A stretch of DNA of 64,000 nucleotides from a virus (lineage: Duplodnaviria; Heunggongvirae; Uroviricota; Caudoviricetes). Where the stretch lies: the IMG/VR virus record IMGVR_UViG_3300012346_000380, positions 1-64,000 of that record; one strand, written 5' to 3'. This document shows positions 1 to 64,000 of this stretch, in pieces. Made by a program: the position numbers and the translations under genes. Each line of letters opens with the position of its first letter. Position 1 is the first letter of the stretch. The notes below the pieces were generated by a model. That model was not told the origin of the DNA. It saw only the letters and a list, made by a program, of their open reading frames with translations, and ran no database searches.

Positions 1-548
1 TCTCCAACATTCCAAGCATTGACCATTAATCGTCTTGAGTCTGGATTTGTTTTAAGGTCGTTGATTAGGTTTTGAATTTGGTCAGTTCCTCTACCATTCC
101 AATTTCTCCACTGAGCACCATAAATTGGACCTAACTCACCCCACTTTTTAGCGAACTCATCGTCAGTTTTGATTTTGTTGATGAATTCTTCTTGTGTTAA
201 TGTTGATAATTTAATTGATGTAGGTCCAACGCCATCATATTCTGAAGTTTCAATACTATTCGAATATCTCTTATAAGCATCTCCATTCCAAATATGACAA
301 TTATTATCAACCAAATATTTAATGTTGGTATCACCGCGTAAGAACCAAAGTAACTCGATTACGATTGTTTTTAATGGCATCTTTTTAGTTGTCAATAATG
401 GAAACCCATCCTTCATATTATGCCGAATTTGTCTTCCAAAAACTGAAATTGTACCAGTACCTGTTCGGTCCTCTTTCTTTACTCCATTATCTAAAATGTC
501 TTGTAATAAATCAGTGTATTGTTTGTCTAATTTATTTATAGTTCCCAT
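1..548 (-). CDS. thyA: thymidylate synthase (ThyA family), partial: the 3' end lies beyond the window start. A dUMP-hydroxymethylase-type ThyA homolog cannot be excluded.
   Basis: Minus-strand translation from the ATG at 546-548 gives [80 protein letters not shown]. These are the canonical ThyA motifs (DRTGTGT, LLWFLRG, GPxYGxQWR, SRR). It is absent from the ORF track because it is open to the window edge. Confidence 0.85.
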
Positions 549-637
549 ATACTTTTCTTTTTGCGTTTAAATCTTTTCACTGTTAAATCCAATATTAGCC
601 AAATTACTTGTGCTATTTTCTTCATCCTCTAATTTAT

Positions 638-889
638 TTAAGACATTAAATCAGGTTCATTATCCCAATTAGTATCAATACTTGGTTTTGATTCAATTCC
701 AGTATCTTCAATCCATGTATAAATATCTGTTTCTAAAGGATTAGATTTTCCAGGAATGTAGTCTGGATTATTGACTGTTTTCCATTTCATTCCGCATCTC
801 TTGCAGTAACATTTTGTCGGCATCCATCCGAAATTATAAGAGTAATTATGACCCTTAATCTTGCAAATAATTTCCTTTATTTTTGTCAT
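638..889 (-). CDS. hypothetical small Cys-rich protein (CxC..CxxC, possible zinc ribbon)
   Basis: ORF track. It shares strand and packing with its neighbours and contains a CYCKRCG motif. Confidence 0.45.
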   Translation of the reverse strand: MTKIKEIICKIKGHNYSYNFGWMPTKCYCKRCGMKWKTVNNPDYIPGKSNPLETDIYTWIEDTGIESKPSIDTNWDNEPDLMS

Positions 890-1283
890 CTATTTCTTGT
901 ATTTTTCCGGCAATTTCTTGTATTGTATTATTTAACCTTTCTTTTTTCTTACGATATTCTGCACGAATCCATTCTTCTCTACCATCTTCTAATAAAGCTT
1001 TGTTAACTAATTTGTCAATTTTATTGAAGATTTCAGCGTGAATGATTTCAGGTCCTTTATGCGAAGGTGTAAAAAATATCTTTTTGATATTAAGTCCTTC
1101 GAAAGTTAAAAAAAGTTCAATTGATCTTGTGTAGATGTTTAAAATTTCTACTTGGACATCTACATAGACAAAAGGTCCAAGCTTGATGATGTATGGGCGG
1201 CTTCCATCTGGATTCTTTGGTTGATCGACTGTAATGCGATACGTGTCTCTTAATTCTTCTGCTATAAATTCTGCGTATGTCAT
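855..1283 (-). CDS. hypothetical protein
   Basis: ORF track, minus-strand series. No recognisable motif. Confidence 0.45.
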   Translation of the reverse strand: MTYAEFIAEELRDTYRITVDQPKNPDGSRPYIIKLGPFVYVDVQVEILNIYTRSIELFLTFEGLNIKKIFFTPSHKGPEIIHAEIFNKIDKLVNKALLEDGREEWIRAEYRKKKERLNNTIQEIAGKIQEIDDKNKGNYLQD

Positions 1284-1340
1284 GATAGTTGCTATTTAAT
1301 AAGTTATATTAAAGAAAATAAAAAAGTATCATGGCTAGAA

Positions 1341-1370
1341 AATAAAAAAGCCAATCTAATGATTGGCTTG
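1341..1370 (-). terminator. intrinsic terminator hairpin (AAGCCAATC-taat-GATTGGCTT) followed by a T-run on the minus strand
   Basis: A perfect 9-bp inverted repeat at about 1348-1369 with an A-run on the plus side (a T-run in minus sense). It lies just downstream of the tRNA cluster. Confidence 0.5.
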
Positions 1371-1378
1371 TGTTTTAA

Positions 1379-1452
1379 TGGTAGCTCCAGAGAGAATCGA
1401 ACTCCCAAGTCATCTTTAGAAGAGATGCATTATATCCGTTTAATTATGGAGC
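1379..1452 (-). tRNA. tRNA-Arg (anticodon TCT)
   Basis: Minus-strand sequence GCTCCATAATTAAACGGATATAATGCATCTCTTCTAAAGATGACTTGGGAGTTCGATTCTCTCTGGAGCTACCA. It has acceptor, T-arm GGGAG/TTCGATT/CTCTC, anticodon stem CATCT/AGATG with loop CTTCTAA, and an encoded CCA. Coordinates are accurate to about 2 nt. Confidence 0.8.
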
Positions 1453-1462
1453 CATACTGTTT

Positions 1463-1537
1463 TGAGCCTCTTGTCGGGCTCGAACCAACGACCTGATCAT
1501 TACAAATGATCTGCTCTACCAACTGAGCTAAAGAGGC
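1463..1537 (-). tRNA. tRNA-Thr (anticodon TGT)
   Basis: Minus-strand sequence GCCTCTTTAGCTCAGTTGGTAGAGCAGATCATTTGTAATGATCAGGTCGTTGGTTCGAGCCCGACAAGAGGCTCA. It has acceptor GCCTCTT/AAGAGGC, a D-arm, anticodon stem GATCA/TGATC with loop TTTGTAA, and T-arm GGTTCGAGCC. Confidence 0.8.
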
Positions 1538-1548
1538 ATTTAAATAGT

Positions 1549-1632
1549 ACCCAGGGCCGGACTCGAACCGGCACGGGACCTTCGTCCCAAAGGATTTTAA
1601 GTCCTTCGTGGCTACCATTACACCACCTGGGC
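1549..1632 (-). tRNA. tRNA-Leu (anticodon TAA), type II with a long variable arm
   Basis: Minus-strand sequence GCCCAGGTGGTGTAATGGTAGCCACGAAGGACTTAAAATCCTTTGGGACGAAGGTCCCGTGCCGGTTCGAGTCCGGCCCTGGGTA. The anticodon stem is AAGGA/TCCTT with loop CTTAAAA. The variable arm is long and the T-arm is GCCGG/TTCGAGT/CCGGC. Confidence 0.75.
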
Positions 1633-1709
1633 AACATTGTGTTAAAGAACGTTTGTTATGTATATATTACTCTAAATATACTAATTGTTTCAAGATATGC
1701 TGAAATAAT

Positions 1710-1994
1710 TTAATATTTACCAGCATTTTCTTTTACCATGACAAAAAACTTTAAAGCTTTAATACAAGTTGAATCTGCTCTAGAAATAGCTTGATCTAAT
1801 TTGTTATCGATAACTGATTGAACAAAACTACCACCTTGCAAAAGATTATCTCTTGTCATAATAATTGAGGCTGCAATGTCAACGATGTGACGTCTTTCAC
1901 CTTCAGTTACCGGCTGAGCTAAACACCATTCTAAATTTTCACTTGCGTATTTTTCAGCTGCTTGTTTTGCTTTTTGAATTAATTCTACTGACAT
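1710..1994 (-). CDS. hypothetical protein
   Basis: ORF track. Preceded by conserved promoter-like element P1. Confidence 0.5.
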   Translation of the reverse strand: MSVELIQKAKQAAEKYASENLEWCLAQPVTEGERRHIVDIAASIIMTRDNLLQGGSFVQSVIDNKLDQAISRADSTCIKALKFFVMVKENAGKY

Positions 1995-2076
1995 ATTTGT
2001 TTGTTTTTAATTATAAGGCTAATATACTGCTTTTATTTGACATAAAAAAATTATTTAGCATTTATTTTTAAAATAT
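1995..2076 (-). promoter_or_regulatory. conserved intergenic promoter/leader element copy P1 (GGCTAATATAC ... TTTGACATAAAAAAATTATTTAG ... TTATTTTT on the plus strand)
   Basis: It belongs to a family of at least 12 near-identical elements that sit immediately upstream (in minus sense) of gene starts. In gene orientation it reads ..TTTTTTTATGTCAAA..GTATATTAGCC..AATTAAAAACAAAC-ATG, which resembles a Bacteroidetes TAnnTTTG -7 box plus an A-rich leader. Confidence 0.5.
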
Positions 2077-2532
2077 TTACATATAAGAAGTAGAAAGACT
2101 CTTGAGATGATTTAAGAGTGCTTTATCTTCAATCCTATGAATTATTTTCATACCTTCTTGTTGTCTTTTAAGCGCAGTTATAGTATTGCCTGTGTGAAAT
2201 GTAATATTATGTAATTGTGCAACTTTAGGATCCATTTCGAAAATACATCCAGCAAATTGGTCTTCTTTTGTTTGCAAAGGCACTGAAATCCAATAAACTC
2301 TATGTGAATTCATAATCTTATTATATTGACCATTTGGTATTGAAAATGAATCATAATAAATTAGAGGTGCATTTGTTTTTACTTCAACATTATTTCCGTC
2401 AATGATCATGTCCTTTTCAGAATCAAAAATATTTAAGGATTCATCTACAACACATCCTGCATCTCTAAAATGTTTTGCTACAATCTTTTCGCCTAACATT
2501 CCTAATAGAACTTTTTTATAATCTACTTCCAT
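2077..2532 (-). CDS. hypothetical protein with a possible PD-(D/E)xK nuclease-like motif (IIDGNNVEVKT)
   Basis: ORF track. The D..EVK arrangement following a hydrophobic strand is suggestive only. Confidence 0.4.
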   Translation of the reverse strand: MEVDYKKVLLGMLGEKIVAKHFRDAGCVVDESLNIFDSEKDMIIDGNNVEVKTNAPLIYYDSFSIPNGQYNKIMNSHRVYWISVPLQTKEDQFAGCIFEMDPKVAQLHNITFHTGNTITALKRQQEGMKIIHRIEDKALLNHLKSLSTSYM

Positions 2533-2535
2533 TTT

Positions 2536-3948
2536 TTACATTGCATTTACAGCTGCAATAATCTGATCTATTTTGGTTAATAAAGATGCTTTAGAACTTC
2601 CAGCTTTTTCATTGATAAATCCTCTAGCTGTGTTAAGATCTTCTAAAGAAAATGTTTTATCACTACCATAAACTCTGGCTGCTAATGGATTTGTATTAAT
2701 CTTATTATTAACAAAAGTTAACATAAAATCTAAACATTTATCATAATTACCAGTGTTTGGATCAACTAATCTTGCGGCTGTACGAATATCATCATATAAA
2801 GCTTGTACATTGTTTGGTCTGTTAACTAAAGACTTCATAATCACAGCTTGTGTTAAGTATTGAAATCTTTTGCTTAAAAGAGCTTCAGCAATATATTTGG
2901 TTTCAAAGTTAGCAGTTCGGCCATAATTACCAATCCAACCTAAATACAACCACGTTGAGCGTACTTCATCTCTTTCTTCTAATTGTTGACTTACGCTACC
3001 GTTATCTAAACTTCTACGAGCAATATCACCCGCAAACCAAATTGGATCTAAAACCGACTCATAAGTATCGTCTGATAATTTACCATCTACATAGATATTA
3101 AATGGACCAAATTTACCACCTTTATATCTTATAACATGTTGAATATAAGCGCTTGACATCCATTTCATTGTGTTATAAGACTCTTTAAAGTCTGAGTAAC
3201 CATGCTCACCTGGGTGCTTTTGGCCTTCTGTCAAACTATTAAAGACTACTCTTTTAAATCTAACGTAATTTTCATCAGTTGGACTGTCAAGATAATTCAT
3301 ATATGCAGACTTGACTTGTAAATTACCATTTCTCAAAAGTTCCATTGGTTTATCTGGCATAATATCATTAATAGAAGCGGTATCAATCCAAGATGGCAAA
3401 GTAATTGGCACCTTAATTTGTGTAAAGTCCCAGTTATTAACTTGACTTACGCTATATGAAGCATTACTTAAGCCAACTGAGTTTGCAAATTGACCTTCAC
3501 TTACTATTTCACCTCCAGGTTGATACACGTTCTTGATTGAATTTCTAGGTGTAACTTTTCCTTTTGTTAAACTCTTAATGTAATTCATCACATTAATTGC
3601 ATCTTGTGTAGAAACGTGCTTTATTGCTCTGTGAAACGTACGATTCATAAAAGGAATTGAATCTATGTTGTTAAACAATGCAATGTCATAACCATCTTTA
3701 GAAACGTGACAGCTCATGCAAGAATGGCCGTCTTTGTCTAAAGTTGAAGTGTAGACTGTCTGTCCTTTAAGGATCGATTCGCTCATAGAACCAGAATTTA
3801 CAATTCTAGAATCCAACTGTGTTTCTGTGTTTAATTCTCCTGGGGCAACAGCAGTCACTGTAGTTTTTGGTGTAATTTCTTCAAGTTCATCTTTTGTACA
3901 AGATTGAAATAAAACTACAGCGACTAATAATAATGATAACTTTTTCAT
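2536..3948 (-). CDS. exported lipoprotein with a single CxxCH heme-c binding motif (putative c-type cytochrome domain protein)
   Basis: The start is taken at the internal ATG (MKKLSLLLVAVVLFQSC). The track ORF begins at a TTG and reads through the upstream promoter element. Signal peptide with a lipobox (FQSC). GHSCMSCHV supplies the only other cysteines in the protein. Confidence 0.6.
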   Translation of the reverse strand: MKKLSLLLVAVVLFQSCTKDELEEITPKTTVTAVAPGELNTETQLDSRIVNSGSMSESILKGQTVYTSTLDKDGHSCMSCHVSKDGYDIALFNNIDSIPFMNRTFHRAIKHVSTQDAINVMNYIKSLTKGKVTPRNSIKNVYQPGGEIVSEGQFANSVGLSNASYSVSQVNNWDFTQIKVPITLPSWIDTASINDIMPDKPMELLRNGNLQVKSAYMNYLDSPTDENYVRFKRVVFNSLTEGQKHPGEHGYSDFKESYNTMKWMSSAYIQHVIRYKGGKFGPFNIYVDGKLSDDTYESVLDPIWFAGDIARRSLDNGSVSQQLEERDEVRSTWLYLGWIGNYGRTANFETKYIAEALLSKRFQYLTQAVIMKSLVNRPNNVQALYDDIRTAARLVDPNTGNYDKCLDFMLTFVNNKINTNPLAARVYGSDKTFSLEDLNTARGFINEKAGSSKASLLTKIDQIIAAVNAM

Positions 3949-4014
3949 GTTCTTTGCTTTTTTGTTATATGTAAATATACCACAAATCTTTGACATAAAA
4001 AAATATTTAAGCAA
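3949..4014 (-). promoter_or_regulatory. conserved promoter/leader element copy P2 (TGTAAATATAC .. TTTGACATAAAAAAATATTTAAG)
   Basis: Same repeat family as P1. It lies directly upstream of the lipoprotein gene. Confidence 0.5.
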
Positions 4015-5091
4015 TTATTTTTCGTTTAAAAGAAATTTATTTGAAATAGCTTTAAAACTAATCTGTCTGTCCATGGTTCTAAACACTACACCTTCTCTAT
4101 CGAAGTTTGGGTTAAGCACTGACTTTGCTTCTGCAAAGGCTAAACAATCATCGATGGTTTCTGGCAATTTCATCGTTAGATTAGTTAAAATTGGCACAGT
4201 CTCTAACTTAAATTGATGTTTAAATAAAGCCAAGAACATAGGTAAACCATAATAATATTGATTGTCAATATCAAATGCGTTAAAGAATTTAACTGTATGT
4301 CCTTTGATTCCATAAGGATTGCCTTGAATTCCTTCACCGATCAATTCACCTTGTAAAGCCATGTTGTGATTATCATTCTCTCTCAATTTCTCTTCAATCT
4401 TCAATTCACGAGCTACTTTCCAAAATGTATTTTCTTCAGTTTCAAGTAAATCTAAATTTCTAGAGCAAACTCCAAATACGCCGTCATTTAAATAAAAAGT
4501 AGCTGAACTACCATCTAATTTCTCAGTCACGTAAAAGTCTAAATCTTCTTCAAACCATTTTTTATAAAAGCCTGTTAAATTTTGAACTCTCTCTTCATCA
4601 GTTTTTCTTAAGAATGATGGAAAGCTACCTTTAACTTTACCAGCTAATTCGGCTGGAATTGGTGGTTCATATTTAACTACGTTTAAATATTCTGTCACAT
4701 CTGCACCTTCTTCAATTACTAAAGCATTATCATAAGGTCCAACTTGTAATCTGTCTTCGCTCATTCCTATCTTATACTCATCGGGCCCTTCTAAAATACT
4801 CAAAGGCACTACAAGTCCTTGAGAAACTTGGCCTCTAAGTCTAATCGTTTTTAAACGAAAACCTTCTTGATCTGCCATTTTCTTAAAAGAGCTCTTGCGT
4901 AAAAACTCAAACTCTTCTCTAATCGGTAGAAATGAGTCAATTTCAAAATAAACGCAAAGATCTCCTGGCTTATATTCTCCTTTTTTAGAAACTACATCCC
5001 AGTTATTAATTCTTACAACTTCAATTGCATCAGCGCCTTCAATTGGTCTAATGCTTGCTACTCTTTGAATTGAGGCTAATTTTCTTTCCAT
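4015..5091 (-). CDS. ATP-dependent RNA ligase, Rnl5/DraRnl-like (N-terminal extra domain, nucleotidyltransferase KxDG motif at about residue 190)
   Basis: VTEKLDGSS is the lysine-adenylyltransferase motif I. It is preceded by an approximately 180-aa N-terminal domain (IEGADAIEVVRINNWD..GDLCVYFEIDSFLP), as in Rnl5/NgrRnl-type ligases. A DNA-ligase assignment is possible but less likely. Confidence 0.55.
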   Translation of the reverse strand: MERKLASIQRVASIRPIEGADAIEVVRINNWDVVSKKGEYKPGDLCVYFEIDSFLPIREEFEFLRKSSFKKMADQEGFRLKTIRLRGQVSQGLVVPLSILEGPDEYKIGMSEDRLQVGPYDNALVIEEGADVTEYLNVVKYEPPIPAELAGKVKGSFPSFLRKTDEERVQNLTGFYKKWFEEDLDFYVTEKLDGSSATFYLNDGVFGVCSRNLDLLETEENTFWKVARELKIEEKLRENDNHNMALQGELIGEGIQGNPYGIKGHTVKFFNAFDIDNQYYYGLPMFLALFKHQFKLETVPILTNLTMKLPETIDDCLAFAEAKSVLNPNFDREGVVFRTMDRQISFKAISNKFLLNEK

Positions 5092-5378
5092 GGTTTTTTA
5101 TATTTAAGTTCCCAAAATTTTCTATACTCTCGTACGTTAATCATTTTAATAGTGTAGTTCCAATAATCTGTTTCGTTTCTTATTGTTAAATGCAAAACTA
5201 ACATCGAAGGTGGAACATGGTTTGTTGTAGCCCATTTAAAAAGAGCTTTGGTATTTCCTTTTTGTCTAATTTTTTTAGCAAATGTTTTAAAATCACAATC
5301 CCATACTTCAGGATAATAATGTAAAACTCCAGAACTACCGTGTCCAATATAACCAATATTATATGCTACTTGATCCAT
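5076..5378 (-). CDS. hypothetical protein
   Basis: ORF track. It overlaps the downstream ligase gene by 16 nt. Confidence 0.4.
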   Translation of the reverse strand: MDQVAYNIGYIGHGSSGVLHYYPEVWDCDFKTFAKKIRQKGNTKALFKWATTNHVPPSMLVLHLTIRNETDYWNYTIKMINVREYRKFWELKYKKPWKEN

Positions 5379-5389
5379 TTTTTATAGTA

Positions 5390-6499
5390 TTATGAGTTTG
5401 AAAATGGTTTTTCAAACTCTGGTTTAATCATTTTCCAAATTGCATCTCTAATACTTTTATTGTTCTTAATAGAAAATAAAAGACCTGAATTTTTATAAAA
5501 TTTAGCTTCATTGGCAAACATTTTATCAAATTCAGTTTGATAAATTGCAACTCTATCAAAAATCTCATTGAATTTTCGATATGCATCTGCTTCTATTTTC
5601 GAGTAAGCCTCTCTCAAGGTTGTCTCTTGTGCTCTGACCCAATCATAGAACTCATCTGGCACGTCCTTTAGCAATTCTTCTGGTATCTTATTGAATTTCA
5701 TTAAGTTCTCCCAGATGTCATAAGAAGAGCATTGAGTTAGTATTCTGTGTAAAGCACAATAGTCTTCAAACTTAATTTTGACTCTCTTATTAGAAGGAAA
5801 GAATCTTAAAACGAAACCTTCTTTGTTTTGCTCATTCTTTTTCTTTAACGTCTTATATAGATCTTCATTTAAATTAAAGACTTGATTAGTTTCTACAATG
5901 TCATATTTTTCAATACCTGCACATTTAAAGAAAACACACGCCGTAGTCCAATTTAATTCATCAGTGTTTTCACCATCCCAATTCCATGAAGTATTGTAAG
6001 CTGCTCCTAAAAAGACTACCTTTTCAAAATCATACTTAACAACAATTCTATTTTCATTGTAAATGATCTCACACAAATAAGCAATAGCTGGTTCAAATGA
6101 TCTTAAATCATTATATCTAGCTTTGACCATTTCAAGACCTTTGATAGCTTGTACAGATGTAAAAGAGCCTCTAGTGGCCATGATCCATTCACCTTTATAA
6201 TTAAATAAGATACCTAATGAACCATCCATTTTCTCTTGCACATAGACATAATCAGAAGAAGTCCAAGGAATATCCTCAGCTACTTCTTCATAATTAAAAA
6301 ATTTAGGAAATGATTTAATAATAACCTCGCCAGTTGAATCATCGACGATTAAACCTCTACAAGCCAAAGTAATTTCATCCCATTTCTTTTCATATTGGGT
6401 AGCTTGTGAGTAATTGTATATGCTTAATGGTAAAGTTGGGTGACTTTGTTTAATCACCCAACCTTCTTCTACGTACTTGTCTAATATTTTCTTATTCAT
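5390..6499 (-). CDS. RNA ligase 1 family (T4 RnlA-like)
   Basis: At 369 aa with motif I VQEKMDGSLGILF near residue 100, it matches the T4 Rnl1 architecture (K99 in a KEDG-type motif). NYSQ..ITLACRGLIV lies upstream of that motif. Confidence 0.55.
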   Translation of the reverse strand: MNKKILDKYVEEGWVIKQSHPTLPLSIYNYSQATQYEKKWDEITLACRGLIVDDSTGEVIIKSFPKFFNYEEVAEDIPWTSSDYVYVQEKMDGSLGILFNYKGEWIMATRGSFTSVQAIKGLEMVKARYNDLRSFEPAIAYLCEIIYNENRIVVKYDFEKVVFLGAAYNTSWNWDGENTDELNWTTACVFFKCAGIEKYDIVETNQVFNLNEDLYKTLKKKNEQNKEGFVLRFFPSNKRVKIKFEDYCALHRILTQCSSYDIWENLMKFNKIPEELLKDVPDEFYDWVRAQETTLREAYSKIEADAYRKFNEIFDRVAIYQTEFDKMFANEAKFYKNSGLLFSIKNNKSIRDAIWKMIKPEFEKPFSNS

Positions 6500-6569
6500 C
6501 TTCTTTAATTATATGTAAATATACCAAAAATAAATGAGATAAAAAAATATCTAAGCACTTATTTTTAAA
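6500..6569 (-). promoter_or_regulatory. conserved promoter/leader element copy P3
   Basis: The sequence TTAATTATATGTAAATATACC..ATGAGATAAAAAAATATCTAAGCACTTATTTTTAAAT is a repeat-family member upstream of the Rnl1-like gene. Confidence 0.45.
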
Positions 6570-6956
6570 TTATAATTGTATTTCAAATCTGTCTTCCATT
6601 TGTTTTAGCTTTTCAGCTGGAACACCATGTTGATTAACTCCGTTATGTCTGTTTTCAACTATCAAAGAGTACACGATATAACCATATTTTTTAGCTAATG
6701 TGTAATATGTTTCCATTTCCCACTCTTGTGTAAATGTATTTGATATAACAATACGAGCTTCTCCGTTTTCCATATCTTCTTTACAAGATGATTGGCAATA
6801 TTTGTGTGCTTGTAAAAGTTTTACAGCTTCAAACTTATATTCACCTTTTCTATTTGTAAAGAAATGATCTGCTTCGTGATGTGTTCCACCTAAAGATTTA
6901 GCGACGGTTGATTTGCCAGAACCTGGTAAACCTCTTAATAAAAATAATTCTTTCAT
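6570..6956 (-). CDS. polynucleotide 5'-kinase-like P-loop kinase (T4 Pnk kinase-domain-like)
   Basis: Walker A RGLPGSGKSTVAK near the N-terminus. Small size (128 aa). It sits between an RNA ligase and a phosphoesterase. Confidence 0.55.
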   Translation of the reverse strand: MKELFLLRGLPGSGKSTVAKSLGGTHHEADHFFTNRKGEYKFEAVKLLQAHKYCQSSCKEDMENGEARIVISNTFTQEWEMETYYTLAKKYGYIVYSLIVENRHNGVNQHGVPAEKLKQMEDRFEIQL

Positions 6957-6966
6957 ATTTGATTGA

Positions 6967-7632
6967 TTAACAAGTCATTGCATCATTGTGATGATCATGC
7001 TCGTGTTTTAATAAAGATTGTATTGGTCTATCTACAATTAGTTTCAAAACTTGATCAATAGTGTAAGGTTGAAAATCAGGGCTTCCATCAATTCCAACAT
7101 CCATCATTCTACCAGGCCCAACTTTAAATTGATGTGGTGTGTGAATATGACCATGGACGTGCATTACGCCTTGACCCATATCTTGCCAAGAAGCCAAAGG
7201 ATAATGACTCATGACGAATCTGTATTTTTTGGCTGCTTCACCTTTGGTAGTTGGTTGTATTACAATTGTCACCATTCTTTGCTCATTTACTGAGGCAAAA
7301 AGATCTTGAACATTATCTTTATTGTTAAGAATATGATGATCATGGTTTCCTAAGAATAAATGAATGTTCTTACAGTTTAATTTATTTCTGAATTCTACAA
7401 TAGAATCAAAGCCTCCAAAAGACCAGTCACCTAAGTGAATTAAAATATCGTCTTTCATAACTAACATGTTAATGTTGTCTTGTAAGTCAATATTCATTTG
7501 ATTTAATGATTCATAATCTCTAGTGCCTCGGGCTCCATCCCATTTAGAAACTCCTCTACAAATATTTGTATGGTTGTAATGCGTATCTGAAGTAAAAAAG
7601 ACTCTTTGTCCTGGGTTAACTACTATCTTCAT
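6967..7632 (-). CDS. calcineurin-like metallophosphoesterase (candidate 2',3'-cyclic/3'-phosphoesterase of the RNA-repair cassette)
   Basis: All MPP motifs are present: SDTHYNH (DxH), HLGDWSFGG (GD), FLGNHDHH (GNHD/E), and a GHxH region (HVHGHIH). Confidence 0.75.
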   Translation of the reverse strand: MKIVVNPGQRVFFTSDTHYNHTNICRGVSKWDGARGTRDYESLNQMNIDLQDNINMLVMKDDILIHLGDWSFGGFDSIVEFRNKLNCKNIHLFLGNHDHHILNNKDNVQDLFASVNEQRMVTIVIQPTTKGEAAKKYRFVMSHYPLASWQDMGQGVMHVHGHIHTPHQFKVGPGRMMDVGIDGSPDFQPYTIDQVLKLIVDRPIQSLLKHEHDHHNDAMTC

Positions 7633-7720
7633 AGTTTATTTGTTTTTAATTATAAGGCTAATATACAACAAATAATTGACATAAAAAAATATTTAAGTCT
7701 TTATTTTTAAAATATTTTAG
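7633..7720 (-). promoter_or_regulatory. conserved promoter/leader element copy P4
   Basis: The sequence TTTTAATTATAAGGCTAATATACAAC..ATTGACATAAAAAAATATTTAAGTCTTTATTTTTAAAATATT lies directly upstream of the phosphoesterase gene. Confidence 0.5.
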
Positions 7721-7801
7721 CAGTCAAGGCAGGATTCGAACCTGCAACGATACAACCATTAAGGATGACATAACCATTTTGCCATTACGTATTACTTGAC
7801 T
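7721..7801 (-). ncRNA. tRNA-like RNA module 1: perfect T-arm and a 7-bp acceptor-like stem, but no convincing anticodon arm
   Basis: Minus-sense sequence AGTCAAGTAATACGTAATGGCAAAATGGTTATGTCATCCTTAATGGTTGTATCGTTGCAGGTTCGAATCCTGCCTTGACTG. Acceptor AGTCAAG/CTTGACT and T-arm GCAGG-TTCGAAT-CCTGC are clear. The best anticodon candidate (loop GTCATCC, anticodon CAT) has only a 4-bp stem. This may be an odd tRNA, a pseudo-tRNA, or a Y-RNA-type tRNA mimic. Confidence 0.35.
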
Positions 7802-7860
7802 TCCTTTCTAATGAGAGCATCACACACTCAAGACTGTTCATAAACTAGTTTAAGTAGAGT

Positions 7861-8015
7861 AGTCAGGACAGGATTCGAACCTGTATTGTAATTATACTCC
7901 TCTTTGTGTTAGCAGTCAGAGTTTCGCCTACAGTCATTGGGTGCTAACCTTTCGGACCCAACCGCGTCTACCATGAAAGGACCTTTAATATTCCTAACTA
8001 TTCCGCCACCTGACT
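7861..8015 (-). ncRNA. tRNA-like RNA module 2: the T-arm plus acceptor 3' strand are at 7861-7884, and the matching AGTCAGG 5' strand is about 150 nt upstream at 8009-8015
   Basis: The minus-sense 3' end is ACAGGTTCGAATCCTGTCCTGACT-ACTCTAC. The complementary AGTCAGG lies at 8009-8015. The intervening RNA contains GCGGTTGGGTCCGAAAGGTTAGCA, which resembles the Y-RNA 5' GGUCCGA motif. The fold is unresolved by eye. Confidence 0.3.
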
Positions 8016-8672
8016 TCAATTTACTAATCTGGGTCTTTCATGTAGCTTACCGAGTTATCAGTTACGGAGCTTGTACATGAGCAGGGTTTCTGATTGAGTG
8101 CAATAAGTGACGCCTTCCTACTGTAAACCCTTTTTCGGAAATTAATACACTCTACCTCTCAATTAACAGCAAGCATTAGTAAATTGTTTAGCACCCTCTT
8201 TCTTATATGACTATTTCTTACAGTTTACGCCCATATAAGAGTAGGGTCACGTAGTTTTCAATTTGGCAGTTCCTCTCTGCACCCATTTGTTAAGTTTAAT
8301 TATTGCTACTTGCTGAGAACTCATTTGTGTTGATAAGAACGTTGTCTTACTCTTTTATAGCATCACTTTCTCAAGGTGACAACACATCTACCATTACTGA
8401 TAGTATCTTTATGTAAATTATACTTAATATTTATAGACGATAAGTTAAACGTCGGCAATAATTTACAAAGGTATTCAATGTTTAACCTATTAACAATTAT
8501 CGACTACAAGGTTAATTGTTTTGTGTGAGCTTTTAGCACACTACCTGCCAGTTTATACATAGGAACCGAAACCTTAAACCTAGTCTGACCTGCCAGACAG
8601 TACAAGTCGATATTAATTTCACGTGTCGTTTTGTAGTAGGTTCTTTTGTTATATCTTAAACCTTTAAAAAGT

Positions 8673-9254
8673 TTAAAGTATTGTGTCTTTATATCCTTGT
8701 TTCCAATCTAACCACGGTTCATCGATTGCTTTTAATAATGACAGATATTTCCAATGCATAAACAATTTACGCTCGTTCCAATCTTCATATTTTTTAATTA
8801 AAAGATCTTGCTTATCCATTTCAGTTTTATAGAAATCTGCTCTTTTTGAAAGTTTAGTAAAGCGATCATCTAATTTTGCAAGTCTTTTTACAGCATTTTC
8901 AGTTGAGAGTCCTTGCATTGATAATGAAACTATCAATTCTTTTAGATTAACAATCATGTCAATCATAGAATTCAATTTCGGTACTAATGAATTGTAAGAA
9001 GTTTTTGCAGATTCCTTTGATCTTTTAAAACTATTATAATTCTCTTGCAATTCTTTGTCAGCTAGATCTTCATGAATTAATGTAGTAACATCAATGCCAT
9101 ACATTTGATCGAACTGTTCTCCGGCTGGAATCGGTGCTAACATAGCCATTCCTGCAATTTCTTCGTTTTTAGTTTCATTTAAAACTGCAACGTAACAATT
9201 ACCTTTTTGAGTTTCTAAAAGCTCTTTAACTTGTTTTTGTGTGTATAATTTCAT
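8673..9254 (-). CDS. hypothetical protein
   Basis: ORF track. No motif recognised. Confidence 0.5.
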   Translation of the reverse strand: MKLYTQKQVKELLETQKGNCYVAVLNETKNEEIAGMAMLAPIPAGEQFDQMYGIDVTTLIHEDLADKELQENYNSFKRSKESAKTSYNSLVPKLNSMIDMIVNLKELIVSLSMQGLSTENAVKRLAKLDDRFTKLSKRADFYKTEMDKQDLLIKKYEDWNERKLFMHWKYLSLLKAIDEPWLDWKQGYKDTIL

Positions 9255-9258
9255 AATT

Positions 9259-9570
9259 TTATTTATAATGTGTTTCGTACCAAGTTAATGTATCTCCTAC
9301 ATTAAATTCCATGAACTCTTTTAATTCAACTTCTTGTAATTCTCCGGATTCAAATAGTATATAGTAATTAGTTCTAAATTCTCCAAATCTATTAATAGAC
9401 TCCTGTTCAGATTGTTTTGCAACTACTACGCCTTGGACTTCAATTGTTTCAGAATTTTCTATTTTTTTTTCATCAAAATAATTATATGTAAAACAAATTA
9501 AAATAGTACCGATAATTGCAGCAATAAAAATGCTTAGTATTTCCCGTTCGATAGTATTTAATTTTTTCAT
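9259..9570 (-). CDS. hypothetical membrane-anchored protein (N-terminal TM helix)
   Basis: ORF track. The hydrophobic segment LSIFIAAIIGTILICF indicates a TM helix. Confidence 0.5.
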   Translation of the reverse strand: MKKLNTIEREILSIFIAAIIGTILICFTYNYFDEKKIENSETIEVQGVVVAKQSEQESINRFGEFRTNYYILFESGELQEVELKEFMEFNVGDTLTWYETHYK

Positions 9571-9571
9571 T

Positions 9572-9829
9572 TTATTTTGAGTAATTTCTGTCTAATAAAT
9601 CATTCCAGGTTAGAGTTCCTATCAATGATGGAATATGCATCGATTCTGTAAAGAATTCCCAATCTCCATCAAAATTTGTGAATTGTATTTGATAACATTC
9701 CAATGTTTCATTGACTGTAATCATACATTTTTCATTGGCCCATTTATTTTCACTTACGTTTTTAAATCCATTTCTTTCTAATAAAGAACCTACGATTTGT
9801 GAACTTTTTAATCTTTGATTACTATTCAT
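9572..9829 (-). CDS. hypothetical protein (start moved to the internal ATG MNSNQRL)
   Basis: The track ORF 9572..9901 would overlap a small TM ORF in another frame. The internal ATG at 9827-9829 overlaps that ORF's stop (ATGAATAG). Confidence 0.4.
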   Translation of the reverse strand: MNSNQRLKSSQIVGSLLERNGFKNVSENKWANEKCMITVNETLECYQIQFTNFDGDWEFFTESMHIPSLIGTLTWNDLLDRNYSK

Positions 9830-9977
9830 AATATTGAGGTTGATTAATTTCGTATATGTCTGCTCTTGTGATTGGTGTATTATTATAAATTCCTTCAGCA
9901 ACTAAAAAACCAAAAGCAAATGCCGCTAATAACAATATCAATATAACTTGATTTGTTTCTTTATCTTTTGTGATCAT
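9822..9977 (-). CDS. small hydrophobic protein, 51 aa (MITKDKETNQVILILLLAAFAFGFLVAEGIYNN..)
   Basis: It is not in the ORF track because it is under 60 aa. The ATG overlaps the stop of the upstream gene (ATGA) and its stop overlaps the next start. It contains one predicted TM helix. Confidence 0.35.
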   Translation of the reverse strand: MITKDKETNQVILILLLAAFAFGFLVAEGIYNNTPITRADIYEINQPQYYE

Positions 9978-10174
9978 TTTTGTAATTTACCGTCAAGAAA
10001 TAATAATGATTCTCCAGCTTCAAATCCTGCAACTTCAATATTACAGTATTCGTTGTTGTAGTCTAATAGATCACAATCTAAAATGCAATACTCGATCTCG
10101 GCTGCATCTAAAAATTGTACAAATTGTTCAGCATCTAGTGTCGCTGCTTTTTCTAAAATTGATTTCGGTGTCAT
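9974..10174 (-). CDS. hypothetical acidic protein
   Basis: ORF track. Confidence 0.45.
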   Translation of the reverse strand: MTPKSILEKAATLDAEQFVQFLDAAEIEYCILDCDLLDYNNEYCNIEVAGFEAGESLLFLDGKLQK

Positions 10175-10184
10175 AATTTTTTGT

Positions 10185-10799
10185 TTAATAATGATTAAGA
10201 ATATCTAATGAGTCTGGATAATATAACAATGTTGGATTTTTCTTTTGAATATCAATGTCTGGATATTTTTCACTGAATGTTTTAACATCAAATCTTTCAG
10301 TAATTAAATGAAATCCATTTTTAGTTGGTATAGTTGTTATAACTTTGTTACCAACTGGTCTAAGATTATCAATGAAATCGCCAACTTCAACTAAAGTTTT
10401 AAAATCTTTAGTATCAATGTCTACAATCCATCTTTTCTCTTGAGTTTTTATTTGTCCAACAACAGAATCAAATAAACCTTTTTGATTATGATTTCCATCT
10501 TGGATCTTTTGAGCTAGAGCAACCATCATATTTAAACTAACATCAAAATGATTTTGCTTTTGCACATGAATATAAGCTCGAGCCTTAAACATCTCACAAA
10601 GTTGAATGATTTCGTCCCAACGTCTCTCTAAATGATCAACGCTTTCAATACAATATGTTTTAATAGTTCTTACTGATTGGTGATTATCTCTTTCGTTTTC
10701 TGGTTGATCTTTTTTACGTTTAAAAACATAAAGCATATAAAAGTCACCTCTCTTTTCGAAGTTCAAGAGTCCTTTGATTTGTTCTAAATTATTTAGCAT
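10185..10799 (-). CDS. hypothetical protein
   Basis: ORF track. Confidence 0.5.
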   Translation of the reverse strand: MLNNLEQIKGLLNFEKRGDFYMLYVFKRKKDQPENERDNHQSVRTIKTYCIESVDHLERRWDEIIQLCEMFKARAYIHVQKQNHFDVSLNMMVALAQKIQDGNHNQKGLFDSVVGQIKTQEKRWIVDIDTKDFKTLVEVGDFIDNLRPVGNKVITTIPTKNGFHLITERFDVKTFSEKYPDIDIQKKNPTLLYYPDSLDILNHY

Positions 10800-10801
10800 A
10801 C

Positions 10802-11017
10802 TTATAATTCTTTAACTGTTAAACGCTTTGCATCTACAACCGTACTTAATTTTTCAAATGCGATACTTGTTGAAGAGTCAGATGCTCTAAAACATAAATA
10901 ATGTTCTCCATCTAATACAATTCCATATTTACAAGATGCTAATTCTGTGATTGCAACATTTGCTTTTACTAAAATTGAATCTATCATTCCGCTAATTTGT
11001 TTTTCTAACTCAGTCAT
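10802..11017 (-). CDS. hypothetical small protein (start at the internal ATG MTELEKQ)
   Basis: The N-terminal 26 residues of the track ORF (..FFVYIYRVIKTIK) are a translation of the conserved promoter element and the terminator region. 'cat' at 11015-11017. Confidence 0.45.
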   Translation of the reverse strand: MTELEKQISGMIDSILVKANVAITELASCKYGIVLDGEHYLCFRASDSSTSIAFEKLSTVVDAKRLTVKEL

Positions 11018-11110
11018 ATTCTTTATTGTTTTAATTACTCTGTAAATATAAACAAAAAAGCCCAAATAAAAAAATATTTGAGCTTTTATTTTCATAAAGT
11101 TACGAACAAT
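11018..11110 (-). promoter_or_regulatory. terminator-promoter cassette copy P5 (hairpin AAGCCCAAAT/ATTTGAGCTT at about 11054-11085, then TGTAAATATA promoter-like box)
   Basis: Near-identical cassettes occur at 18011-18100 and 21492-21589. The hairpin plus T-run in minus sense lies downstream of gene 11111..11377. Confidence 0.5.
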
Positions 11111-11377
11111 TTATTTGTAGTCCTGTAAAAGTCCTCTAATATCTTGTATTTCTTTATAGGTAACTGTTTCGTCTTTTGCTATATTAAAATCTTGCCATTT
11201 GTATGAGATAATATTGTTTTGCACAATAGGCTTCATGTGATGTTGTCGCTTTTTGCAACATGAACATTCACGCATTGGAATTCTAATAGTTTCTCTATTC
11301 GCTGGATGGCCTGTGATTTTAACTTTTTCTTTACTGTATTTCCAAAAATGAAAATTTAAAACGCAAAAGAGTTTCAT
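11111..11377 (-). CDS. hypothetical Cys-rich small protein
   Basis: ORF track. Contains a CSCCKKRQHH motif. Confidence 0.45.
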   Translation of the reverse strand: MKLFCVLNFHFWKYSKEKVKITGHPANRETIRIPMRECSCCKKRQHHMKPIVQNNIISYKWQDFNIAKDETVTYKEIQDIRGLLQDYK

Positions 11378-11391
11378 GATGTTATATTGTT

Positions 11392-11556
11392 TTATTCGTT
11401 GTTTAGATCTTTTTGCCAGGATTTATCCTTTCTATTGTACTTAGCTAAATCTCCGTGATCCTTTGACATCATTTTACGACGAATTATAGCAGCAACGTGT
11501 CTGTCAGTTAATCCGTTTAAAGTTTCGTTAGGTTTTGCTTTCTTTTTATTAGCCAT
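11392..11556 (-). CDS. small basic protein, 54 aa (MANKKKAKPNETLNGLTDRHVAAIIRRKMMSKDHGDLAKYNRKDKSWQKDLNNE)
   Basis: Not in the track (under 60 aa). It is the only ORF filling the 240-nt gap. Its lysine/arginine-rich composition suggests nucleic-acid binding. Confidence 0.3.
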   Translation of the reverse strand: MANKKKAKPNETLNGLTDRHVAAIIRRKMMSKDHGDLAKYNRKDKSWQKDLNNE

Positions 11557-11617
11557 GATTATATGTATTCTTATTTATTACACAAATATACGAATAATAA
11601 TTGAAAGTAAAAAATAT

Positions 11618-12379
11618 TTATGCGTATTTTTTAATGATATATTTTATTAATTCATTTGCGTATAATTGATGTGCTTCAAACGAAGGATGATCGTCATTTA
11701 TATTTGTAATATCACACAATCTTTGTTTAGTTTCAGTTGCAAAATCAAAAAGACTTTTGTAGCCAAACGGCATAAATTGATTTTTGCATAATTTATTACC
11801 TAATGTTATTTTATCTATGTTTTCACATGTAAAAATAAAATTAAAGTCGTGTAACGTAAGATAACTTATAAATCCTATTAATTGTCTTTTTATATCCTGT
11901 TCATAATACACTGGATTATAAAAACCATCGATCCAACTCTGTTTTTTTAATTCAAGTTTATTTAAATCATTTATAGAATGTAAATTTGGACACAACCATT
12001 CATCTATTAAAAATCCGTCTACTAATTTGTTATTTTCATATACAACATACATATTAAAATTATTTTGTAAATCATTAGACCATTCGTTGATTCTAAAAGG
12101 AGATTCATTAAATTGAAATATAAATAAAGTATCGTCTGTTTTATGTGAATCGATATAAGAATAAAAATCTTTAATGATTTTAATAACTCCTGTGCCCGAC
12201 ATAGAAACGTCTATGCTTGTTAAATTAAAATAATTTGAAACTGATTTTGTATAGGACGCATCTCTAGAATTTTTATAATTAATTCCTTGGTTAGCATACC
12301 ATTTTGCTGCTTCTTCGAGGCCTCCACCCGTAGTATACGAACATCCTGCAAAATAAATTTGTTTAAATGGAATTTTCAT
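11618..12379 (-). CDS. hypothetical protein (possible SGNH/GDSL-like hydrolase; weak)
   Basis: ORF track. The N-terminal FAGCSYTTGGG block loosely resembles the Ser-containing block I of SGNH hydrolases. Confidence 0.4.
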   Translation of the reverse strand: MKIPFKQIYFAGCSYTTGGGLEEAAKWYANQGINYKNSRDASYTKSVSNYFNLTSIDVSMSGTGVIKIIKDFYSYIDSHKTDDTLFIFQFNESPFRINEWSNDLQNNFNMYVVYENNKLVDGFLIDEWLCPNLHSINDLNKLELKKQSWIDGFYNPVYYEQDIKRQLIGFISYLTLHDFNFIFTCENIDKITLGNKLCKNQFMPFGYKSLFDFATETKQRLCDITNINDDHPSFEAHQLYANELIKYIIKKYA

Positions 12380-12393
12380 GAATTATATATTAA

Positions 12394-12422
12394 TAAAAAA
12401 ATCCAGGCTTACGGGCCTGGAT
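12394..12422 (-). terminator. intrinsic terminator hairpin (ATCCAGGC-ttacgg-GCCTGGAT) followed by T7 in minus sense
   Basis: A perfect 8-bp GC-rich stem at about 12401-12422 with AAAAAAA at 12394-12400 on the plus strand. It closes the ORF-free segment downstream of the Ro60-like gene. Confidence 0.55.
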
Positions 12423-12429
12423 TAAATTA

Positions 12430-12757
12430 TAGCGGGATCGTTGTTCGTGATTTTCTTCTCGGCAGAATAACCCTCTTTTACGTCTTCGGCAATTGCTTTC
12501 GCGAGCGTCTACTTTACTTCGACCCATCCTACTTACTTCCTAATGGGGTGGTTTGACGTGTAGCTTATTTTTAGTGTTAGCCTTCACTTTGACCGGAAGC
12601 TTCATTTCGTCCATAAGACAATCCACCTTTTACCCAGTCCTCTGTCATAGTTGTTTGTGTACTTTTTGCTGTACCGATCCACCTGGTTCCAATCGTTTGC
12701 TAGTTAAGTGATTGCTTTTTATAGTTTGCTGTAAGGAACCAATTTTCTTTATATATC
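12430..12757 (-). ncRNA. candidate structured ncRNA (possible Y-RNA-like partner of the adjacent Ro60/TROVE protein)
   Basis: About 330 nt with no ORF in any frame. GC is visibly elevated relative to the flanks. It is transcribed co-directionally immediately 3' of the Ro60-like gene and ends at a strong terminator. It contains internal complementary segments (e.g. TGGTTCC ... GGAACCA). Confidence 0.35.
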
Positions 12758-14185
12758 TTAAACAATTGGAGCGTATCTCTCGCTCAAGATTGTTTTGTCC
12801 ATGATTTGCTGTGGAGATTCAATATCTCCTCCAAGTAAACTTGTCATAATTGCTGGTGAGAAACCTGAAACTAATGCAGTTCCTGCTTTGTCAAAAGCAA
12901 CTGGCACTCCACCGTTTCTAGATTGAATATTCCAGTAAACAATTTGAGGCATTTTGTAACCTGAAGACTCATACATGTCGTTAATTACTTGTTGAGCTGT
13001 TGGATTCCATGATGCTTCATTTCTCCATGAGCTAGATCTAACAGCCTGATTAAATTCCATATCTGACAAGATTAGAATTTTGTTTGGCATCTCATCTTGA
13101 GACAATTTATGTTTAGTGGCCTGATCTAAGATCAGCTTGAAGGTCGCCTCGAGATTTGTTGACATTCCCCAATCGGAACATGACATCTGTGCGTAGCGAT
13201 CTTGCAATGAACCACTTAGTACTTGTAACTGTGGAGAGTTTGAAAATGTTATAAATGCATCTTTGAAAGGACCTTCATTTCTTTCAGAAATATAAAGACC
13301 TAAAGAGATTGCAACATCCATACATGTTACAGTTTTACTACCACCTGCTGAGCAAGACATAGAACCTGAAACATCCACCACTGGTAAAATCATATCGTTT
13401 GCTCCTTCTAAATAATTAGGAAGGGCTTTCCATTGTTCGTTTGCTACTTTTGCATTTCCATGAGTTAATGACTTAGTCACGTCATAAGGATAAACTGCAC
13501 CTGCATTAATTTTAGCTTCACCTTTCACTAAAGATTGGATATATGCTGAATAACTTTCGTATGCATTTTTACCGAAAGCTTTTTGGTAACGTGCTGATGC
13601 TACTGATGGTAATTTACCGAATTCGATAGAATCCCATTCTTTAGCACACATTTTAGTTTCAACTACATTAGTCAAATTAACTAAAGTTTTACGGTATTGT
13701 TTTGGAGATAAATCCATGAATTTACGTAACTTTTCAGCATTTTGACCTTTACGTGGCATCCATTTAGCGCATAAACCATTTTCTGCTTTAATAGCATTTT
13801 CGATTATAATCAACGCATCGTTTTCTAAATAAGTTCCAAAAAGAGATAATAAGTCATCGAAACGACCATACTCTGCAATCAAACCTAAATTTGGTTTTAA
13901 GGCTAAATCATGATTTTCAGCTAAGTAAACTAAAATGTCTTTAAAGACTTGACGTTCACCTGCACCACCTCTAACATCTCTTGCCCAAAACAAAAGTTTC
14001 ATAGCACGCTTAGGATCTTCATTGAAAGCTTTTGAAAAAGTTGCGATCAAACGTTGTTTGTCTTGGCCTCTCATTGCTCCAATATTAAAGAATAAGTCAA
14101 CACATGCATTCAATGAAGTTGAATTTGTTGCCATTCCATTTTCTGTTACGATGTCTTCTTGTCTTAAAGCGTCTACTAAGTTCAT
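12758..14185 (-). CDS. Ro60/TROVE-like protein with C-terminal vWA domain (Rsr ortholog candidate)
   Basis: 475 aa. The N-terminal helical region is followed by a vWA MIDAS motif VVDVSGSMS and downstream LILSDMEFN. This is the architecture of the Ro60 (TROVE + vWA) family, whose bacterial and phage members partner with Y RNAs. Confidence 0.5.
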   Translation of the reverse strand: MNLVDALRQEDIVTENGMATNSTSLNACVDLFFNIGAMRGQDKQRLIATFSKAFNEDPKRAMKLLFWARDVRGGAGERQVFKDILVYLAENHDLALKPNLGLIAEYGRFDDLLSLFGTYLENDALIIIENAIKAENGLCAKWMPRKGQNAEKLRKFMDLSPKQYRKTLVNLTNVVETKMCAKEWDSIEFGKLPSVASARYQKAFGKNAYESYSAYIQSLVKGEAKINAGAVYPYDVTKSLTHGNAKVANEQWKALPNYLEGANDMILPVVDVSGSMSCSAGGSKTVTCMDVAISLGLYISERNEGPFKDAFITFSNSPQLQVLSGSLQDRYAQMSCSDWGMSTNLEATFKLILDQATKHKLSQDEMPNKILILSDMEFNQAVRSSSWRNEASWNPTAQQVINDMYESSGYKMPQIVYWNIQSRNGGVPVAFDKAGTALVSGFSPAIMTSLLGGDIESPQQIMDKTILSERYAPIV

Positions 14186-14232
14186 TGTTTTTTGTTTTAG
14201 ATGTTAGTTATATTAGAATAAATCTTAATGTT

Positions 14233-14448
14233 TCATTTTATTTTGTATTTCTTTTTATAAGAATTGACAGTGGATTCAGAGTAACCTACACAAATCTCAT
14301 CAAGTTCCCATTCATTAGGGATTACTGGTTTCCTTTTGGTCGTTGACAGAATGTCGTCTACATTCATATTCTCCAGAATCATGATTTGGTGTTTCTTGCT
14401 TCTGCTCGATACTCGATAAACTATTATTATTCTTGGTTTCTCTGTCAT
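14233..14448 (-). CDS. hypothetical small protein
   Basis: ORF track. Confidence 0.4.
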   Translation of the reverse strand: MTEKPRIIIVYRVSSRSKKHQIMILENMNVDDILSTTKRKPVIPNEWELDEICVGYSESTVNSYKKKYKIK

Positions 14449-14493
14449 GTCTATAATCTACTGGGTCATCCCAATAACAAAATATGTAACTCA

Positions 14494-15093
14494 TTATTTT
14501 TCTAACTCCTCTGTGATGATGCGTTTACCTCTTAAGATACGATTTTTGATAGTTTGCAAAGGCAAATCATATTTGTCTGCAATATCTTCATACTTCATGT
14601 TGTTAAGTAAGCGATCAATTACAATCTCGCGATAAATTGGTTTCAAAGATTGAATAGCCTTTAAAGCTCCAGTGTATTGACTTTGTAATTCTTCATCTTC
14701 ATCAATAAAGTCTTGTTCAGTTTTAGCTTCAGAATCTTCTATCAATTGAGAAATATCTCCACCGATAAAACCTTCATCACCGACTTCAATACCGAATTCA
14801 GCTAATTTATTTAAAGATGTTTTCTTGTTACGTTCGTTAATGTAACCTAAACATTCATTAAATGCAATGCGATATAACCAAGTTGTGATTTGATATTGTG
14901 GATCATATTGATCAATCTTAGTCCACATTTTAGTTAATGTGTTTCCTACAATGTCCTCAGTCGCTTCGCTATCTTTAACAATTTTATTAATATAAGATTT
15001 TAATCCTGGTTTAACTTTACGATAAAGTGCTGTAAAATCCTTTTCTGATTTTGTCTCTAAAAAATTCTCTGTAAGTTCTCTGTAGTTTAACAT
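14494..15093 (-). CDS. sigma-70 family (ECF-type) RNA polymerase sigma factor
   Basis: Region 2 is TEDIVGNTLTKMWTKIDQYDPQYQITTWLYRIAFNECLGYINERNKK. Region 4 HTH is YEDIADKYDLPLQTIKNRILRGKRII. Confidence 0.7.
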   Translation of the reverse strand: MLNYRELTENFLETKSEKDFTALYRKVKPGLKSYINKIVKDSEATEDIVGNTLTKMWTKIDQYDPQYQITTWLYRIAFNECLGYINERNKKTSLNKLAEFGIEVGDEGFIGGDISQLIEDSEAKTEQDFIDEDEELQSQYTGALKAIQSLKPIYREIVIDRLLNNMKYEDIADKYDLPLQTIKNRILRGKRIITEELEK

Positions 15094-15178
15094 ATTTTGT
15101 TTGTGTTTTAATTATAAGTCAAATATACAACTAATATTTGACATAAAAAAATATTTTATGATAAAAAAGCAAAAAACT
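15094..15178 (-). promoter_or_regulatory. conserved promoter/leader element copy P6
   Basis: TTTTAATTATAAGTCAAATATACAAC..TTTGACATAAAAAAATATTTTATG lies upstream of the sigma-factor gene. Confidence 0.5.
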
Positions 15179-15718
15179 TTACTTTTTTTCTACATCTATG
15201 TCCTGAATGTCATCGAATAAAGACATAATAGAACTTAAGGCTTGAGGTTTATAACCCCAGAAGTCGCACGCAACATTAACCATTTTCTTTTTATGGTCTG
15301 TTTTGTATTTTGGGCTAGGATAGCCAAAAAAAGAATAATGTCCTTTGGATTTATTAGGCCATTCTTGTAAAGGCCAATAGGACACCGTAATTTTGTCTGC
15401 TTCAGCTGTAAATATGCCTTCAATTAGTTTTGCATTTGAAGGCATAATTTTACGAGCTTCTATTTCTTCTATCGGTCCGTCAGTTTCTCCAGGTACTATA
15501 ACAATAAGACCATTTAACTTTTGTAAAGTTTCTTCGGCTGTTGTTGGGTCCCATGCAAAATTACCTAAGACATAAACTACGTCTTCTGTATTTACGACTG
15601 AATTCCAATTTTCAATTAAAGTTTCATTCATTTCTTCAACTGAAGCGAATGGTCTTTTAAATTGTTTGATTGCCGAAGGACGGCCAAACTGTAAGTTTCC
15701 TGTTAGAAATAATTTCAT
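15179..15718 (-). CDS. calcineurin-like phosphoesterase homolog with degenerate metal-binding motifs
   Basis: LFLTGNLQFG, VYVLGNFAW and IVIVPGETD sit at the positions of MPP motifs I to III, but with D/H replaced (GNxQ, GN, GETD). It is possibly inactive or divergent. Confidence 0.3.
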   Translation of the reverse strand: MKLFLTGNLQFGRPSAIKQFKRPFASVEEMNETLIENWNSVVNTEDVVYVLGNFAWDPTTAEETLQKLNGLIVIVPGETDGPIEEIEARKIMPSNAKLIEGIFTAEADKITVSYWPLQEWPNKSKGHYSFFGYPSPKYKTDHKKKMVNVACDFWGYKPQALSSIMSLFDDIQDIDVEKK

Positions 15719-16254
15719 TAAACTATGACGAATTTGATATTAAAATTGTTCCACAGATCTTCTGTGAATTTTTGTTCTATTATTCCATTACTAGCATTTG
15801 CAATTCTAGAGTCTACTGACGTATCAATAAACATATAGAGTACAAAGTCAAATGAAGTGGAATAAATCATGCTTTGTCCGAATCCACTTCTAAGATCTGA
15901 ACCTCTATCACCTTTTTTAAATTCAATAGCGATTCTTAATCCATCAGCTTCAACGACCATATCTGGTCTATTTGCAGTTCCCATGAAAATCATCTGATGC
16001 ACTGTTGTATTAACATTGCCTTCCCATTTCAACATGGTTTTTGCTTTTTCTCTAGCCAGATTTTTAGGCAAGCTTTTCTTTTCTATAACCCATTGTGTTA
16101 GTTCTTCAACTAAATGTGGGAATATGAATTGAATAATCTTGTCTTCTGATTGATTTTTGTAATTAATGGTTTTAAATACTTCTTGAGTAGAAATACCCTC
16201 AGTAATTACATCAAGCAATTCAATTCTGTTTTTAGATTTGCTCGACAGTTTCAT
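15718..16254 (-). CDS. hypothetical protein
   Basis: ORF track. Confidence 0.5.
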   Translation of the reverse strand: MKLSSKSKNRIELLDVITEGISTQEVFKTINYKNQSEDKIIQFIFPHLVEELTQWVIEKKSLPKNLAREKAKTMLKWEGNVNTTVHQMIFMGTANRPDMVVEADGLRIAIEFKKGDRGSDLRSGFGQSMIYSTSFDFVLYMFIDTSVDSRIANASNGIIEQKFTEDLWNNFNIKFVIV

Positions 16255-16804
16255 TTTCTAATACTGGTTGAGGTGTTTCTTGTTCTGCAATCTTTGCATC
16301 AATTTCAGCCAATTCTACGTGAATAGATTGAATTTGTTTGTTAGCTGCAGCCATAGTTTGCATAGCTTCAGTAATTTGACCACCGATGTTTGTCAATAAA
16401 CGTACATAAGTTCTAGCAGACTCAACACCTGTACTTTGAATAGCCAATAAAGATTGGTATAAAGTGTTTAAGTCAATTTGTTTTAATTGAACTGTTGCAA
16501 CTTCTTCAGCTGATAAAGTTCTTTTTTCGTTTTTAGCTAAATTAGACTCAATTGTCAAACGTGTTTTTTCGTTTTTCAAACTGTCATGTAAATTTACTAA
16601 AAGAGCTGCATTTTTAGAAGACCAGCTAACGTCTTTGTTTAAGTGGTTTAAAACTTTGGTAATATTACCAGTTTCTTCGAAGTTTACCGCGTAAGTTTGT
16701 TCTGCTAATTCAACTTGTTTTGCAGCTGCTGCAGTTTCTAACTCAGTACGCAATGCTGTTAAATCTTCTAATGTAACTTGTTTGGATTTTGTTGCTTTTC
16801 CCAT
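16232..16804 (-). CDS. hypothetical coiled-coil protein
   Basis: ORF track. The sequence is heptad-like and rich in Ala, Glu and Leu. Confidence 0.5.
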   Translation of the reverse strand: MGKATKSKQVTLEDLTALRTELETAAAAKQVELAEQTYAVNFEETGNITKVLNHLNKDVSWSSKNAALLVNLHDSLKNEKTRLTIESNLAKNEKRTLSAEEVATVQLKQIDLNTLYQSLLAIQSTGVESARTYVRLLTNIGGQITEAMQTMAAANKQIQSIHVELAEIDAKIAEQETPQPVLENETVEQI

Positions 16805-16867
16805 TTTTGATTGTGTTTAAATGTATTAACTTGAATAATTATATGAGTAAATGTTAAAAGGTTTATT

Positions 16868-17662
16868 TTATATATTAACTTCTTGCCAGATAGGATTAAA
16901 CCAAAAAGTTCTACCATTTCTGTCTGTTATCTTGCTCATTTTTGGATTGCCATAACAAATCATGAAATCTGACCACGAATCTACTTCAACTTTTTTGCCA
17001 AATGGATTCTCCCAGTCTTTTAATTGACCTCCGCCCAATCTGTAGGCTTGTAAAGGTAATAGTTTACAAAGTTGATAGATTTCAGGATAACTCTGTAAGG
17101 CTTCTCGAGCACTTATAAATGGATTGCAATCTGTTCTATATAAAATTTCAGCTCTTAAATAATTGCCTATACCATTAAAGTATTTTTGATTCATTAAAAC
17201 CTCATGAATTGGCTTGTCAAAATCTTTTTTGTTGATATTAGCTTTAATATTTCTGACAAAGTCTTGAAAGTTTGAAATTGGATCTGGACCTCTGTTGTCT
17301 GACCAAGATTCGGCTAGTTTCCATTTGCCAAAGCGTCTAACATCTACAAAATCTAAAGAACCATCATCTGATTGAAAACGCAAGTGTGAGTGTTTTAAAA
17401 GCTCTCCAACACCTATCCATTTAAAATGACCTGACATACCCATAGTCATACGTAATTTAACACTTTGAATTGAATTTAATTTTCGTAAAGTTAGAAGCAA
17501 TTCTTTACCCTGACTTTCTGCGTAAATTGTAAAAGCATGAAATGGCAACTCTATTTCTTGGCCTTTATGCGCTGGATTCTTTTTTATAATGTAAAAAACA
17601 CGATCTTTAGCTTCGTGATTGACGTAATCTGCGGTAAGTTTTAATTCTGCTAATTCTGGCAT
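16868..17662 (-). CDS. Fpg/Nei family DNA glycosylase (endonuclease VIII-like)
   Basis: N-terminal MPELAEL (catalytic P2, E3, E6). The H2TH motif is NGIGNYLRAEILYRTDCNPF. Confidence 0.6.
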   Translation of the reverse strand: MPELAELKLTADYVNHEAKDRVFYIIKKNPAHKGQEIELPFHAFTIYAESQGKELLLTLRKLNSIQSVKLRMTMGMSGHFKWIGVGELLKHSHLRFQSDDGSLDFVDVRRFGKWKLAESWSDNRGPDPISNFQDFVRNIKANINKKDFDKPIHEVLMNQKYFNGIGNYLRAEILYRTDCNPFISAREALQSYPEIYQLCKLLPLQAYRLGGGQLKDWENPFGKKVEVDSWSDFMICYGNPKMSKITDRNGRTFWFNPIWQEVNI

Positions 17663-17791
17663 ATTTATGGTTTAAAGTCCCTATAACCTTATCTCTCGCT
17701 GAAAGACGAAACTTATATTAGTATTGGGCCCGTTTGTTTCAATTTTTTAAAAATACTATTTAGTCCACTGTGATTTTAAAGCTCACTGGCA

Positions 17792-18010
17792 CTATCGATA
17801 TAAAGTCACATATTCACCAAAGTGCTTATCAAATGTTTCGACCAGATGCTCATAATCTGCTGATTTCATATCTTCTAAGATAGCTTCACCAGGTAAACCT
17901 AATTGTCTAGCTAAATCCATGGCAGTGCCTAATAAAAAATAAGCATTTCCCTGTGGGCCTGTTAAATCGATCTCTAACGCTTGATTTTTTTCTTTAATTG
18001 ATTTTATCAT
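17792..18010 (-). CDS. hypothetical small protein (start at the internal ATG MIKSIKEK)
   Basis: The track ORF's N-terminus (..FFLYIYKVIKTNK) translates the terminator/promoter cassette. 'cat' at 18008-18010. Confidence 0.45.
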   Translation of the reverse strand: MIKSIKEKNQALEIDLTGPQGNAYFLLGTAMDLARQLGLPGEAILEDMKSADYEHLVETFDKHFGEYVTLYR

Positions 18011-18100
18011 CTTGTTTGTTTTAATTACTTTGTAAATATACAAAAAAAAGCCCAAACTAAAAAATTTGGGCTTAACTATTTTCAAAAAATTATAGGCTTA
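18011..18100 (-). promoter_or_regulatory. terminator-promoter cassette copy P7 (hairpin AAGCCCAAA/TTTGGGCTT at about 18042-18073 plus TGTAAATATAC box)
   Basis: A perfect 9-bp stem with an 8-nt A-run on the plus side (T-run in minus sense). It is identical in design to the 21492-21589 copy. Confidence 0.55.
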
Positions 18101-18784
18101 TTATTCCCATATCTTATAAAACTTTCTAAATAACAAGACTACGTCCATTGCATCTTCAATTGCATTGTGTGTTACGACACTACTAAGTCCTGCTCTTTCT
18201 TTACACAGACTTAAACCTGGCGCAGCATCATCATTCTTCCAATCAATATAAAGAACTGAAGGATCTAAAGTTCTACCACGAGCTCTTAGGCATTGTTTCC
18301 ATCTCGGTAAGCGTTCTAGAAACTTATTATCAAAGTTGGCAAAGTTTTTACCAGCGGCATTGAAATAATAAGGTTTCATTTTGGAAGTTAAAGCTGGGTA
18401 TGATTTACCATTTACAAATTCCATCATACCAGTTGGATCAAACTTGCCATCTAAGGCTCCATTTTCCCATAAGAAATGAAAAATTCTTCGAGTAACATCT
18501 TCTTCTTTTAAATACTCACGACCTGTTCTAACTTCAATCGCTTTACGTTCTTCATCACTGCGAGCCATCTTATATTCTAAGATGTCAGCAATTAATTGAT
18601 GATTCATATTAATAGCAAAGATTTCACCTTCGATGCGTTCTCTAAGAATTGCTATCTCTAATGTTGGTAATTCTTCAACAGGTTTACAGTTAACTGTATC
18701 TTCAACTACTATACCAATTGATAGTGTTTGAGTGTTTTCATTATCGATTCCAGTGGTTTCGATATCAATTGACGTATATATCAT
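18101..18784 (-). CDS. DEDDh 3'-5' exonuclease (DnaQ/RNase T/oligoribonuclease superfamily)
   Basis: Exo I motif SIDIETTG and Exo III motif THNAIEDAMDVV. Confidence 0.6.
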   Translation of the reverse strand: MIYTSIDIETTGIDNENTQTLSIGIVVEDTVNCKPVEELPTLEIAILRERIEGEIFAINMNHQLIADILEYKMARSDEERKAIEVRTGREYLKEEDVTRRIFHFLWENGALDGKFDPTGMMEFVNGKSYPALTSKMKPYYFNAAGKNFANFDNKFLERLPRWKQCLRARGRTLDPSVLYIDWKNDDAAPGLSLCKERAGLSSVVTHNAIEDAMDVVLLFRKFYKIWE

Positions 18785-18794
18785 ATTTGTAAAT

Positions 18795-19190
18795 TTACAT
18801 TTCTATTATTTTCTTGCCTTCTGAGTGTTCTTCGCATAATGTTGTAATCCAACCATCACCTCTAACTTGACCTAATTCACCGCATTTTTCACAAGTAATA
18901 TAAGAAGCTGATTCAGCTAATTGAATACGATGCCAAATTTCTTCACTACCAGAATTGATATAAAATCTAAGACCACCAAACTTTTCTTTAACTTGACAAA
19001 TTTGCTTGTCCCATCCAAGTTCTATTAGATCTTCTATAAGTCTCTTAATAATACCTAACCAACCTGGACCAACTGAAAAGAAACCTGCGCTTTTAATCGG
19101 TGGTCTATCAGTAAAGTAACCATTATTAAGTCCTCCAATACTTTCTAAGAAAGCATTCATTTCTTCTTTGGTCATTAAATTATTATTCAT
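18795..19190 (-). CDS. hypothetical protein with a C-terminal CxxC..CxxH zinc-binding motif
   Basis: ORF track. Contains CEKCGE..CEEHSEG. Confidence 0.45.
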   Translation of the reverse strand: MNNNLMTKEEMNAFLESIGGLNNGYFTDRPPIKSAGFFSVGPGWLGIIKRLIEDLIELGWDKQICQVKEKFGGLRFYINSGSEEIWHRIQLAESASYITCEKCGELGQVRGDGWITTLCEEHSEGKKIIEM

Positions 19191-19452
19191 CTTTATTAAT
19201 TTTAAGTGAATCTACTACTTTTTGTAATCTATCAGCATCATCTGGATTTAAGATGATCTCGTCAAATGCACCAAAACGACTTTGATAACCAAAAATATAT
19301 CTAAAGGCATATTTAAGTCTTCGTAATATCGGTTGTTTTGTTAAATGTATCGTTAAATACAATTCATTATCATCTTCAAATTTTCTAAAGATAAATTGGT
19401 GATCTGGCGAATGGCAATCGCAGATAAAAATCTCTTGTGTTTCGAATTTCAT
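19183..19452 (-). CDS. hypothetical protein
   Basis: ORF track. Confidence 0.45.
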   Translation of the reverse strand: MKFETQEIFICDCHSPDHQFIFRKFEDDNELYLTIHLTKQPILRRLKYAFRYIFGYQSRFGAFDEIILNPDDADRLQKVVDSLKINKDE

Positions 19453-19862
19453 TATACTGTGTGTTCTATTCTTACTCTAACGCAGTTTTGCGGCAATCTG
19501 TGCAAGTGTCTGTAGTTATTTATATAACCCATCATGTTTGCAGAACCAACTGCATTTGCTGAGTGAATTACAACATCAACTACAGGTTGTCCATCTAACC
19601 ATTGATTGACTAACCATTTTGTGCAGTCCATGCCAGTTTTTTCAACAATATTATCATAGTTAATAGCGTAATTCTTAGTTACGCCATATTGCCATTCCTT
19701 CATTGCTGTTTCGCCTAAATCATGGTCTAGAGAAATTAGTTCAATATTCTCTAGACCAATGTACATAATTTGAGCTACGAACTGATCATAGTTCCTAACA
19801 ACAACCCAATCTTTATCAACTGGCGTTCTTACGTCATCTAAATAAATTCTTACTTTGCTCAT
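19452..19862 (-). CDS. hypothetical protein; possible receiver-like (CPR-type) domain
   Basis: IYLDDVRTP .. VVVRN .. LISLDHDLGE resembles the acidic strand-end pattern of receiver-like domains that are associated with RNA-repair loci. Weak. Confidence 0.35.
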   Translation of the reverse strand: MSKVRIYLDDVRTPVDKDWVVVRNYDQFVAQIMYIGLENIELISLDHDLGETAMKEWQYGVTKNYAINYDNIVEKTGMDCTKWLVNQWLDGQPVVDVVIHSANAVGSANMMGYINNYRHLHRLPQNCVRVRIEHTV

Positions 19863-19874
19863 TTCTATTATGTT

Positions 19875-20180
19875 TTAGTTTAAAATGTCAGCTTCTGGTT
19901 TTATTTCAACCTCAACTTCCCATTTAGGATTTCTTTGTGTCACTAATTTTATAATACCGTATGCTAGGTGATTATAGTTTGCACTTGTTAATGTGAATGT
20001 TGCTTCAGTAACAAGCTTACGATTGTCATACGCAACTTCAACTCCACTTAATTTAGCAATTAAATTACCTTTATGGTAAATATTTCCGCTTTCGTATGTT
20101 AATCCATCAGAAGACACGTGTCTTAATTCTGAACAACTTGCCATTGATACTAACGCAAGCAACATAATTAATTTTTTCAT
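19875..20180 (-). CDS. small secreted lipoprotein
   Basis: Signal peptide MKKLIMLLALVSMASC with a lipobox cysteine. Confidence 0.5.
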   Translation of the reverse strand: MKKLIMLLALVSMASCSELRHVSSDGLTYESGNIYHKGNLIAKLSGVEVAYDNRKLVTEATFTLTSANYNHLAYGIIKLVTQRNPKWEVEVEIKPEADILN

Positions 20181-20211
20181 AATTTTGATTTAATAGGTTT
20201 CTTATTTTATA

Positions 20212-20949
20212 CTACTTTTCGAACGTTGGTTTCAACCACATTCCATCTTGAAATAAAACTTCTTCGATCATTCCAGGATGTATGTCTTCTAATACGAATA
20301 ACATTTGCAAAGAAGTCATTGTATCTGCATGAAAACATTTAGTAAGTTCTTCTCTAATTCTTTGAGCACTTACAACCTCTTTCATTTTTACCCAAAGCAA
20401 TGGTTCTGCAATTGCTCTTTGAATATCTTCACACATTACAAAACCTTTAGTGATTGAAAATCTAAAAGCTCTTAGAATTCTCAAAGGATCATCCATAAAG
20501 GTTAACTTAGGATCTAAAGGTGTTACAAGTATCATTTGTTTTAAATGTTCTTGACCGTCAAACAAATCGATAATAGTTCCATCTTCAGCTTCTGCTAATG
20601 CGTTAACTGTAAAATCTCTACGCACTAAGTCATCTTCAAGAGTTCCAAGTTCTAAGATTGGTCTACGAGTTCCTTCTTCGTACCCAACTTCTTTACGAGC
20701 TAAAACAAAGTCAGCCACCATACCTTCATTCTCATGACCTTGTGGAAACTTAGCACGAATTGTAAAACAATCTGGCGTACTTAAAAAGATTGTAAACATG
20801 TGATGATCTAACCAATCTGTCATGATTTGAAATCCTTCTTCTACGGTTCTGTCTAGATTATCTAAGACAAATGTAAAATCAATATCGTTGGACTCTAGTC
20901 CAAGTAATCTATCTCTTACGCAACCTCCTACTTTAAATATTTTTGGCAT
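20212..20949 (-). CDS. class II tRNA nucleotidyltransferase head-domain protein (CCA-adding enzyme / poly(A) polymerase family, minimal form)
   Basis: N-terminal VGGCVRDRLLGLESNDIDF is the hallmark GGxVRD..DxD motif of Pol-beta-type CCA/A-adding enzymes. Confidence 0.7.
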   Translation of the reverse strand: MPKIFKVGGCVRDRLLGLESNDIDFTFVLDNLDRTVEEGFQIMTDWLDHHMFTIFLSTPDCFTIRAKFPQGHENEGMVADFVLARKEVGYEEGTRRPILELGTLEDDLVRRDFTVNALAEAEDGTIIDLFDGQEHLKQMILVTPLDPKLTFMDDPLRILRAFRFSITKGFVMCEDIQRAIAEPLLWVKMKEVVSAQRIREELTKCFHADTMTSLQMLFVLEDIHPGMIEEVLFQDGMWLKPTFEK

Positions 20950-21277
20950 CTTCTTTTAATTTTTTAATGTGTTTACAATCTCCTCTGTGAAATGAAGCTG
21001 ACGGGCAAGTACAACTCCATTTGTCATTATTATTTTTAACTTCGTAAAATTTACCTGGCTTCGAGGCTTCAACCTTATATGATTTAATTTCTAAAAGTTT
21101 TTTAGCTTCTACTTCTTTCTTTTCAACGTAATCTGTCATATCAAAATCGATTTGATCTCTAGTAGTTCCTTTAGGTACTGGATGCCAACCTGGACATATA
21201 TAAGTACCACTTAAAGTTGTTACAATTGCAAATGCAGTTCCGAATGGGCTACTTGGTTTGATAATAAACTTTTCCAT
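20933..21277 (-). CDS. hypothetical protein with a SWIM-type zinc finger
   Basis: WSCTCPSASFHRGDCKH fits the CxCxnCxH pattern. Confidence 0.45.
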   Translation of the reverse strand: MEKFIIKPSSPFGTAFAIVTTLSGTYICPGWHPVPKGTTRDQIDFDMTDYVEKKEVEAKKLLEIKSYKVEASKPGKFYEVKNNNDKWSCTCPSASFHRGDCKHIKKLKEDAKNI

Positions 21278-21278
21278 C

Positions 21279-21491
21279 TTATTGATTTTCTACTGGAATA
21301 ATAGTTGTGGTAGGTACGCTAATATCAAAGAAACTTTCATATCCTCTTTTTACATCCTCAAAACAAGCTAAAGTAACGTCATCGTTTTCTTTAGAAAATC
21401 CTGAAAAAACAAGACCATCATATCCATCTGGTCTAAATTGTGTTGTAACAATATATTCTTTTCCTTCTACTAATAATTCTAAGTTTTTCAT
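21279..21491 (-). CDS. hypothetical small protein (start at the internal ATG MKNLELL)
   Basis: The track N-terminus (MGFFSYIYIYKLKQ) is a translation of the cassette. 'cat' at 21489-21491. Confidence 0.45.
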   Translation of the reverse strand: MKNLELLVEGKEYIVTTQFRPDGYDGLVFSGFSKENDDVTLACFEDVKRGYESFFDISVPTTTIIPVENQ

Positions 21492-21589
21492 AATGGATGT
21501 TTGTTTTAATTTGTATATGTAAATATACGAAAAAAAGCCCAAACTAAAAAATTTGGGCTTAATTATTTTCGTAAAGTTACGAACAATTT
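21492..21589 (-). promoter_or_regulatory. terminator-promoter cassette copy P8 (hairpin AAGCCCAAA/TTTGGGCTT at about 21529-21560 plus TGTAAATATAC box)
   Basis: It has the same stem and loop as the 18042-18073 copy. The flanking AAAGTTACGAACAATTT is shared with the 11018-11110 copy. Confidence 0.55.
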
Positions 21590-22453
21590 CTATTTTCTAT
21601 TCAAAAGAATTCCTTGTGCTGAACCAAATACGTTGTTAGATCCATAAGGTGATACGCCTTTTTCAGCCCACACTCTTTCAGTTTCTGCTCGATATAATTC
21701 TAGCATTTTAGGTTGAGATAAAATCTCTTTTGTTTTAGCGTCATAGATAGCAGCTTCATAGTTACCTTTAGCCGTTGCTACTTTCTTTAAAGCTGATTGT
21801 TCTGCTTGTTTTGTTTGAGAAATAATAGTTGCTGTTTCTTGTAAGACTGCAATTTTTCTTTCAATAGCTGCTTTATATGATGCAGGTAATTGCATTTTTA
21901 AGATTGCAATGTTATTTAATGTAAAGCCTTCTTTTTCTAAAGCAACATTTAAAGTTTTAGTTACATTAGCTTCATAGATATTTCTGTGTTGTAATAAACT
22001 ATCTGAAGCAAAACTAACAGCATTATCTAATAATTCTTTACGTACTAATGTTCTTACTCGAGTTTCAATCAACTCTTTCATATCAACTCTATATTTAGTA
22101 AATAATTCAGCAGCTCTTGCTCGTTGTAATTGTAAGTTGATAGAAACGTCTAAGCCAAATGTTGCGCCGTCTGCTGATGTTACGTCGATGTGTTCATCTG
22201 TTGGTGAATCTTCATTTGCGTCTGCTGACCATACTTTGTGTTGAACTGACGTTGGATATAAATATACGTCTTGTGTTGGTGGGAAATAGAAAATGAATCC
22301 TGATTTCATTTCGATGTTCGGCACACCTTTGTCATTTCCGATTTGATCTACTACTAATGCTACTTCGCTTGAGTCAGCTGTTGTACATGAATTAGCACCT
22401 ACTAATAAAATTAATACTGCTGCTAAAATTCCTAAAATTGATTTAATTTTCAT
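21590..22453 (-). CDS. SPFH/band-7 (prohibitin/HflKC-like) domain lipoprotein
   Basis: Signal peptide with a lipobox (LVGANSC). A long Ala/Glu/Lys-rich helical region (IAILKMQLPASYKAAIERKIAVLQETATIISQTKQAEQ) is typical of the SPFH C-terminal part. Confidence 0.55.
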   Translation of the reverse strand: MKIKSILGILAAVLILLVGANSCTTADSSEVALVVDQIGNDKGVPNIEMKSGFIFYFPPTQDVYLYPTSVQHKVWSADANEDSPTDEHIDVTSADGATFGLDVSINLQLQRARAAELFTKYRVDMKELIETRVRTLVRKELLDNAVSFASDSLLQHRNIYEANVTKTLNVALEKEGFTLNNIAILKMQLPASYKAAIERKIAVLQETATIISQTKQAEQSALKKVATAKGNYEAAIYDAKTKEILSQPKMLELYRAETERVWAEKGVSPYGSNNVFGSAQGILLNRK

Positions 22454-22471
22454 TTTTGTTTATTTAATTGG

Positions 22472-22705
22472 TTATTTGTTTTCTTTATTTGTTCGGTATT
22501 CTATAATAATTTGTGCTACTATTCGGCCAAAATTCCATGCACATATAAATGCAGTTGAAATTAATGCGATTGAGATTAATACACCTAAAATTAGATATAA
22601 GTTGCTTGGTTGATTCATTAAACGAAGTCCCAGTGGACCAATGTTTATGATCGATAAAATCCATCCTACTAAATATAAGATTGCTTTTAAAATTTTTGTT
22701 TTCAT
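22472..22705 (-). CDS. small integral membrane protein (2-3 TM helices)
   Basis: The hydrophobic segments and its position immediately upstream of the SPFH gene suggest an NfeD-like partner. Confidence 0.45.
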   Translation of the reverse strand: MKTKILKAILYLVGWILSIINIGPLGLRLMNQPSNLYLILGVLISIALISTAFICAWNFGRIVAQIIIEYRTNKENK

Positions 22706-22748
22706 GATTTAATTAATTTAATTGTTTTATAAGAGATTTAAAAGTTGT

Positions 22749-23402
22749 TTAATTTGATAGAGATTTTTTCTTTCTAGCTATATTAAGATTTTCATAATTA
22801 GTTTGCTTATTAAATTGTCTTTCAATTCGATATAGATGATTTGGTGTTAGGCCAAACCATGGGTCCGAATGGTGAAACTTTGCAAATTGTTCAGGTAACA
22901 TATCAGAATCATCGTCTAAAATTACATAATCTTCAACGTCTGGATGAGCATCCAACCAATCTTGAATCTCTTCACCTCGTAAGGTTCTACGACGACCTGT
23001 AATTCCAACATACGTTCCGGGTTTAAACCCTAACTTTACTAAAGCATCCTCCCATCTTTCAGGAGTCGATATACAATCTTCCTTACCAAAATGATGCTTC
23101 CAAACTGAAGATACACAAATCTTTGTACCTGTTTCATTACACCAGTTACTTAGCCACTCCCATTTTTGAGGACATGTTTCCTCTACTAATCTTTCAAATT
23201 GATAATCAAATTCATAAAATCTCTTTGGCGTTTTATAATCTGCCATAGAAACTCCTTTTGATTTGATTCCAAATATTTTTCTAAGTAAACGTTTTGATTC
23301 ATATAACCAAGTAATTGGTTTTCTCCATCTTCTTTTATGTCTTTGTTCATAAAAAACTCTGGAATTCATAACGCCATCAATATCTAGGAATATTACTTTC
23401 AT
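22749..23402 (-). CDS. HAD-superfamily phosphatase (possible polynucleotide 3'-phosphatase type)
   Basis: N-terminal KVIFLDIDGVMN is HAD motif I (DxDG). The downstream acidic VILDDDSD resembles motif IV. Confidence 0.5.
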   Translation of the reverse strand: MKVIFLDIDGVMNSRVFYEQRHKRRWRKPITWLYESKRLLRKIFGIKSKGVSMADYKTPKRFYEFDYQFERLVEETCPQKWEWLSNWCNETGTKICVSSVWKHHFGKEDCISTPERWEDALVKLGFKPGTYVGITGRRRTLRGEEIQDWLDAHPDVEDYVILDDDSDMLPEQFAKFHHSDPWFGLTPNHLYRIERQFNKQTNYENLNIARKKKSLSN

Positions 23403-23412
23403 AGATTGCGTA

Positions 23413-23694
23413 TTAATTTAATTGCTTTATGAGTGATATAAAAATGGTTTCATATTTGCTTGGACCGTCTTCTACGTTTAAATTATATTTTTTTAATAAT
23501 TCATATAACGCTAAAGATTCATTTTCGATCATATAAACTAAAGCCATTGTTTCTGCACTTGACCATTCTTCTTGCGGTGAAGTGTTTAAAAATCCAGTAA
23601 ATCTATTATCGTTTGGATCTAATTGATAGTCTTTTGAAATTCTATCTAATACTGGTTCTAAAATAGAACTTGCAATTATTTGTGTGTTTTCCAT
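23413..23694 (-). CDS. hypothetical protein (start at the internal ATG MENTQII to avoid a 65-nt overlap)
   Basis: The track ORF 23413..23769 overlaps the upstream gene. 'cat' at 23692-23694. Confidence 0.4.
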   Translation of the reverse strand: MENTQIIASSILEPVLDRISKDYQLDPNDNRFTGFLNTSPQEEWSSAETMALVYMIENESLALYELLKKYNLNVEDGPSKYETIFISLIKQLN

Positions 23695-23704
23695 TTTTTT
23701 AAAT

Positions 23705-23986
23705 TTATAAATTATCATAACTTCCATAAACACCAGTTTCCATTTCAAACTGACGTTTTTCGTGTTCATATTCCGAGTAAACGTTGATATTTAACCAACG
23801 ATCTTCTCCATTAAAACCTCCATTTTCCCAAGCTGGTCCAATATTATTCAAATACTGAAACGCTTCTTCAGCATTCCAAGCTTTGCAAAATTCATATTCT
23901 GCTTGCGTTAGAATTTCAACAGTATTAATTAAACGCTGATATTCTTTATATTCTTGTTCTGCTAAATAATTAGATTCTTCTGACAT
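23705..23986 (-). CDS. hypothetical acidic protein
   Basis: ORF track. Preceded by promoter element P9. Confidence 0.45.
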   Translation of the reverse strand: MSEESNYLAEQEYKEYQRLINTVEILTQAEYEFCKAWNAEEAFQYLNNIGPAWENGGFNGEDRWLNINVYSEYEHEKRQFEMETGVYGSYDNL

Positions 23987-24071
23987 AATAGTTGTTGTTT
24001 TAATTATAAGGCTAATATACGAACTTTATTTGAAATAAAAAAATATTTAAGTAATTATTTTTCAAAAGTTA
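23987..24071 (-). promoter_or_regulatory. conserved promoter/leader element copy P9
   Basis: The sequence is TTTTAATTATAAGGCTAATATACGAAC..TTTGAAATAAAAAAATATTTAAGTAATTATTTTT. Confidence 0.5.
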
Positions 24072-24233
24072 TTAACAATCTTCTAGATCATTTTCAACTA
24101 TTTCATATCGTCTACCGCCAATATCGTTCCATGCGTATAATTGAGCAGCATCAAAAGTTGTAAAACTTTTAATATCGTTTTGGAATATTTCAATACCATC
24201 AGAAAAGAAAGGAATAACTGTAAAGACTGTCAT
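24072..24233 (-). CDS. hypothetical small protein (start at the internal ATG MTVFTV)
   Basis: The track N-terminus (MLYIYRVIKNKQI) translates the promoter element. 'cat' at 24231-24233. Confidence 0.4.
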   Translation of the reverse strand: MTVFTVIPFFSDGIEIFQNDIKSFTTFDAAQLYAWNDIGGRRYEIVENDLEDC

Positions 24234-24294
24234 AATTTGTTTGTTTTTAATTACTCTGTAAATATACAACAAACATTTGACATAAAAAAATATT
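24234..24294 (-). promoter_or_regulatory. conserved promoter/leader element copy P10
   Basis: The sequence is TTTTTAATTACTCTGTAAATATACAACAAACATTTGACATAAAAAAATATTTTAG. Confidence 0.5.
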
Positions 24295-24900
24295 TTAGTA
24301 CTTTTTTACTAAATATTTTTCATACGAGCCGCTAACTCGTTGGTTTGGAAAGTAATAAGACTTGAATTTTTTTCCATTTAAAGAGATCGTTTTTGTAAAT
24401 CCAACTGGAATCATAGCTCCGGTGGTGTTTCTAATAGATCCAAAAAAGTCTAATGTAATTAAAACTGAAACTTTATTATTAATGGCCAACTCTTTTTCAT
24501 AGGATTCTAAATCTTTCCATTGGCCTCTATTTAAATCTTTGTGTTGCAACGCGCAATTAACATAAGAAAAGGTTTCTTTTAAAGCAGTTTCATCACAATT
24601 AAAATCAGCGGCTGGAGCCATGTGTCCTTTATCGTAGTCGTTGTGTGCATAATCTAGATCATCTGCAGTGTGAACATCTGATTCTACATAAAAATTTAAA
24701 CCTTGTCTAGAATTATAATTTGCTTTAGATTGTTTGGAGTTACATAACACATCGTAAGTAACCATAAGAGGTTGCTCCAGACTCTGTGAATAAACAGAAG
24801 TATAGTGTTGTTTTTTAATTGTAACATTTTGTAATTCTCCAGTGGGATTGAAGAAAAATAGCAGCCAAGAGGCTGCTATAATTTTAACAAGGGGTGCCAT
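24295..24900 (-). CDS. secreted DNA/RNA non-specific endonuclease (Serratia nuclease / EndoG family, DRGH-type active site)
   Basis: Signal peptide MAPLVKIIAASWLLFFF. The catalytic motif DKGHMAPAADF is of the RGH type (beta-beta-alpha-Me finger). Confidence 0.55.
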   Translation of the reverse strand: MAPLVKIIAASWLLFFFNPTGELQNVTIKKQHYTSVYSQSLEQPLMVTYDVLCNSKQSKANYNSRQGLNFYVESDVHTADDLDYAHNDYDKGHMAPAADFNCDETALKETFSYVNCALQHKDLNRGQWKDLESYEKELAINNKVSVLITLDFFGSIRNTTGAMIPVGFTKTISLNGKKFKSYYFPNQRVSGSYEKYLVKKY

Positions 24901-24910
24901 GCATTATATA

Positions 24911-25738
24911 TTAATCTAGTTTTTCGCCGCAATTAGGGCAAAACTTCCAACTTTGTTTCTTCATGCGAGTTCCACAAGAAGAACAATAGTTTCTTATATC
25001 TTTGATTTCTGTTTGTTTTGCAGATTCTGGTAAGATTTTCCATGTTGAAGTTGCGCATGCAAAAAATTCAAAGTCCTGATTTGTAGTGCTAAAACTTTGT
25101 TTTGATTTTGAGCCACCTTCAATTCTTCCTGTTTCCAAAGTTTCTAAAGAACTAACAACATGCGCATTTAATTGTGCATTATTGGTAATAGTTGAGTTGG
25201 TTGTAAAAGTAGTAGTTGGATTTAGATTTCCAGTGCCTGAGCTGTAGTAAAATACGTCGCCCGCATAAGGTTGGCCTACAAATGGACTTGAATTCCACGG
25301 AGCTTGAATAATTCCAGTCCAAGGTCTTGAAGATATAACTTCAGTTTCTTTGTAAAATTCTACCTTAACAGAACCATTATTTTCAATAGCTTTTAAAACT
25401 TCTGGTGTAGTTCCAGAATCCACTGTGTAAGTATTGAACTTAAACTTTTTGTTTGTATCAATAAAACGATCTAAGAAATACCTTTGACCTGGTCTAATTA
25501 CTAAACCTGAGGTAGAAATTAAGCTGTTATTGATGTAGATTTTTGCAAGTACAGAGACTTGGTAAGGATTAAAGAGTTCAATTTGAAACTCATCGCCATC
25601 TTTAAGATAAATGACGTCGGCATAAGCCTTTAAACGATTGTTGTTAAGCGCAATATAAGCGCTCGGTTGATTTGTTTTCATAGTGCTAATTAGTTTTATT
25701 AAAATCCTTTTATTGCTTTGCAACAATTCTAAAGCCAT
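24911..25738 (-). CDS. hypothetical protein with a C-terminal zinc ribbon (CSSCG..CPNCG)
   Basis: ORF track. The N-terminal part is rich in beta-strand-forming residues. Confidence 0.45.
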   Translation of the reverse strand: MALELLQSNKRILIKLISTMKTNQPSAYIALNNNRLKAYADVIYLKDGDEFQIELFNPYQVSVLAKIYINNSLISTSGLVIRPGQRYFLDRFIDTNKKFKFNTYTVDSGTTPEVLKAIENNGSVKVEFYKETEVISSRPWTGIIQAPWNSSPFVGQPYAGDVFYYSSGTGNLNPTTTFTTNSTITNNAQLNAHVVSSLETLETGRIEGGSKSKQSFSTTNQDFEFFACATSTWKILPESAKQTEIKDIRNYCSSCGTRMKKQSWKFCPNCGEKLD

Positions 25739-25817
25739 TATTGACTCAGGACCTCAAGAGCATGGGCACCACTCTTATTAAAAAGAAAAGGAACCATTGC
25801 TGATTCCTTTTCTGTAG

Positions 25818-25899
25818 CGGAGAGGACAGGATTCGAACCTGCAACCCGTTTCCGAGCGACGGTTTTCAAGACCGCTCGACAACCATTGTCCACCTCTCC
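25818..25899 (-). tRNA. tRNA-Ser (anticodon TGA), type II
   Basis: Minus-strand sequence GGAGAGGTGGACAATGGTTGTCGAGCGGTCTTGAAAACCGTCGCTCGGAAACGGGTTGCAGGTTCGAATCCTGTCCTCTCCG. Acceptor GGAGAGG/CCTCTCC. Anticodon stem GCGGT/ACCGT with loop CTTGAAA. Long variable arm and T-arm GCAGG/TTCGAAT/CCTGT. Confidence 0.75.
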
Positions 25900-25933
25900 A
25901 ATAATGTTTAAGAACTTTTATTATATAACTAAA

Positions 25934-26191
25934 TTAATTTTTGTTTACAAAATTTTGTAAAGTAACTTCTAATTCAGAAATTTTAGTGTGTAATTGTTCT
26001 ATATATCTATCATTAATTTCAACATTTGACTTCATTGATTGAATTTCTGCTTTTAATTTAGAATTAATCAATGTCAATCTTGCGTTTAATTTATTAACAA
26101 TAATATCTGTTGGTTTTATACTTTTTTCTATTTTCTTTGAGATAACAAAATAAAGTATTGCTGCTACTATTATGACGAATACGTATATCAT
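25934..26191 (-). CDS. hypothetical membrane-anchored coiled-coil protein
   Basis: N-terminal TM helix (IYVFVIIVAAILYFVI) followed by heptad repeats. Confidence 0.45.
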   Translation of the reverse strand: MIYVFVIIVAAILYFVISKKIEKSIKPTDIIVNKLNARLTLINSKLKAEIQSMKSNVEINDRYIEQLHTKISELEVTLQNFVNKN

Positions 26192-26913
26192 GGCTTTTCT
26201 ACTTGAATATTAAAATTAACAACACATCTGTGAGATTTACCATAAAAAGGTGTCACTGAGTGTACAATATCATAGGGCCATAAAACTAACATGCCTTTTT
26301 TAGGTCTTATATAGTAATCATAGTCTCTAACATGAAAACAGAACGCACCTGAATATGTATGGTCTGCAAAAGGTTCTCCATCTGACAAGTAATAACCTCC
26401 AGAAAAACCTATGAATGGAGCTTCGTTTGGATCCCATCGACAGTGATTGTGCTTGTTGTGGCCTCGACCATCGTGTGGTTCATACCACTGAGCCCAACTT
26501 TCTGTAATTTTAGGATCTAATATAGCATCTGACGGTACAGCACCAATAGCTTTAATGGTATGTGTAAACGCTTCGATAATACGTTGACGCATTTCTTTAA
26601 CATCGACGTTATCTATTTCTAAAAAGTCATTTGGTGGCACTGAAAATCTTGAGCCTATTGGTGGAAAACCATCTTCAACCCAAGCGTCTTGATTTCCATA
26701 CCAATCTGAATAACCGTCATAGCGATCTTTATCATATTGTCCAGGCAATTCTTGACCCATTCTTCTTTGCAATTCATCTAAGTGTGTGAAACCCATTTGA
26801 AAAAGTCTATCGTGAAATTCATGATCTTCGAACTGATGTTGATAAACTGGAATAGGCGCAAGATATTTAATATCTGGAATATTCGTATCTATTAAAGGTT
26901 TATTAAAGTACAT
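26188..26913 (-). CDS. 2OG-Fe(II) oxygenase superfamily protein (P4H/PhyH-like), putative
   Basis: The C-terminal jelly-roll signature is LVLWPYDIVHSVTPFYGKSHRCVVNFN (distal His plus Arg for 2OG). The upstream His/Asp cluster is HNKHNHCRWD. Confidence 0.4.
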   Translation of the reverse strand: MYFNKPLIDTNIPDIKYLAPIPVYQHQFEDHEFHDRLFQMGFTHLDELQRRMGQELPGQYDKDRYDGYSDWYGNQDAWVEDGFPPIGSRFSVPPNDFLEIDNVDVKEMRQRIIEAFTHTIKAIGAVPSDAILDPKITESWAQWYEPHDGRGHNKHNHCRWDPNEAPFIGFSGGYYLSDGEPFADHTYSGAFCFHVRDYDYYIRPKKGMLVLWPYDIVHSVTPFYGKSHRCVVNFNIQVEKP

Positions 26914-26914
26914 A

Positions 26915-27736
26915 TTATATGTGTTTAAAGTAGATGTTTTTATTAACTTTCGTATTGATATATTTATTAATCTTAATTACTGGATCATTTGATAAATCAT
27001 AACCCTTTCGTTCCATGTGCATTCTCGTATCATTGTGAGTACCATACGTTACAGCTGGTTCGAATTTAGCAATGTATTCATCTACTGTACAATTGGCAAA
27101 CAAATAAAAAGCATGTTCTTCAATACAATTTAGAATATTATTCTCGGTTGCAATTTTTATTAGCTCTTCACCAACATTTGGATTTCTAGTATAAAAGAAA
27201 CTAAAATTTGGAGTTACTAACATGTTTTTAAATTTCCAACTATATTTTCTTAACTGAGCTTCATGAGAAGCTATATAAGCTAATAATTCAGGTGGAGCTT
27301 CATTGTTATAACGCTCTTGCGCTGAATGCGTCATTATATCAACTATGCCAATTCCCTCAGAATCATGATATGCGTACAAAGGTACTTGAATATCGTTACC
27401 CCTTTGTAATTGTTGATAAAAATGATCATCTAGTGGTTTTGCTAAATAGCAATCCCAATCTAAAAATATAAATTCGTTAAATATTTTACCAGCATGTTGC
27501 ACAGCTAATAATTTATGCATGAAATGTGAATGAATAGTAGAATAACTTGCATCAGAAGAAAATTCAGATAAACATACAACTTTATAGCCTAATGATTTTA
27601 AAAAAGTTTCATTCTCAACACCCCATGTAATTACAATTTCATCTGTAAAAATGGGATTTTGAAACACTTCATTTCTTGTGCGTTCTACATCTCCCCAAAG
27701 AGCTCTGACAATTGGTATTTTATTATTAATAGCCAT
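26915..27736 (-). CDS. glycosyltransferase-like protein, family A copy 1 (DxD-type motif FIFLDWDCYLAKPLDD)
   Basis: It is a paralog of 29608..30396. Shared blocks are WGD, LDWD, PLYAY, VPNF.FFY and CIEE..Y.FANC..EYI.K.EP. Confidence 0.4.
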   Translation of the reverse strand: MAINNKIPIVRALWGDVERTRNEVFQNPIFTDEIVITWGVENETFLKSLGYKVVCLSEFSSDASYSTIHSHFMHKLLAVQHAGKIFNEFIFLDWDCYLAKPLDDHFYQQLQRGNDIQVPLYAYHDSEGIGIVDIMTHSAQERYNNEAPPELLAYIASHEAQLRKYSWKFKNMLVTPNFSFFYTRNPNVGEELIKIATENNILNCIEEHAFYLFANCTVDEYIAKFEPAVTYGTHNDTRMHMERKGYDLSNDPVIKINKYINTKVNKNIYFKHI

Positions 27737-28706
27737 GTTTTTCTTTATTCCAATACTTATTTAAGTTAAAGTAGTATAAGTAATTGCTACCACCTAAATC
27801 CCAGATTTCATCATAATACCGTTGGCATTCTCTTTCCATAAATTCTGGATCATTTGCAAATACAACTTTAGCTAACCAAACGTGTTCCCATTCAAATTGA
27901 TCTTTGGTTTTATCATGTTCAACTGGATAATACCATTGTTCAGAATAACCAAAGCGTCTGTCTTCTGGTTTTGCATAATCATTATCAGCTAGAAATATTC
28001 TATCAGTTAAAGTATTTGTATGATACTCATGTTCTCTGATAACATGACCAAGAATTCCTTGATCTGTTGCTAACCAAAACCACTCAGGCACCTCATTCTC
28101 ACCAGAATTGATTAATTTCTTATGTGCTTTAACATATTCATCAACCGCGGAAGCTGTCCCAAAATAAACAAATGATGTATTGGGTGAATACGCATTACAA
28201 TTATAATTATGTGGTATTTCTACGTGTTTAATTTCAGATTCCCACTGTTGTCTTGTAAAATAATAACTGCCTCTTGGTATTTCCCAGTGGCCAATTCCAA
28301 TATCTCCATAATAAAAATCGGCTGGAACTTCGCCTCTAACTATAAAGTCTTGATCTAGAAATACAAAAGGTTCTTTTTCATTTTGCAAAGCTTGTATTTT
28401 ACCAGAAGTCCAATAATATGCAGGATCTACATTCTGTAAATTATCTAAGAATTCTGTGTCGATCTCATCGTATAATTCAGTTATACCTATTTGCTGATAA
28501 TAACTTAAACCTATTGAATCTGTGTATAATTTTATAGGTCCATTGTGTTTTTTCCACCTAATTGCAGATAAAATAGTGTATAGTATCTGATAGTTTGGAA
28601 GCTCATAAGTTTTTGAACTTATATTTTTTGTAATTGAAAAACCGTGACCTCTTAGACGTTCTTTATTAAAAAATGGAGCCGTCCAATTTACATGTATAGC
28701 TTTCAT
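27726..28706 (-). CDS. hypothetical enzyme-like protein, family B copy 1 (contains FVFLDQDF)
   Basis: It is a paralog of 30420..31343. Shared blocks are KLYTDS/KLYCDN and YDEIDTEFL/WDEIDTDLL. Confidence 0.4.
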   Translation of the reverse strand: MKAIHVNWTAPFFNKERLRGHGFSITKNISSKTYELPNYQILYTILSAIRWKKHNGPIKLYTDSIGLSYYQQIGITELYDEIDTEFLDNLQNVDPAYYWTSGKIQALQNEKEPFVFLDQDFIVRGEVPADFYYGDIGIGHWEIPRGSYYFTRQQWESEIKHVEIPHNYNCNAYSPNTSFVYFGTASAVDEYVKAHKKLINSGENEVPEWFWLATDQGILGHVIREHEYHTNTLTDRIFLADNDYAKPEDRRFGYSEQWYYPVEHDKTKDQFEWEHVWLAKVVFANDPEFMERECQRYYDEIWDLGGSNYLYYFNLNKYWNKEKHGY

Positions 28707-29608
28707 TAAAGTGCGTATAGTTGTTTTAATTTTTCATATCTCTCTTCAATCTGATCTAAATAATACTTGTCATATTTAGTAGTTGAAATAAAGTGCATTA
28801 CCTTACTTTGTTTCATAAGCTCTAAGTCTTGACTTAATATGTAGCCGTCTGTATCTACTAATAAGATGTGTTTTTTATCAGAATAAGCTCTATTTAATAT
28901 AGATAGAAATGATTGTTCTTGTAATAAAATTTTGTAATCATCCCAACCAGTACCTTGCATTGTTTTATGATCCCATCTACTATAAATAAAAGCATCTATT
29001 AACCATTGCATGTCGTGTGTTGAGAAAAACTTGCTCATTATAGAATTATTAAAGCCCATAAATCCAGAATTTCCAGCTCTAGCATTACCGAAACATCTAT
29101 AATAATTTTCAAATACTTCATTACCGAAGCGTTCTACTAATTTACCCATCATTGGTTTATCAGCATCGTGATATTGATCTGCTATTGAAAATGGAATCTT
29201 AGAGCAAACAAAGTGTACAATGTCTTTAAATTCTAAACCATTAAATAAAATATCGTCATCATAAGTTAGTAAATAATTTACGTTTCTTGCATGATGTAAA
29301 TAATGATATAATAAGATGTGATAAATCCATTCCCATTCTTTAAATGCCTTTACATCGGGTTCTATACCAAAATTTCTAACATAATCTTCTAGAAATTGAT
29401 TATCGTAAAAGAACAGTTTTATGTTTTCTGGAACTATCTTTCTAGCCATTTCTTGCATTTCAAGATTTGGATTATTCACATTGATGTGAATTTCAGCCTT
29501 GTTCATTTCCTTTCTGTGAAAAGAAATTAATCTACATATTTCAGCTAATGCAACTACTTGTTGTTTATCAAAAGTTCTCCATGAACGTGCAACTATAAAA
29601 TCTCTCAT
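28706..29608 (-). CDS. glycosyltransferase-like protein (GT-A-type DxD motif LLTYDDDILF)
   Basis: ORF track. It is inserted between the two A/B module copies. Confidence 0.35.
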   Translation of the reverse strand: MRDFIVARSWRTFDKQQVVALAEICRLISFHRKEMNKAEIHINVNNPNLEMQEMARKIVPENIKLFFYDNQFLEDYVRNFGIEPDVKAFKEWEWIYHILLYHYLHHARNVNYLLTYDDDILFNGLEFKDIVHFVCSKIPFSIADQYHDADKPMMGKLVERFGNEVFENYYRCFGNARAGNSGFMGFNNSIMSKFFSTHDMQWLIDAFIYSRWDHKTMQGTGWDDYKILLQEQSFLSILNRAYSDKKHILLVDTDGYILSQDLELMKQSKVMHFISTTKYDKYYLDQIEERYEKLKQLYAL

Positions 29609-30396
29609 TATTCGTGTATTAAGTAAATATCTTTGTTAATCTTTGATGCTATATAATTATTTATTCTTTCTATTGCTCTGTCTTCTGTTAAATCAAAATG
29701 ATAGCAATTATCTTCTCGACCTCTGATAACCACAGGCTCATATTTTTCAATATATTCGTTTATAGAACAATTTGCAAACTGATACATGCAAAATTCTTCT
29801 ATACATGTTAAAATACCACGTTCTTTGTATATTTCAAGTAATTTAGATGCTGTTGGTGTATAATTAGAATAAAAGAAACAAAAATTAGGAACTACTCGCA
29901 AATCTTCCCAAGTCCAGCTATTTTCCATTAACATTTTATTCTGCACTGTCAGCCATGGAAATATATTAGGATCTAGATCTTTAACCCATTGTTTTTCTGG
30001 GTTTTGTTCTATTTGAGCTAGTACTTTATTTTCATAATTAGTCGGATATGCGTATAAAGGACATTGCAATCTTCCTTTAGTTCTAATTAAATTCCAAAAG
30101 TTATCATCTAATGGTTTAACTATTTGAACATCCCAATCTAAAAATAAATATTCTAAGTATGCGTGTTCAGCTCTTTTTAAGCACTCTAATTTATGCACAA
30201 AGTGTTTATAAACTGTGCTATATTCTAATTCTGTTGAATCGTAATGGATTAAAACGGTTTCATAACCCATAGATCTAAAACGCTCATAATTTTCTCTACC
30301 ATAAACGTATACAACTTCATTATCAAACAAAGGTTTTGGTGGCACTTCTTCCCAAGTGCTTTCTTGATCTCCCCAAAATGCTCTAATTATCTTCAT
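29608..30396 (-). CDS. glycosyltransferase-like protein, family A copy 2 (YLFLDWDVQIVKPLDD)
   Basis: Paralog of 26915..27736. Confidence 0.4.
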   Translation of the reverse strand: MKIIRAFWGDQESTWEEVPPKPLFDNEVVYVYGRENYERFRSMGYETVLIHYDSTELEYSTVYKHFVHKLECLKRAEHAYLEYLFLDWDVQIVKPLDDNFWNLIRTKGRLQCPLYAYPTNYENKVLAQIEQNPEKQWVKDLDPNIFPWLTVQNKMLMENSWTWEDLRVVPNFCFFYSNYTPTASKLLEIYKERGILTCIEEFCMYQFANCSINEYIEKYEPVVIRGREDNCYHFDLTEDRAIERINNYIASKINKDIYLIHE

Positions 30397-30419
30397 TAGT
30401 CAGTATTATCTAACTTATA

Positions 30420-31343
30420 TTAAGAAACTAAATATTGTTTATTATTCTCTAAGTTGTTATCTGTAAGTTTGCATAAAATAAAATCCTTTATTTCTGGAGC
30501 AATATCTGCCATTTTATTAACAATCATATCAATATACCATTGTTGTTTATTCGGATCGTGTTTAAAGCTGTATTTGTCTAACCACAAATGAATGGCATGA
30601 TCATAACTTTGTTTTAAATTCCAAAAACCAGAATTACTTTTAAGCCATGTACCACCATCTTTGAAATTAGCAGCTAACATACATGTATAATTGTATTTAC
30701 TTTTGGAAATTAAAGCAGCTAAAAGATATTGTTCTGCGAAAACAGTGTAATCGTTATTTCTAAATTTAGGTGATTGTAATTGACTAGCTCTATTGATATA
30801 GTCTAATGAAAGTTCGGTATATTCTTTATTTAAATTCATATCGCCCATGTAAAAAGAACCCATATTAAAAGGATTAGCCCAAAAATTAAGTTTTTGTTTG
30901 GGTTTAAAATCAACTTCTTTTAATTTCTCTCTGGGTTTTGCGTACGCTGAATTCATAAACCAAAGTTCTTTATGATAAACACCTAAATCATAGCCATTAA
31001 AAAGATTAAACTGAAACATATCAGTGAAATTGACAAAATCAAGATCACTCATCATATATGGCTTGGTTTGGCTATTCATAACAAGAAGTTTGCCAGAAGA
31101 CCAAAATCTTGTTTTATTAATAGAAGTTGTTTGATTTAATAGATCTGTATCAATTTCATCCCATATTTCTAAAATATCTAGGGATTTAAATACTTGATAC
31201 GTAGCATTATCACAATAAAGTTTAGTTGGCCATTTATACAATTTCTTCCACAAGAGACATTGAGCTATAGTACAATATAACTCGCTCTTCCAAATCTTAA
31301 ACGGTTTGTCTAATTGTTGGCAAATATGGATGTGTGTAATCAT
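30420..31343 (-). CDS. hypothetical enzyme-like protein, family B copy 2
   Basis: Paralog of 27726..28706. Confidence 0.4.
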   Translation of the reverse strand: MITHIHICQQLDKPFKIWKSELYCTIAQCLLWKKLYKWPTKLYCDNATYQVFKSLDILEIWDEIDTDLLNQTTSINKTRFWSSGKLLVMNSQTKPYMMSDLDFVNFTDMFQFNLFNGYDLGVYHKELWFMNSAYAKPREKLKEVDFKPKQKLNFWANPFNMGSFYMGDMNLNKEYTELSLDYINRASQLQSPKFRNNDYTVFAEQYLLAALISKSKYNYTCMLAANFKDGGTWLKSNSGFWNLKQSYDHAIHLWLDKYSFKHDPNKQQWYIDMIVNKMADIAPEIKDFILCKLTDNNLENNKQYLVS

Positions 31344-33937
31344 TACTGTGCAACTCTTACATAAGGCGCATTTGTTCCAGTGCTGTCGTTGAATTTTTGA
31401 ACCAACATGTTTAAAGCTTGCGTTAATGTTGCAATATCTTTTGATAAAGCTGTATTATCTGCAGCTTTAGCTTGTTCTGCTTTTTGTTGCTCTGGTGTTT
31501 TAGGTATACTTTTATTAACTTTAGTATCTGTACTTGTTACCATACCTGTTACTTTTTCTACAAATCCACCGATAGCTTTACCAGTTTCTTCTATAAGTCC
31601 TGAATTACTATCACCTTGTTTTTCAACAGCTGTTTCTAAATTAACTACAGTTTTACTTAATTCTTCTACAGCTTTTAGTAATTCTTGTGTTAAAGTTTTC
31701 ATAGCATTCTGTGCATCTGGTTTGGATAAATTAGCTATCGAAGTAAACATTGCCGTAGAAGCTTGAACCGCTTTAATATTTAAACCGTTGGCAGCTTTTG
31801 CAAATTTAGTATATGCATTTGCTATTTTTTCAGAAGCATTTGCGCTCTTAGTTAAATTTTCAGCATTAGCTTCTTCTATAAAAATAGACCATGCTCCTAA
31901 TCCTTTAACAACACCTCCAGTATAACCTGCAATTTTACCAAATGAGGTAGCTACAGTTTCCATAGGTTTTGATATAGTTGTAATAGCATTTGCTCTATTT
32001 AAAATCATATCTAATAAATCAATAGGCGATTTGGTTTTTTCACCACCAAAGAAAGAGCTTATGCCATCTATAATAGATTTACCTAAGTTTGCGATAGAAG
32101 CTCCTAAGCCTCCAATTGCTTGTCCAGCTAATGCACCAACTAATGTTAACCATGCACCTGCAAGTAAAACAATTCCACCTGCTAAAGCCGGTAAATTTTC
32201 TATACCTATTTCATTTTTTAATCTCGTGAAAGCATTTATCATGCCATTTACAGGTGCCATCATTCCGGCGGTTAAAGCTTGCATACCACCGACAAATTCA
32301 GTTGGCACTTTACTTAAAATCCAAGCTACGGCCCAAATACCGGCTGCGATAGTTATGACACCGATAACACCAGCTATAAGAGCTGCTTCACCTGTACCGC
32401 CTGATAAGGCTATAACTGCTCCAATTACACCAATTACACCAGCAAATACACCAATAGCTAATGCAGCATCTAATGTCCAACTTAATGGTGGTGTTTTAAA
32501 TGTATCTGGTAAAACTGAAAATATGTATGAAATTGCAAGAATAGCAATAGCTGTTGCAACAGTTCCTAAAACACCTAATAAAGCTTCTTTAGGACCAACT
32601 CCAAATTTTTGGAATACCATGGCTAACAAGGCAAATGGAATTGCAAAGACAAGTATAGCTAAACCTGCTTTTAAAGTTTCAATTGGATCTGGTCCTTTTA
32701 ATCCACTTAATGATTCTGCAGCTTGTGAAAATACCCAAGCAACACCGGCAATTGCAATAGCGATTAATGGAATTGCAATAGCTCCATAAAGTAATTCTTG
32801 TGGACTAGCGCCTTTAACGGCTTTCATTACAAAATAGAATGAAACTGCAAATAAAGCAACTGCTGTACCCGCAACTAAAGACCATGTCATATCTGGAGCT
32901 TTATATTGACCATCTGGTAAATATTGAAATGCGTAAGACAATCCAACAATACCCAATGCTATGGCTCCAATTGCTAATGAGCCAAACATAATTTGTTTAA
33001 GAGAAGCTCCTTTAACAGCTTTCATAATTAAAAAGAATGAAACTGAAAATAAAGCAACTGCAAAACCAACTTGAAGTGACCATAATAAATCTGGAGCTTT
33101 ATATTTGTCAGGCAACATTTGAAATATCAAAGCTGTTCCAACAATACCAGCTGCTACTCCAAGAAATGAAAGTACTACCATGCCCATATCTTTAACGCCT
33201 AATTCGTTGTCTTTAATTGTTTTTGCAAATAAAACAAATGCATAAGCTGAAGGAATCATAATAAGACCTATGGCTAATGCAGTTAAGAATTGTCCAGCTC
33301 CAATAACTGGCATAAGAGATAATATAGCACCTGATAGAACTAAAGCAACTGAGATTCCAACCATAGTTAATAAAGTTGCTCCCATTATAGAAAACATATT
33401 ACCAGTATCTGGTTTTGAACCTGAGAAACCTTTGTAACTTGCGCTTACCAGACCTTGATTTTGTCCAAGAACATCTGCAATTTTAACAAAAACTGGTGCT
33501 ACTAAAGCTAATGTAGCTGCTACTGCAAGCGCAGATAACAGTTGCATTGGATTTAAAACTGGCATAAACATAAATATACCGGCAGCCGAAACTAATGCAG
33601 CTGCAACACCTATAATCATCACGGCAGTCAAACCAGTATCTTTCATAGACATCGGTTTAAATCCTCCAGAGCTTTCTACTCTTTCGTCTCTACCAGAATT
33701 ATCACTACTACGATTTTTAGATTCTTTAATTTGATCTTTGATCAAAGACTTAATGTCCTTTAATATAGAAGTTTGCGTAGATAATTCAGAAGCCATATCG
33801 TTAGCAGCACTTTTTAAATCTACTGTTAGAACTTTATGAATATCTTGCGTTAACATCATTTCCGCTTCTGAAACTGCGGTTAATTTATCTAACGGTGAAA
33901 GTAATGACTGGAGTGCCTGTACGGGATTAAATTTCAT
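31343..33937 (-). CDS. tail tape measure protein (putative)
   Basis: 864 aa. N-terminal coiled-coil, then about ten or more long Ala/Gly/Ile/Leu-rich hydrophobic helices, then a C-terminal helical region. It lies downstream of the sheath, tube and chaperone-like genes. Confidence 0.55.
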   Translation of the reverse strand: MKFNPVQALQSLLSPLDKLTAVSEAEMMLTQDIHKVLTVDLKSAANDMASELSTQTSILKDIKSLIKDQIKESKNRSSDNSGRDERVESSGGFKPMSMKDTGLTAVMIIGVAAALVSAAGIFMFMPVLNPMQLLSALAVAATLALVAPVFVKIADVLGQNQGLVSASYKGFSGSKPDTGNMFSIMGATLLTMVGISVALVLSGAILSLMPVIGAGQFLTALAIGLIMIPSAYAFVLFAKTIKDNELGVKDMGMVVLSFLGVAAGIVGTALIFQMLPDKYKAPDLLWSLQVGFAVALFSVSFFLIMKAVKGASLKQIMFGSLAIGAIALGIVGLSYAFQYLPDGQYKAPDMTWSLVAGTAVALFAVSFYFVMKAVKGASPQELLYGAIAIPLIAIAIAGVAWVFSQAAESLSGLKGPDPIETLKAGLAILVFAIPFALLAMVFQKFGVGPKEALLGVLGTVATAIAILAISYIFSVLPDTFKTPPLSWTLDAALAIGVFAGVIGVIGAVIALSGGTGEAALIAGVIGVITIAAGIWAVAWILSKVPTEFVGGMQALTAGMMAPVNGMINAFTRLKNEIGIENLPALAGGIVLLAGAWLTLVGALAGQAIGGLGASIANLGKSIIDGISSFFGGEKTKSPIDLLDMILNRANAITTISKPMETVATSFGKIAGYTGGVVKGLGAWSIFIEEANAENLTKSANASEKIANAYTKFAKAANGLNIKAVQASTAMFTSIANLSKPDAQNAMKTLTQELLKAVEELSKTVVNLETAVEKQGDSNSGLIEETGKAIGGFVEKVTGMVTSTDTKVNKSIPKTPEQQKAEQAKAADNTALSKDIATLTQALNMLVQKFNDSTGTNAPYVRVAQ

Positions 33938-33987
33938 TTATATCTTTATATCTTTTATATAGCTTTTACTATATATTAAAAACTCCA

Positions 33988-34152
33988 TCACTTAAGTGAC
34001 GGAGTTCTCATTGTTGGCATTTTAATATTTGGTATTTTCATACCACTCATCATTTCTGATGTTGAATCTTGTTGACCTTTGTTTGCCTCTTGTTCTTTCT
34101 TTAAATGATCTGTTAGATCTCTAAGCAAGTAGTGGTATTCATAGAATTCCAT
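33988..34152 (-). CDS. hypothetical small protein (start at the internal ATG MEFYEYHYLL)
   Basis: The track ORF's N-terminus (..FYVYLHLHIQ) translates promoter-like element P11. 'cat' at 34150-34152. Confidence 0.35.
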   Translation of the reverse strand: MEFYEYHYLLRDLTDHLKKEQEANKGQQDSTSEMMSGMKIPNIKMPTMRTPSLK

Positions 34153-34207
34153 TTTCTCAAGCTCAGATGGTTGTATATGTAAATGTAAATATACGTAAAA
34201 CTTTGTC
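34153..34207 (-). promoter_or_regulatory. promoter-like element copy P11 (TTGTATATGTAAATGTAAATATACGTAAAAC)
   Basis: Variant of the TGTAAATATAC box family. Confidence 0.4.
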
Positions 34208-35176
34208 TTAAAGAAGTTCTCCAGCGAAATCTTGAACAATGAAAAGAGATTTGATTCCGTCACGAAAGCTGATTGGGACCACCTCCTCGTCGTCCCCGAT
34301 CTCCACTAACATGTTTGGCTGAATTCCAGTCTTCATTTGTTCTGCTAATTTATAAATCAAACTATATTTTTTGTTTGACCATCCATTCATGTCAACTTCA
34401 AATCTGAAGATGTCATTATCTGTAAATCCTCTCCATTCTCCAACTAAATAAGGCATTATTTGTAGAACTGATTGATCGATTTTACCACCTGTTTTTTGTC
34501 TCTCTCTGATATATGCTGTCATTTTTTGCATAACACCGATAGTTGGTGGTTTCATCTCAATTGTACCAAATGATTTAGTTTCAATTAAAAATGATTTAGA
34601 TTCCATATCATAGTACTTGTCTAATGTTTCTGGAATTTTAAAGTATTGAAAGTATTCCTTTTTAATTTCAATAACATGCTTTTCTCCGTGTTTATCTAAA
34701 TGATCCACTGTTAATTTAGATTCAGGTTCTGGAAATGTTAAATCTCTAATAGAAAGAATTACATAAAATCTGTCTTCTTCGCAAAGATCTTTGTATGACA
34801 TTTTTTTAGTTCCTGATAAAACTCTTGTACAAGACTCTACGATATTATTTAATTTATCGTCAACGTCTAAAACGTTAGTTTCGTCAATAGTTGAAAAGTG
34901 TCTAATTTCTGCAACCTTTGCAGAACGAATTGAAATTTCTGTTCCTTCTGGGTAAAACATACCACCTGAAGGTAAATTAATAACTGGAATCGGGTGATAA
35001 CCTAAGTGGAAATCAGCGTCTTCTGCTTTTTGTGTAGCGAATCTGTCCATTTGAACTTTACCTAGATTTACAGGCTCTTCAATAACAGTTTCACTAAGTG
35101 GTAACTCTTCTCTTTGTTTAACAACATTTTCATATTGTTTATCTAGATCTAAGTTTTCATTCTCGTTGTTTTGCAT
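34208..35176 (-). CDS. hypothetical protein (position suggests a tail assembly chaperone or tail component)
   Basis: ORF track. It lies between the tube and tape-measure genes. Confidence 0.4.
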   Translation of the reverse strand: MQNNENENLDLDKQYENVVKQREELPLSETVIEEPVNLGKVQMDRFATQKAEDADFHLGYHPIPVINLPSGGMFYPEGTEISIRSAKVAEIRHFSTIDETNVLDVDDKLNNIVESCTRVLSGTKKMSYKDLCEEDRFYVILSIRDLTFPEPESKLTVDHLDKHGEKHVIEIKKEYFQYFKIPETLDKYYDMESKSFLIETKSFGTIEMKPPTIGVMQKMTAYIRERQKTGGKIDQSVLQIMPYLVGEWRGFTDNDIFRFEVDMNGWSNKKYSLIYKLAEQMKTGIQPNMLVEIGDDEEVVPISFRDGIKSLFIVQDFAGELL

Positions 35177-35400
35177 TACTTTTTAGATTTAAGTTTATTA
35201 ATTTTATTTTTGTCCCATATTTTGCTTTCATCTGAGCGACTATCTATTTCAAGGCGAATTAGCTCTCTAATAAAAGCTGAAATAGAAATGGGTCTTTCTT
35301 CTCGTTCAATTGCATCATTTAAGATAATACGATTAAGTATGAAAACTTCGTCCTCGCTTAAAAGTACTTGCAATTTTTTAGTTAGTTTATCTTTAGACAT
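35176..35400 (-). CDS. hypothetical small charged protein
   Basis: ORF track. Confidence 0.4.
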   Translation of the reverse strand: MSKDKLTKKLQVLLSEDEVFILNRIILNDAIEREERPISISAFIRELIRLEIDSRSDESKIWDKNKINKLKSKK

Positions 35401-35435
35401 GTAGATTATGTTGATATTATATTATATATTTAAAT

Positions 35436-35470
35436 CAAAAAATAAGGATGGGATTTTAAGCGTCCCATCC
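35436..35470 (-). terminator. intrinsic terminator hairpin (GGATGGGA-loop-TCCCATCC) flanked by A/T runs
   Basis: An 8-bp stem at about 35446-35470 with CAAAAAATAA upstream on the plus strand (T-run in minus sense). It lies downstream of the tail tube gene. Confidence 0.5.
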
Positions 35471-35482
35471 TTTTTAATGTTG

Positions 35483-36037
35483 TTATGCTAATACTTCTTT
35501 CCAAGTATCACATCTCCAAGCAACTTCTAAAGATTCTGGTTCTGCTTCAGCGTATGACAATTCAGCAGTAAATCCTAAAGCACTTGTGATAAAACAATCT
35601 TCTAAAGTTACTGTTCTATAAATATCTCCAGCTCTATTGAACTGAACGATAACAATAGTACCTACGTAATCTTTTTTAAGACCCATAACACCAGTTTGAG
35701 GATCAAACTGTTTGTTATACCATTGTCTCATTGTTTTATACAAATATGCTTGATTAGCATTGTTTAAGTTTAATGAAAAATTAATAGTTACATCTACAGA
35801 AGTTTCACTAGGCATACCAGCGAAAGATCTTGTAGAGAACTTAAATTTTTGTGCAACCGCTTCAATTCCTTTGTATAATTCCAATCCTGAGATTGTGTTT
35901 ACGTGTTGAATTAATAAAGGAGCATCTGCTACTCCAGTCGGAGGCAATACAGTAACTTCGAATAAATTCTTTTGTACTGGTTCATATTGTTGACCTTTCT
36001 TTGCAGTCTGGTCTTGCGAATAGTGTGGTAAAGCCAT
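35483..36037 (-). CDS. tail tube protein (putative)
   Basis: 184 aa, immediately downstream of the sheath gene. Assignment is by position and size only. Confidence 0.45.
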   Translation of the reverse strand: MALPHYSQDQTAKKGQQYEPVQKNLFEVTVLPPTGVADAPLLIQHVNTISGLELYKGIEAVAQKFKFSTRSFAGMPSETSVDVTINFSLNLNNANQAYLYKTMRQWYNKQFDPQTGVMGLKKDYVGTIVIVQFNRAGDIYRTVTLEDCFITSALGFTAELSYAEAEPESLEVAWRCDTWKEVLA

Positions 36038-36077
36038 TTTACTTTATATTATTTTTATCTTATGTTTTATATATCAA

Positions 36078-38621
36078 TTAAGAAAAGTTTCCAGTTTTGA
36101 TTTCTCCTGTGTTTAAAATAGTAGTTCTGTGAACAACAACTTCTAAACCTTTAACTGGTTCAACAAAAGTATCAATAATACCCATATTGTGGTCGATAAC
36201 ATCATCAGTGTTATTTGTTTGATCCATAATATTTTGGAAATCGTAAATACCTGTGTCAGCTTTTACAGATTGCATAAATGCATCCGCTAAAGTTTTGATT
36301 TCTAATCTTGTTTGTGCTGTATTAAATTCAAATACGTAGTTTTTAAGAATGTTAGCCATACCGTCTTGGATATAGATTAATACCTCTCTTACGTGAGCTG
36401 AAGATAATGCAGATTTAACCGATTGTTGAGCTGTTTTATTACCTAAGATAGTTAATCCTGCGCCTCTTTGGAAGACGATTGGGTTAATACCGAATGGTTC
36501 TAAAATATCTCTATCAGCTTTGTCAAACGCGTATTCTACACCTACTACATTAGCTCCTGATACAACACCTCTTCTAGGTCCTGCAACGATTGACCAAGGT
36601 AAAGCATTGAAATATTTGTCAATAAAGTTATTAGATACGTAAGCTGCTGGTGGAACAATAGTGTCTTTACCATTTTCTCTTACTAATAAACCTGGTCCAT
36701 AATAGAATGCGTAATTAGCTCCATCATTGATAGAAGGTAAAGCATATAATGAACTTGGGTTTTTATCTAAGTTACCACCGTCTTTGATGTAAGCAACGTT
36801 AAATTCGTTGTTATCATTTTTGAATGATGGATCAGTTGATTTTTTGAAATCTGAAACTGTAGGCGCATTTAAGATAGCTGCTACGTTTTGTCTTTCGTGT
36901 GCTAAGAATGCTAATTCTTTCTTGTTTAAGATAGAACCATCTTCGTAAGATGCGAAAGTATCTACAATATATCTAAAATCGATAACGTCTTTGTCAACTA
37001 AAGCTGCGAATAAACCAGTTCCTGTTAATTGAGATAAAACTCCAGAAATTGTTTTATTAGAAACTGTTGCTTTTTCTAAAACCAATGGTTTGTAAGAAAC
37101 GGTAGCTTCTTCAAATGAAATGTTATAGAATCCTGACCATGTAGTTGCAACTGGTTGGCTACAAGTTACTGTCCATACATTTCCTGATCTTTGTACTCTT
37201 TGTACTTTAGCTAATCTGTTAGCTGCTAATGCATCAACATAATGTCCTTTTTTGATAGGGAATGCATCTGCTGCACCTGAAGTTGAATATGTCATAGTGA
37301 ATGTAGATGCGTTATTTGCATAAGTTCCACCTGCTAATTCTTTAACTTTATCGTGTGCGTATTCTGCTGTAACAATTTGATCATATACATTAACACTTCC
37401 AAGACCTACTAAAGTATATGCTGAATTTAAAGTAGCTGAATCAAATGTGATTTCAGTATCTAAACCATTCATAGCAACGTTAGTAATTTCAGTGTAAGTA
37501 TTAGCTGTAGAAGTTAATAAATATTGACCGATTTGGAAATCAGCTGTTAAATCTTCACCATCAATTGTTAAAACTGTAGATGTTGCTGAAGCTCCATTAG
37601 CTACTTCAACGATGTTTGCTTCATAAGTAGTTACGTTAGTTTGTACATATTCTGCAATATATGAAAGTAATTCATAATTTTCAGCTTCGTCATAGATATG
37701 ACCAACTAAATCAACTTTAGTTCCATTCTCATCAGTTACTAAATCTTCGTTAACTGCACAGAATAAACCTGTTCTTCTAGCTTCTTGGTTAATACCAGCT
37801 TCAATGTATAAGTTTCTTCCTTCTAAATCTTTAAAGTTTGGAATTAATGAACCAGTGTATTGTGCTAATAATGTAACTTGTCTTAAAGCAGAAAATTCAT
37901 TTAATTTTCCTTTGATTAAACCGTTTGCATCAAAAAATGCACCGTAGATTGGATCTGTGTCCATATCTGCTGGGTTAAATTTACCTTTGAAAACGAATAC
38001 ATCTACCATGAAATCTGAAACTAAATCAAAATCATTTAAGAATGATGGAACATTACCTTCACCATACCATTCTCTTGCAGAAATTTCAAAAGATGCAACA
38101 TCTTGTGCTTTTCTTACAATAACCGTGATAGGTTCTTGTTTAATGTTAATAAAGTTTAAAACTCTATCTTCGTCTAAGTTTCCAATAGTATCTAAAACTG
38201 CTTTATCTTCTGGGAACCAGAATTTATCAATGTTAAAATAACTAGCTAATTCGTTAGCTCCGTCTAATGCTGAAATAGAATCAACAGAACCATTAGTTAC
38301 TGGAGATTGGAAAGCAATAGTATCGTTTTCATCAATGTTTGCGATATTTAAAGCCAAAATTGGACCTCTACCTAAAGCAGCTAATGCTGATCTGTGGAAG
38401 AACATACCTAATTTTTCTAAATTCGTGTCAATTGAACCGAAAATAGCATTAAATTCTTCAGCTGTTTGTACAAAAACTGGAGTGTTGTAAGGACCTTTTT
38501 TAGAATGTCCAACTACTAATCTGATTGTTTGAACGTTGTTAGTTGTTGTTTGAGACTTGTCAAATTCAAGTCTGTAAACACCAGAACTTTTAAAGTTCAA
38601 TAATTGAGGACTAAGTGCCAT
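36078..38621 (-). CDS. contractile tail sheath protein
   Basis: N-terminal SSGVYRLEFDKSQ matches the sheath pGVY..E.D.S motif. Large (847 aa). Followed by the tube gene. Confidence 0.6.
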   Translation of the reverse strand: MALSPQLLNFKSSGVYRLEFDKSQTTTNNVQTIRLVVGHSKKGPYNTPVFVQTAEEFNAIFGSIDTNLEKLGMFFHRSALAALGRGPILALNIANIDENDTIAFQSPVTNGSVDSISALDGANELASYFNIDKFWFPEDKAVLDTIGNLDEDRVLNFINIKQEPITVIVRKAQDVASFEISAREWYGEGNVPSFLNDFDLVSDFMVDVFVFKGKFNPADMDTDPIYGAFFDANGLIKGKLNEFSALRQVTLLAQYTGSLIPNFKDLEGRNLYIEAGINQEARRTGLFCAVNEDLVTDENGTKVDLVGHIYDEAENYELLSYIAEYVQTNVTTYEANIVEVANGASATSTVLTIDGEDLTADFQIGQYLLTSTANTYTEITNVAMNGLDTEITFDSATLNSAYTLVGLGSVNVYDQIVTAEYAHDKVKELAGGTYANNASTFTMTYSTSGAADAFPIKKGHYVDALAANRLAKVQRVQRSGNVWTVTCSQPVATTWSGFYNISFEEATVSYKPLVLEKATVSNKTISGVLSQLTGTGLFAALVDKDVIDFRYIVDTFASYEDGSILNKKELAFLAHERQNVAAILNAPTVSDFKKSTDPSFKNDNNEFNVAYIKDGGNLDKNPSSLYALPSINDGANYAFYYGPGLLVRENGKDTIVPPAAYVSNNFIDKYFNALPWSIVAGPRRGVVSGANVVGVEYAFDKADRDILEPFGINPIVFQRGAGLTILGNKTAQQSVKSALSSAHVREVLIYIQDGMANILKNYVFEFNTAQTRLEIKTLADAFMQSVKADTGIYDFQNIMDQTNNTDDVIDHNMGIIDTFVEPVKGLEVVVHRTTILNTGEIKTGNFS

Positions 38622-38679
38622 AATTTTATAAGTATTTTTTTATCTTTAGACTATATATCAATGTAATATTTGCAATTTA

Positions 38680-40509
38680 TTATTTTAATAAGTCGTAAAT
38701 ATCATATTGTAAATCACCCTGTGAATCTGTATCTTTAAACAGCGTTTGTTCCATGTAATCGTGTAAATTTTCGTCAATTGTGTCTAATAATTCTTCGACA
38801 AAATCTGCATAATCTGTAGTTCCATAGAATTCTGTGGCATTAATAGCTGTCATAATAGCATCATCGTGACCCATTTGAGCTCCATAACTACCATTTTTTA
38901 AAGTTCCAAAAAGAGAAGCTTCATTAACAGTATCTATATCATTAATAAAAATTCTATTAGCTTCTATTAATTTTTTAAAGTTTTGACAAAAAACAGCTTT
39001 ATTATCTGCTTTTAATCTTAAACCTGCCTTTAATGTTTTAGAATCGTGACGGTGTTTAAATCTTAAAACCATCTCATCTTCAAATTCATTTCTTTGAGGA
39101 AACACTGTTTGTAAATATTGTAACAAGATACTTCCGTATGTGTTAAATTCAATAACCATCTTCACGTTTTCTGGATTAAAGACTTCACATGCTAATGTAT
39201 ATAAAATCTTAGCAAAATCTTCAATAACGTGTTCATTTGATTTAAATATTGCAACTTGATTGATTCTAAAGAAGTCATACATTGCTCCAGGGTTTGCAAT
39301 TTTATCTATGTGCTTTTTGCTCATAGGTTCTACTTCAAAAACATTAATAATAGAATAGTCACCTCCATTACCTTCTGCAATATCTACAGAAAACAACCAA
39401 CGTTTATCTTCTAAAACAGTCGTATCTAAATCAAAATCTGGATTCCACATCAAATAACCATTTGTATCGATGTGTATATTTTCAAAGTCTTCTAATTCGT
39501 GATGAATAAATTTCTTTGCCTTTTTTCTCATAGTTGCCATTGAACCTGGAGATAATAACAGCGTGGATGATGAAACGAATTCATTTCCGTACTGTCTATT
39601 AAATGCATGATCAGAACCTAAGTTTTTAAGTTCTCTCTGATACCACGCATCATCTCTATCAGGGTGTTGCCACCAGTCAATTCTTAATGGTGTATATGCA
39701 TTGTCGCCTTTTTCTGCAGCTGACCAAATTTCATAGAACTTATTAAATCCATTTGGTGTAGAAGTAATATTGATCCTTGAAATTTTAGAAGCTGATAAAG
39801 TAGGGTAAACGTTTTCATAGAATGAATCTACAATATTAGATTGAACGTGGGCAAACTCATCCAAATATAAGTTATGAATGGTAAAACCAATACCCGCTTT
39901 AGCTGTGGTAGCTTGACCAACTAAACGACAACCATTATCAGCTCTAACGTTCATTACGTCATATTTGATAATTCCAGGTTTCATATAAAATGGAACGTGT
40001 TCAATTACGACTTTAGCTTTATCGATAATCTCTTTAGTTGAGTCTGCCTTATTGGCTAAAAGTAATGTGTTTTTATCGTAGTTGAAAATAATATACCACG
40101 CATTGAAAATAGAAGCGGTAACTGTTTTACCCATTTGACGAGATGCCAATACGATATTAAATCTATTATCCTGTAAGTTACGTAACATAACCTTTTGATA
40201 TTCTCTAAGTTTTACTTTTTGAATACCATCATCGGTCATTACCACTGCGTATTTCTCAGCAAAATAAACAATGTCTTTGGCACACTTAGCTATTTCTTGG
40301 ATTTCAGCGTCTGTATACTCAAAAACAATATTACCTTTTTTAAGGTGTTGTTTACCTTCATAAAAAGGTGAACTAACATTTGGTTTATAACCTTTATCTA
40401 ATGCTAAAATATAGTCATTAACATTTTTCGTGGACCATACTAGTTTTGCAGTTTGAACATCAGCTGATTCGCTAGGGATCCATTTATTATCGCTTACATT
40501 TTCTGCCAT
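38680..40509 (-). CDS. terminase large subunit (T4 gp17-like)
   Basis: Walker A ASRQMGKTV (T4 gp17 has SRQLGKT). 609 aa. The C-terminal nuclease region has conserved acidic residues. Confidence 0.75.
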   Translation of the reverse strand: MAENVSDNKWIPSESADVQTAKLVWSTKNVNDYILALDKGYKPNVSSPFYEGKQHLKKGNIVFEYTDAEIQEIAKCAKDIVYFAEKYAVVMTDDGIQKVKLREYQKVMLRNLQDNRFNIVLASRQMGKTVTASIFNAWYIIFNYDKNTLLLANKADSTKEIIDKAKVVIEHVPFYMKPGIIKYDVMNVRADNGCRLVGQATTAKAGIGFTIHNLYLDEFAHVQSNIVDSFYENVYPTLSASKISRINITSTPNGFNKFYEIWSAAEKGDNAYTPLRIDWWQHPDRDDAWYQRELKNLGSDHAFNRQYGNEFVSSSTLLLSPGSMATMRKKAKKFIHHELEDFENIHIDTNGYLMWNPDFDLDTTVLEDKRWLFSVDIAEGNGGDYSIINVFEVEPMSKKHIDKIANPGAMYDFFRINQVAIFKSNEHVIEDFAKILYTLACEVFNPENVKMVIEFNTYGSILLQYLQTVFPQRNEFEDEMVLRFKHRHDSKTLKAGLRLKADNKAVFCQNFKKLIEANRIFINDIDTVNEASLFGTLKNGSYGAQMGHDDAIMTAINATEFYGTTDYADFVEELLDTIDENLHDYMEQTLFKDTDSQGDLQYDIYDLLK

Positions 40510-40510
40510 A

Positions 40511-40978
40511 TTAATCTTGTGTTATTATACCGAAAACCGTACCGCCTTGTTGTATAAATTTGATTGATTTTCCAAGTCTTTTAACAGATTTTTCTAGAAA
40601 AATTCTATATAATCTATCTCGTCCTGTACCTTTATCTACTCCATTTTCTTTGGGTTCGTATCTTATACCGCGAATGCTTTCGTTATTATTTAAAATATTT
40701 TCTACAACGTCAATGATAGTCGCCATTACACTAAACATTTCTCCTCTATTGGTTTCGTCATATTCTCCGTTTGCTGTAAAATCAACATCTAAGAATGAAT
40801 TTATATTTATAACAGTTAGCGTATATTCTAATTTTGACTCTGTTTTAAATTTAGCATAAAGTCTTTTATTAAACTCAGACATATCATTAAATTTACCAGT
40901 AATCTTATATTTATATTTTTTAGAAGATGAATCTCCTATTTCAAATAAAAATTGTTCGAATAATTTTACATGCTTCAT
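40511..40978 (-). CDS. hypothetical protein (candidate terminase small subunit, by position)
   Basis: It lies immediately upstream of TerL and is ATGA-coupled. Confidence 0.3.
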   Translation of the reverse strand: MKHVKLFEQFLFEIGDSSSKKYKYKITGKFNDMSEFNKRLYAKFKTESKLEYTLTVININSFLDVDFTANGEYDETNRGEMFSVMATIIDVVENILNNNESIRGIRYEPKENGVDKGTGRDRLYRIFLEKSVKRLGKSIKFIQQGGTVFGIITQD

Positions 40979-40979
40979 A

Positions 40980-41642
40980 TTAATCTTCTGTTATTTCAGT
41001 ATCTTCAATGTCTATTGTCTCTGCGTCTTCCGTCATACCTTCACTTTGTCTAATAAGACGCATAAGATCTTTTGTACCTCTTTGTACGTTTCCGTTTTCT
41101 ATAGAACCACCTGAAGCTTGAATTTCTGTTTTATCTACATTTTTTCTATACATTTCGATATCTCTAGCAATACGCTTAGTAGATTCTTCGGTTGCCATCA
41201 AATACATTGTCTGTGATTTAATAACGTCTAACATAGATTTTTGTAATGTTGCTAAAACTTCAAACATTCTAGGTGCCATTTCACCGTCTTCTATAGTTTC
41301 TAATAAAATAGTAAGTGCTCTTTCACCTGCTTGTAGTTGATAAACTAATGAGCTCATTGTCATTTCGTCCATTTTCTTTTTAGCCATGACATATTCATCT
41401 TTGGTGATGATGTCTTCTTCTAAATAGAATTTCATTAAAGCTGTTATAGTTTTTTCTGCTTGTTTATTAGCAGCACCTTTCATTTCAGTAAAACTAACAT
41501 TAGATCTAATTCTAGCAGGGGGTAAAATAGGGTCTTGATCTACAACATCTGTTATAGAATCATCGGTACCTATCAATTCGTCTAATTCTCTACGTATATC
41601 ATCAGCCTGTTCGCTGATGCTTCTTTTCTTTTCTTCTGACAT
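40980..41642 (-). CDS. hypothetical acidic protein
   Basis: ORF track. Confidence 0.45.
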   Translation of the reverse strand: MSEEKKRSISEQADDIRRELDELIGTDDSITDVVDQDPILPPARIRSNVSFTEMKGAANKQAEKTITALMKFYLEEDIITKDEYVMAKKKMDEMTMSSLVYQLQAGERALTILLETIEDGEMAPRMFEVLATLQKSMLDVIKSQTMYLMATEESTKRIARDIEMYRKNVDKTEIQASGGSIENGNVQRGTKDLMRLIRQSEGMTEDAETIDIEDTEITED

Positions 41643-41675
41643 AATATTATATTATTTACTAGATATGTATCTAAT

Positions 41676-43625
41676 TTATCTAGCGTTCTTGAATTTCTGG
41701 AAGCCAATTGAAGGAATAGCGTTATCAATAATAAGAGCCAATTGATTATCTCTAACGACATACTGATTTAATACATTATGATGTTGTTCTAATTCTATTG
41801 GTTTTTCGAACATTCTAATATTAGTTATGTGTAATTTTGCACCATTTAAATGATAATAGGTGTCAGAATTCCACATCATGGCATTATTTAATTCTTTAGT
41901 TTCATGGAAAGCTGGAATTAAATCATTATTTTGTAATTGTGGAAGTCCTTCATTATTATTTGCATCTAATGCATAAACATGAAGTGATAATTGTCTGTAA
42001 GTATTACTTGCATTTAAAATAAATGCATACCATTTATCTTTTGCAAAAATCATATTATGCGCATAAGTATACGCAATGCCATTGATGATAACAGTAAATG
42101 CAAACGGGCTTAGCATCAATCTAAAACCATTAGATAAAACATAATCACCAAAAACAAAATAGTCTTCGGTATTATTTGCAGTTTCAAACTGTGGTGAAAT
42201 CCATGCTGTTAAAGCAAAATCATCAGTTGCTTTTAAATTACTTTTCTTAACGTATTCTAAAGCAACGTTTGTTTTATCAACTTGAGTTAGATCATAATAG
42301 TTTTTAGAAACTACAGTCCATCTATTTTTTAGATCATAGTCAACAATCTTAATGTCTTTAGATTGGAATTGTCTAATACCATCTCTGTATGAAGTAGAAA
42401 CTGTTTGATATTGTTCTGGTTTTGTAACTTGTTCTTGTACATCTTTAATTTCTGCACCAAAAACTTCATCTATTCCGGTAACTATCATATCTGTTAATTC
42501 TGTAAATCCGTCTGTTTCAACAGCGCTAGAAGTACTGTATTTTGTTAATTTAAGTTTCCAATAAGATATAGCTGCATTAAAACGATCACCTAAAGAAACC
42601 GAGCTTACTGTGTACATCTTATTGATAATAGGAATAAACATATAGTCTTTATTTCTAGGCTGCTTACCGTATCCGAATGCTTCTTCAAACTCTTTCTTAA
42701 CTATATGAATTTCAAATTCTTCAAAATCCATTCCAAACATATCGTATGAAATTGAAGATTCTTGTGGAAATTCATTATCTGGTACTAAAATTTTAATAGT
42801 TTGCTCATCTGCAACATGGAATAAAGAATATTCCATCAAAATAACGTCTTTAGTTCTTTGATCTGGTTCAGTTCTAAAATATTTAACTTGATGGCCAAAT
42901 ATGTCTGACACCATATTAGATAATTGTAAATAAACTTGCTGAGATTTACCTAAATTATATGGTTGAAATTGATTAGTATCATCACAATTAACTCTAATAT
43001 TAGCGCATCCGTTATATAAATAAGGATCTAAACAGTCTGTACAAAATTGAGGGCATGATTCTATGATACCGTTATCTCTTTGTAAAGTATATGTAATTGA
43101 TAATATAGTTAATGAGTTTGCTGGCAAAAGTGCAGCAACTTCACATTTTACATCTAAATATAATGGCTTTCTTGGATCAAATTGCAAATGTAATAGATCT
43201 CCAAAGTTTAAATCTTTTGTTAGAGGTCTAAATTCTGAATAAACTCCACCGCCTTGATTTTGAGAAAATCTGTATTCGTAATCAAAATAAGAATATTGAT
43301 TAGGTTCTTTATAGAAAACAACATTGGCTGCTGTGACAGGTGAAGGATCAACTAAAATCATGTGATTAGCATCAACGACTGAATCTATAGTTAGAATATT
43401 ATTACCAACTATTATTTTGTCACCCGTTTGATAGCCTAAAAAATTAGTTTGTACGCCATATACATCGATAGAATCTATATCTAAAGATATTCTACCAACC
43501 GTATTTAAATCAGAAAGTCCTACTAGAATATTCCAATCTAATACTTTTTCTACGTCGGTATATGGATCTTTAATAGAAGCTATTAAAAAATCACCGTATT
43601 CATTTGCTGTATATCCTTTAACCAT
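41676..43625 (-). CDS. hypothetical large protein (possibly structural)
   Basis: ORF track, 649 aa. Confidence 0.5.
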   Translation of the reverse strand: MVKGYTANEYGDFLIASIKDPYTDVEKVLDWNILVGLSDLNTVGRISLDIDSIDVYGVQTNFLGYQTGDKIIVGNNILTIDSVVDANHMILVDPSPVTAANVVFYKEPNQYSYFDYEYRFSQNQGGGVYSEFRPLTKDLNFGDLLHLQFDPRKPLYLDVKCEVAALLPANSLTILSITYTLQRDNGIIESCPQFCTDCLDPYLYNGCANIRVNCDDTNQFQPYNLGKSQQVYLQLSNMVSDIFGHQVKYFRTEPDQRTKDVILMEYSLFHVADEQTIKILVPDNEFPQESSISYDMFGMDFEEFEIHIVKKEFEEAFGYGKQPRNKDYMFIPIINKMYTVSSVSLGDRFNAAISYWKLKLTKYSTSSAVETDGFTELTDMIVTGIDEVFGAEIKDVQEQVTKPEQYQTVSTSYRDGIRQFQSKDIKIVDYDLKNRWTVVSKNYYDLTQVDKTNVALEYVKKSNLKATDDFALTAWISPQFETANNTEDYFVFGDYVLSNGFRLMLSPFAFTVIINGIAYTYAHNMIFAKDKWYAFILNASNTYRQLSLHVYALDANNNEGLPQLQNNDLIPAFHETKELNNAMMWNSDTYYHLNGAKLHITNIRMFEKPIELEQHHNVLNQYVVRDNQLALIIDNAIPSIGFQKFKNAR

Positions 43626-44064
43626 TTGTATTATCTATTTTAATTTCATCTTGCGGCTTGTAAACTTCGCCCGCAATCCAAGAGGCAACAAATCCAGTTA
43701 ATGATATGAAATAAACTGATAAATCAGAAAGATTTACTCCATTTAAAATACCTAAAATACCTGCAATTGCCCATAAGACAACTACAAAATAAATCATGAT
43801 TTCTCTTCTAGAACTTGGGCCTGGTAGAACTAAACCGGTTTTTAAACTTGGTCTTTTAGTTTCTGCCCAAATATAAGTTGCAACATAAGCTGTTAGAGAA
43901 CCAAAATAAACTGCCATTTGTGCAAAATCAGCTTTTTTAAAGGCTCCTAAGATACCGAATGCTATCCAAAATATTATGACTGTGTACACTAAACCTTCTC
44001 TTTTACCAAAGTTTCGTAAAAAAGCAGGTCTATTAAATGCTGGTAATTTAAATTTTAAACTCAT
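43618..44064 (-). CDS. integral membrane protein with an internal duplication (2 x 2 TM)
   Basis: The two halves align: YTVIIFWIAFGILGAFKKADFAQMAVYFGSLTAYVATYIWAE versus MIYFVVVLWAIAGILGILNGVNLSDLSVYFISLTGFVASWIAGE. Confidence 0.5.
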   Translation of the reverse strand: MSLKFKLPAFNRPAFLRNFGKREGLVYTVIIFWIAFGILGAFKKADFAQMAVYFGSLTAYVATYIWAETKRPSLKTGLVLPGPSSRREIMIYFVVVLWAIAGILGILNGVNLSDLSVYFISLTGFVASWIAGEVYKPQDEIKIDNTNG

Positions 44065-44109
44065 TAAACAATAGACTTTTTTCCTGAACTATATATTCAA
44101 GAAATAAAT

Positions 44110-44760
44110 CTAATAGTCTGTAACTAACAAAACTTCTGGATTATCTCCTTCTAGCTTTTCTTCAACTGAATCTAAAAATATAATTACTGGTTCTACTTCA
44201 GCGGTGTGGTTAAGAGCTTGTTGTTCGATAAAGTTATCTAATTTTGTTAAAATGTAGTTTAACTTGTGTCTTTTGTATGGTTTATTAGGCTCTAATATTT
44301 GTAAATCTGTCAAAATGCTATTGAAAACTTTAAGTTCATCTTCATCAAACATTTCGAATAATTTGTAAGTAACGTGTAGAACTTTAAAAGAAAATGTAAT
44401 TCTTGGACCGTTTACTTTATCGTCGATCATTCTAGAATAATTTTTACTTTTATCTAGAGTCAATTTGATCCACTTTAAACGTGACATTTCTTTAAGCATC
44501 GTATTAAAGAAATAGATCGAGTTAGCATCCTTGTGTAAGAATTCTGATCCAATTGATTTAAATTTATTCAATTCATTTGGATATGTGCTTTCAATGTACT
44601 TCTTTAAATCTTTAGGCGAAACTAAAATAGATTGATCGTTTACTTCAATGTAATTCAATTTATTCTTAGCTCCTGTCCAGATTTTAAAATCATAGTAGTT
44701 ATATTTAAATAACATTACATCTATGATATCGGTTGCGTCTAAAACAGAGAAATTTGTCAT
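44110..44760 (-). CDS. hypothetical protein
   Basis: ORF track. Confidence 0.5.
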   Translation of the reverse strand: MTNFSVLDATDIIDVMLFKYNYYDFKIWTGAKNKLNYIEVNDQSILVSPKDLKKYIESTYPNELNKFKSIGSEFLHKDANSIYFFNTMLKEMSRLKWIKLTLDKSKNYSRMIDDKVNGPRITFSFKVLHVTYKLFEMFDEDELKVFNSILTDLQILEPNKPYKRHKLNYILTKLDNFIEQQALNHTAEVEPVIIFLDSVEEKLEGDNPEVLLVTDY

Positions 44761-45182
44761 TAATAAACTTTAATTGTTGTTTCTAATTTACGCAATTCTT
44801 TTTCTAATTCATCTGGCGAGAATCTCTTTAATTCATTGTATTCTCTCTTACCAATTTCATGAATCTTCATAAACAATTCTAAAGCGTCGTCGTTAGGTAT
44901 GTATTCATCCTTTTTAGGTGCTGCTTTTTTGGTTTTTGTGTAAATCCACATTGGCACAGAAGTAAATCTCTGAGCAACTAAGCTCCAACTATCAATTACA
45001 GAAGCTCCATTGATACCATTCTTATTGAACATTTGTGCATTTGCTGGAAACTTAATAGCAAAAAAACGATTAATCATAAAGTGATGTCTTCGTTTTGTTT
45101 GCTCTTTTATGTTTGCGTAATCAGCTTTCTTTGTAAACATAATTTTTACAAAGTCAAATAATTTAGTATCGTCTAATTGCAT
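44760..45182 (-). CDS. hypothetical basic protein
   Basis: ORF track. Confidence 0.45.
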   Translation of the reverse strand: MQLDDTKLFDFVKIMFTKKADYANIKEQTKRRHHFMINRFFAIKFPANAQMFNKNGINGASVIDSWSLVAQRFTSVPMWIYTKTKKAAPKKDEYIPNDDALELFMKIHEIGKREYNELKRFSPDELEKELRKLETTIKVY

Positions 45183-45357
45183 ATTGTTTTATTTAATCCA
45201 TTCATTAAAAGCTAATTGGTGTGCTTCGACTGGATCTACACCATTAGCCATTTCTTTTTCTGCGAAGTCTATAACTTCCCACTTTAAGTTATATGCATTA
45301 GCTTCTAAAAGTATCAAGTCTATTTGTTCTTGATCTTCTTGTGAAATATGTGCCATA

Positions 45358-46605
45358 TTAAAACAATTCGTTTAGATTTTTAGTCAAGGGTTTTTCATTA
45401 GATGTATCTAAATCTGAAAAAGCATCATAACTTTTAGGTGCATTTTCAGCTTTAGTTGCCATCCATTTGTTACCTTCTAGAATTCTTTCCATCTGTGTCA
45501 ATTTATTAAGAGTAGGTTCTATAATAACATCTTTTTCTATAGCAGATTGCATTTGTTCTTGAATAGGTTCTGGAATAGTATTATGGTGCAATAACATAAT
45601 ATCTAAGTTTTGATTAAATCTTAATTTGATTTGAGACTTAGAAGAGTTATTAACCACTCTATACGTAATATCTACGATTTTATCAACTTGAGCATCACTA
45701 AACATGTGATCAATTACAAATGATTCTTCTTCTTTAAGATATTGATCTAAGATTTTATCAGCTTGTTTTTGTGTAATGCTATAAGTTCTACCGCCTTTAA
45801 CCCAAGAAACCACAGATTTAATGTTATCTGATTTATCACCCATTAAAATCTTTTGAAAGATAAAATGATCACAGTTAATTTCTTCTATTTCAATACCATT
45901 CTTTTTGATCCAATCCATGACGTCCATTCTCATTTTTTCTAAGAATGAAGTTTTACTAGCCAAATTAAAAAGTAAATCATCATCGTCTTCAGTTCTATCG
46001 TCGATATCTGTGGCAATCATTTTATTAAAGCCTTCAAATACAATTAATTTCTTTTTGGTATTGTAGTACCATAATGTATAACCGTCAGTTGCTTTAGAGT
46101 AATCTACTAATTGAATTAAATCTCTATCACCGGTCCAAACAATACAGTTTTTACCATTAGCATTTAAGTAAGTTGACCATGCAAATAAGATGTCATCGGC
46201 TTCTGCGCCTGGAATCTGCTCCACGATCACACCCTGTTTAGCCAAAACAGTTTTAAACTCTTCATATATTTGATATACGCTGTCCCAACAAACTGTCTCA
46301 TTCTGCACTCTGGTGCCTTTGTACTCAGCTTCTGGAAAAAGGTCTTTACGCCATGACTTAGAATCAATTGCCAAGACAATACGATCCACAAATGGTTGCA
46401 TTTTTCTAATTTCAGATGCGAAATCTATTGCCAATTTTCTCATAAATTGACCTTTGCTTTTATCGTCTTCTAGTAACTTTCCACTAGAAGGCTTAGGCAT
46501 AACGAAAAGCCTACTGTATATGAAGTAGTTTCCGTCAATTAATAATGTGTGTTTGCCTAGTCTCATTTCTTCTTCGTTGTTATTGTAAATATAACTATTT
46601 TCCAC
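45358..46605 (-). CDS. 5'-3' exonuclease / FLAP endonuclease (T4 RNase H / Pol I 5' nuclease family)
   Basis: N-terminal LLIDGNYFIYSRLF (the hallmark LLxDGn motif). The C-terminal helix-rich domain has acidic clusters. Confidence 0.65.
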   Translation of the reverse strand: MENSYIYNNNEEEMRLGKHTLLIDGNYFIYSRLFVMPKPSSGKLLEDDKSKGQFMRKLAIDFASEIRKMQPFVDRIVLAIDSKSWRKDLFPEAEYKGTRVQNETVCWDSVYQIYEEFKTVLAKQGVIVEQIPGAEADDILFAWSTYLNANGKNCIVWTGDRDLIQLVDYSKATDGYTLWYYNTKKKLIVFEGFNKMIATDIDDRTEDDDDLLFNLASKTSFLEKMRMDVMDWIKKNGIEIEEINCDHFIFQKILMGDKSDNIKSVVSWVKGGRTYSITQKQADKILDQYLKEEESFVIDHMFSDAQVDKIVDITYRVVNNSSKSQIKLRFNQNLDIMLLHHNTIPEPIQEQMQSAIEKDVIIEPTLNKLTQMERILEGNKWMATKAENAPKSYDAFSDLDTSNEKPLTKNLNELF

Positions 46606-46636
46606 GATATGGTAAAATATTTTTAGATGTTTTTTC

Positions 46637-47605
46637 TTATGATCTTACAATTTCTTGTAATTTATAAACACAAGATAACATGGTAATGATTGGGTCAATA
46701 ACATGCACTCTTTGTGCTTGATGTTCTGCTACAGAAATTATAATTTGTGGAATAGATTTTACATTGTTTGGTTTTTCTGTTTGGATGTATTCTACAAAAT
46801 CAGATCCGAGTGATTGTAAAACATCATCTACTCTATTTGAGTATTCACTAACCAACAACTTATAATTCTTAACCGGGTCAGTTTCATTAAAGATTAGTTC
46901 AAATAGATCTTTGTAGACTGAATTAAATTTCTTAACGTCTTCTACTGTAATATTAGTAGTGCCGCTTGTTTTGTAACCTTGTAATTTATTTAAAGTGCTT
47001 CTTAAATCTGGAAAGTTTCTTTTAACAAATTCTACCAAAGCTGGTTTATCTATTGTCATTTCTTCTTTGCCGCAAATTTCATAAACACGTTTAATGTATT
47101 TTTTAGTCAATTCAGTCTCTTCTGATTTGTCAAAGTCAAAATTAATAACTTCAAAACGAGAAAGAATTGGATCTGGAATTTTATTTACGTAATTACAAGT
47201 TGCAATAAATCTACAATTAGCTGCAAATTGTTCCATCGTTGCTCTAAGAGCTTTAAAGAATTGGTCTGATACACCATCAACCTCATCTAATAAAACTACT
47301 TTGAATTTACCTTGATCATCTAAAACTGACATAGTTGAACAAAAATCAGTGATTCGAGTTCTAATAACTTCTACTGACGTATCTGTTGATGCGTTGATGT
47401 AAAGATATGGTAAATTAAACTGATTAACAATAGCCTTAGCTGTTGAAGTTTTGCCTGTACCTGGACTTCCAGCTAAAAGCATGTTTTGGGTTAAACCATC
47501 TTTGAACTTATTCATTACTCTGTCTGGTAAAATTAAGTCCTCTAGATTTTTAGGTCTGTACTTTTCTGTAAATAGTGCTCGAATCATATTTTTATGTTTA
47601 TACAT
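46637..47605 (-). CDS. AAA+ clamp loader subunit (RFC small subunit / T4 gp44-like)
   Basis: Walker A LLAGSPGTGKTSTAKAI, Walker B VVLLDEVDG, sensor region SRFEVINF. Confidence 0.7.
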   Translation of the reverse strand: MYKHKNMIRALFTEKYRPKNLEDLILPDRVMNKFKDGLTQNMLLAGSPGTGKTSTAKAIVNQFNLPYLYINASTDTSVEVIRTRITDFCSTMSVLDDQGKFKVVLLDEVDGVSDQFFKALRATMEQFAANCRFIATCNYVNKIPDPILSRFEVINFDFDKSEETELTKKYIKRVYEICGKEEMTIDKPALVEFVKRNFPDLRSTLNKLQGYKTSGTTNITVEDVKKFNSVYKDLFELIFNETDPVKNYKLLVSEYSNRVDDVLQSLGSDFVEYIQTEKPNNVKSIPQIIISVAEHQAQRVHVIDPIITMLSCVYKLQEIVRS

Positions 47606-47636
47606 GTTATATTAAATATGATAAATAAGTTTCAGT

Positions 47637-48143
47637 ATGTCAGCAAAAAAGAAACATCCAAAGATAGAAAGAACTAATGGACCTTACCCAACTAATAGGT
47701 TTGGCATAAGGTTTGCCAACTTGTCAAAATCTCAAAAAAGATTATTGATAGAAAATCCATTGCTTAAAGAAAGATGCCAGTCTGATGCATTTGCTTTGAT
47801 ATTATTTGAACAAAACTCATATTCTGTCAGTAGATTAAGCTCTACTAATAAATTATTCTATGATTGGTCTACTGGTGAAATTATACAGAAAGAAGATCTT
47901 ATAGAAAATTACAACACGATTGATTGGTATTGTGCATTGTCTGGCAATCCAATCAAAGCTAAAATGAGTGATTTTTCATTGGAAAACTTTGTTCATCCAG
48001 ATTATCATGATGCTTTAAAGGCTCCGATGGTAGATTCAAGAATTTTAAAATCTTCAGTTGAGTTTCGCAAGAAATGCAAAGAACTCTTGCTGAATCAACA
48101 ACAAGAGTTCTTTAGACTAGTTAAAAAGGGTAAAAAATCTTAA
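47637..48143 (+). CDS. hypothetical protein, the only plus-strand gene in the window
   Basis: ORF track. No competing minus-strand ORF across 47606-48139. A divergent AT-rich region lies at 47606-47636. Confidence 0.5.
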   Translation: MSAKKKHPKIERTNGPYPTNRFGIRFANLSKSQKRLLIENPLLKERCQSDAFALILFEQNSYSVSRLSSTNKLFYDWSTGEIIQKEDLIENYNTIDWYCALSGNPIKAKMSDFSLENFVHPDYHDALKAPMVDSRILKSSVEFRKKCKELLLNQQQEFFRLVKKGKKS

Positions 48144-49825
48144 CCCATTAATAATTTAAATTTATCAGATATACTTAAAGAGCTTGATTCATTAATCATG
48201 TATTCTTTTTCAAGCTTTGAAATTTCCATTTCAAATAATCTACCTAATTCAGTTCCTTCTAATTGCCAGTTTTCTTTAGCGGCAATTTGATCTTTTAAAT
48301 CTTTTAGTTTTTCTAATTTATCAGATGAAGATACTTTGTCTAATTGTTTCTTTTGTGCCTCAACACCTTTTTGTATCATAGCAATTTTATCATCGTCTTC
48401 TTTAGATCTCTTTTCTTTGTTTTTAAGCTCTTCGATAGCGCCTTCTAATTCTGAAATTTTATCTTTGATTTTTTTAGCTTCTGGATTATTTTGAACCCTT
48501 TCAGTTTCTTTTTTAATCATATCTTCCACTCTGTCTAGTTTACCGTCTTTGGTATTCTTAGTGGTTTCTTTTTCAGCATTTTTATCATCTTCTGCTTTAT
48601 TAGCTGATCTTTCCTGTCTTTTCTTTTCGTCATCAGCTTTTTCTTCCTCTGATTTTTTAAGAGCTTTCATTTGATCAGATTCACCATCGCTATCATCAGA
48701 TTTAGGTTCTTCTTCAGTTTCTGTCTCTTCTTCAGCGTCTGCATTTGGATTTTTAATTTTATCTAAAGCTGCTTTAACTTCTTCATCTTCAACTGCAACT
48801 TCTTTTGCCTTTGCAGCATTTTCTTCTGCTTCTTTATTAATCTCTTCAGTTCTTTTAGCCTGTCTTCTGTTAATAGCATCAAGACTTTCTTTAAGTTCTT
48901 TCAAAGCTTCATCTGATAAATTTTCACTAAAGAATTTCAATCTTGCTTCTGCAACTTCTTGCGCTACACCATCTTTTGCAGATGCAATTAAAGTATGTAC
49001 TTTTTTAGAACCAAATCCTGTAATTTTTTCTTCAGCGTATTTAGCGTCTAATGTACTTTCGTATGTGGTTATAGATGTATCTAAAACATCTCTTTTCTTT
49101 ATAACTGCTTGTATTTGTGCTTCTATTTTTTCAGACATTTTATCTCTGGCGTCATTTTCATCACTAGAAGTTGTTTTATTGGCTGCAGCTGCATTTTTCT
49201 TAGCTTCAGCTTCTTTGGCTTTTAAAGCTTTTTCTTTATCTGCTATAGCTTTTTGTCTAGCTTGAGCATTTGAACCCGCTTGTGGTTTTTGAGCAGCTGG
49301 ATTAGCTTCATCAATAACCGATTCGTTAGCCGCTTCAATATCATCTTTCTTTTCTTCTAATTGATGTTGAATAGCTTCTAATTTAACTTCTTGTAATTTA
49401 AGTTGCTTAAGTTTAGCATAATCTCCCATGACCATTTTACCAATAGCACTATTTCTTTTAGTATCTTTTACAGCTTTAACGCTTAATCCTAAAGCTCCTA
49501 TAATACCTGCTATTCCCAAACCAACTAATTGAAATACTGGATCGCCAAATAAAGAACCGAAATTATCTTTTGTATCATCCCATGCACCTTCTAATACAAG
49601 AGATTCATCTAAAATTTCAATATTGAAATCTTCTTTAACTTGAGCTGATAATTGATCCAATTGTGTCATGATAGAATCAACATCACTTATTATGTCTTCT
49701 CTGCTAGGAACATTTGCAATAGCATCTGTTTTTGGTTTAACATCGACCGTGACCGTCGGTGAAACTGTAGTTGTTGCAGTTTCGCTTAACATTTTACTAT
49801 ACCAATTCTCGAAATTCATATTCAT
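48140..49825 (-). CDS. highly charged Lys/Glu/Ala-rich coiled-coil protein (head-associated? scaffold- or SMC-like)
   Basis: 561 aa with long KAEEK/AKEAEAKK repeats. It lies immediately downstream of the major capsid gene. Confidence 0.45.
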   Translation of the reverse strand: MNMNFENWYSKMLSETATTTVSPTVTVDVKPKTDAIANVPSREDIISDVDSIMTQLDQLSAQVKEDFNIEILDESLVLEGAWDDTKDNFGSLFGDPVFQLVGLGIAGIIGALGLSVKAVKDTKRNSAIGKMVMGDYAKLKQLKLQEVKLEAIQHQLEEKKDDIEAANESVIDEANPAAQKPQAGSNAQARQKAIADKEKALKAKEAEAKKNAAAANKTTSSDENDARDKMSEKIEAQIQAVIKKRDVLDTSITTYESTLDAKYAEEKITGFGSKKVHTLIASAKDGVAQEVAEARLKFFSENLSDEALKELKESLDAINRRQAKRTEEINKEAEENAAKAKEVAVEDEEVKAALDKIKNPNADAEEETETEEEPKSDDSDGESDQMKALKKSEEEKADDEKKRQERSANKAEDDKNAEKETTKNTKDGKLDRVEDMIKKETERVQNNPEAKKIKDKISELEGAIEELKNKEKRSKEDDDKIAMIQKGVEAQKKQLDKVSSSDKLEKLKDLKDQIAAKENWQLEGTELGRLFEMEISKLEKEYMINESSSLSISDKFKLLMG

Positions 49826-49868
49826 AGTATTATTTTTATATACATTATATATCTTTTAAAATTTGAGC

Positions 49869-49899
49869 AAAAAAAAGGCTTCCAATTTGGAAGCCTTTT
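49869..49899 (-). terminator. strong intrinsic terminator (GGCTTCCAA-t-TTGGAAGCC) with an 8-nt T-run in minus sense
   Basis: A near-perfect palindrome at about 49877-49895, flanked by an A-run (plus strand) and a T-run. It lies downstream of the major capsid gene. Confidence 0.6.
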
Positions 49900-49933
49900 A
49901 ATTATGTACTAAAATCTTTTAGTTAATCAGAGA

Positions 49934-51406
49934 TTATGCTAAAGAGATTAAGTTAGACCAAGTGTGAGCAGCGCCAGCAACTTGACCGATTGTGAATTTC
50001 ACGTATTGTGTTTCTGGGTGGAAACCTGCTTCAACTAATGCGAATCTAGATTTAACAGCAATTTTTGGTGCCATTGTAGCTTCTGCGATAGTTTGAACTG
50101 ATTCAGCCATTAAGTAAGGCATGAATACTAAACCAGGACCGTTACCGTCACCTTTTCTACCAACTAATACGTCAAAGTTATTCCACTTCCATTTAGGGTT
50201 AGTGTAAACTTGAACACCTGCTACAGAACCTACTGGGTAGATTGCACCTGCAGCTTGAGATACTGTATTAGCGAATGGGTTTGGAACGTAACCAGCAACT
50301 GATTGTAATGCTGTAGCAACTTGTGGTCCTACAACCGCGAAGTTACCTGCACCTCTTCTACCTCTGTTAGCGATTAAGTTAGCAGCAGCTAAGATACCTG
50401 TTAAGATTTTTCTGTGCTCAGAACCTTCAGTTTTACCACCTTGGAAATCAGAAGCAGCATATAAGTTTACGTTCAATGAAGTTGCAGAAATTTCACCAGC
50501 AGCAGTAGCTTTAGAGATGTTAGACACACCTAAAGTAGCGATGTTATTGATGATTAAATCATTAATAGTTTGAGTTAATTCATTAACTAAAACAGCTTCA
50601 ACTTGAGCAACAGCATCAACACCGAATTGTTTTAAATCTTGAACTTGCTCTCTAGTTACAGCAGCAGCTACTTGAATAGTTTTAGCTTCAACAGCTTTAC
50701 TGAATAAAGAAAGACCCATTAATTTCTCATTAGTTCTTTCACCTTCTTCTCTTGTGTAAGCGTTTTCAGAATCTTTAGCAGTGAAACCTGGTAAGTGATC
50801 TTCTAATGCTTTAACTAATTCTACTGAACCAACAGTTGCACCAGCAGCTTCTAAATCTTCAGCTACAGTATCGTTAGCAGCATCAATAGTACCTACTTTA
50901 TAGATAGATTTACCATCAATTCTTGATTTACCAGCATACTCGTATGCACCGTTATCACCTGCAGATGCAGCGATATCACCAGTAACACCAGCAGCTTTAA
51001 CGTAAGTTGGAGCTACACCGTTGTCTAATCTACCACCTTCGTAAACGAAGTCTAAGTAAGATAATAATCCCATTGGACCTGCCATTGGAATAACTGGTAC
51101 TAAATCTAAAGCGATTGTTTGTGCAGCAACTTGCATTGCTAAAGGTAATAAAGTTGGAGCTTTGTCACCTGATCCTAATGATGTAGGGTTTGAACCAAAT
51201 CCTGAAGGAAATGATACTACGCCCATACCTCTTAAGTTCATAGTTGGGTCTAAGCTCATGTGAGCAGTTGCATCTTCATACAACTTGTGGTTGTGGCAGT
51301 ACTCTGACATCCACGCTAATTTGCTAGCGTCATTGATACCTGTAGCAGCCTCGATAATTGGAGACCATGTTTCTCTGATCTCTGCTTCGTTAATTAATTG
51401 TGCCAT
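49934..51406 (-). CDS. major capsid protein (T4 gp23-like fold family)
   Basis: 490 aa. It sits downstream of the portal and prohead protease genes and is followed by a strong terminator. It is rich in Ala/Gly and has HK97/gp23-like length and composition. Confidence 0.6.
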   Translation of the reverse strand: MAQLINEAEIRETWSPIIEAATGINDASKLAWMSEYCHNHKLYEDATAHMSLDPTMNLRGMGVVSFPSGFGSNPTSLGSGDKAPTLLPLAMQVAAQTIALDLVPVIPMAGPMGLLSYLDFVYEGGRLDNGVAPTYVKAAGVTGDIAASAGDNGAYEYAGKSRIDGKSIYKVGTIDAANDTVAEDLEAAGATVGSVELVKALEDHLPGFTAKDSENAYTREEGERTNEKLMGLSLFSKAVEAKTIQVAAAVTREQVQDLKQFGVDAVAQVEAVLVNELTQTINDLIINNIATLGVSNISKATAAGEISATSLNVNLYAASDFQGGKTEGSEHRKILTGILAAANLIANRGRRGAGNFAVVGPQVATALQSVAGYVPNPFANTVSQAAGAIYPVGSVAGVQVYTNPKWKWNNFDVLVGRKGDGNGPGLVFMPYLMAESVQTIAEATMAPKIAVKSRFALVEAGFHPETQYVKFTIGQVAGAAHTWSNLISLA

Positions 51407-51568
51407 TTTGTTTAAATGTTCTTTTTATGTTTAGTTTGTGTAGATTGCATCTACGGCTCGACATAATTCAGTTTTTTGCTTCTTAACTGAGCGTCGAATA
51501 TTTTATTCTTGTGTTATTAGATTATATATCTACTTAAAAAAGTGAATTTTTTAATTTTTTAAAAATTC

Positions 51569-53383
51569 TTATTTTTTAAATCTTTTATTTAAAGATTCAG
51601 CAACACCAGTCATATCGTATGGTAATTGTTTTGCTTCTTCTGTAGATTCTTTAACCATTTCTACTTTTTCAATAACTTGAGCAACTTCTCTTAAGTCTCT
51701 TGTTTGCCAGAAATTTCTTACTTGATATTCTGTTTCTAATCTGTGGTATTTAGATTGAGCTAACAATTGATTTTTCTTACCTTCTGATAAAGAATTCCAT
51801 GTTTCTTTATATTCAGATGGCATTGCAGAGATTACTAAAGGTTCTGCTTGTTGAACTGGTGCTAATGCGTTGTTCCATAAAGCGTAGATTTGTGATTCAG
51901 TTAAGAAACCTTTACCTTCGATTGCTTTTGCAACTACAGTTTTTTCTTCAAGTGATAAAGTATTGAATTCTTCTTTCTTAGATTCAGCGATGAATTTAAA
52001 GAAATGTGGTTCTGCTACTGATTTTGCTTTAGCACTTTCAACTAATGAAGCTAATTTTTCAGTAACTTCTTTCTTGTAAGCATCCATTTTGTCTTCAGTT
52101 TCAGCAACTTCTTCAGCTTCTTCTTCATCAGCTTCTACTTCTTCAGTAACTTCTTTACCTGTATCTTCACCGTCAGCTTTTGAAGCTTCGATATCTTTTT
52201 CTAATTCGTCTTCGATATCTTCTGCTGCATCTTCTGCTTTTGGATATTTTTCACCTTCTGCATCGATAACCTCTGGAGTTTTATCATTTGGCTCTTCAGT
52301 TAATTCTTTACCTGCATCAGTATCATCTTCCATTAATAAGTTAGAGTTTACAGTTTCTGCAACGTATTCTGCGTATTCAGTAACTTTCTCTAAGTTTTCT
52401 TTTAAATAGTTTACATATTTAACTACGTTTTCGTGTGTCATAACACCTTCGTTATACGACTCGGCTAAATAGTTAGTGTAACCTTTGATAGCTTCAACAC
52501 CTTCTGCGATGTGCTCAGAATATTGAATTGATTGGTCTAATTTTTCTGCTAATGAATCAGCGAACTGAATTCCTTGATCAGCTTTTTCTGCAACGTGCTC
52601 AGAATAAGCAATTGCTTGGTTTAATTTTTCAGCTATATAAGAAGAATACTCTTTTAGATTTTTAATCTCCTCGTTAGTAGACTCAGAGCTAGTTAATGCT
52701 GTAAGAGATTCTTTTAAAGCTTTGATTTCTTCAGCTAAGTATTTTGAATAACTATTGAAGTCATCAGTACTAACGAATCTTGCGTTTTCCATGTTTTGTT
52801 CTTCTTTTATTTGTGTTTGTTTATTATCAGTTGGGTTGATTTCGTAAATTAAAAGATCTTCATTATCTTCAAAACCAAATGCTTCATTAACTCTTTTTAA
52901 TTCAGCATTAGCAAATCCAGGATCTGCAACTAAATCGTAAGTAAATAATTGTTTGATTTTAACTTTTCCGTTAGATTCTACTGTACCAGCCGCTCTAGAA
53001 GAAATGTGTAAAGGTACACCAGCGTCAACTAATGCTTTAGCTTGTTTACCAGCATCAGTGTCTAATAATCTAATTTTTCCAAGGATTTGTTTCTTGTCTT
53101 TGTCATATCTTAATTCTTCAATAATGTGAGAAACATTTTTTAAAGAAATGTCAAAGTTTTGTGGGTGGTCTAATTCACCTAATAACTTAGATGATTTAAT
53201 TTTAGCCTGAAGGCTTTCTACTTGCGGTAAATATTCGTCTTCGGTATAGATACGATTGTTTCTGTTTAACTTATCGATTTCACCAAACACGCCTTCAAGA
53301 ACATAAGCACCTGAATTATCTTGAGCGAATGCTAATGTAGAACCACTTCTTTCAAGAATCAAAAGTTTTGAATTTGTATTCAT
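51569..53383 (-). CDS. prohead core protease / scaffold fusion protein (T4 gp21-like N-terminal domain plus acidic coiled-coil C-terminus)
   Basis: The N-terminal 180 aa contain GELDHP and LHISSRAAGT (candidate His/Ser protease motifs). The remainder is Glu/Ala/Lys-rich repeats typical of scaffolding proteins. Confidence 0.5.
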   Translation of the reverse strand: MNTNSKLLILERSGSTLAFAQDNSGAYVLEGVFGEIDKLNRNNRIYTEDEYLPQVESLQAKIKSSKLLGELDHPQNFDISLKNVSHIIEELRYDKDKKQILGKIRLLDTDAGKQAKALVDAGVPLHISSRAAGTVESNGKVKIKQLFTYDLVADPGFANAELKRVNEAFGFEDNEDLLIYEINPTDNKQTQIKEEQNMENARFVSTDDFNSYSKYLAEEIKALKESLTALTSSESTNEEIKNLKEYSSYIAEKLNQAIAYSEHVAEKADQGIQFADSLAEKLDQSIQYSEHIAEGVEAIKGYTNYLAESYNEGVMTHENVVKYVNYLKENLEKVTEYAEYVAETVNSNLLMEDDTDAGKELTEEPNDKTPEVIDAEGEKYPKAEDAAEDIEDELEKDIEASKADGEDTGKEVTEEVEADEEEAEEVAETEDKMDAYKKEVTEKLASLVESAKAKSVAEPHFFKFIAESKKEEFNTLSLEEKTVVAKAIEGKGFLTESQIYALWNNALAPVQQAEPLVISAMPSEYKETWNSLSEGKKNQLLAQSKYHRLETEYQVRNFWQTRDLREVAQVIEKVEMVKESTEEAKQLPYDMTGVAESLNKRFKK

Positions 53384-53444
53384 ATATTTTTATAGTATAT
53401 TTTGGATTATATATCCTTGTTTAAAATGTAAAAAATTAATATTA

Positions 53445-53837
53445 TTATTTTCCGTCTTCACCTGTTGGTAAATCTGTGTCTAAACCTGCTAGTGGATCTT
53501 CTTCGGTAGAAGTTTTATCTTCACCTTCTTTTTCAGAATCAGCCTTTTCTTTGTTTTCTTCTTCTTTATATTCATTGTAATATTTACAAAGTTTAGCCAT
53601 ATCTTCTGGCATTAAAGTAGTTTGGCCATATTGCTGAAAGAAATAGTCTTTAAATTCTTTTTCTGTTGCAGATGCCTTAATAGCTCCTAAGATTTCAACA
53701 GCTTTAATTACTGTGTCTGAACCATCAGCTGATACATCATCGATATAAACATCTGAGTCTTCTGCTTTAACTGCTTCAGCTTCAAATATAAATTGTTCGA
53801 ATGTTTTAATTAATTTTTTCATATTATATGTATTCAT
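53445..53837 (-). CDS. hypothetical acidic small protein (prohead core-like)
   Basis: ORF track. It lies between the portal and the protease. Confidence 0.4.
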   Translation of the reverse strand: MNTYNMKKLIKTFEQFIFEAEAVKAEDSDVYIDDVSADGSDTVIKAVEILGAIKASATEKEFKDYFFQQYGQTTLMPEDMAKLCKYYNEYKEEENKEKADSEKEGEDKTSTEEDPLAGLDTDLPTGEDGK

Positions 53838-53846
53838 TTTATTTTA

Positions 53847-55469
53847 TTAGAATCCACCAGCACCTGGTATTCCGCCCATCATAGCCATTGCGTTTGGATC
53901 TTCTGGCTCTGCAGCTTTTGCAGCGGCTGCTCTTGATTTAGCAGCGTCGTTGGCTGTTTTATCATCATTGTTTAACTTCAAGTATTTATCTACTAAGAAA
54001 TCTAAATCGAAGTAATGTTCTTCTTCCATCGTCATTGGATTCGTTGTCATCAAGTTATTACGCATATTAGAAATAAAGTCTAAACGTTTTTCCATGATTT
54101 CCATGTTTTTCATTTCAGCAAACATGTTTTCTTCGTTATATCTTAATGCGATTTGTGTTCTAAACATTGGATCCTCTTTAAATTCAGGGAATTTAATACA
54201 CATTTGTAACCATAAAGGCTTAACTAAAATTTCTTGGAATGAAGATCTTAAACGGTTAACGAATTTAGCAAACTTAATCTCATCTCTGATCATACCGTCA
54301 GCTGCCATGTTGTTTTCTCCACCACCATCTTCGTACATAAATCTACTATATGGAATCTTAGAAACGTGCTTTAATTTATCTGAGAAGTATTTTAAAGACT
54401 CAACGTCATTAATTTCAGGACCTTCACCACCTAAAGTTTCAATTTCTGGTTGTTCACCGTCTTTTGAAGGTAACCAATATTCTTTATTGAATTGTAACAT
54501 TGGTTTACCATTGGTATTAAGAACACCTGAGTCCCAATCAAAATCAACTACTTCTTTATAGTTATTCATCAATTGAGCTAACGATTGTTTTGCTCTTGTT
54601 TTAGATTTACCACCAACTGGGATAATAAATTTCATTCTATATGAAGCATTTGTAACAGCCCAAATAACTCTAGTATGTTCCATAACTCTTAATAAGTTAA
54701 ATGCTCTGATTAATCTTTCTACGTAAGAAATACGTGAAGCTGTAGTAATAGAAGAGTATGAGATGTAAATAATTTGCGCATCATATAATTTACGCTCTTT
54801 GATTGGATCGTCTTTAAACTGAACCCAAACTTTTTTACCATCTTCTTTGTTGTAACCTGGAACTAATGTTGTTGGATCAATTTCTTTGAAACCAATAATT
54901 TCTGTCATTTCTGGATTATAAACGATCTCAAATGACAAATAACCATCAATTAACCATTTTCTAAAGTAAAACCAAGCTGATTGATCTCCAGCAAATCCAA
55001 AATATTGGTAGATATTTCTAAATGATTTATGCATGTATGACGTAACTTCTTCAGAAACTTCCATACCAATTAGGGTTGGTGTTGCTATGAAATTTTTCTC
55101 ATCAAATACAATTGATTCATCACAAAGAATATCTAAAATGTCTTCGATTTCATCATAAAGAGAAAATTGTCTTAATTCATCTCTTTTAGATTTATAATTC
55201 ATGTCAAAGAACGGAAGGTTCTTTCTCATGTTAGTATCTGCCATAGATAGTGCAGCAAATGCACCATAAATGTCATCTGAATCTACGCCCATTAAGTTCA
55301 TTTGGCCATAACCAAATTGATCTTCCATTGGACCGATCGCCTGTGATTGTCTTAATACTAAGTCGTCATAATACATACCGAACGACGATAACTTCTTAAG
55401 AGTATCGCTCAACCTAAAAGGTCTTTTACCTGTACTAAACGGTCCGTTTCTGTCTACGAATCCTGCCAT
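53847..55469 (-). CDS. portal protein (T4 gp20-like)
   Basis: 540 aa. It sits upstream of the protease/scaffold and MCP genes. Its size and predicted secondary-structure pattern are consistent with a portal. Confidence 0.5.
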   Translation of the reverse strand: MAGFVDRNGPFSTGKRPFRLSDTLKKLSSFGMYYDDLVLRQSQAIGPMEDQFGYGQMNLMGVDSDDIYGAFAALSMADTNMRKNLPFFDMNYKSKRDELRQFSLYDEIEDILDILCDESIVFDEKNFIATPTLIGMEVSEEVTSYMHKSFRNIYQYFGFAGDQSAWFYFRKWLIDGYLSFEIVYNPEMTEIIGFKEIDPTTLVPGYNKEDGKKVWVQFKDDPIKERKLYDAQIIYISYSSITTASRISYVERLIRAFNLLRVMEHTRVIWAVTNASYRMKFIIPVGGKSKTRAKQSLAQLMNNYKEVVDFDWDSGVLNTNGKPMLQFNKEYWLPSKDGEQPEIETLGGEGPEINDVESLKYFSDKLKHVSKIPYSRFMYEDGGGENNMAADGMIRDEIKFAKFVNRLRSSFQEILVKPLWLQMCIKFPEFKEDPMFRTQIALRYNEENMFAEMKNMEIMEKRLDFISNMRNNLMTTNPMTMEEEHYFDLDFLVDKYLKLNNDDKTANDAAKSRAAAAKAAEPEDPNAMAMMGGIPGAGGF

Positions 55470-55499
55470 TATATTTGTATTTAGTTTTTACTTATTTAA

Positions 55500-56117
55500 T
55501 TATATATTCATATTTCTATAGTACTCTGTGAAAAGTCTCTTGATTTTCCACGGACTAGCACCATTTAACTTTATAAAATCGCATAAAGCTATTTTAGCCC
55601 AGCTCTCATAAGATACCACAGCTTGATTCTTTTTAAGATGTGTTTTATATCTTCTTATGGCAAATCCAAAGCCATATTTGTCTAAATATCTCTTAACAAC
55701 TTCATAGTTTAAAGATCTTAATGGACTTTGTAAACTAGCATTGTCTTTTTTAATACCTGTTTTTTGAGCAGCTATTTGAGAGTGGTACATCTTATAGAAA
55801 TTATCTAAGAATTCTTCTTTGAATTTAACTGGTAATAAATTTAGGTTAATACCGCACTCTGTTGTTTTGTCAATTGGCAAAAGAGCTAGAACGACCGGAT
55901 TCATATCCCACCATTCTAAAGTTTCTTTTGTTAATGGATTGACATAATCGAATACATAAATTTTACCTGGTTCAAATGGTTTAACAATACGCTCAACCGA
56001 TTTATCTTTTCTACTCTTAAGAGCATCTGAAAACCATTTCTCAGAAACATTTCGAGCTTCTTTTTTGCTCTTGTTTTCTTTGATCATTTTCAATATTTCT
56101 TTCTTAACGTAATCCAT
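55500..56117 (-). CDS. hypothetical protein
   Basis: ORF track. Confidence 0.5.
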   Translation of the reverse strand: MDYVKKEILKMIKENKSKKEARNVSEKWFSDALKSRKDKSVERIVKPFEPGKIYVFDYVNPLTKETLEWWDMNPVVLALLPIDKTTECGINLNLLPVKFKEEFLDNFYKMYHSQIAAQKTGIKKDNASLQSPLRSLNYEVVKRYLDKYGFGFAIRRYKTHLKKNQAVVSYESWAKIALCDFIKLNGASPWKIKRLFTEYYRNMNI

Positions 56118-56589
56118 TAATTGAGTCTTCTGTTAAAACTATAAAATTCCAGTTTCTATTTTTACAATATTCTTTTGCAAACGTATATTTGTCTAAATTC
56201 TTAATATACTGTTCTGCTAAAAATTGATATGAACTTAAAGCTTTTTTAGAAGCTTTTTTCGGGGGCTCTGGTTTTATCAATTGTTGTTTTGGTTTGATTT
56301 CTACTAGAAATTCTTTAAGATTATTATCTTCTTGAAGAACTTTCATATAGAAGTCTGGATAATATATATGCTTTTTATTATCCACTCTAGATATGTATTC
56401 TATTTGGACCGGCTCGCTGGACCACATCATAACTTTGTCATTGTTATCACACCACATCATAAACTTTCTTTCCCATGAAGATCTGTATATGATTGGAGTA
56501 GGACCAACGTACTTAGTTGGATCATTAGGTATATAGTAACCTTGATTGAATCCTGACTTTTTTGTAGGTCTTACGTTTTTTATTGACAT
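56104..56589 (-). CDS. hypothetical protein
   Basis: ORF track. Confidence 0.5.
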   Translation of the reverse strand: MSIKNVRPTKKSGFNQGYYIPNDPTKYVGPTPIIYRSSWERKFMMWCDNNDKVMMWSSEPVQIEYISRVDNKKHIYYPDFYMKVLQEDNNLKEFLVEIKPKQQLIKPEPPKKASKKALSSYQFLAEQYIKNLDKYTFAKEYCKNRNWNFIVLTEDSINGLR

Positions 56590-56591
56590 TG

Positions 56592-57044
56592 TTATATTGT
56601 GTAAATTCCACCCATATCGCTGTCTTCTCCGTTGTGAGAATTAGCTTTATTTAATGAGATAGTACCTTTGTATTTTTCTGGGTGAATTGCATTCCAACCT
56701 TTAGCATAACCTCTTTTAGCGATTTCTGTAAAGTATGCAAATGCATTAGTGTATTTAGGATTAAAGCCTTTCCAATACTTTAACAAATCCAAAATAGCGA
56801 ATGATAGACAATCTTCTCTGTCTTTTTCATCAACATATTTCATTCTGTTAATTGCTTTTTCCGCCAAAAGAATAAGCATTTTTTCTGCTTCTTTAGTTAG
56901 CTTTTCCTGCTCTTTTGAAATTACGATTTGATCGTATAAATCCCTATTATTTAAATAGTTTTTCTTTCTGGCCGTTTTCTTAACCGGCGTTGTGGTTTCA
57001 ACAACTGCGGGTTTTTGTTCTGTAATGTTTGTGTTTGTTGCCAA
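56592..57044 (-). CDS. hypothetical protein; possible gp55-like late-transcription sigma factor
   Basis: 150 aa. KNYLNNRDLYDQIVISKEQEKLTKEAEKMLILLAEKAINRMKY loosely resembles the N-terminal region of T4 gp55-type late sigma factors. Weak. Confidence 0.35.
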   Translation of the reverse strand: MATNTNITEQKPAVVETTTPVKKTARKKNYLNNRDLYDQIVISKEQEKLTKEAEKMLILLAEKAINRMKYVDEKDREDCLSFAILDLLKYWKGFNPKYTNAFAYFTEIAKRGYAKGWNAIHPEKYKGTISLNKANSHNGEDSDMGGIYTI

Positions 57045-57145
57045 TGTATGTCTGTTTTTAGTTTATTATACGTAAATATTCAATTTTGTTTATAAACTAA
57101 AAAGGGGACGCAATAGCGACCCCTTTTAAATATTTGTATGAAATG
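57045..57145 (-). promoter_or_regulatory. terminator (GGGGACGC-aata-GCGACCCC at about 57099-57123) plus a TACGTAAATATTC promoter-like box
   Basis: A hairpin with one mismatch and AAAAA on the plus side (T-run in minus sense) lies downstream of gene 57146..57907. A variant of the conserved box lies upstream of 56592..57044. Confidence 0.45.
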
Positions 57146-57907
57146 TTATGCTTGTAATTCAGCGATCTTAGCTTCGAATGATTTAATTTCAGATAAAAGA
57201 AAGTTATTAGCTTCTTTAATTTCTGGTAAATTTCTATCAGCTTCAGCTAATACGTTTCTTTGATCTTTTAAGAAAGCAATAGTTTCTTGAAATTCATTAA
57301 TTTGTGCTTGTACGTTAGCTAAACTAGATGCTTCACCTTCTAAAGATTCAATTAAGAATTCAGATGCATCTTGTCCTGTTTGTTCTTTAACATATTCTAA
57401 AGCTTCATTTGCATTTTTAGCTTCGAAGAATTTGTAGATGTGATTTCCTTTGTTGTTTCTAGAAACATAAAGTTTTTCATCAGCTTTGATTAAATCAACT
57501 GTAATGTTATTTCCTTCAAAACATGCAACCATATCTAAAACGATAAATGATTCTAACATTGCTGGAATAGCTTCGAACAATTCAGCTGTTTTTAAGTTTT
57601 CATATCTAATTGCACCACCTGCAAAAATATGCTTAGAGAAACTTTCAGATACAATTTCTGAATTACCCCACGTAAATTTGTTTTCTGCAATGTTATAGTT
57701 AAATCTAGAAGTACCTAAATACCACCTAACATTGTTTTCGCTAAATTCAAAAGTTTCAAAAGCTGCGATTGCTGCGTTTAAATTAGCATTGTTTGAAGTT
57801 TCTACTAAAGAAACTGAGTCACCTGACATTTCAAAAATTCTACCATTTAAATAAAATGTAGCAGAAGTCTCTGATTGTACTAAAGGAGCAAGAATATTTG
57901 TTCTCAT
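57146..57907 (-). CDS. hypothetical protein
   Basis: ORF track. Confidence 0.5.
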   Translation of the reverse strand: MRTNILAPLVQSETSATFYLNGRIFEMSGDSVSLVETSNNANLNAAIAAFETFEFSENNVRWYLGTSRFNYNIAENKFTWGNSEIVSESFSKHIFAGGAIRYENLKTAELFEAIPAMLESFIVLDMVACFEGNNITVDLIKADEKLYVSRNNKGNHIYKFFEAKNANEALEYVKEQTGQDASEFLIESLEGEASSLANVQAQINEFQETIAFLKDQRNVLAEADRNLPEIKEANNFLLSEIKSFEAKIAELQA

Positions 57908-57947
57908 TTTTTGTTAATTTTTTTATCTTTTATTATATATCCTAATA

Positions 57948-58748
57948 TTATATGTCATTTTTATCTATAATATTCACGTCGTCTGTATTAGACCCTCGCG
58001 TAAAACTTTCAATTTTTTGATCTGTTACAGTCGATAGTATTTCAAACATTCTATTACCTGAATGTATCTCTGTATCAAATTCAAATGCTGGTATAAATGA
58101 ATTTACTTCAACCGAGAATGTAATTTTGTATTTATCTTTATCTTCAAATGTAAATTCTAATGGTCTTTCGTTTTCATAATCATCTGGCATGGCATAATAT
58201 GAAGCTATTCTATAAGTACCTTCATTTAAGTGGCCAACGTCAACGTTAAAATAATTAGATTTATAAAGTCTCTTAATAATCATTTCGGTGATTTTTAAGG
58301 AATCTAATTGTGAACCTACTAAAATCTCAATTGAAAAGCCAAGAGTTACTGGAATCATTGTAAATTCAGCATTGTAACCTTCCATGGCGCCTTCGCTATT
58401 TAATTTAGTATAAGATCCTCTAACGCCTTTATTAACTAATTTACTTGAATCTATAGCTAAAGATGTTAAATTAGCAACACCTCTTGGTATAGAATCATAA
58501 TTACCATCTGCAAACATTTTATCTGGTACACAATCTAAACCATCTGGCGTAGTAAACAAGAAATTATCTCTTAAGAATTGATCATCTCCTGTAATTGAAT
58601 AATAAAATGGAACATCTACGACTACTCTAGTATCATTGTCCTTTTGTCTGTAAAAGTAAATTTTATTATTAAGGTCTGAAATTAGGCCTATAATAATATG
58701 TCTTACTACAGAATCGTCTGCATTATATTTTGAATTGTACGTTGACAT
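57948..58748 (-). CDS. hypothetical protein
   Basis: ORF track. Confidence 0.5.
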   Translation of the reverse strand: MSTYNSKYNADDSVVRHIIIGLISDLNNKIYFYRQKDNDTRVVVDVPFYYSITGDDQFLRDNFLFTTPDGLDCVPDKMFADGNYDSIPRGVANLTSLAIDSSKLVNKGVRGSYTKLNSEGAMEGYNAEFTMIPVTLGFSIEILVGSQLDSLKITEMIIKRLYKSNYFNVDVGHLNEGTYRIASYYAMPDDYENERPLEFTFEDKDKYKITFSVEVNSFIPAFEFDTEIHSGNRMFEILSTVTDQKIESFTRGSNTDDVNIIDKNDI

Positions 58749-58762
58749 TAATTTATATATTT

Positions 58763-60436
58763 TTATTCAATTGCCTCTATTTCAAACTTAGAGAAGCCGT
58801 TTTCTTTAAATATGTGTAATTTTTTATCAAAGATCTCGTGCGGTAGCGGAGTATGATTGATTACAAATGTATTTATCTTGCTTTCTTTTATAACCTGGCT
58901 CAATATCTTTAAGATGTTGTAAATACCATCTTGGTCAACTGAACTTAATAATTCGTCTAAGAATAATAGGTTTAACTGTGGAAATCTTAATTTAAGAATT
59001 TTGATGATTGAAATAATGATAACAAAATCTGCCTTCTTACGTTCTCCCGTTGATAAAGTCATTGCATTAATCTCTTGACCTAAATGCGTTATAACGCAAT
59101 CAAACTTCTCGTTGAATTTTAGTTGAAAGCTTAAGTGCATCGTTTGACTTAAAGCTGCAATATTTGCATTTAATCCTGGTAAAATAGTTTTAATAGCTAA
59201 ATTTTTAACTCCACCTTCACCTAAGATTTCTTCAACAGCTTCTAAGAATATGTAATCAACATTGGTCTTGTCTTTATTAATTGCTTTCTCAGCTTCTTTT
59301 TTCTCAAAGTCTTCAATGATTTGTTTTAAATGATCAAATTGGCCATTATTGTCAATAGATTCTTTAATACTTAACAATTCATTTTTAAAGTTTCTGATAT
59401 TAGTGTTTAACATAGAAACCTTTTCTAAGACTTGAGTTTCTTTGGTTTTTAATGCAGTAATTTCAGACGCAAGATCTCTAATTTCAGTTTCACAAGAAGA
59501 TAAAACAGTTGGCATACCTTCGCATTTATGCTCCATTTCATTTTTTCTATCTGTGTGAAAATCGCCAGTTAAAGGTGCTTCACAAGTTGGACATGCATTC
59601 TTTTCATAAAGAGCTAATTTCTTTTTAAGCTCATCATGCTCATGCTTTAACTTACTGTATTCTGATTTTTTAGTATCTAAATCTTTTGCTTGTTTGCCTA
59701 GTGTTTCTTTTATTTTATCTCTAGCTTCTTCTAACTTCTTTTTATTATCGTCAAATTGAATTAGTTTTTCTTTTAATTCTTTGATTTTTTCTTTGTTCTT
59801 AGTTTTAGATTCCGCCAATAATTGGTTTAATTTCATTTGAACAGATGTCATGTTTTCATTAATCTGTTTTAATTCTCTATCAAATGAATCTAAATCAATC
59901 TTAAGATTTCTACGCTCTTCTTTAATAGACTTAGCCATGTCATTTAAAATAGAGAAACCAAACAATCTATCGATGATTTGCTTCTTGTCATTATTAGACA
60001 TGGTTAAAAATGACTTAAAGTCATTAACTGATAGAATAATAATGTTTTTAAACACATGATAAGGAATGCCGTATACTTCTTCTTCTAAATATTCTTGAAC
60101 TGATTTTTTACCGGCTTTATCGAATTCAATGCCATTAAGCATTACTTTAAAATGATTAGGCGCAAGTCCTCGCTCGATATCAACTTCAATATTTTTACAT
60201 TGAACCTTTAACTTTACCATTAAGCTTTTATTAATTCTATTAGGTAAGTCTTGTAATTTTACACCTTCTAATTTTCCATATAGTCCAAACACAATGGCAT
60301 TAGCGATAGTAGTTTTACCATCGCCATTTTTACCAGTTGTTAAAAACAATTCTGCTTTATCATCTTCAAAGCTTAAAGTTTGAGCTTTATTACCGTAAGA
60401 TGCAAAGTTTTTAAATTCAATAGATTTTATTCTCAT
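58763..60436 (-). CDS. SbcC/Rad50-like recombination ATPase (T4 gp46-like)
   Basis: Walker A GKNGDGKTTIANAI. Long central coiled-coil with a CPTCEAP zinc hook. C-terminal signature/Walker B region LLFLDELLSSVD. Confidence 0.7.
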   Translation of the reverse strand: MRIKSIEFKNFASYGNKAQTLSFEDDKAELFLTTGKNGDGKTTIANAIVFGLYGKLEGVKLQDLPNRINKSLMVKLKVQCKNIEVDIERGLAPNHFKVMLNGIEFDKAGKKSVQEYLEEEVYGIPYHVFKNIIILSVNDFKSFLTMSNNDKKQIIDRLFGFSILNDMAKSIKEERRNLKIDLDSFDRELKQINENMTSVQMKLNQLLAESKTKNKEKIKELKEKLIQFDDNKKKLEEARDKIKETLGKQAKDLDTKKSEYSKLKHEHDELKKKLALYEKNACPTCEAPLTGDFHTDRKNEMEHKCEGMPTVLSSCETEIRDLASEITALKTKETQVLEKVSMLNTNIRNFKNELLSIKESIDNNGQFDHLKQIIEDFEKKEAEKAINKDKTNVDYIFLEAVEEILGEGGVKNLAIKTILPGLNANIAALSQTMHLSFQLKFNEKFDCVITHLGQEINAMTLSTGERKKADFVIIISIIKILKLRFPQLNLLFLDELLSSVDQDGIYNILKILSQVIKESKINTFVINHTPLPHEIFDKKLHIFKENGFSKFEIEAIE

Positions 60437-61548
60437 ATATCAAGATCGTAGTTGTATGCGCTTCTATCGTGTAGTTGTTTTAATGTTTGTTTAAGCTTTT
60501 GTTTCACATCATCGCCGTGGTGTGTGCCATCAACATACATATTACATAAGTGCAAAATGTTGTAATTTTTGTAAAGATCTTCTATTTGATCCATGTCGTA
60601 CAAATCTTTGTCTAATAAATCATCATCTTCATAGATGTTTGGTTCTATTTTTCTAGATATTTTTTGTACTCTATTGATTAATTTAGAAAGAGCGCTTGAT
60701 GTTGCAATTTTAGATGGAACATAAAGGTCTACAAAGTTATTTTCAATTTGTTTTTTAAATTCACCTAATTGAACCATATAAAGACTCTTTAGATTGAATT
60801 TTAAAAACTTAGGTGATCTATCATTTTGAAAGAAAGTTTCTTCCATAGTTTCTAAATCTACTAAGTCAAATCCTTTAGCGTTACCAGAGTCTGATCTAGT
60901 TAGCTCATAAGGAGTTCCTACTAATCTAAGTTTACCTTTAGTTTGTCTATAATGAATGTGACCCGAGTAAACTGCATCAAATCCTTTATATGATTCGCTA
61001 TCTGTTCCGTGTAAGTTTCTAACTTTATTATTTAAAGCTACACCTGCAACTTCAGAGTGACAGAAAACTATATTTGTTTTTGGAAACTTAAGTAGAGTTT
61101 CAATCTCATGATCTTCATCTCTTCTCCATGGCATCATTAAAATTTCTTTACCATTCCAATTTAATGCCTTTGGTTTTTTATAGATGTTAACATTAGGGAT
61201 CCATTTTAAAGTATCAATTGAAGTAACTTCGTTTGATTTTTTAGCCCAAATATCATGATTTCCACAAATAACGTGTGTTGGTAGTATCTTGCCAAGTCTC
61301 TCGAACAGCTCTATCGCATAATGTAATACTTTAAGATTTATGCTTTGTCTGTTATCAAAGACATCACCAACCTGTACTAAAACATCACCGGGTTTAACAT
61401 GCTCTTTTAATGTAGGAATAAATACGTTTTCGAAAAAATCTTGTTGAATTTCAAGCCATTCGATCGAATTAGACCTAACGCCAAAGTGCAGATCCCCAAG
61501 GACCCACACTCTTTTGACTGGTTGATTTGTTTTTTTATCTTCTATCAT
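60433..61548 (-). CDS. SbcD/Mre11-like nuclease (T4 gp47-like)
   Basis: Calcineurin-like motifs VLGDLHFG, QVGDVFDN, CGNHD and GHIH. Confidence 0.7.
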   Translation of the reverse strand: MIEDKKTNQPVKRVWVLGDLHFGVRSNSIEWLEIQQDFFENVFIPTLKEHVKPGDVLVQVGDVFDNRQSINLKVLHYAIELFERLGKILPTHVICGNHDIWAKKSNEVTSIDTLKWIPNVNIYKKPKALNWNGKEILMMPWRRDEDHEIETLLKFPKTNIVFCHSEVAGVALNNKVRNLHGTDSESYKGFDAVYSGHIHYRQTKGKLRLVGTPYELTRSDSGNAKGFDLVDLETMEETFFQNDRSPKFLKFNLKSLYMVQLGEFKKQIENNFVDLYVPSKIATSSALSKLINRVQKISRKIEPNIYEDDDLLDKDLYDMDQIEDLYKNYNILHLCNMYVDGTHHGDDVKQKLKQTLKQLHDRSAYNYDLDI

Positions 61549-62013
61549 CTAAAATAAACGATTTATCTTTTTCTTCTTTAAAATTTTAGTTCTAATGTCT
61601 AACTCTTGGATTAGCTCTTCTTTGAATTTATTGCTTAAAGAAGCATAAAATTTGGTTGGATTGATATTGAAATAATCTGAAGTTTCAGAAAATAATTCTA
61701 TCTGTGAGTATTTTAAATTTAATTCAGAGACAATAAATTCATAGATCTCATTGATGTCCATCTTTTTAAGCTTTTTAGCTTGAGACAAATCATCTAAGTC
61801 ATTAAATGATCTAAATCTAGATTTATCTATTAGACCATGAATATCACGTCTAATCATCTCTAATTGAATTTTATCTTCTTCATCTCGATCATCGCTATAT
61901 TGTGGTGAGATTTGAAATGAAATACTTGAGTCTAATTGAAAATCTTGTTCTTCAAACGTATTATCAAATATTTTATCTCTTTTAATCGGATTGGGTGTTG
62001 GAGTTTGTTCCAT
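61549..62013 (-). CDS. hypothetical acidic protein
   Basis: ORF track. Confidence 0.45.
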   Translation of the reverse strand: MEQTPTPNPIKRDKIFDNTFEEQDFQLDSSISFQISPQYSDDRDEEDKIQLEMIRRDIHGLIDKSRFRSFNDLDDLSQAKKLKKMDINEIYEFIVSELNLKYSQIELFSETSDYFNINPTKFYASLSNKFKEELIQELDIRTKILKKKKINRLF

Positions 62014-62017
62014 TGTT

Positions 62018-63325
62018 TTATATTGAATGTATGTTTGAATTTGAAATATCGTCGGTCTCTGTTAATCTCATGTATTGATAATTAATAGCTAATTTACATT
62101 TGACTCCTCGGCCTTCACCATCTCTGATCTTTAAAATCTTTAACCAGTATTCATAACTGGCTCTCATTATATCGTCTTGAATAATACCTAACATGACGTC
62201 TGCCGTGTGTGAAAGACCTGCAGATTCTGCAACGTCTGTCATAGATATATCACTTGAATTGTAACCTGAACGTGTAATCTGTGTGGCTGTTACAATTAAC
62301 CATTTGTTTCTAACTCCCATGGCTCTTAAATCTTCAGCAATTTGCTTGATCTTTAAATATGTGTTTTCAGAGTTTGGATTTCTATAGTTTGACAAGATGT
62401 TAATATAGTCGATAACTACTACACCTAATTTAATTTTACGTTCTTCTTCGATTTGTTTTAAATAAGCTTCGATATCTGGTACTGTAGCTTGAGAAGTTGG
62501 AAATTGCTTAACAAATAATTGACCAGGTGGAGTCAAACCATCGCCTACCGTTTCTAACTTTCTTCTAAGATAATCTACGTTTTTAGCTTTGTCGTCATAT
62601 TCAGTCATTGGTATAGAAAGAACATTAGATCCAATACGCTTCATAAATTTATGAGCTGACATCTCTGCTGTAATTACTGCAGTGTTAACACCCATTTTTA
62701 CAAAGTTAGAAGCGTCATTAGCTAAATAGATTGACTTACCAATATTTTGTTCACCTACGTAAACAACTAAAGTACCATCTTTGTCATAACCACCGCCTAA
62801 AGCTCTATCTAAGAAATTATAACCTGTTGAGAATTTTGTAACACCTTCTTGAAAGTGATCTGTTGGATTAAAGAAATCTAAACCTAAATCTGAATTAAAG
62901 GTAAGTGAATTTCTATCATTGATTAAACCTTTAACCTTTGAGATAATATCATCAACGTTATCAGGATTAATCTGTGTTGTTTTGACGTACTCAATGGTGT
63001 CAATCAATGTCGTATCAAAGTTTCTCCACTTGATCCATGATTCAGCAGTAGAATTCATCCACTCTTCATCATATTGTGTAAGATCTGAAGAGTAAATAAT
63101 GTCTATTAAATCTTCATCAACTTCTTTTTTACCTCGTTGAATTAACAATTTCATTTGCTCTTTTGATGGAGACTCATGAAACTTCTCATAAAACTTAGTA
63201 GCTAAATAGTGCATTGCATCTATTTCTTCACTTGTATAAAAGCCTTTTTTAATGGCTTCTAAATATTTAGGTTTTTGTAATGAAAGCTTAAAAAATACTT
63301 TCTCGAAATCTTGTCCGAACTTCAT
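62018..63325 (-). CDS. DnaB-family replicative DNA helicase (T4 gp41-like)
   Basis: Walker A VGEQNIGKSIYLAN. Walker B VVVIDYINIL is of the DnaB hallmark IDYLQL type. The C-terminal part is RecA-fold. Confidence 0.6.
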   Translation of the reverse strand: MKFGQDFEKVFFKLSLQKPKYLEAIKKGFYTSEEIDAMHYLATKFYEKFHESPSKEQMKLLIQRGKKEVDEDLIDIIYSSDLTQYDEEWMNSTAESWIKWRNFDTTLIDTIEYVKTTQINPDNVDDIISKVKGLINDRNSLTFNSDLGLDFFNPTDHFQEGVTKFSTGYNFLDRALGGGYDKDGTLVVYVGEQNIGKSIYLANDASNFVKMGVNTAVITAEMSAHKFMKRIGSNVLSIPMTEYDDKAKNVDYLRRKLETVGDGLTPPGQLFVKQFPTSQATVPDIEAYLKQIEEERKIKLGVVVIDYINILSNYRNPNSENTYLKIKQIAEDLRAMGVRNKWLIVTATQITRSGYNSSDISMTDVAESAGLSHTADVMLGIIQDDIMRASYEYWLKILKIRDGEGRGVKCKLAINYQYMRLTETDDISNSNIHSI

Positions 63326-63639
63326 TATGAAAATGGGTTTAAAATTATTCTATAAGCTTCTTTGTCTTCTGTTTCATTGGTGCATTCTAATAGACCAAGT
63401 TCTAATCCTCTTTTCAAAGCATTGTCTATATTTTCTACAGGCGCAGTTGGGAATTCATAAGTCACAAGAGCATATTTGGTAAATGTACCTTTGTATCTTT
63501 CAGGATTCTTTTTAACCTTTAAAAGATATTGATAAACTATATCAAATGCATCTGGGTATGTTTCGAATTCATTCTCAATACCCAAGATGTATTTAATTGG
63601 TAATTTATCTTCAACTAGTTCTTGTAATTCTGTACTCAT
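63325..63639 (-). CDS. hypothetical protein
   Basis: ORF track. Confidence 0.45.
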   Translation of the reverse strand: MSTELQELVEDKLPIKYILGIENEFETYPDAFDIVYQYLLKVKKNPERYKGTFTKYALVTYEFPTAPVENIDNALKRGLELGLLECTNETEDKEAYRIILNPFS

Positions 63640-63640
63640 A

Positions 63641-64000
63641 TTAATCTTCGTCTATAATATCATCAATTGTAAATCCAGTAGTATCTGAATTGTAATTAAA
63701 AATAGGTTGGATGTGTGCATCGATTTGCTTTAAAACATCTTCAGTAAACATTTTTTCACTAAAGAATTCTGCATTAGAAACTGTAGTATCTAAGTGTTTT
63801 GCAATCCATGTTCTAGCACTGTCTTTTGGAATCTTTTCTTTGGTTTTAGGATCGATTGTTCCTCTTGTAATTCCACAAATATCCCAAGTTGCATATTGCT
63901 CTAAACCAACATATCTGTTCATACCTTTACTGAAATCCAAATGGAATTTAACAGGATGTGGTTTTGCAAATCTATTTTTAGCTGGTTTTGCAGTTACAAT
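63641..64000 (-). CDS. hypothetical protein, partial (5' end beyond the window end)
   Basis: The frame of track ORF 63641..63940 (TTG start) stays open upstream to position 64000 (..IVTAKPAKNRFAKPHPVKFHLDFSKGMNRY..). Confidence 0.45.
   Translation of the reverse strand: MVTAKPAKNRFAKPHPVKFHLDFSKGMNRYVGLEQYATWDICGITRGTIDPKTKEKIPKDSARTWIAKHLDTTVSNAEFFSEKMFTEDVLKQIDAHIQPIFNYNSDTTGFTIDDIIDED

What the first reader, a model, noticed from the sequence alone, without database searches (positions are those of the whole stretch)
12380..14185. Phage-encoded Ro60/TROVE-vWA protein with an adjacent GC-rich ORF-free segment: candidate Ro/Y-RNA ribonucleoprotein system
The 475-aa protein (12758..14185) has a long helical N-terminal region followed by a vWA domain with a MIDAS motif (VVDVSGSMS). 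This is the architecture of Ro60/Rsr. In bacteria and some phages, Ro60 orthologs work with Y RNAs, which are usually encoded next to the protein gene. Directly 3' of the gene there are about 330 nt (12430-12757) with no ORF in any frame and clearly higher GC than the surrounding 30%-GC DNA. That is the usual look of a structured RNA in an AT-rich genome. The segment ends at a strong hairpin plus T7 terminator (12394-12422). The same genome carries RNA ligases, a PNK, a phosphatase and a CCA-adding enzyme, and in bacteria rsr and Y RNA genes are often linked to rtcB-type RNA repair operons.
Basis: partly seen in the sequence, partly recalled or inferred. Interest (0 to 1): 0.85.

Follow-up and report, generated by a model that had tools for sequence, protein, structure and literature searches.

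The report
Phage Ro60-like protein with partner RNA
A T4-related phage encodes a ring-shaped RNA-binding protein with the fold of the Ro60 autoantigen, followed by a previously undescribed, conserved ~330-nt structured RNA whose stem-plus-UACAGCAA loop signature recurs beside this protein family in many unrelated phages; physical binding is inferred, not shown.

Summary

The ORF-poor, GC-richer segment downstream (12395-12742, -) is a genuine structured RNA ending in an intrinsic terminator:
- It is conserved in more than 50 metagenomic phage contigs and always follows this gene on the same strand.
- Seven helices show strong covariation: 94.6% of cells paired versus 30-45% in slid controls, and 19 compensatory pairs versus 2-6.

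It is not a canonical Y RNA. It has no Rfam YrlA, Y_RNA or tRNA hit, no T or D arms, and is about three times too long.

It does carry two copies of a module (closing stem, 1-3 nt, then CAGCAA). That module is 25-fold enriched next to DUF2828 genes in 21 of 27 distant phage loci (Felixounavirus, Listeria, Staphylococcus, Campylobacter, Enterococcus, Bacillus and mycobacteriophages). In three lineages the module encloses a YrlA-type tRNA mimic.

Best reading: a Ro60-like/Y-RNA-like ribonucleoprotein with a new effector domain, set in an RNA-repair gene neighbourhood. Binding and function are inferred, not shown. Rating: new variant of a known kind.

The parts
12758..14185 (-). Gene for a 475-aa Ro60-fold protein: helical HEAT-like ring (about residues 1-255) plus a C-terminal vWA domain. 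Sequence family DUF2828 (PF11443) + DUF7788 (PF25043); PHROG 850 'RNA-binding protein'.
13361..13375 (-). MIDAS motif D271-V-S273-G-S275 of the vWA domain (with T343 and D375 elsewhere in the gene).
   Evidence: Read from the sequence. D271, S273, S275, T343 and D375 are invariant in 68 diverse homologs. This segment aligns to the Ro60 MIDAS region in the PDB profile search.
12743..12757 (-). Conserved A/T-rich box (GAUAUAUAAAGAAAA) between the stop codon and the first helix. It could be a minimal promoter or an unpaired 5' leader; unresolved.
   Evidence: It is kept both where the RNA abuts the gene and where a 121-aa ORF is inserted between them. No sigma-70-like promoter or terminator was found here.
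12395..12742 (-). Whole structured RNA element (348 nt including the terminator; about 320 nt without it).
   Evidence: nhmmer and BLAST find full-length conservation in L001-L052 and in 10 further motif-found contigs. Covariation is shown. There is only one copy in the window.
12684..12741 (-). Module 1: helix P1 (UGGUUCC 12741-12735 with GGAACCA 12690-12684). Its loop starts with UUACAGCAAAC (12734-12724).
   Evidence: 7 pairs, 3 with compensatory changes, 99.6% of cells paired. The module finder also picks it up.
12435..12680 (-). Module 2: long-range helix P2 (GGAUCG 12680-12675 with CGAUCC 12440-12435). It encloses the ~235-nt core and is followed directly by GUACAGCAAAAAGUAC (P3, 12674-12659).
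   Evidence: P2: 6 pairs, 2 compensatory (C-G to A-U in 8 sequences, to G-C in 1; U-A to A-U in 2), 99.5% paired. P3: G-C to A-U in 3 sequences.
12591..12639 (-). P4: variable-length, variable-sequence hairpin (GACUGGG...UUCCGGUC in the window). Many variants have a k-turn-like internal loop, GUGGA / UGAAGC (judged by eye).
   Evidence: A hairpin forms in all 27 distinct variants, with at least 10 unrelated closing helices.
12480..12559 (-). P5 sub-domain: ACGUC (12559-12555) pairs with GACGU (12484-12480). It encloses P6 (GGUC 12524-21 with GAC(G) 12509-06) and both GNCGAAG motifs (GUCGAAG 12523-12517; GCCGAAG 12490-12484).
   Evidence: P5 was found by the covariation scan: 5 pairs, 3 compensatory (A-U to C-G in 11 sequences). 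P6: U-A to C-G in 4 sequences. The motif definition comes from PMC4201824.
12456..12467 (-). P7 hairpin UUCU-GCCG-AGAA, with an invariant GCCG loop.
   Evidence: All 4 pairs show compensatory changes across five stem versions; 97.7% paired.
12395..12423 (-). Intrinsic terminator: AAUCCAGGC-CCGUAA-GCCUGGAUU followed by U7.
   Evidence: Terminator scan. 9 pairs, 5 with compensatory changes; the loop varies from 4 to 23 nt among relatives.

Best explanation
The locus is a two-part cassette: a gene for a Ro60-fold RNA-binding protein (sequence family DUF2828/DUF7788) and, directly after it on the same strand, a gene for its partner noncoding RNA.

The RNA is about 320 nt long and ends at its own intrinsic terminator. 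It consists of two 'stem + UACAGCAAA' modules:
- Module 1 is a simple hairpin (P1).
- Module 2 is a long-range helix (P2) closing a ~235-nt multi-helix core (P3-P7).

By analogy with Ro60 and Y RNA, I infer three things. The protein binds the closing stem together with the adjacent UACAGCAA nucleotides, which sit where canonical YrlA RNAs carry the GNCGAA Ro-binding motif. The enclosed core is the effector part, standing where relatives have a tRNA-mimic domain. The resulting ribonucleoprotein works in RNA surveillance, repair or decay during infection, plausibly to blunt host RNA- or tRNA-targeting defences, alongside the phage's RNA ligases, phosphatase and CCA-adding enzyme.

Shown here: the protein fold, the RNA structure, the genetic linkage, the module signature, and YrlA-type RNAs beside homologous genes. 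Inferred: physical binding, the binding site, whether the RNA has its own promoter, and the biological role.

For: (2) The RNA is real. It is conserved at full length in every relative down to ~63% protein identity. Over 39 pairs in 7 helices, 94.6% of cells pair versus 30-45% in slid controls, 19 pairs are compensatory versus 2-6, and 0 of 500 shuffles reach the observed values. P4 has at least 10 unrelated closing helices. G-U pairs and the terminator fix the strand.

(3) Linkage. A protein-independent motif search found 47 contigs, and every one with enough upstream sequence has the gene upstream. Flanking genes are not conserved: the downstream 253-aa gene is in 0 of 80 loci and the sigma factor in 3.

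(4) Module. Across 27 non-redundant distant loci (24-62% identity), there are 40 strict modules in 65 kb of gene-proximal, same-strand flank versus 7 in 281 kb elsewhere (25-fold). 21 of 27 loci have at least one. Shuffled flanks give mean 1.3, maximum 5.

(5) Y-RNA link. Rfam YrlA hits lie beside DUF2828 genes in L127 (E 3e-9 and 6e-8), mycobacteriophage Lolly9 (E 4e-5) and Enterococcus phage Porthos (E 7e-8 and 5e-4). Four of these five hits lie inside a stem-CAGCAA module.

(6) Context. RNA-repair genes lie within ~10 kb. RtcB sits beside the Listeria phage homolog.

(7) Literature. phiLo Ro60 binds adjacent Yrl RNAs and host PNPase (PMC12135203). The Ro60-like Bas63 gp130, which lies upstream of a tRNA array, counters the Ppl defence (PMC11482910); a Felixounavirus homolog has that same layout and carries modules in the array gaps.
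Against: - No experiment or RNA-seq shows that the RNA accumulates or binds the protein.
- The RNA fails every sequence/structure test for Y RNA membership.
- The two GNCGAAG motifs are internal rather than near the 5' end, and they degenerate in divergent members.
- No promoter was found, so the RNA could simply be the mRNA's 3' UTR.
- 6 of 27 distant loci, including KVP40 and phiAS5, show no strict module.
- In the AT-rich window itself, AU-only 'modules' arise by chance at about 0.05 per kb.
- The protein gives no TROVE HMM hit.
- The single-sequence folding energy is unremarkable.
Confidence: 0.65

Rival explanations
1. The element acts in cis as the structured 3' UTR of the DUF2828 mRNA, for example as a 3' stabiliser or an autoregulatory operator bound by its own protein. 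It is not a separate trans-acting RNA partner.
For: No terminator or sigma-70-like promoter separates the stop codon from the RNA, and the only terminator follows the RNA. KVP40 has a UACAGCAA in the 5' UTR of its homolog, which would suit autoregulation.
Against: In at least 14 loci a 121-aa ORF lies between gene and RNA, yet the RNA and its A/T box are unchanged. In other lineages the modules lie upstream of the gene or inside tRNA arrays. In the L055 clade a conserved sigma-70-like promoter precedes the second RNA. Homologous positions hold YrlA-type RNAs, which are trans-acting in bacteria. Seven conserved helices and long invariant single-stranded blocks are more than a stabiliser needs. 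A co-transcribed RNA could also still be processed into a partner RNA, so this rival overlaps with the main reading.
Confidence: 0.15
2. The stem-CAGCAA RNAs belong to a phage small-RNA/tRNA island and are recognised by some other factor, such as a host RNase, a processing enzyme or another phage protein. The DUF2828 gene is merely a frequent neighbour in that island.
For: In many phages the gene borders tRNA arrays: Felixounavirus, Bacillus, Enterococcus, Campylobacter and the L055 clade. Other large RNAs (ROOL) sit nearby in the Listeria phage. No binding data exist.
Against: In the window the RNA is more than 10 kb from any tRNA gene yet abuts the DUF2828 gene. In Lolly9 and the Staphylococcus phage the modules abut the gene rather than the tRNAs. 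tRNA arrays away from the gene lack modules: the distal part of the allfine array, L132's 7 tRNAs, and the L055-clade arrays. The protein has an RNA-binding fold whose known partners are adjacent RNAs.
Confidence: 0.12
3. The element is a leader, riboswitch or attenuator that controls the downstream gene (11618-12379) through the terminator at 12395-12423.
For: The terminator ends 15 nt before the next ATG. A weak Rfam resemblance to the L10 leader (23 bits, E 0.48) covers the terminator region.
Against: The downstream gene has no homolog in any of 80 related loci, while the RNA is constant. No alternative antiterminator pairing is conserved. The Rfam match is far below the gathering score and is essentially the hairpin plus U-run.
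Confidence: 0.03
4. The segment encodes a small protein (the 45-aa ORF 12390-12527) or is a DNA-level element such as an origin or packaging site.
For: A 45-aa ATG ORF exists, and a 38-aa counterpart exists in L001.
Against: The ORF is broken by ATG-TAG in L003, L011, L015 and L017 and has no ATG in the divergent group. Indels are not multiples of three. Compensatory changes preserve pairing, including G-U pairs that work on one strand only. The element ends in a strand-specific terminator.
Confidence: 0.02

Closest known systems
Bacterial and phage Ro60 (Rsr) - YrlA Y RNA ribonucleoprotein (Chen et al. 2014, PMC4201824; Rfam RF02553)
   Same: A ring-plus-vWA protein with the Ro60 fold. The partner RNA is encoded within 4 kb on the same strand. 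A terminal stem encloses an effector domain. There is a short conserved motif at the 5' side of the stem. The locus is linked to RNA-repair genes. Relatives of this protein have YrlA-model hits next to them.
   Different: By sequence the protein is DUF2828/DUF7788, not TROVE. The RNA is ~320 nt instead of 80-130 nt. It has no tRNA-like T or D arms and no YrlA model hit. The conserved motif after the stem is UACAGCAA instead of GNCGAA(N)G. There are two modules in one transcript.
Thermus phage phiLo Ro60 with Yrl1/Yrl2 (PMC12135203; PDB 9KOP, 9L5Y)
   Different: phiLo Ro60 is a TROVE-domain protein with 16-17% identity to this one. Its RNAs are short, lie upstream of the gene and carry a CGAA motif. 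Nothing equivalent to the 235-nt core is present.
Escherichia phage Bas63 gp130 (PhageMaP preprint, PMC11482910)
   Same: A Ro60-like protein by structure, directly upstream of a tRNA array. The Felixounavirus homolog I examined (allfine, 44% identity) has this layout. The authors proposed that some nearby 'tRNAs' are Y RNAs. It is the only functional phenotype for this kind of protein (it counters the Ppl defence).
   Different: No partner RNA was identified there. Here concrete RNAs (stem-CAGCAA modules) are located in the array gaps of the Felixounavirus. I did not fetch Bas63 itself, so gp130's membership of the family is inferred from genus and layout.
Large structured phage-associated ncRNAs near tRNA genes (ROOL RF03087, GOLLD)
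   Same: Large, multi-helix noncoding RNAs of unknown function carried by phages, often in small-RNA islands.
   Different: There is no sequence or structure match. Those RNAs are 500-800 nt and have no dedicated neighbouring protein. This RNA is strictly coupled to one protein gene.

Membership tests
Ro60 / TROVE protein family (Pfam PF05731) | Significant match to the TROVE domain HMM | tested here: not met
   hmmscan against Pfam-A at E<=1 returns only DUF7788 (1.8e-53) and DUF2828 (5.1e-35). A family profile against PDB sequences reaches Ro60 only at E 0.03-0.05, over the vWA segment.
Ro60 / TROVE protein family (Pfam PF05731) | Fold: alpha-helical HEAT-like ring followed by a vWA domain | tested here: met
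Ro60 / TROVE protein family (Pfam PF05731) | Complete MIDAS motif in the vWA domain | tested here: met
   D271, S273, S275, T343 and D375 are invariant in 68 homologs.
Ro60 / TROVE protein family (Pfam PF05731) | Binds Y RNA on the outer ring surface and misfolded RNA ends in the central cavity | not testable with these tools
   This needs biochemistry or a structure of the complex. The only related observation is that conserved arginines and lysines (R69, R72, R78, R108, K141, R145, R165) lie in the helical domain.
DUF2828 + DUF7788 (PF11443 / PF25043; PHROG 850 'RNA-binding protein') | HMM matches above the curated cut-offs, in that order along the protein | tested here: met
   121.6 bits (cut-off 29) and 181.5 bits (cut-off 27.1). 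phrog_850 at 7.1e-158 over residues 10-472. There are 6,603 cluster representatives at 50% identity and 710 GenBank phage records.
Y RNA / YrlA (Rfam RF00019, RF02553; Chen et al. 2014) | Encoded within 4 kb of the Ro60-type gene on the same strand | tested here: met
   The RNA starts 16 nt after the stop codon on the same strand. The same arrangement holds in all close relatives.
Y RNA / YrlA (Rfam RF00019, RF02553; Chen et al. 2014) | Match to the YrlA or Y_RNA covariance model | tested here: not met
   No such hit at E<=10 in 12200-14400 on either strand. The same model does hit beside homologs in L127, Lolly9 and Porthos, so the search can detect such RNAs.
Y RNA / YrlA (Rfam RF00019, RF02553; Chen et al. 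2014) | tRNA-like domain with T and D arms | tested here: not met
   No tRNA or YrlA hit. ARAGORN finds nothing here. No T-loop or D-loop consensus is visible in the sequence.
Y RNA / YrlA (Rfam RF00019, RF02553; Chen et al. 2014) | GNCGAAN0-1G motif near the 5' end | tested here: inconclusive
   There are two exact copies (GUCGAAG 12523-12517; GCCGAAG 12490-12484), invariant in the close family. However, they lie in the 3' half inside P5, and they degenerate in L012, L041, L046, L047 and L049. The position next to the closing stem is occupied by UACAGCAA instead.
Y RNA / YrlA (Rfam RF00019, RF02553; Chen et al. 2014) | Length 80-130 nt, with a long terminal stem and a large internal loop | tested here: not met
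   The RNA is about 320 nt (348 nt with the terminator). A closing long-range helix (P2) exists, but it encloses a ~235-nt multi-helix core.
Stem-UACAGCAA module RNAs beside DUF2828 genes (class defined here) | A stem of at least 7 bp, then 1-3 nt, then CAGCAA at the 5' start of the enclosed loop, on the strand of an adjacent DUF2828 gene | tested here: met
   P1 module at 12742-12683. The P2 module fits with a 6-bp stem. The class is supported by 25-fold enrichment across 27 distant loci.

The most novel reading that the evidence does not exclude
The DUF2828 proteins form a second, mostly phage-borne branch of Ro60-like ribonucleoproteins with their own RNA recognition code: a closing stem followed by UACAGCAA, in place of GNCGAA. 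The code is portable. It frames tRNA mimics in some phages. In this lineage it frames a new ~235-nt structured core that replaced the tRNA mimic. That core would then be a new effector RNA domain, for example a decoy or scaffold for a host nuclease or defence protein, giving the phage an RNA-based counter-defence.
Probability: 0.35. Interest if true: 0.85.

Novelty: new variant of a known kind. Interest (0 to 1): 0.68.

Why it matters
Ro60-Y RNA particles are a classic but still poorly understood RNA-surveillance machine, and in humans they are a major autoantigen. Phage versions have only just begun to be studied (phiLo in 2025; the Bas63 gp130 anti-defence phenotype in 2024).

This locus and its relatives suggest the following:
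- A very large, widely annotated 'domain of unknown function' family is a Ro60-fold branch. It has 6,603 clusters at 50% identity and occurs in 710 GenBank phages, including Felixounaviruses, Listeria P100-like phages, Staphylococcus, Campylobacter and Enterococcus phages, T4-like phages and mycobacteriophages.
- That family has dedicated neighbouring RNAs.
- Those RNAs can be recognised by a simple sequence/structure signature that Rfam does not contain.
- The effector part of the RNA is exchangeable: a tRNA mimic in some lineages, the new 235-nt core here.

This gives concrete, testable RNAs for model phages where genetics already exist. It also flags probable mis-annotations, such as tiny 'hypothetical proteins' laid over these RNAs.

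Tried and rejected
- **Nucleotide searches of GenBank phages** (megablast and blastn) with the locus and the RNA found nothing. The lineage is known only from metagenomes.
- **Rfam at E<=10** gave only noise. The L10-leader, S774 and ar9 hits are the terminator hairpin.
- **Single-sequence folding stability** was uninformative (z = -0.29).
- **First homologous-protein run** returned only relatives at >=84% identity. I used the representative search instead for a diverse alignment.
- **nhmmer profiles**, even iterated, stop at about 63% protein identity.
- **The 5'-domain covariance model** reaches the tRNA-array clade and five MAG loci only weakly, at E 1e-3 to 7e-2, and misses S13, KVP40, allfine and Lolly9. 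The explicit module search was what generalised.
- **ACGU/UAUA alternation as a kissing-dimer signal:** rejected. It is P5 covariation.
- **45-aa ORF as a gene:** rejected (stop codons in relatives).
- **Antisense-target idea:** WWCAGCAAA is not enriched in the window, 6 found versus 6.4 expected. I did not pursue it further.
- **T4-type late promoter (TATAAATA) upstream of the RNA:** the register varies among loci, so it is left open.
- **Anticodon-loop mimicry by the CAGCAAA loops:** they do not fit (no U33-like position).
- **PNK:** not found among the 40 ORFs scanned.
- **Chen et al. supplementary phage list:** not available.
Full report
**1. The observation**

The minus-strand ORF 12758-14185 encodes 475 aa. 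Its C-terminal half carries VVDVSGSMS, a MIDAS D-x-S-x-S motif (window 13361-13375). Between its stop codon and the next ATG (12379) lie 378 nt with only short mechanical ORFs and 4-9 stop codons per minus-strand frame. GC is 0.42-0.44 in this segment, against 0.32 for the whole window and 0.26 for the next gene. A 9-bp, GC-rich hairpin followed by U7 sits at 12423-12395. The window is a T4-related myovirus: tail sheath, large terminase, major head protein, portal, prohead protease, gp44-type clamp loader and gp46-type SbcC. The claimed RNA-repair context is real. There are two RNA ligases (4015-5091, 5390-6499), a CCA-adding/poly(A)-polymerase head-domain protein (20212-20949), a HAD 'Swiss Army Knife RNA repair' phosphatase (22749-23402), a Band-7 protein, phosphoesterases and four tRNAs. 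I did not find a PNK among the ORFs scanned.

**2. The protein**

Pfam gives DUF2828 (PF11443, 5e-35) and DUF7788 (PF25043, 2e-53), with no TROVE hit at E<=1. PHROGs gives family 850, 'RNA-binding protein', at 7e-158. The family is very large: 6,603 cluster representatives at 50% identity and 710 GenBank phage records. Those records include Felixounaviruses, KVP40-like and other T4-like phages, Listeria, Staphylococcus, Campylobacter, Enterococcus and Bacillus phages, and mycobacteriophages where annotators already write 'Ro-like RNA binding protein'.

**3. The RNA is real**

GenBank phages contain no similar DNA. IMG/VR holds 277 contigs encoding relatives of the protein, of which the best 80 were fetched. 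BLAST and nhmmer find the intergenic element, at full length, downstream of the gene and on its strand in every locus from L001 to L052, down to ~63% protein identity. There is only one copy in the window. The alignment shows invariant blocks separated by variable, indel-rich stretches.

A search of IMG/VR with an RNA motif alone, independent of the protein, found 47 contigs. Every one with enough upstream sequence has the DUF2828 gene upstream. Neither neighbour is conserved: the downstream 253-aa gene occurs in 0 of 80 loci and the upstream sigma factor in 3. In at least 14 loci a 121-aa ORF is inserted between gene and RNA without altering the RNA. The gene and the RNA are therefore a mobile pair.

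**4. RNA structure**

I combined RNAalifold with my own covariation scan on a 33-sequence alignment. That gives seven helices:
- P1 (12741-12735 with 12690-12684).
- P2, a long-range helix (12680-12675 with 12440-12435).
- P3 (within 12674-12659).
- P5 (12559-12555 with 12484-12480).
- P6 (12524-12521 with 12509-12506).
- P7 (12467-12456, with an invariant GCCG loop).
- The terminator (12423-12395).

On these 39 pairs, 94.6% of cells form standard pairs, versus 30-45% when the partners are slid by 1-3 columns. Nineteen pairs carry compensatory double changes versus 2-6 in the controls. The covariation score is 0.254 versus at most 0.052, and 0 of 500 shuffles reach the observed values.

P4 (12639-12591) aligns poorly but forms a hairpin in all 27 distinct variants, with at least 10 unrelated closing helices. 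G-U pairs and the terminator fix the transcribed strand as the gene's strand. The 45-aa ORF inside the element is broken in several relatives. The single-sequence folding energy is unremarkable, and Rfam has no match at E<=10.

**5. What kind of RNA is it?**

Chen et al. (PMC4201824) define bacterial and phage YrlA Y RNAs by four features: location within 4 kb of the Ro60 gene on the same strand, a GNCGAAN0-1G motif near the 5' end, nearly invariant T and D arms that mimic tRNA, and a length of 80-130 nt. The window RNA meets only the first. It does contain two exact GNCGAAG motifs, but they are internal and degenerate in divergent members.

What it has instead is two copies of another feature: a closing helix followed after three nucleotides by CAGCAAA. 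The two instances are P1 + UUA-CAGCAAAC and P2 + GUA-CAGCAAAAA.

Looking at more distant relatives by eye, I saw different RNAs that all had the same feature. I then defined a strict module (stem of at least 7 bp, then 1-3 nt, then CAGCAA, closed within 140 nt) and counted it in 27 non-redundant distant loci (24-62% protein identity). There are 40 modules in 65 kb of same-strand flank within 1.3 kb of the gene (0.62 per kb). There are 7 in the remaining 281 kb (0.025 per kb), a 25-fold difference. Twenty-one of 27 loci have at least one. Shuffled flanks give a mean of 1.3 and a maximum of 5. The consensus is U-A-CAGCAA-A.

Examples:
- Three tandem modules directly after the gene in mycobacteriophage Lolly9 and in Staphylococcus phage S-CoN_Ph10.
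- Three directly before the gene in Listeria phage LMTA-148.
- Two before it in Campylobacter phage F370.
- Four in the gaps of the tRNA array that follows the gene in Felixounavirus allfine.

A covariance model of the window's 5' domain also gives weak but positionally consistent hits in the tRNA-array clade. It gives similar hits upstream of the gene in five MAG-derived loci.

**6. The link to Y RNAs**

Rfam's YrlA model does hit next to DUF2828 genes in three distant lineages:
- L127, at 59% identity: two hits, E 3e-9 and 6e-8, interleaved with tRNAs.
- Mycobacteriophage Lolly9, at 33-35% identity: E 4e-5, in an unannotated gap.
- Enterococcus phage Porthos, at 32% identity: E 7e-8 and 5e-4.

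In four of these five hits the tRNA-mimic domain lies inside a stem-CAGCAA module. The CAGCAA then occupies the position next to the terminal stem where canonical YrlA has its Ro-binding GNCGAA motif. This is the strongest argument that the module is the protein-recognition part, and that whatever the module encloses is the exchangeable effector part. In the window's lineage the enclosed part is a ~235-nt multi-helix core with long invariant single-stranded blocks and no known relative.

**7. Mechanism**

Shown here: a Ro60-fold protein; an adjacent, co-inherited, structured RNA with its own terminator; a shared module signature across phage diversity; YrlA-type RNAs beside homologs; and an RNA-repair gene neighbourhood.

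Inferred:
- The protein binds the stem-UACAGCAA modules. Two modules could mean two protein copies, or one site per face; phiLo Ro60 forms dimers on Yrl2 (PMC12135203).
- The core recruits or gates another factor, as Y RNA tethers Ro60 to PNPase.
- The particle acts in RNA quality control, repair or counter-defence during infection. Related evidence: Bas63 gp130 counters Ppl (PMC11482910), and the LeBron Ro-like protein is toxic on overexpression and is encoded with an RNA ligase and a PNK (PMC13148394).

Whether the RNA has its own promoter is open. There is no sigma-70-like promoter or terminator between the stop codon and the RNA. A conserved A/T box (12743-12757) precedes the RNA in every context.

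**8. Rivals**

- **Purely cis-acting 3' UTR.** Argued against by the inserted ORF, by modules lying upstream of the gene or within tRNA arrays in other lineages, and by an internal promoter in the L055 clade.
- **Neighbour by accident in a tRNA island.** Argued against by the window itself, where the RNA abuts the gene and is more than 10 kb from any tRNA, and by tRNA arrays that lack modules.
- **Leader of the downstream gene.** Nearly excluded.
- **Coding or DNA-level readings.** Excluded by broken ORFs and strand-specific covariation.

**9. Novelty**

Already known: phage Ro60-Y RNA systems, the 'Ro-like' annotation of this protein family, and the suggestion that Y RNAs hide among phage tRNAs. 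As far as Rfam 15 and the searchable literature show, three things are new:
- This ~320-nt RNA family.
- The stem-UACAGCAA signature that marks RNAs beside DUF2828 genes across phages.
- The replacement of the tRNA mimic by a different structured core.

I rate it a new variant of a known kind. I could not establish whether Chen et al.'s 22 phages included DUF2828-type proteins.

Noticed in passing
L142 960-1511 (+), Listeria phage LMTA-148: ROOL RNA (RF03087) hit at 90 bits, E 4e-17, just under the gathering score of 99.1. It lies about 1 kb upstream of the DUF2828 gene, next to tRNAs. Two RtcB ligase genes lie 1.3 kb downstream (5343-6497).
   Followed up: no
L126 4356-4476 and 4486-4598 (phage S13); L141 6751-6868 and 7019-7136 (phiAS5); L075 6363-6485; L080 6363-6473: 'tRNA' genes of 111-123 nt with a ~45-nt insertion in the anticodon arm. 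The two S13 inserts share ACGCAAACUGAYAAGUUUGUAUUCAGCA. ARAGORN does not call them as tRNAs. They may be tRNA mimics rather than decoding tRNAs.
   Followed up: partly
L143 4023-4230, Staphylococcus phage S-CoN_Ph10: Three tandem stem-UACAGCAA modules directly after the DUF2828 gene overlap two tiny annotated 'hypothetical protein' CDSs (4010-4099, 4162-4263). These are probably mis-annotated RNA.
   Followed up: partly
L139 5713-5778, 5880-5974, 6266-6333, 6353-6478, Escherichia phage allfine (Felixounavirus): Four stem-CAGCAA modules sit in unannotated gaps of the tRNA array that follows the DUF2828 gene. This is the same layout described for Bas63 gp130, and these are candidate partner RNAs for that anti-Ppl protein.
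   Followed up: partly
L055 4399-4972 and the equivalent regions of L059, L072, L075 and L080: Two consecutive structured RNAs lie between the gene and a tRNA array. The first is closed by a 14-bp stem (GGAAAAAUUGGUUU / AAACCAAUUUUUCC). A conserved sigma-70-like promoter (CTTGACT-17-TAATTT) separates it from the second. L072 and L075 carry an extra inserted hairpin.
   Followed up: partly
window 12591-12639 (P4) and the equivalent region in relatives: Many P4 variants keep an internal loop GUGGA(G/U) ... (A/U)UGAAGC that, by eye, fits a kink-turn (tandem G-A pairs plus a 3-nt bulge). The L030-type variants lack it.
   Followed up: no
L125 2456-2480, Vibrio phage KVP40: UUUUACAGCAAUUU lies in the 5' UTR of the KVP40 homolog, just after a TTTACA-16-TATAAT promoter. 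No strict module or downstream gap exists there. It may be an autoregulatory site or may be chance.
   Followed up: no
L001 4455-4820 (also L002, L005, L006, L013, L014, L019, L025, L030-L034, L037, L038, L054, L136): An ORF of about 121 aa with no recognised function is inserted between the DUF2828 gene and the RNA in a subset of relatives.
   Followed up: no
window 25780-25811 (-): The hairpin AAAAGGAA|UCAGCAAUGG|UUCUUUUU lies immediately 3' of tRNA-Ser (25817-25899). It may be just a terminator that contains the hexamer by chance.
   Followed up: no
L128 3894-3968: A tRNA with a CUA anticodon (amber-suppressor type; ARAGORN labels it 'Pyl') begins 14 nt after the DUF2828 gene in a MAG contig.
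   Followed up: no
window 14494-15093, 16868-17662, 21590-22453, 24295-24900: Other nearby genes: an ECF-like sigma factor directly upstream of the Ro-like gene (shared only with L003, L004 and L039), an Fpg/Nei-type DNA glycosylase, an SPFH/Band-7 protein, and a non-specific DNA/RNA endonuclease.
   Followed up: no
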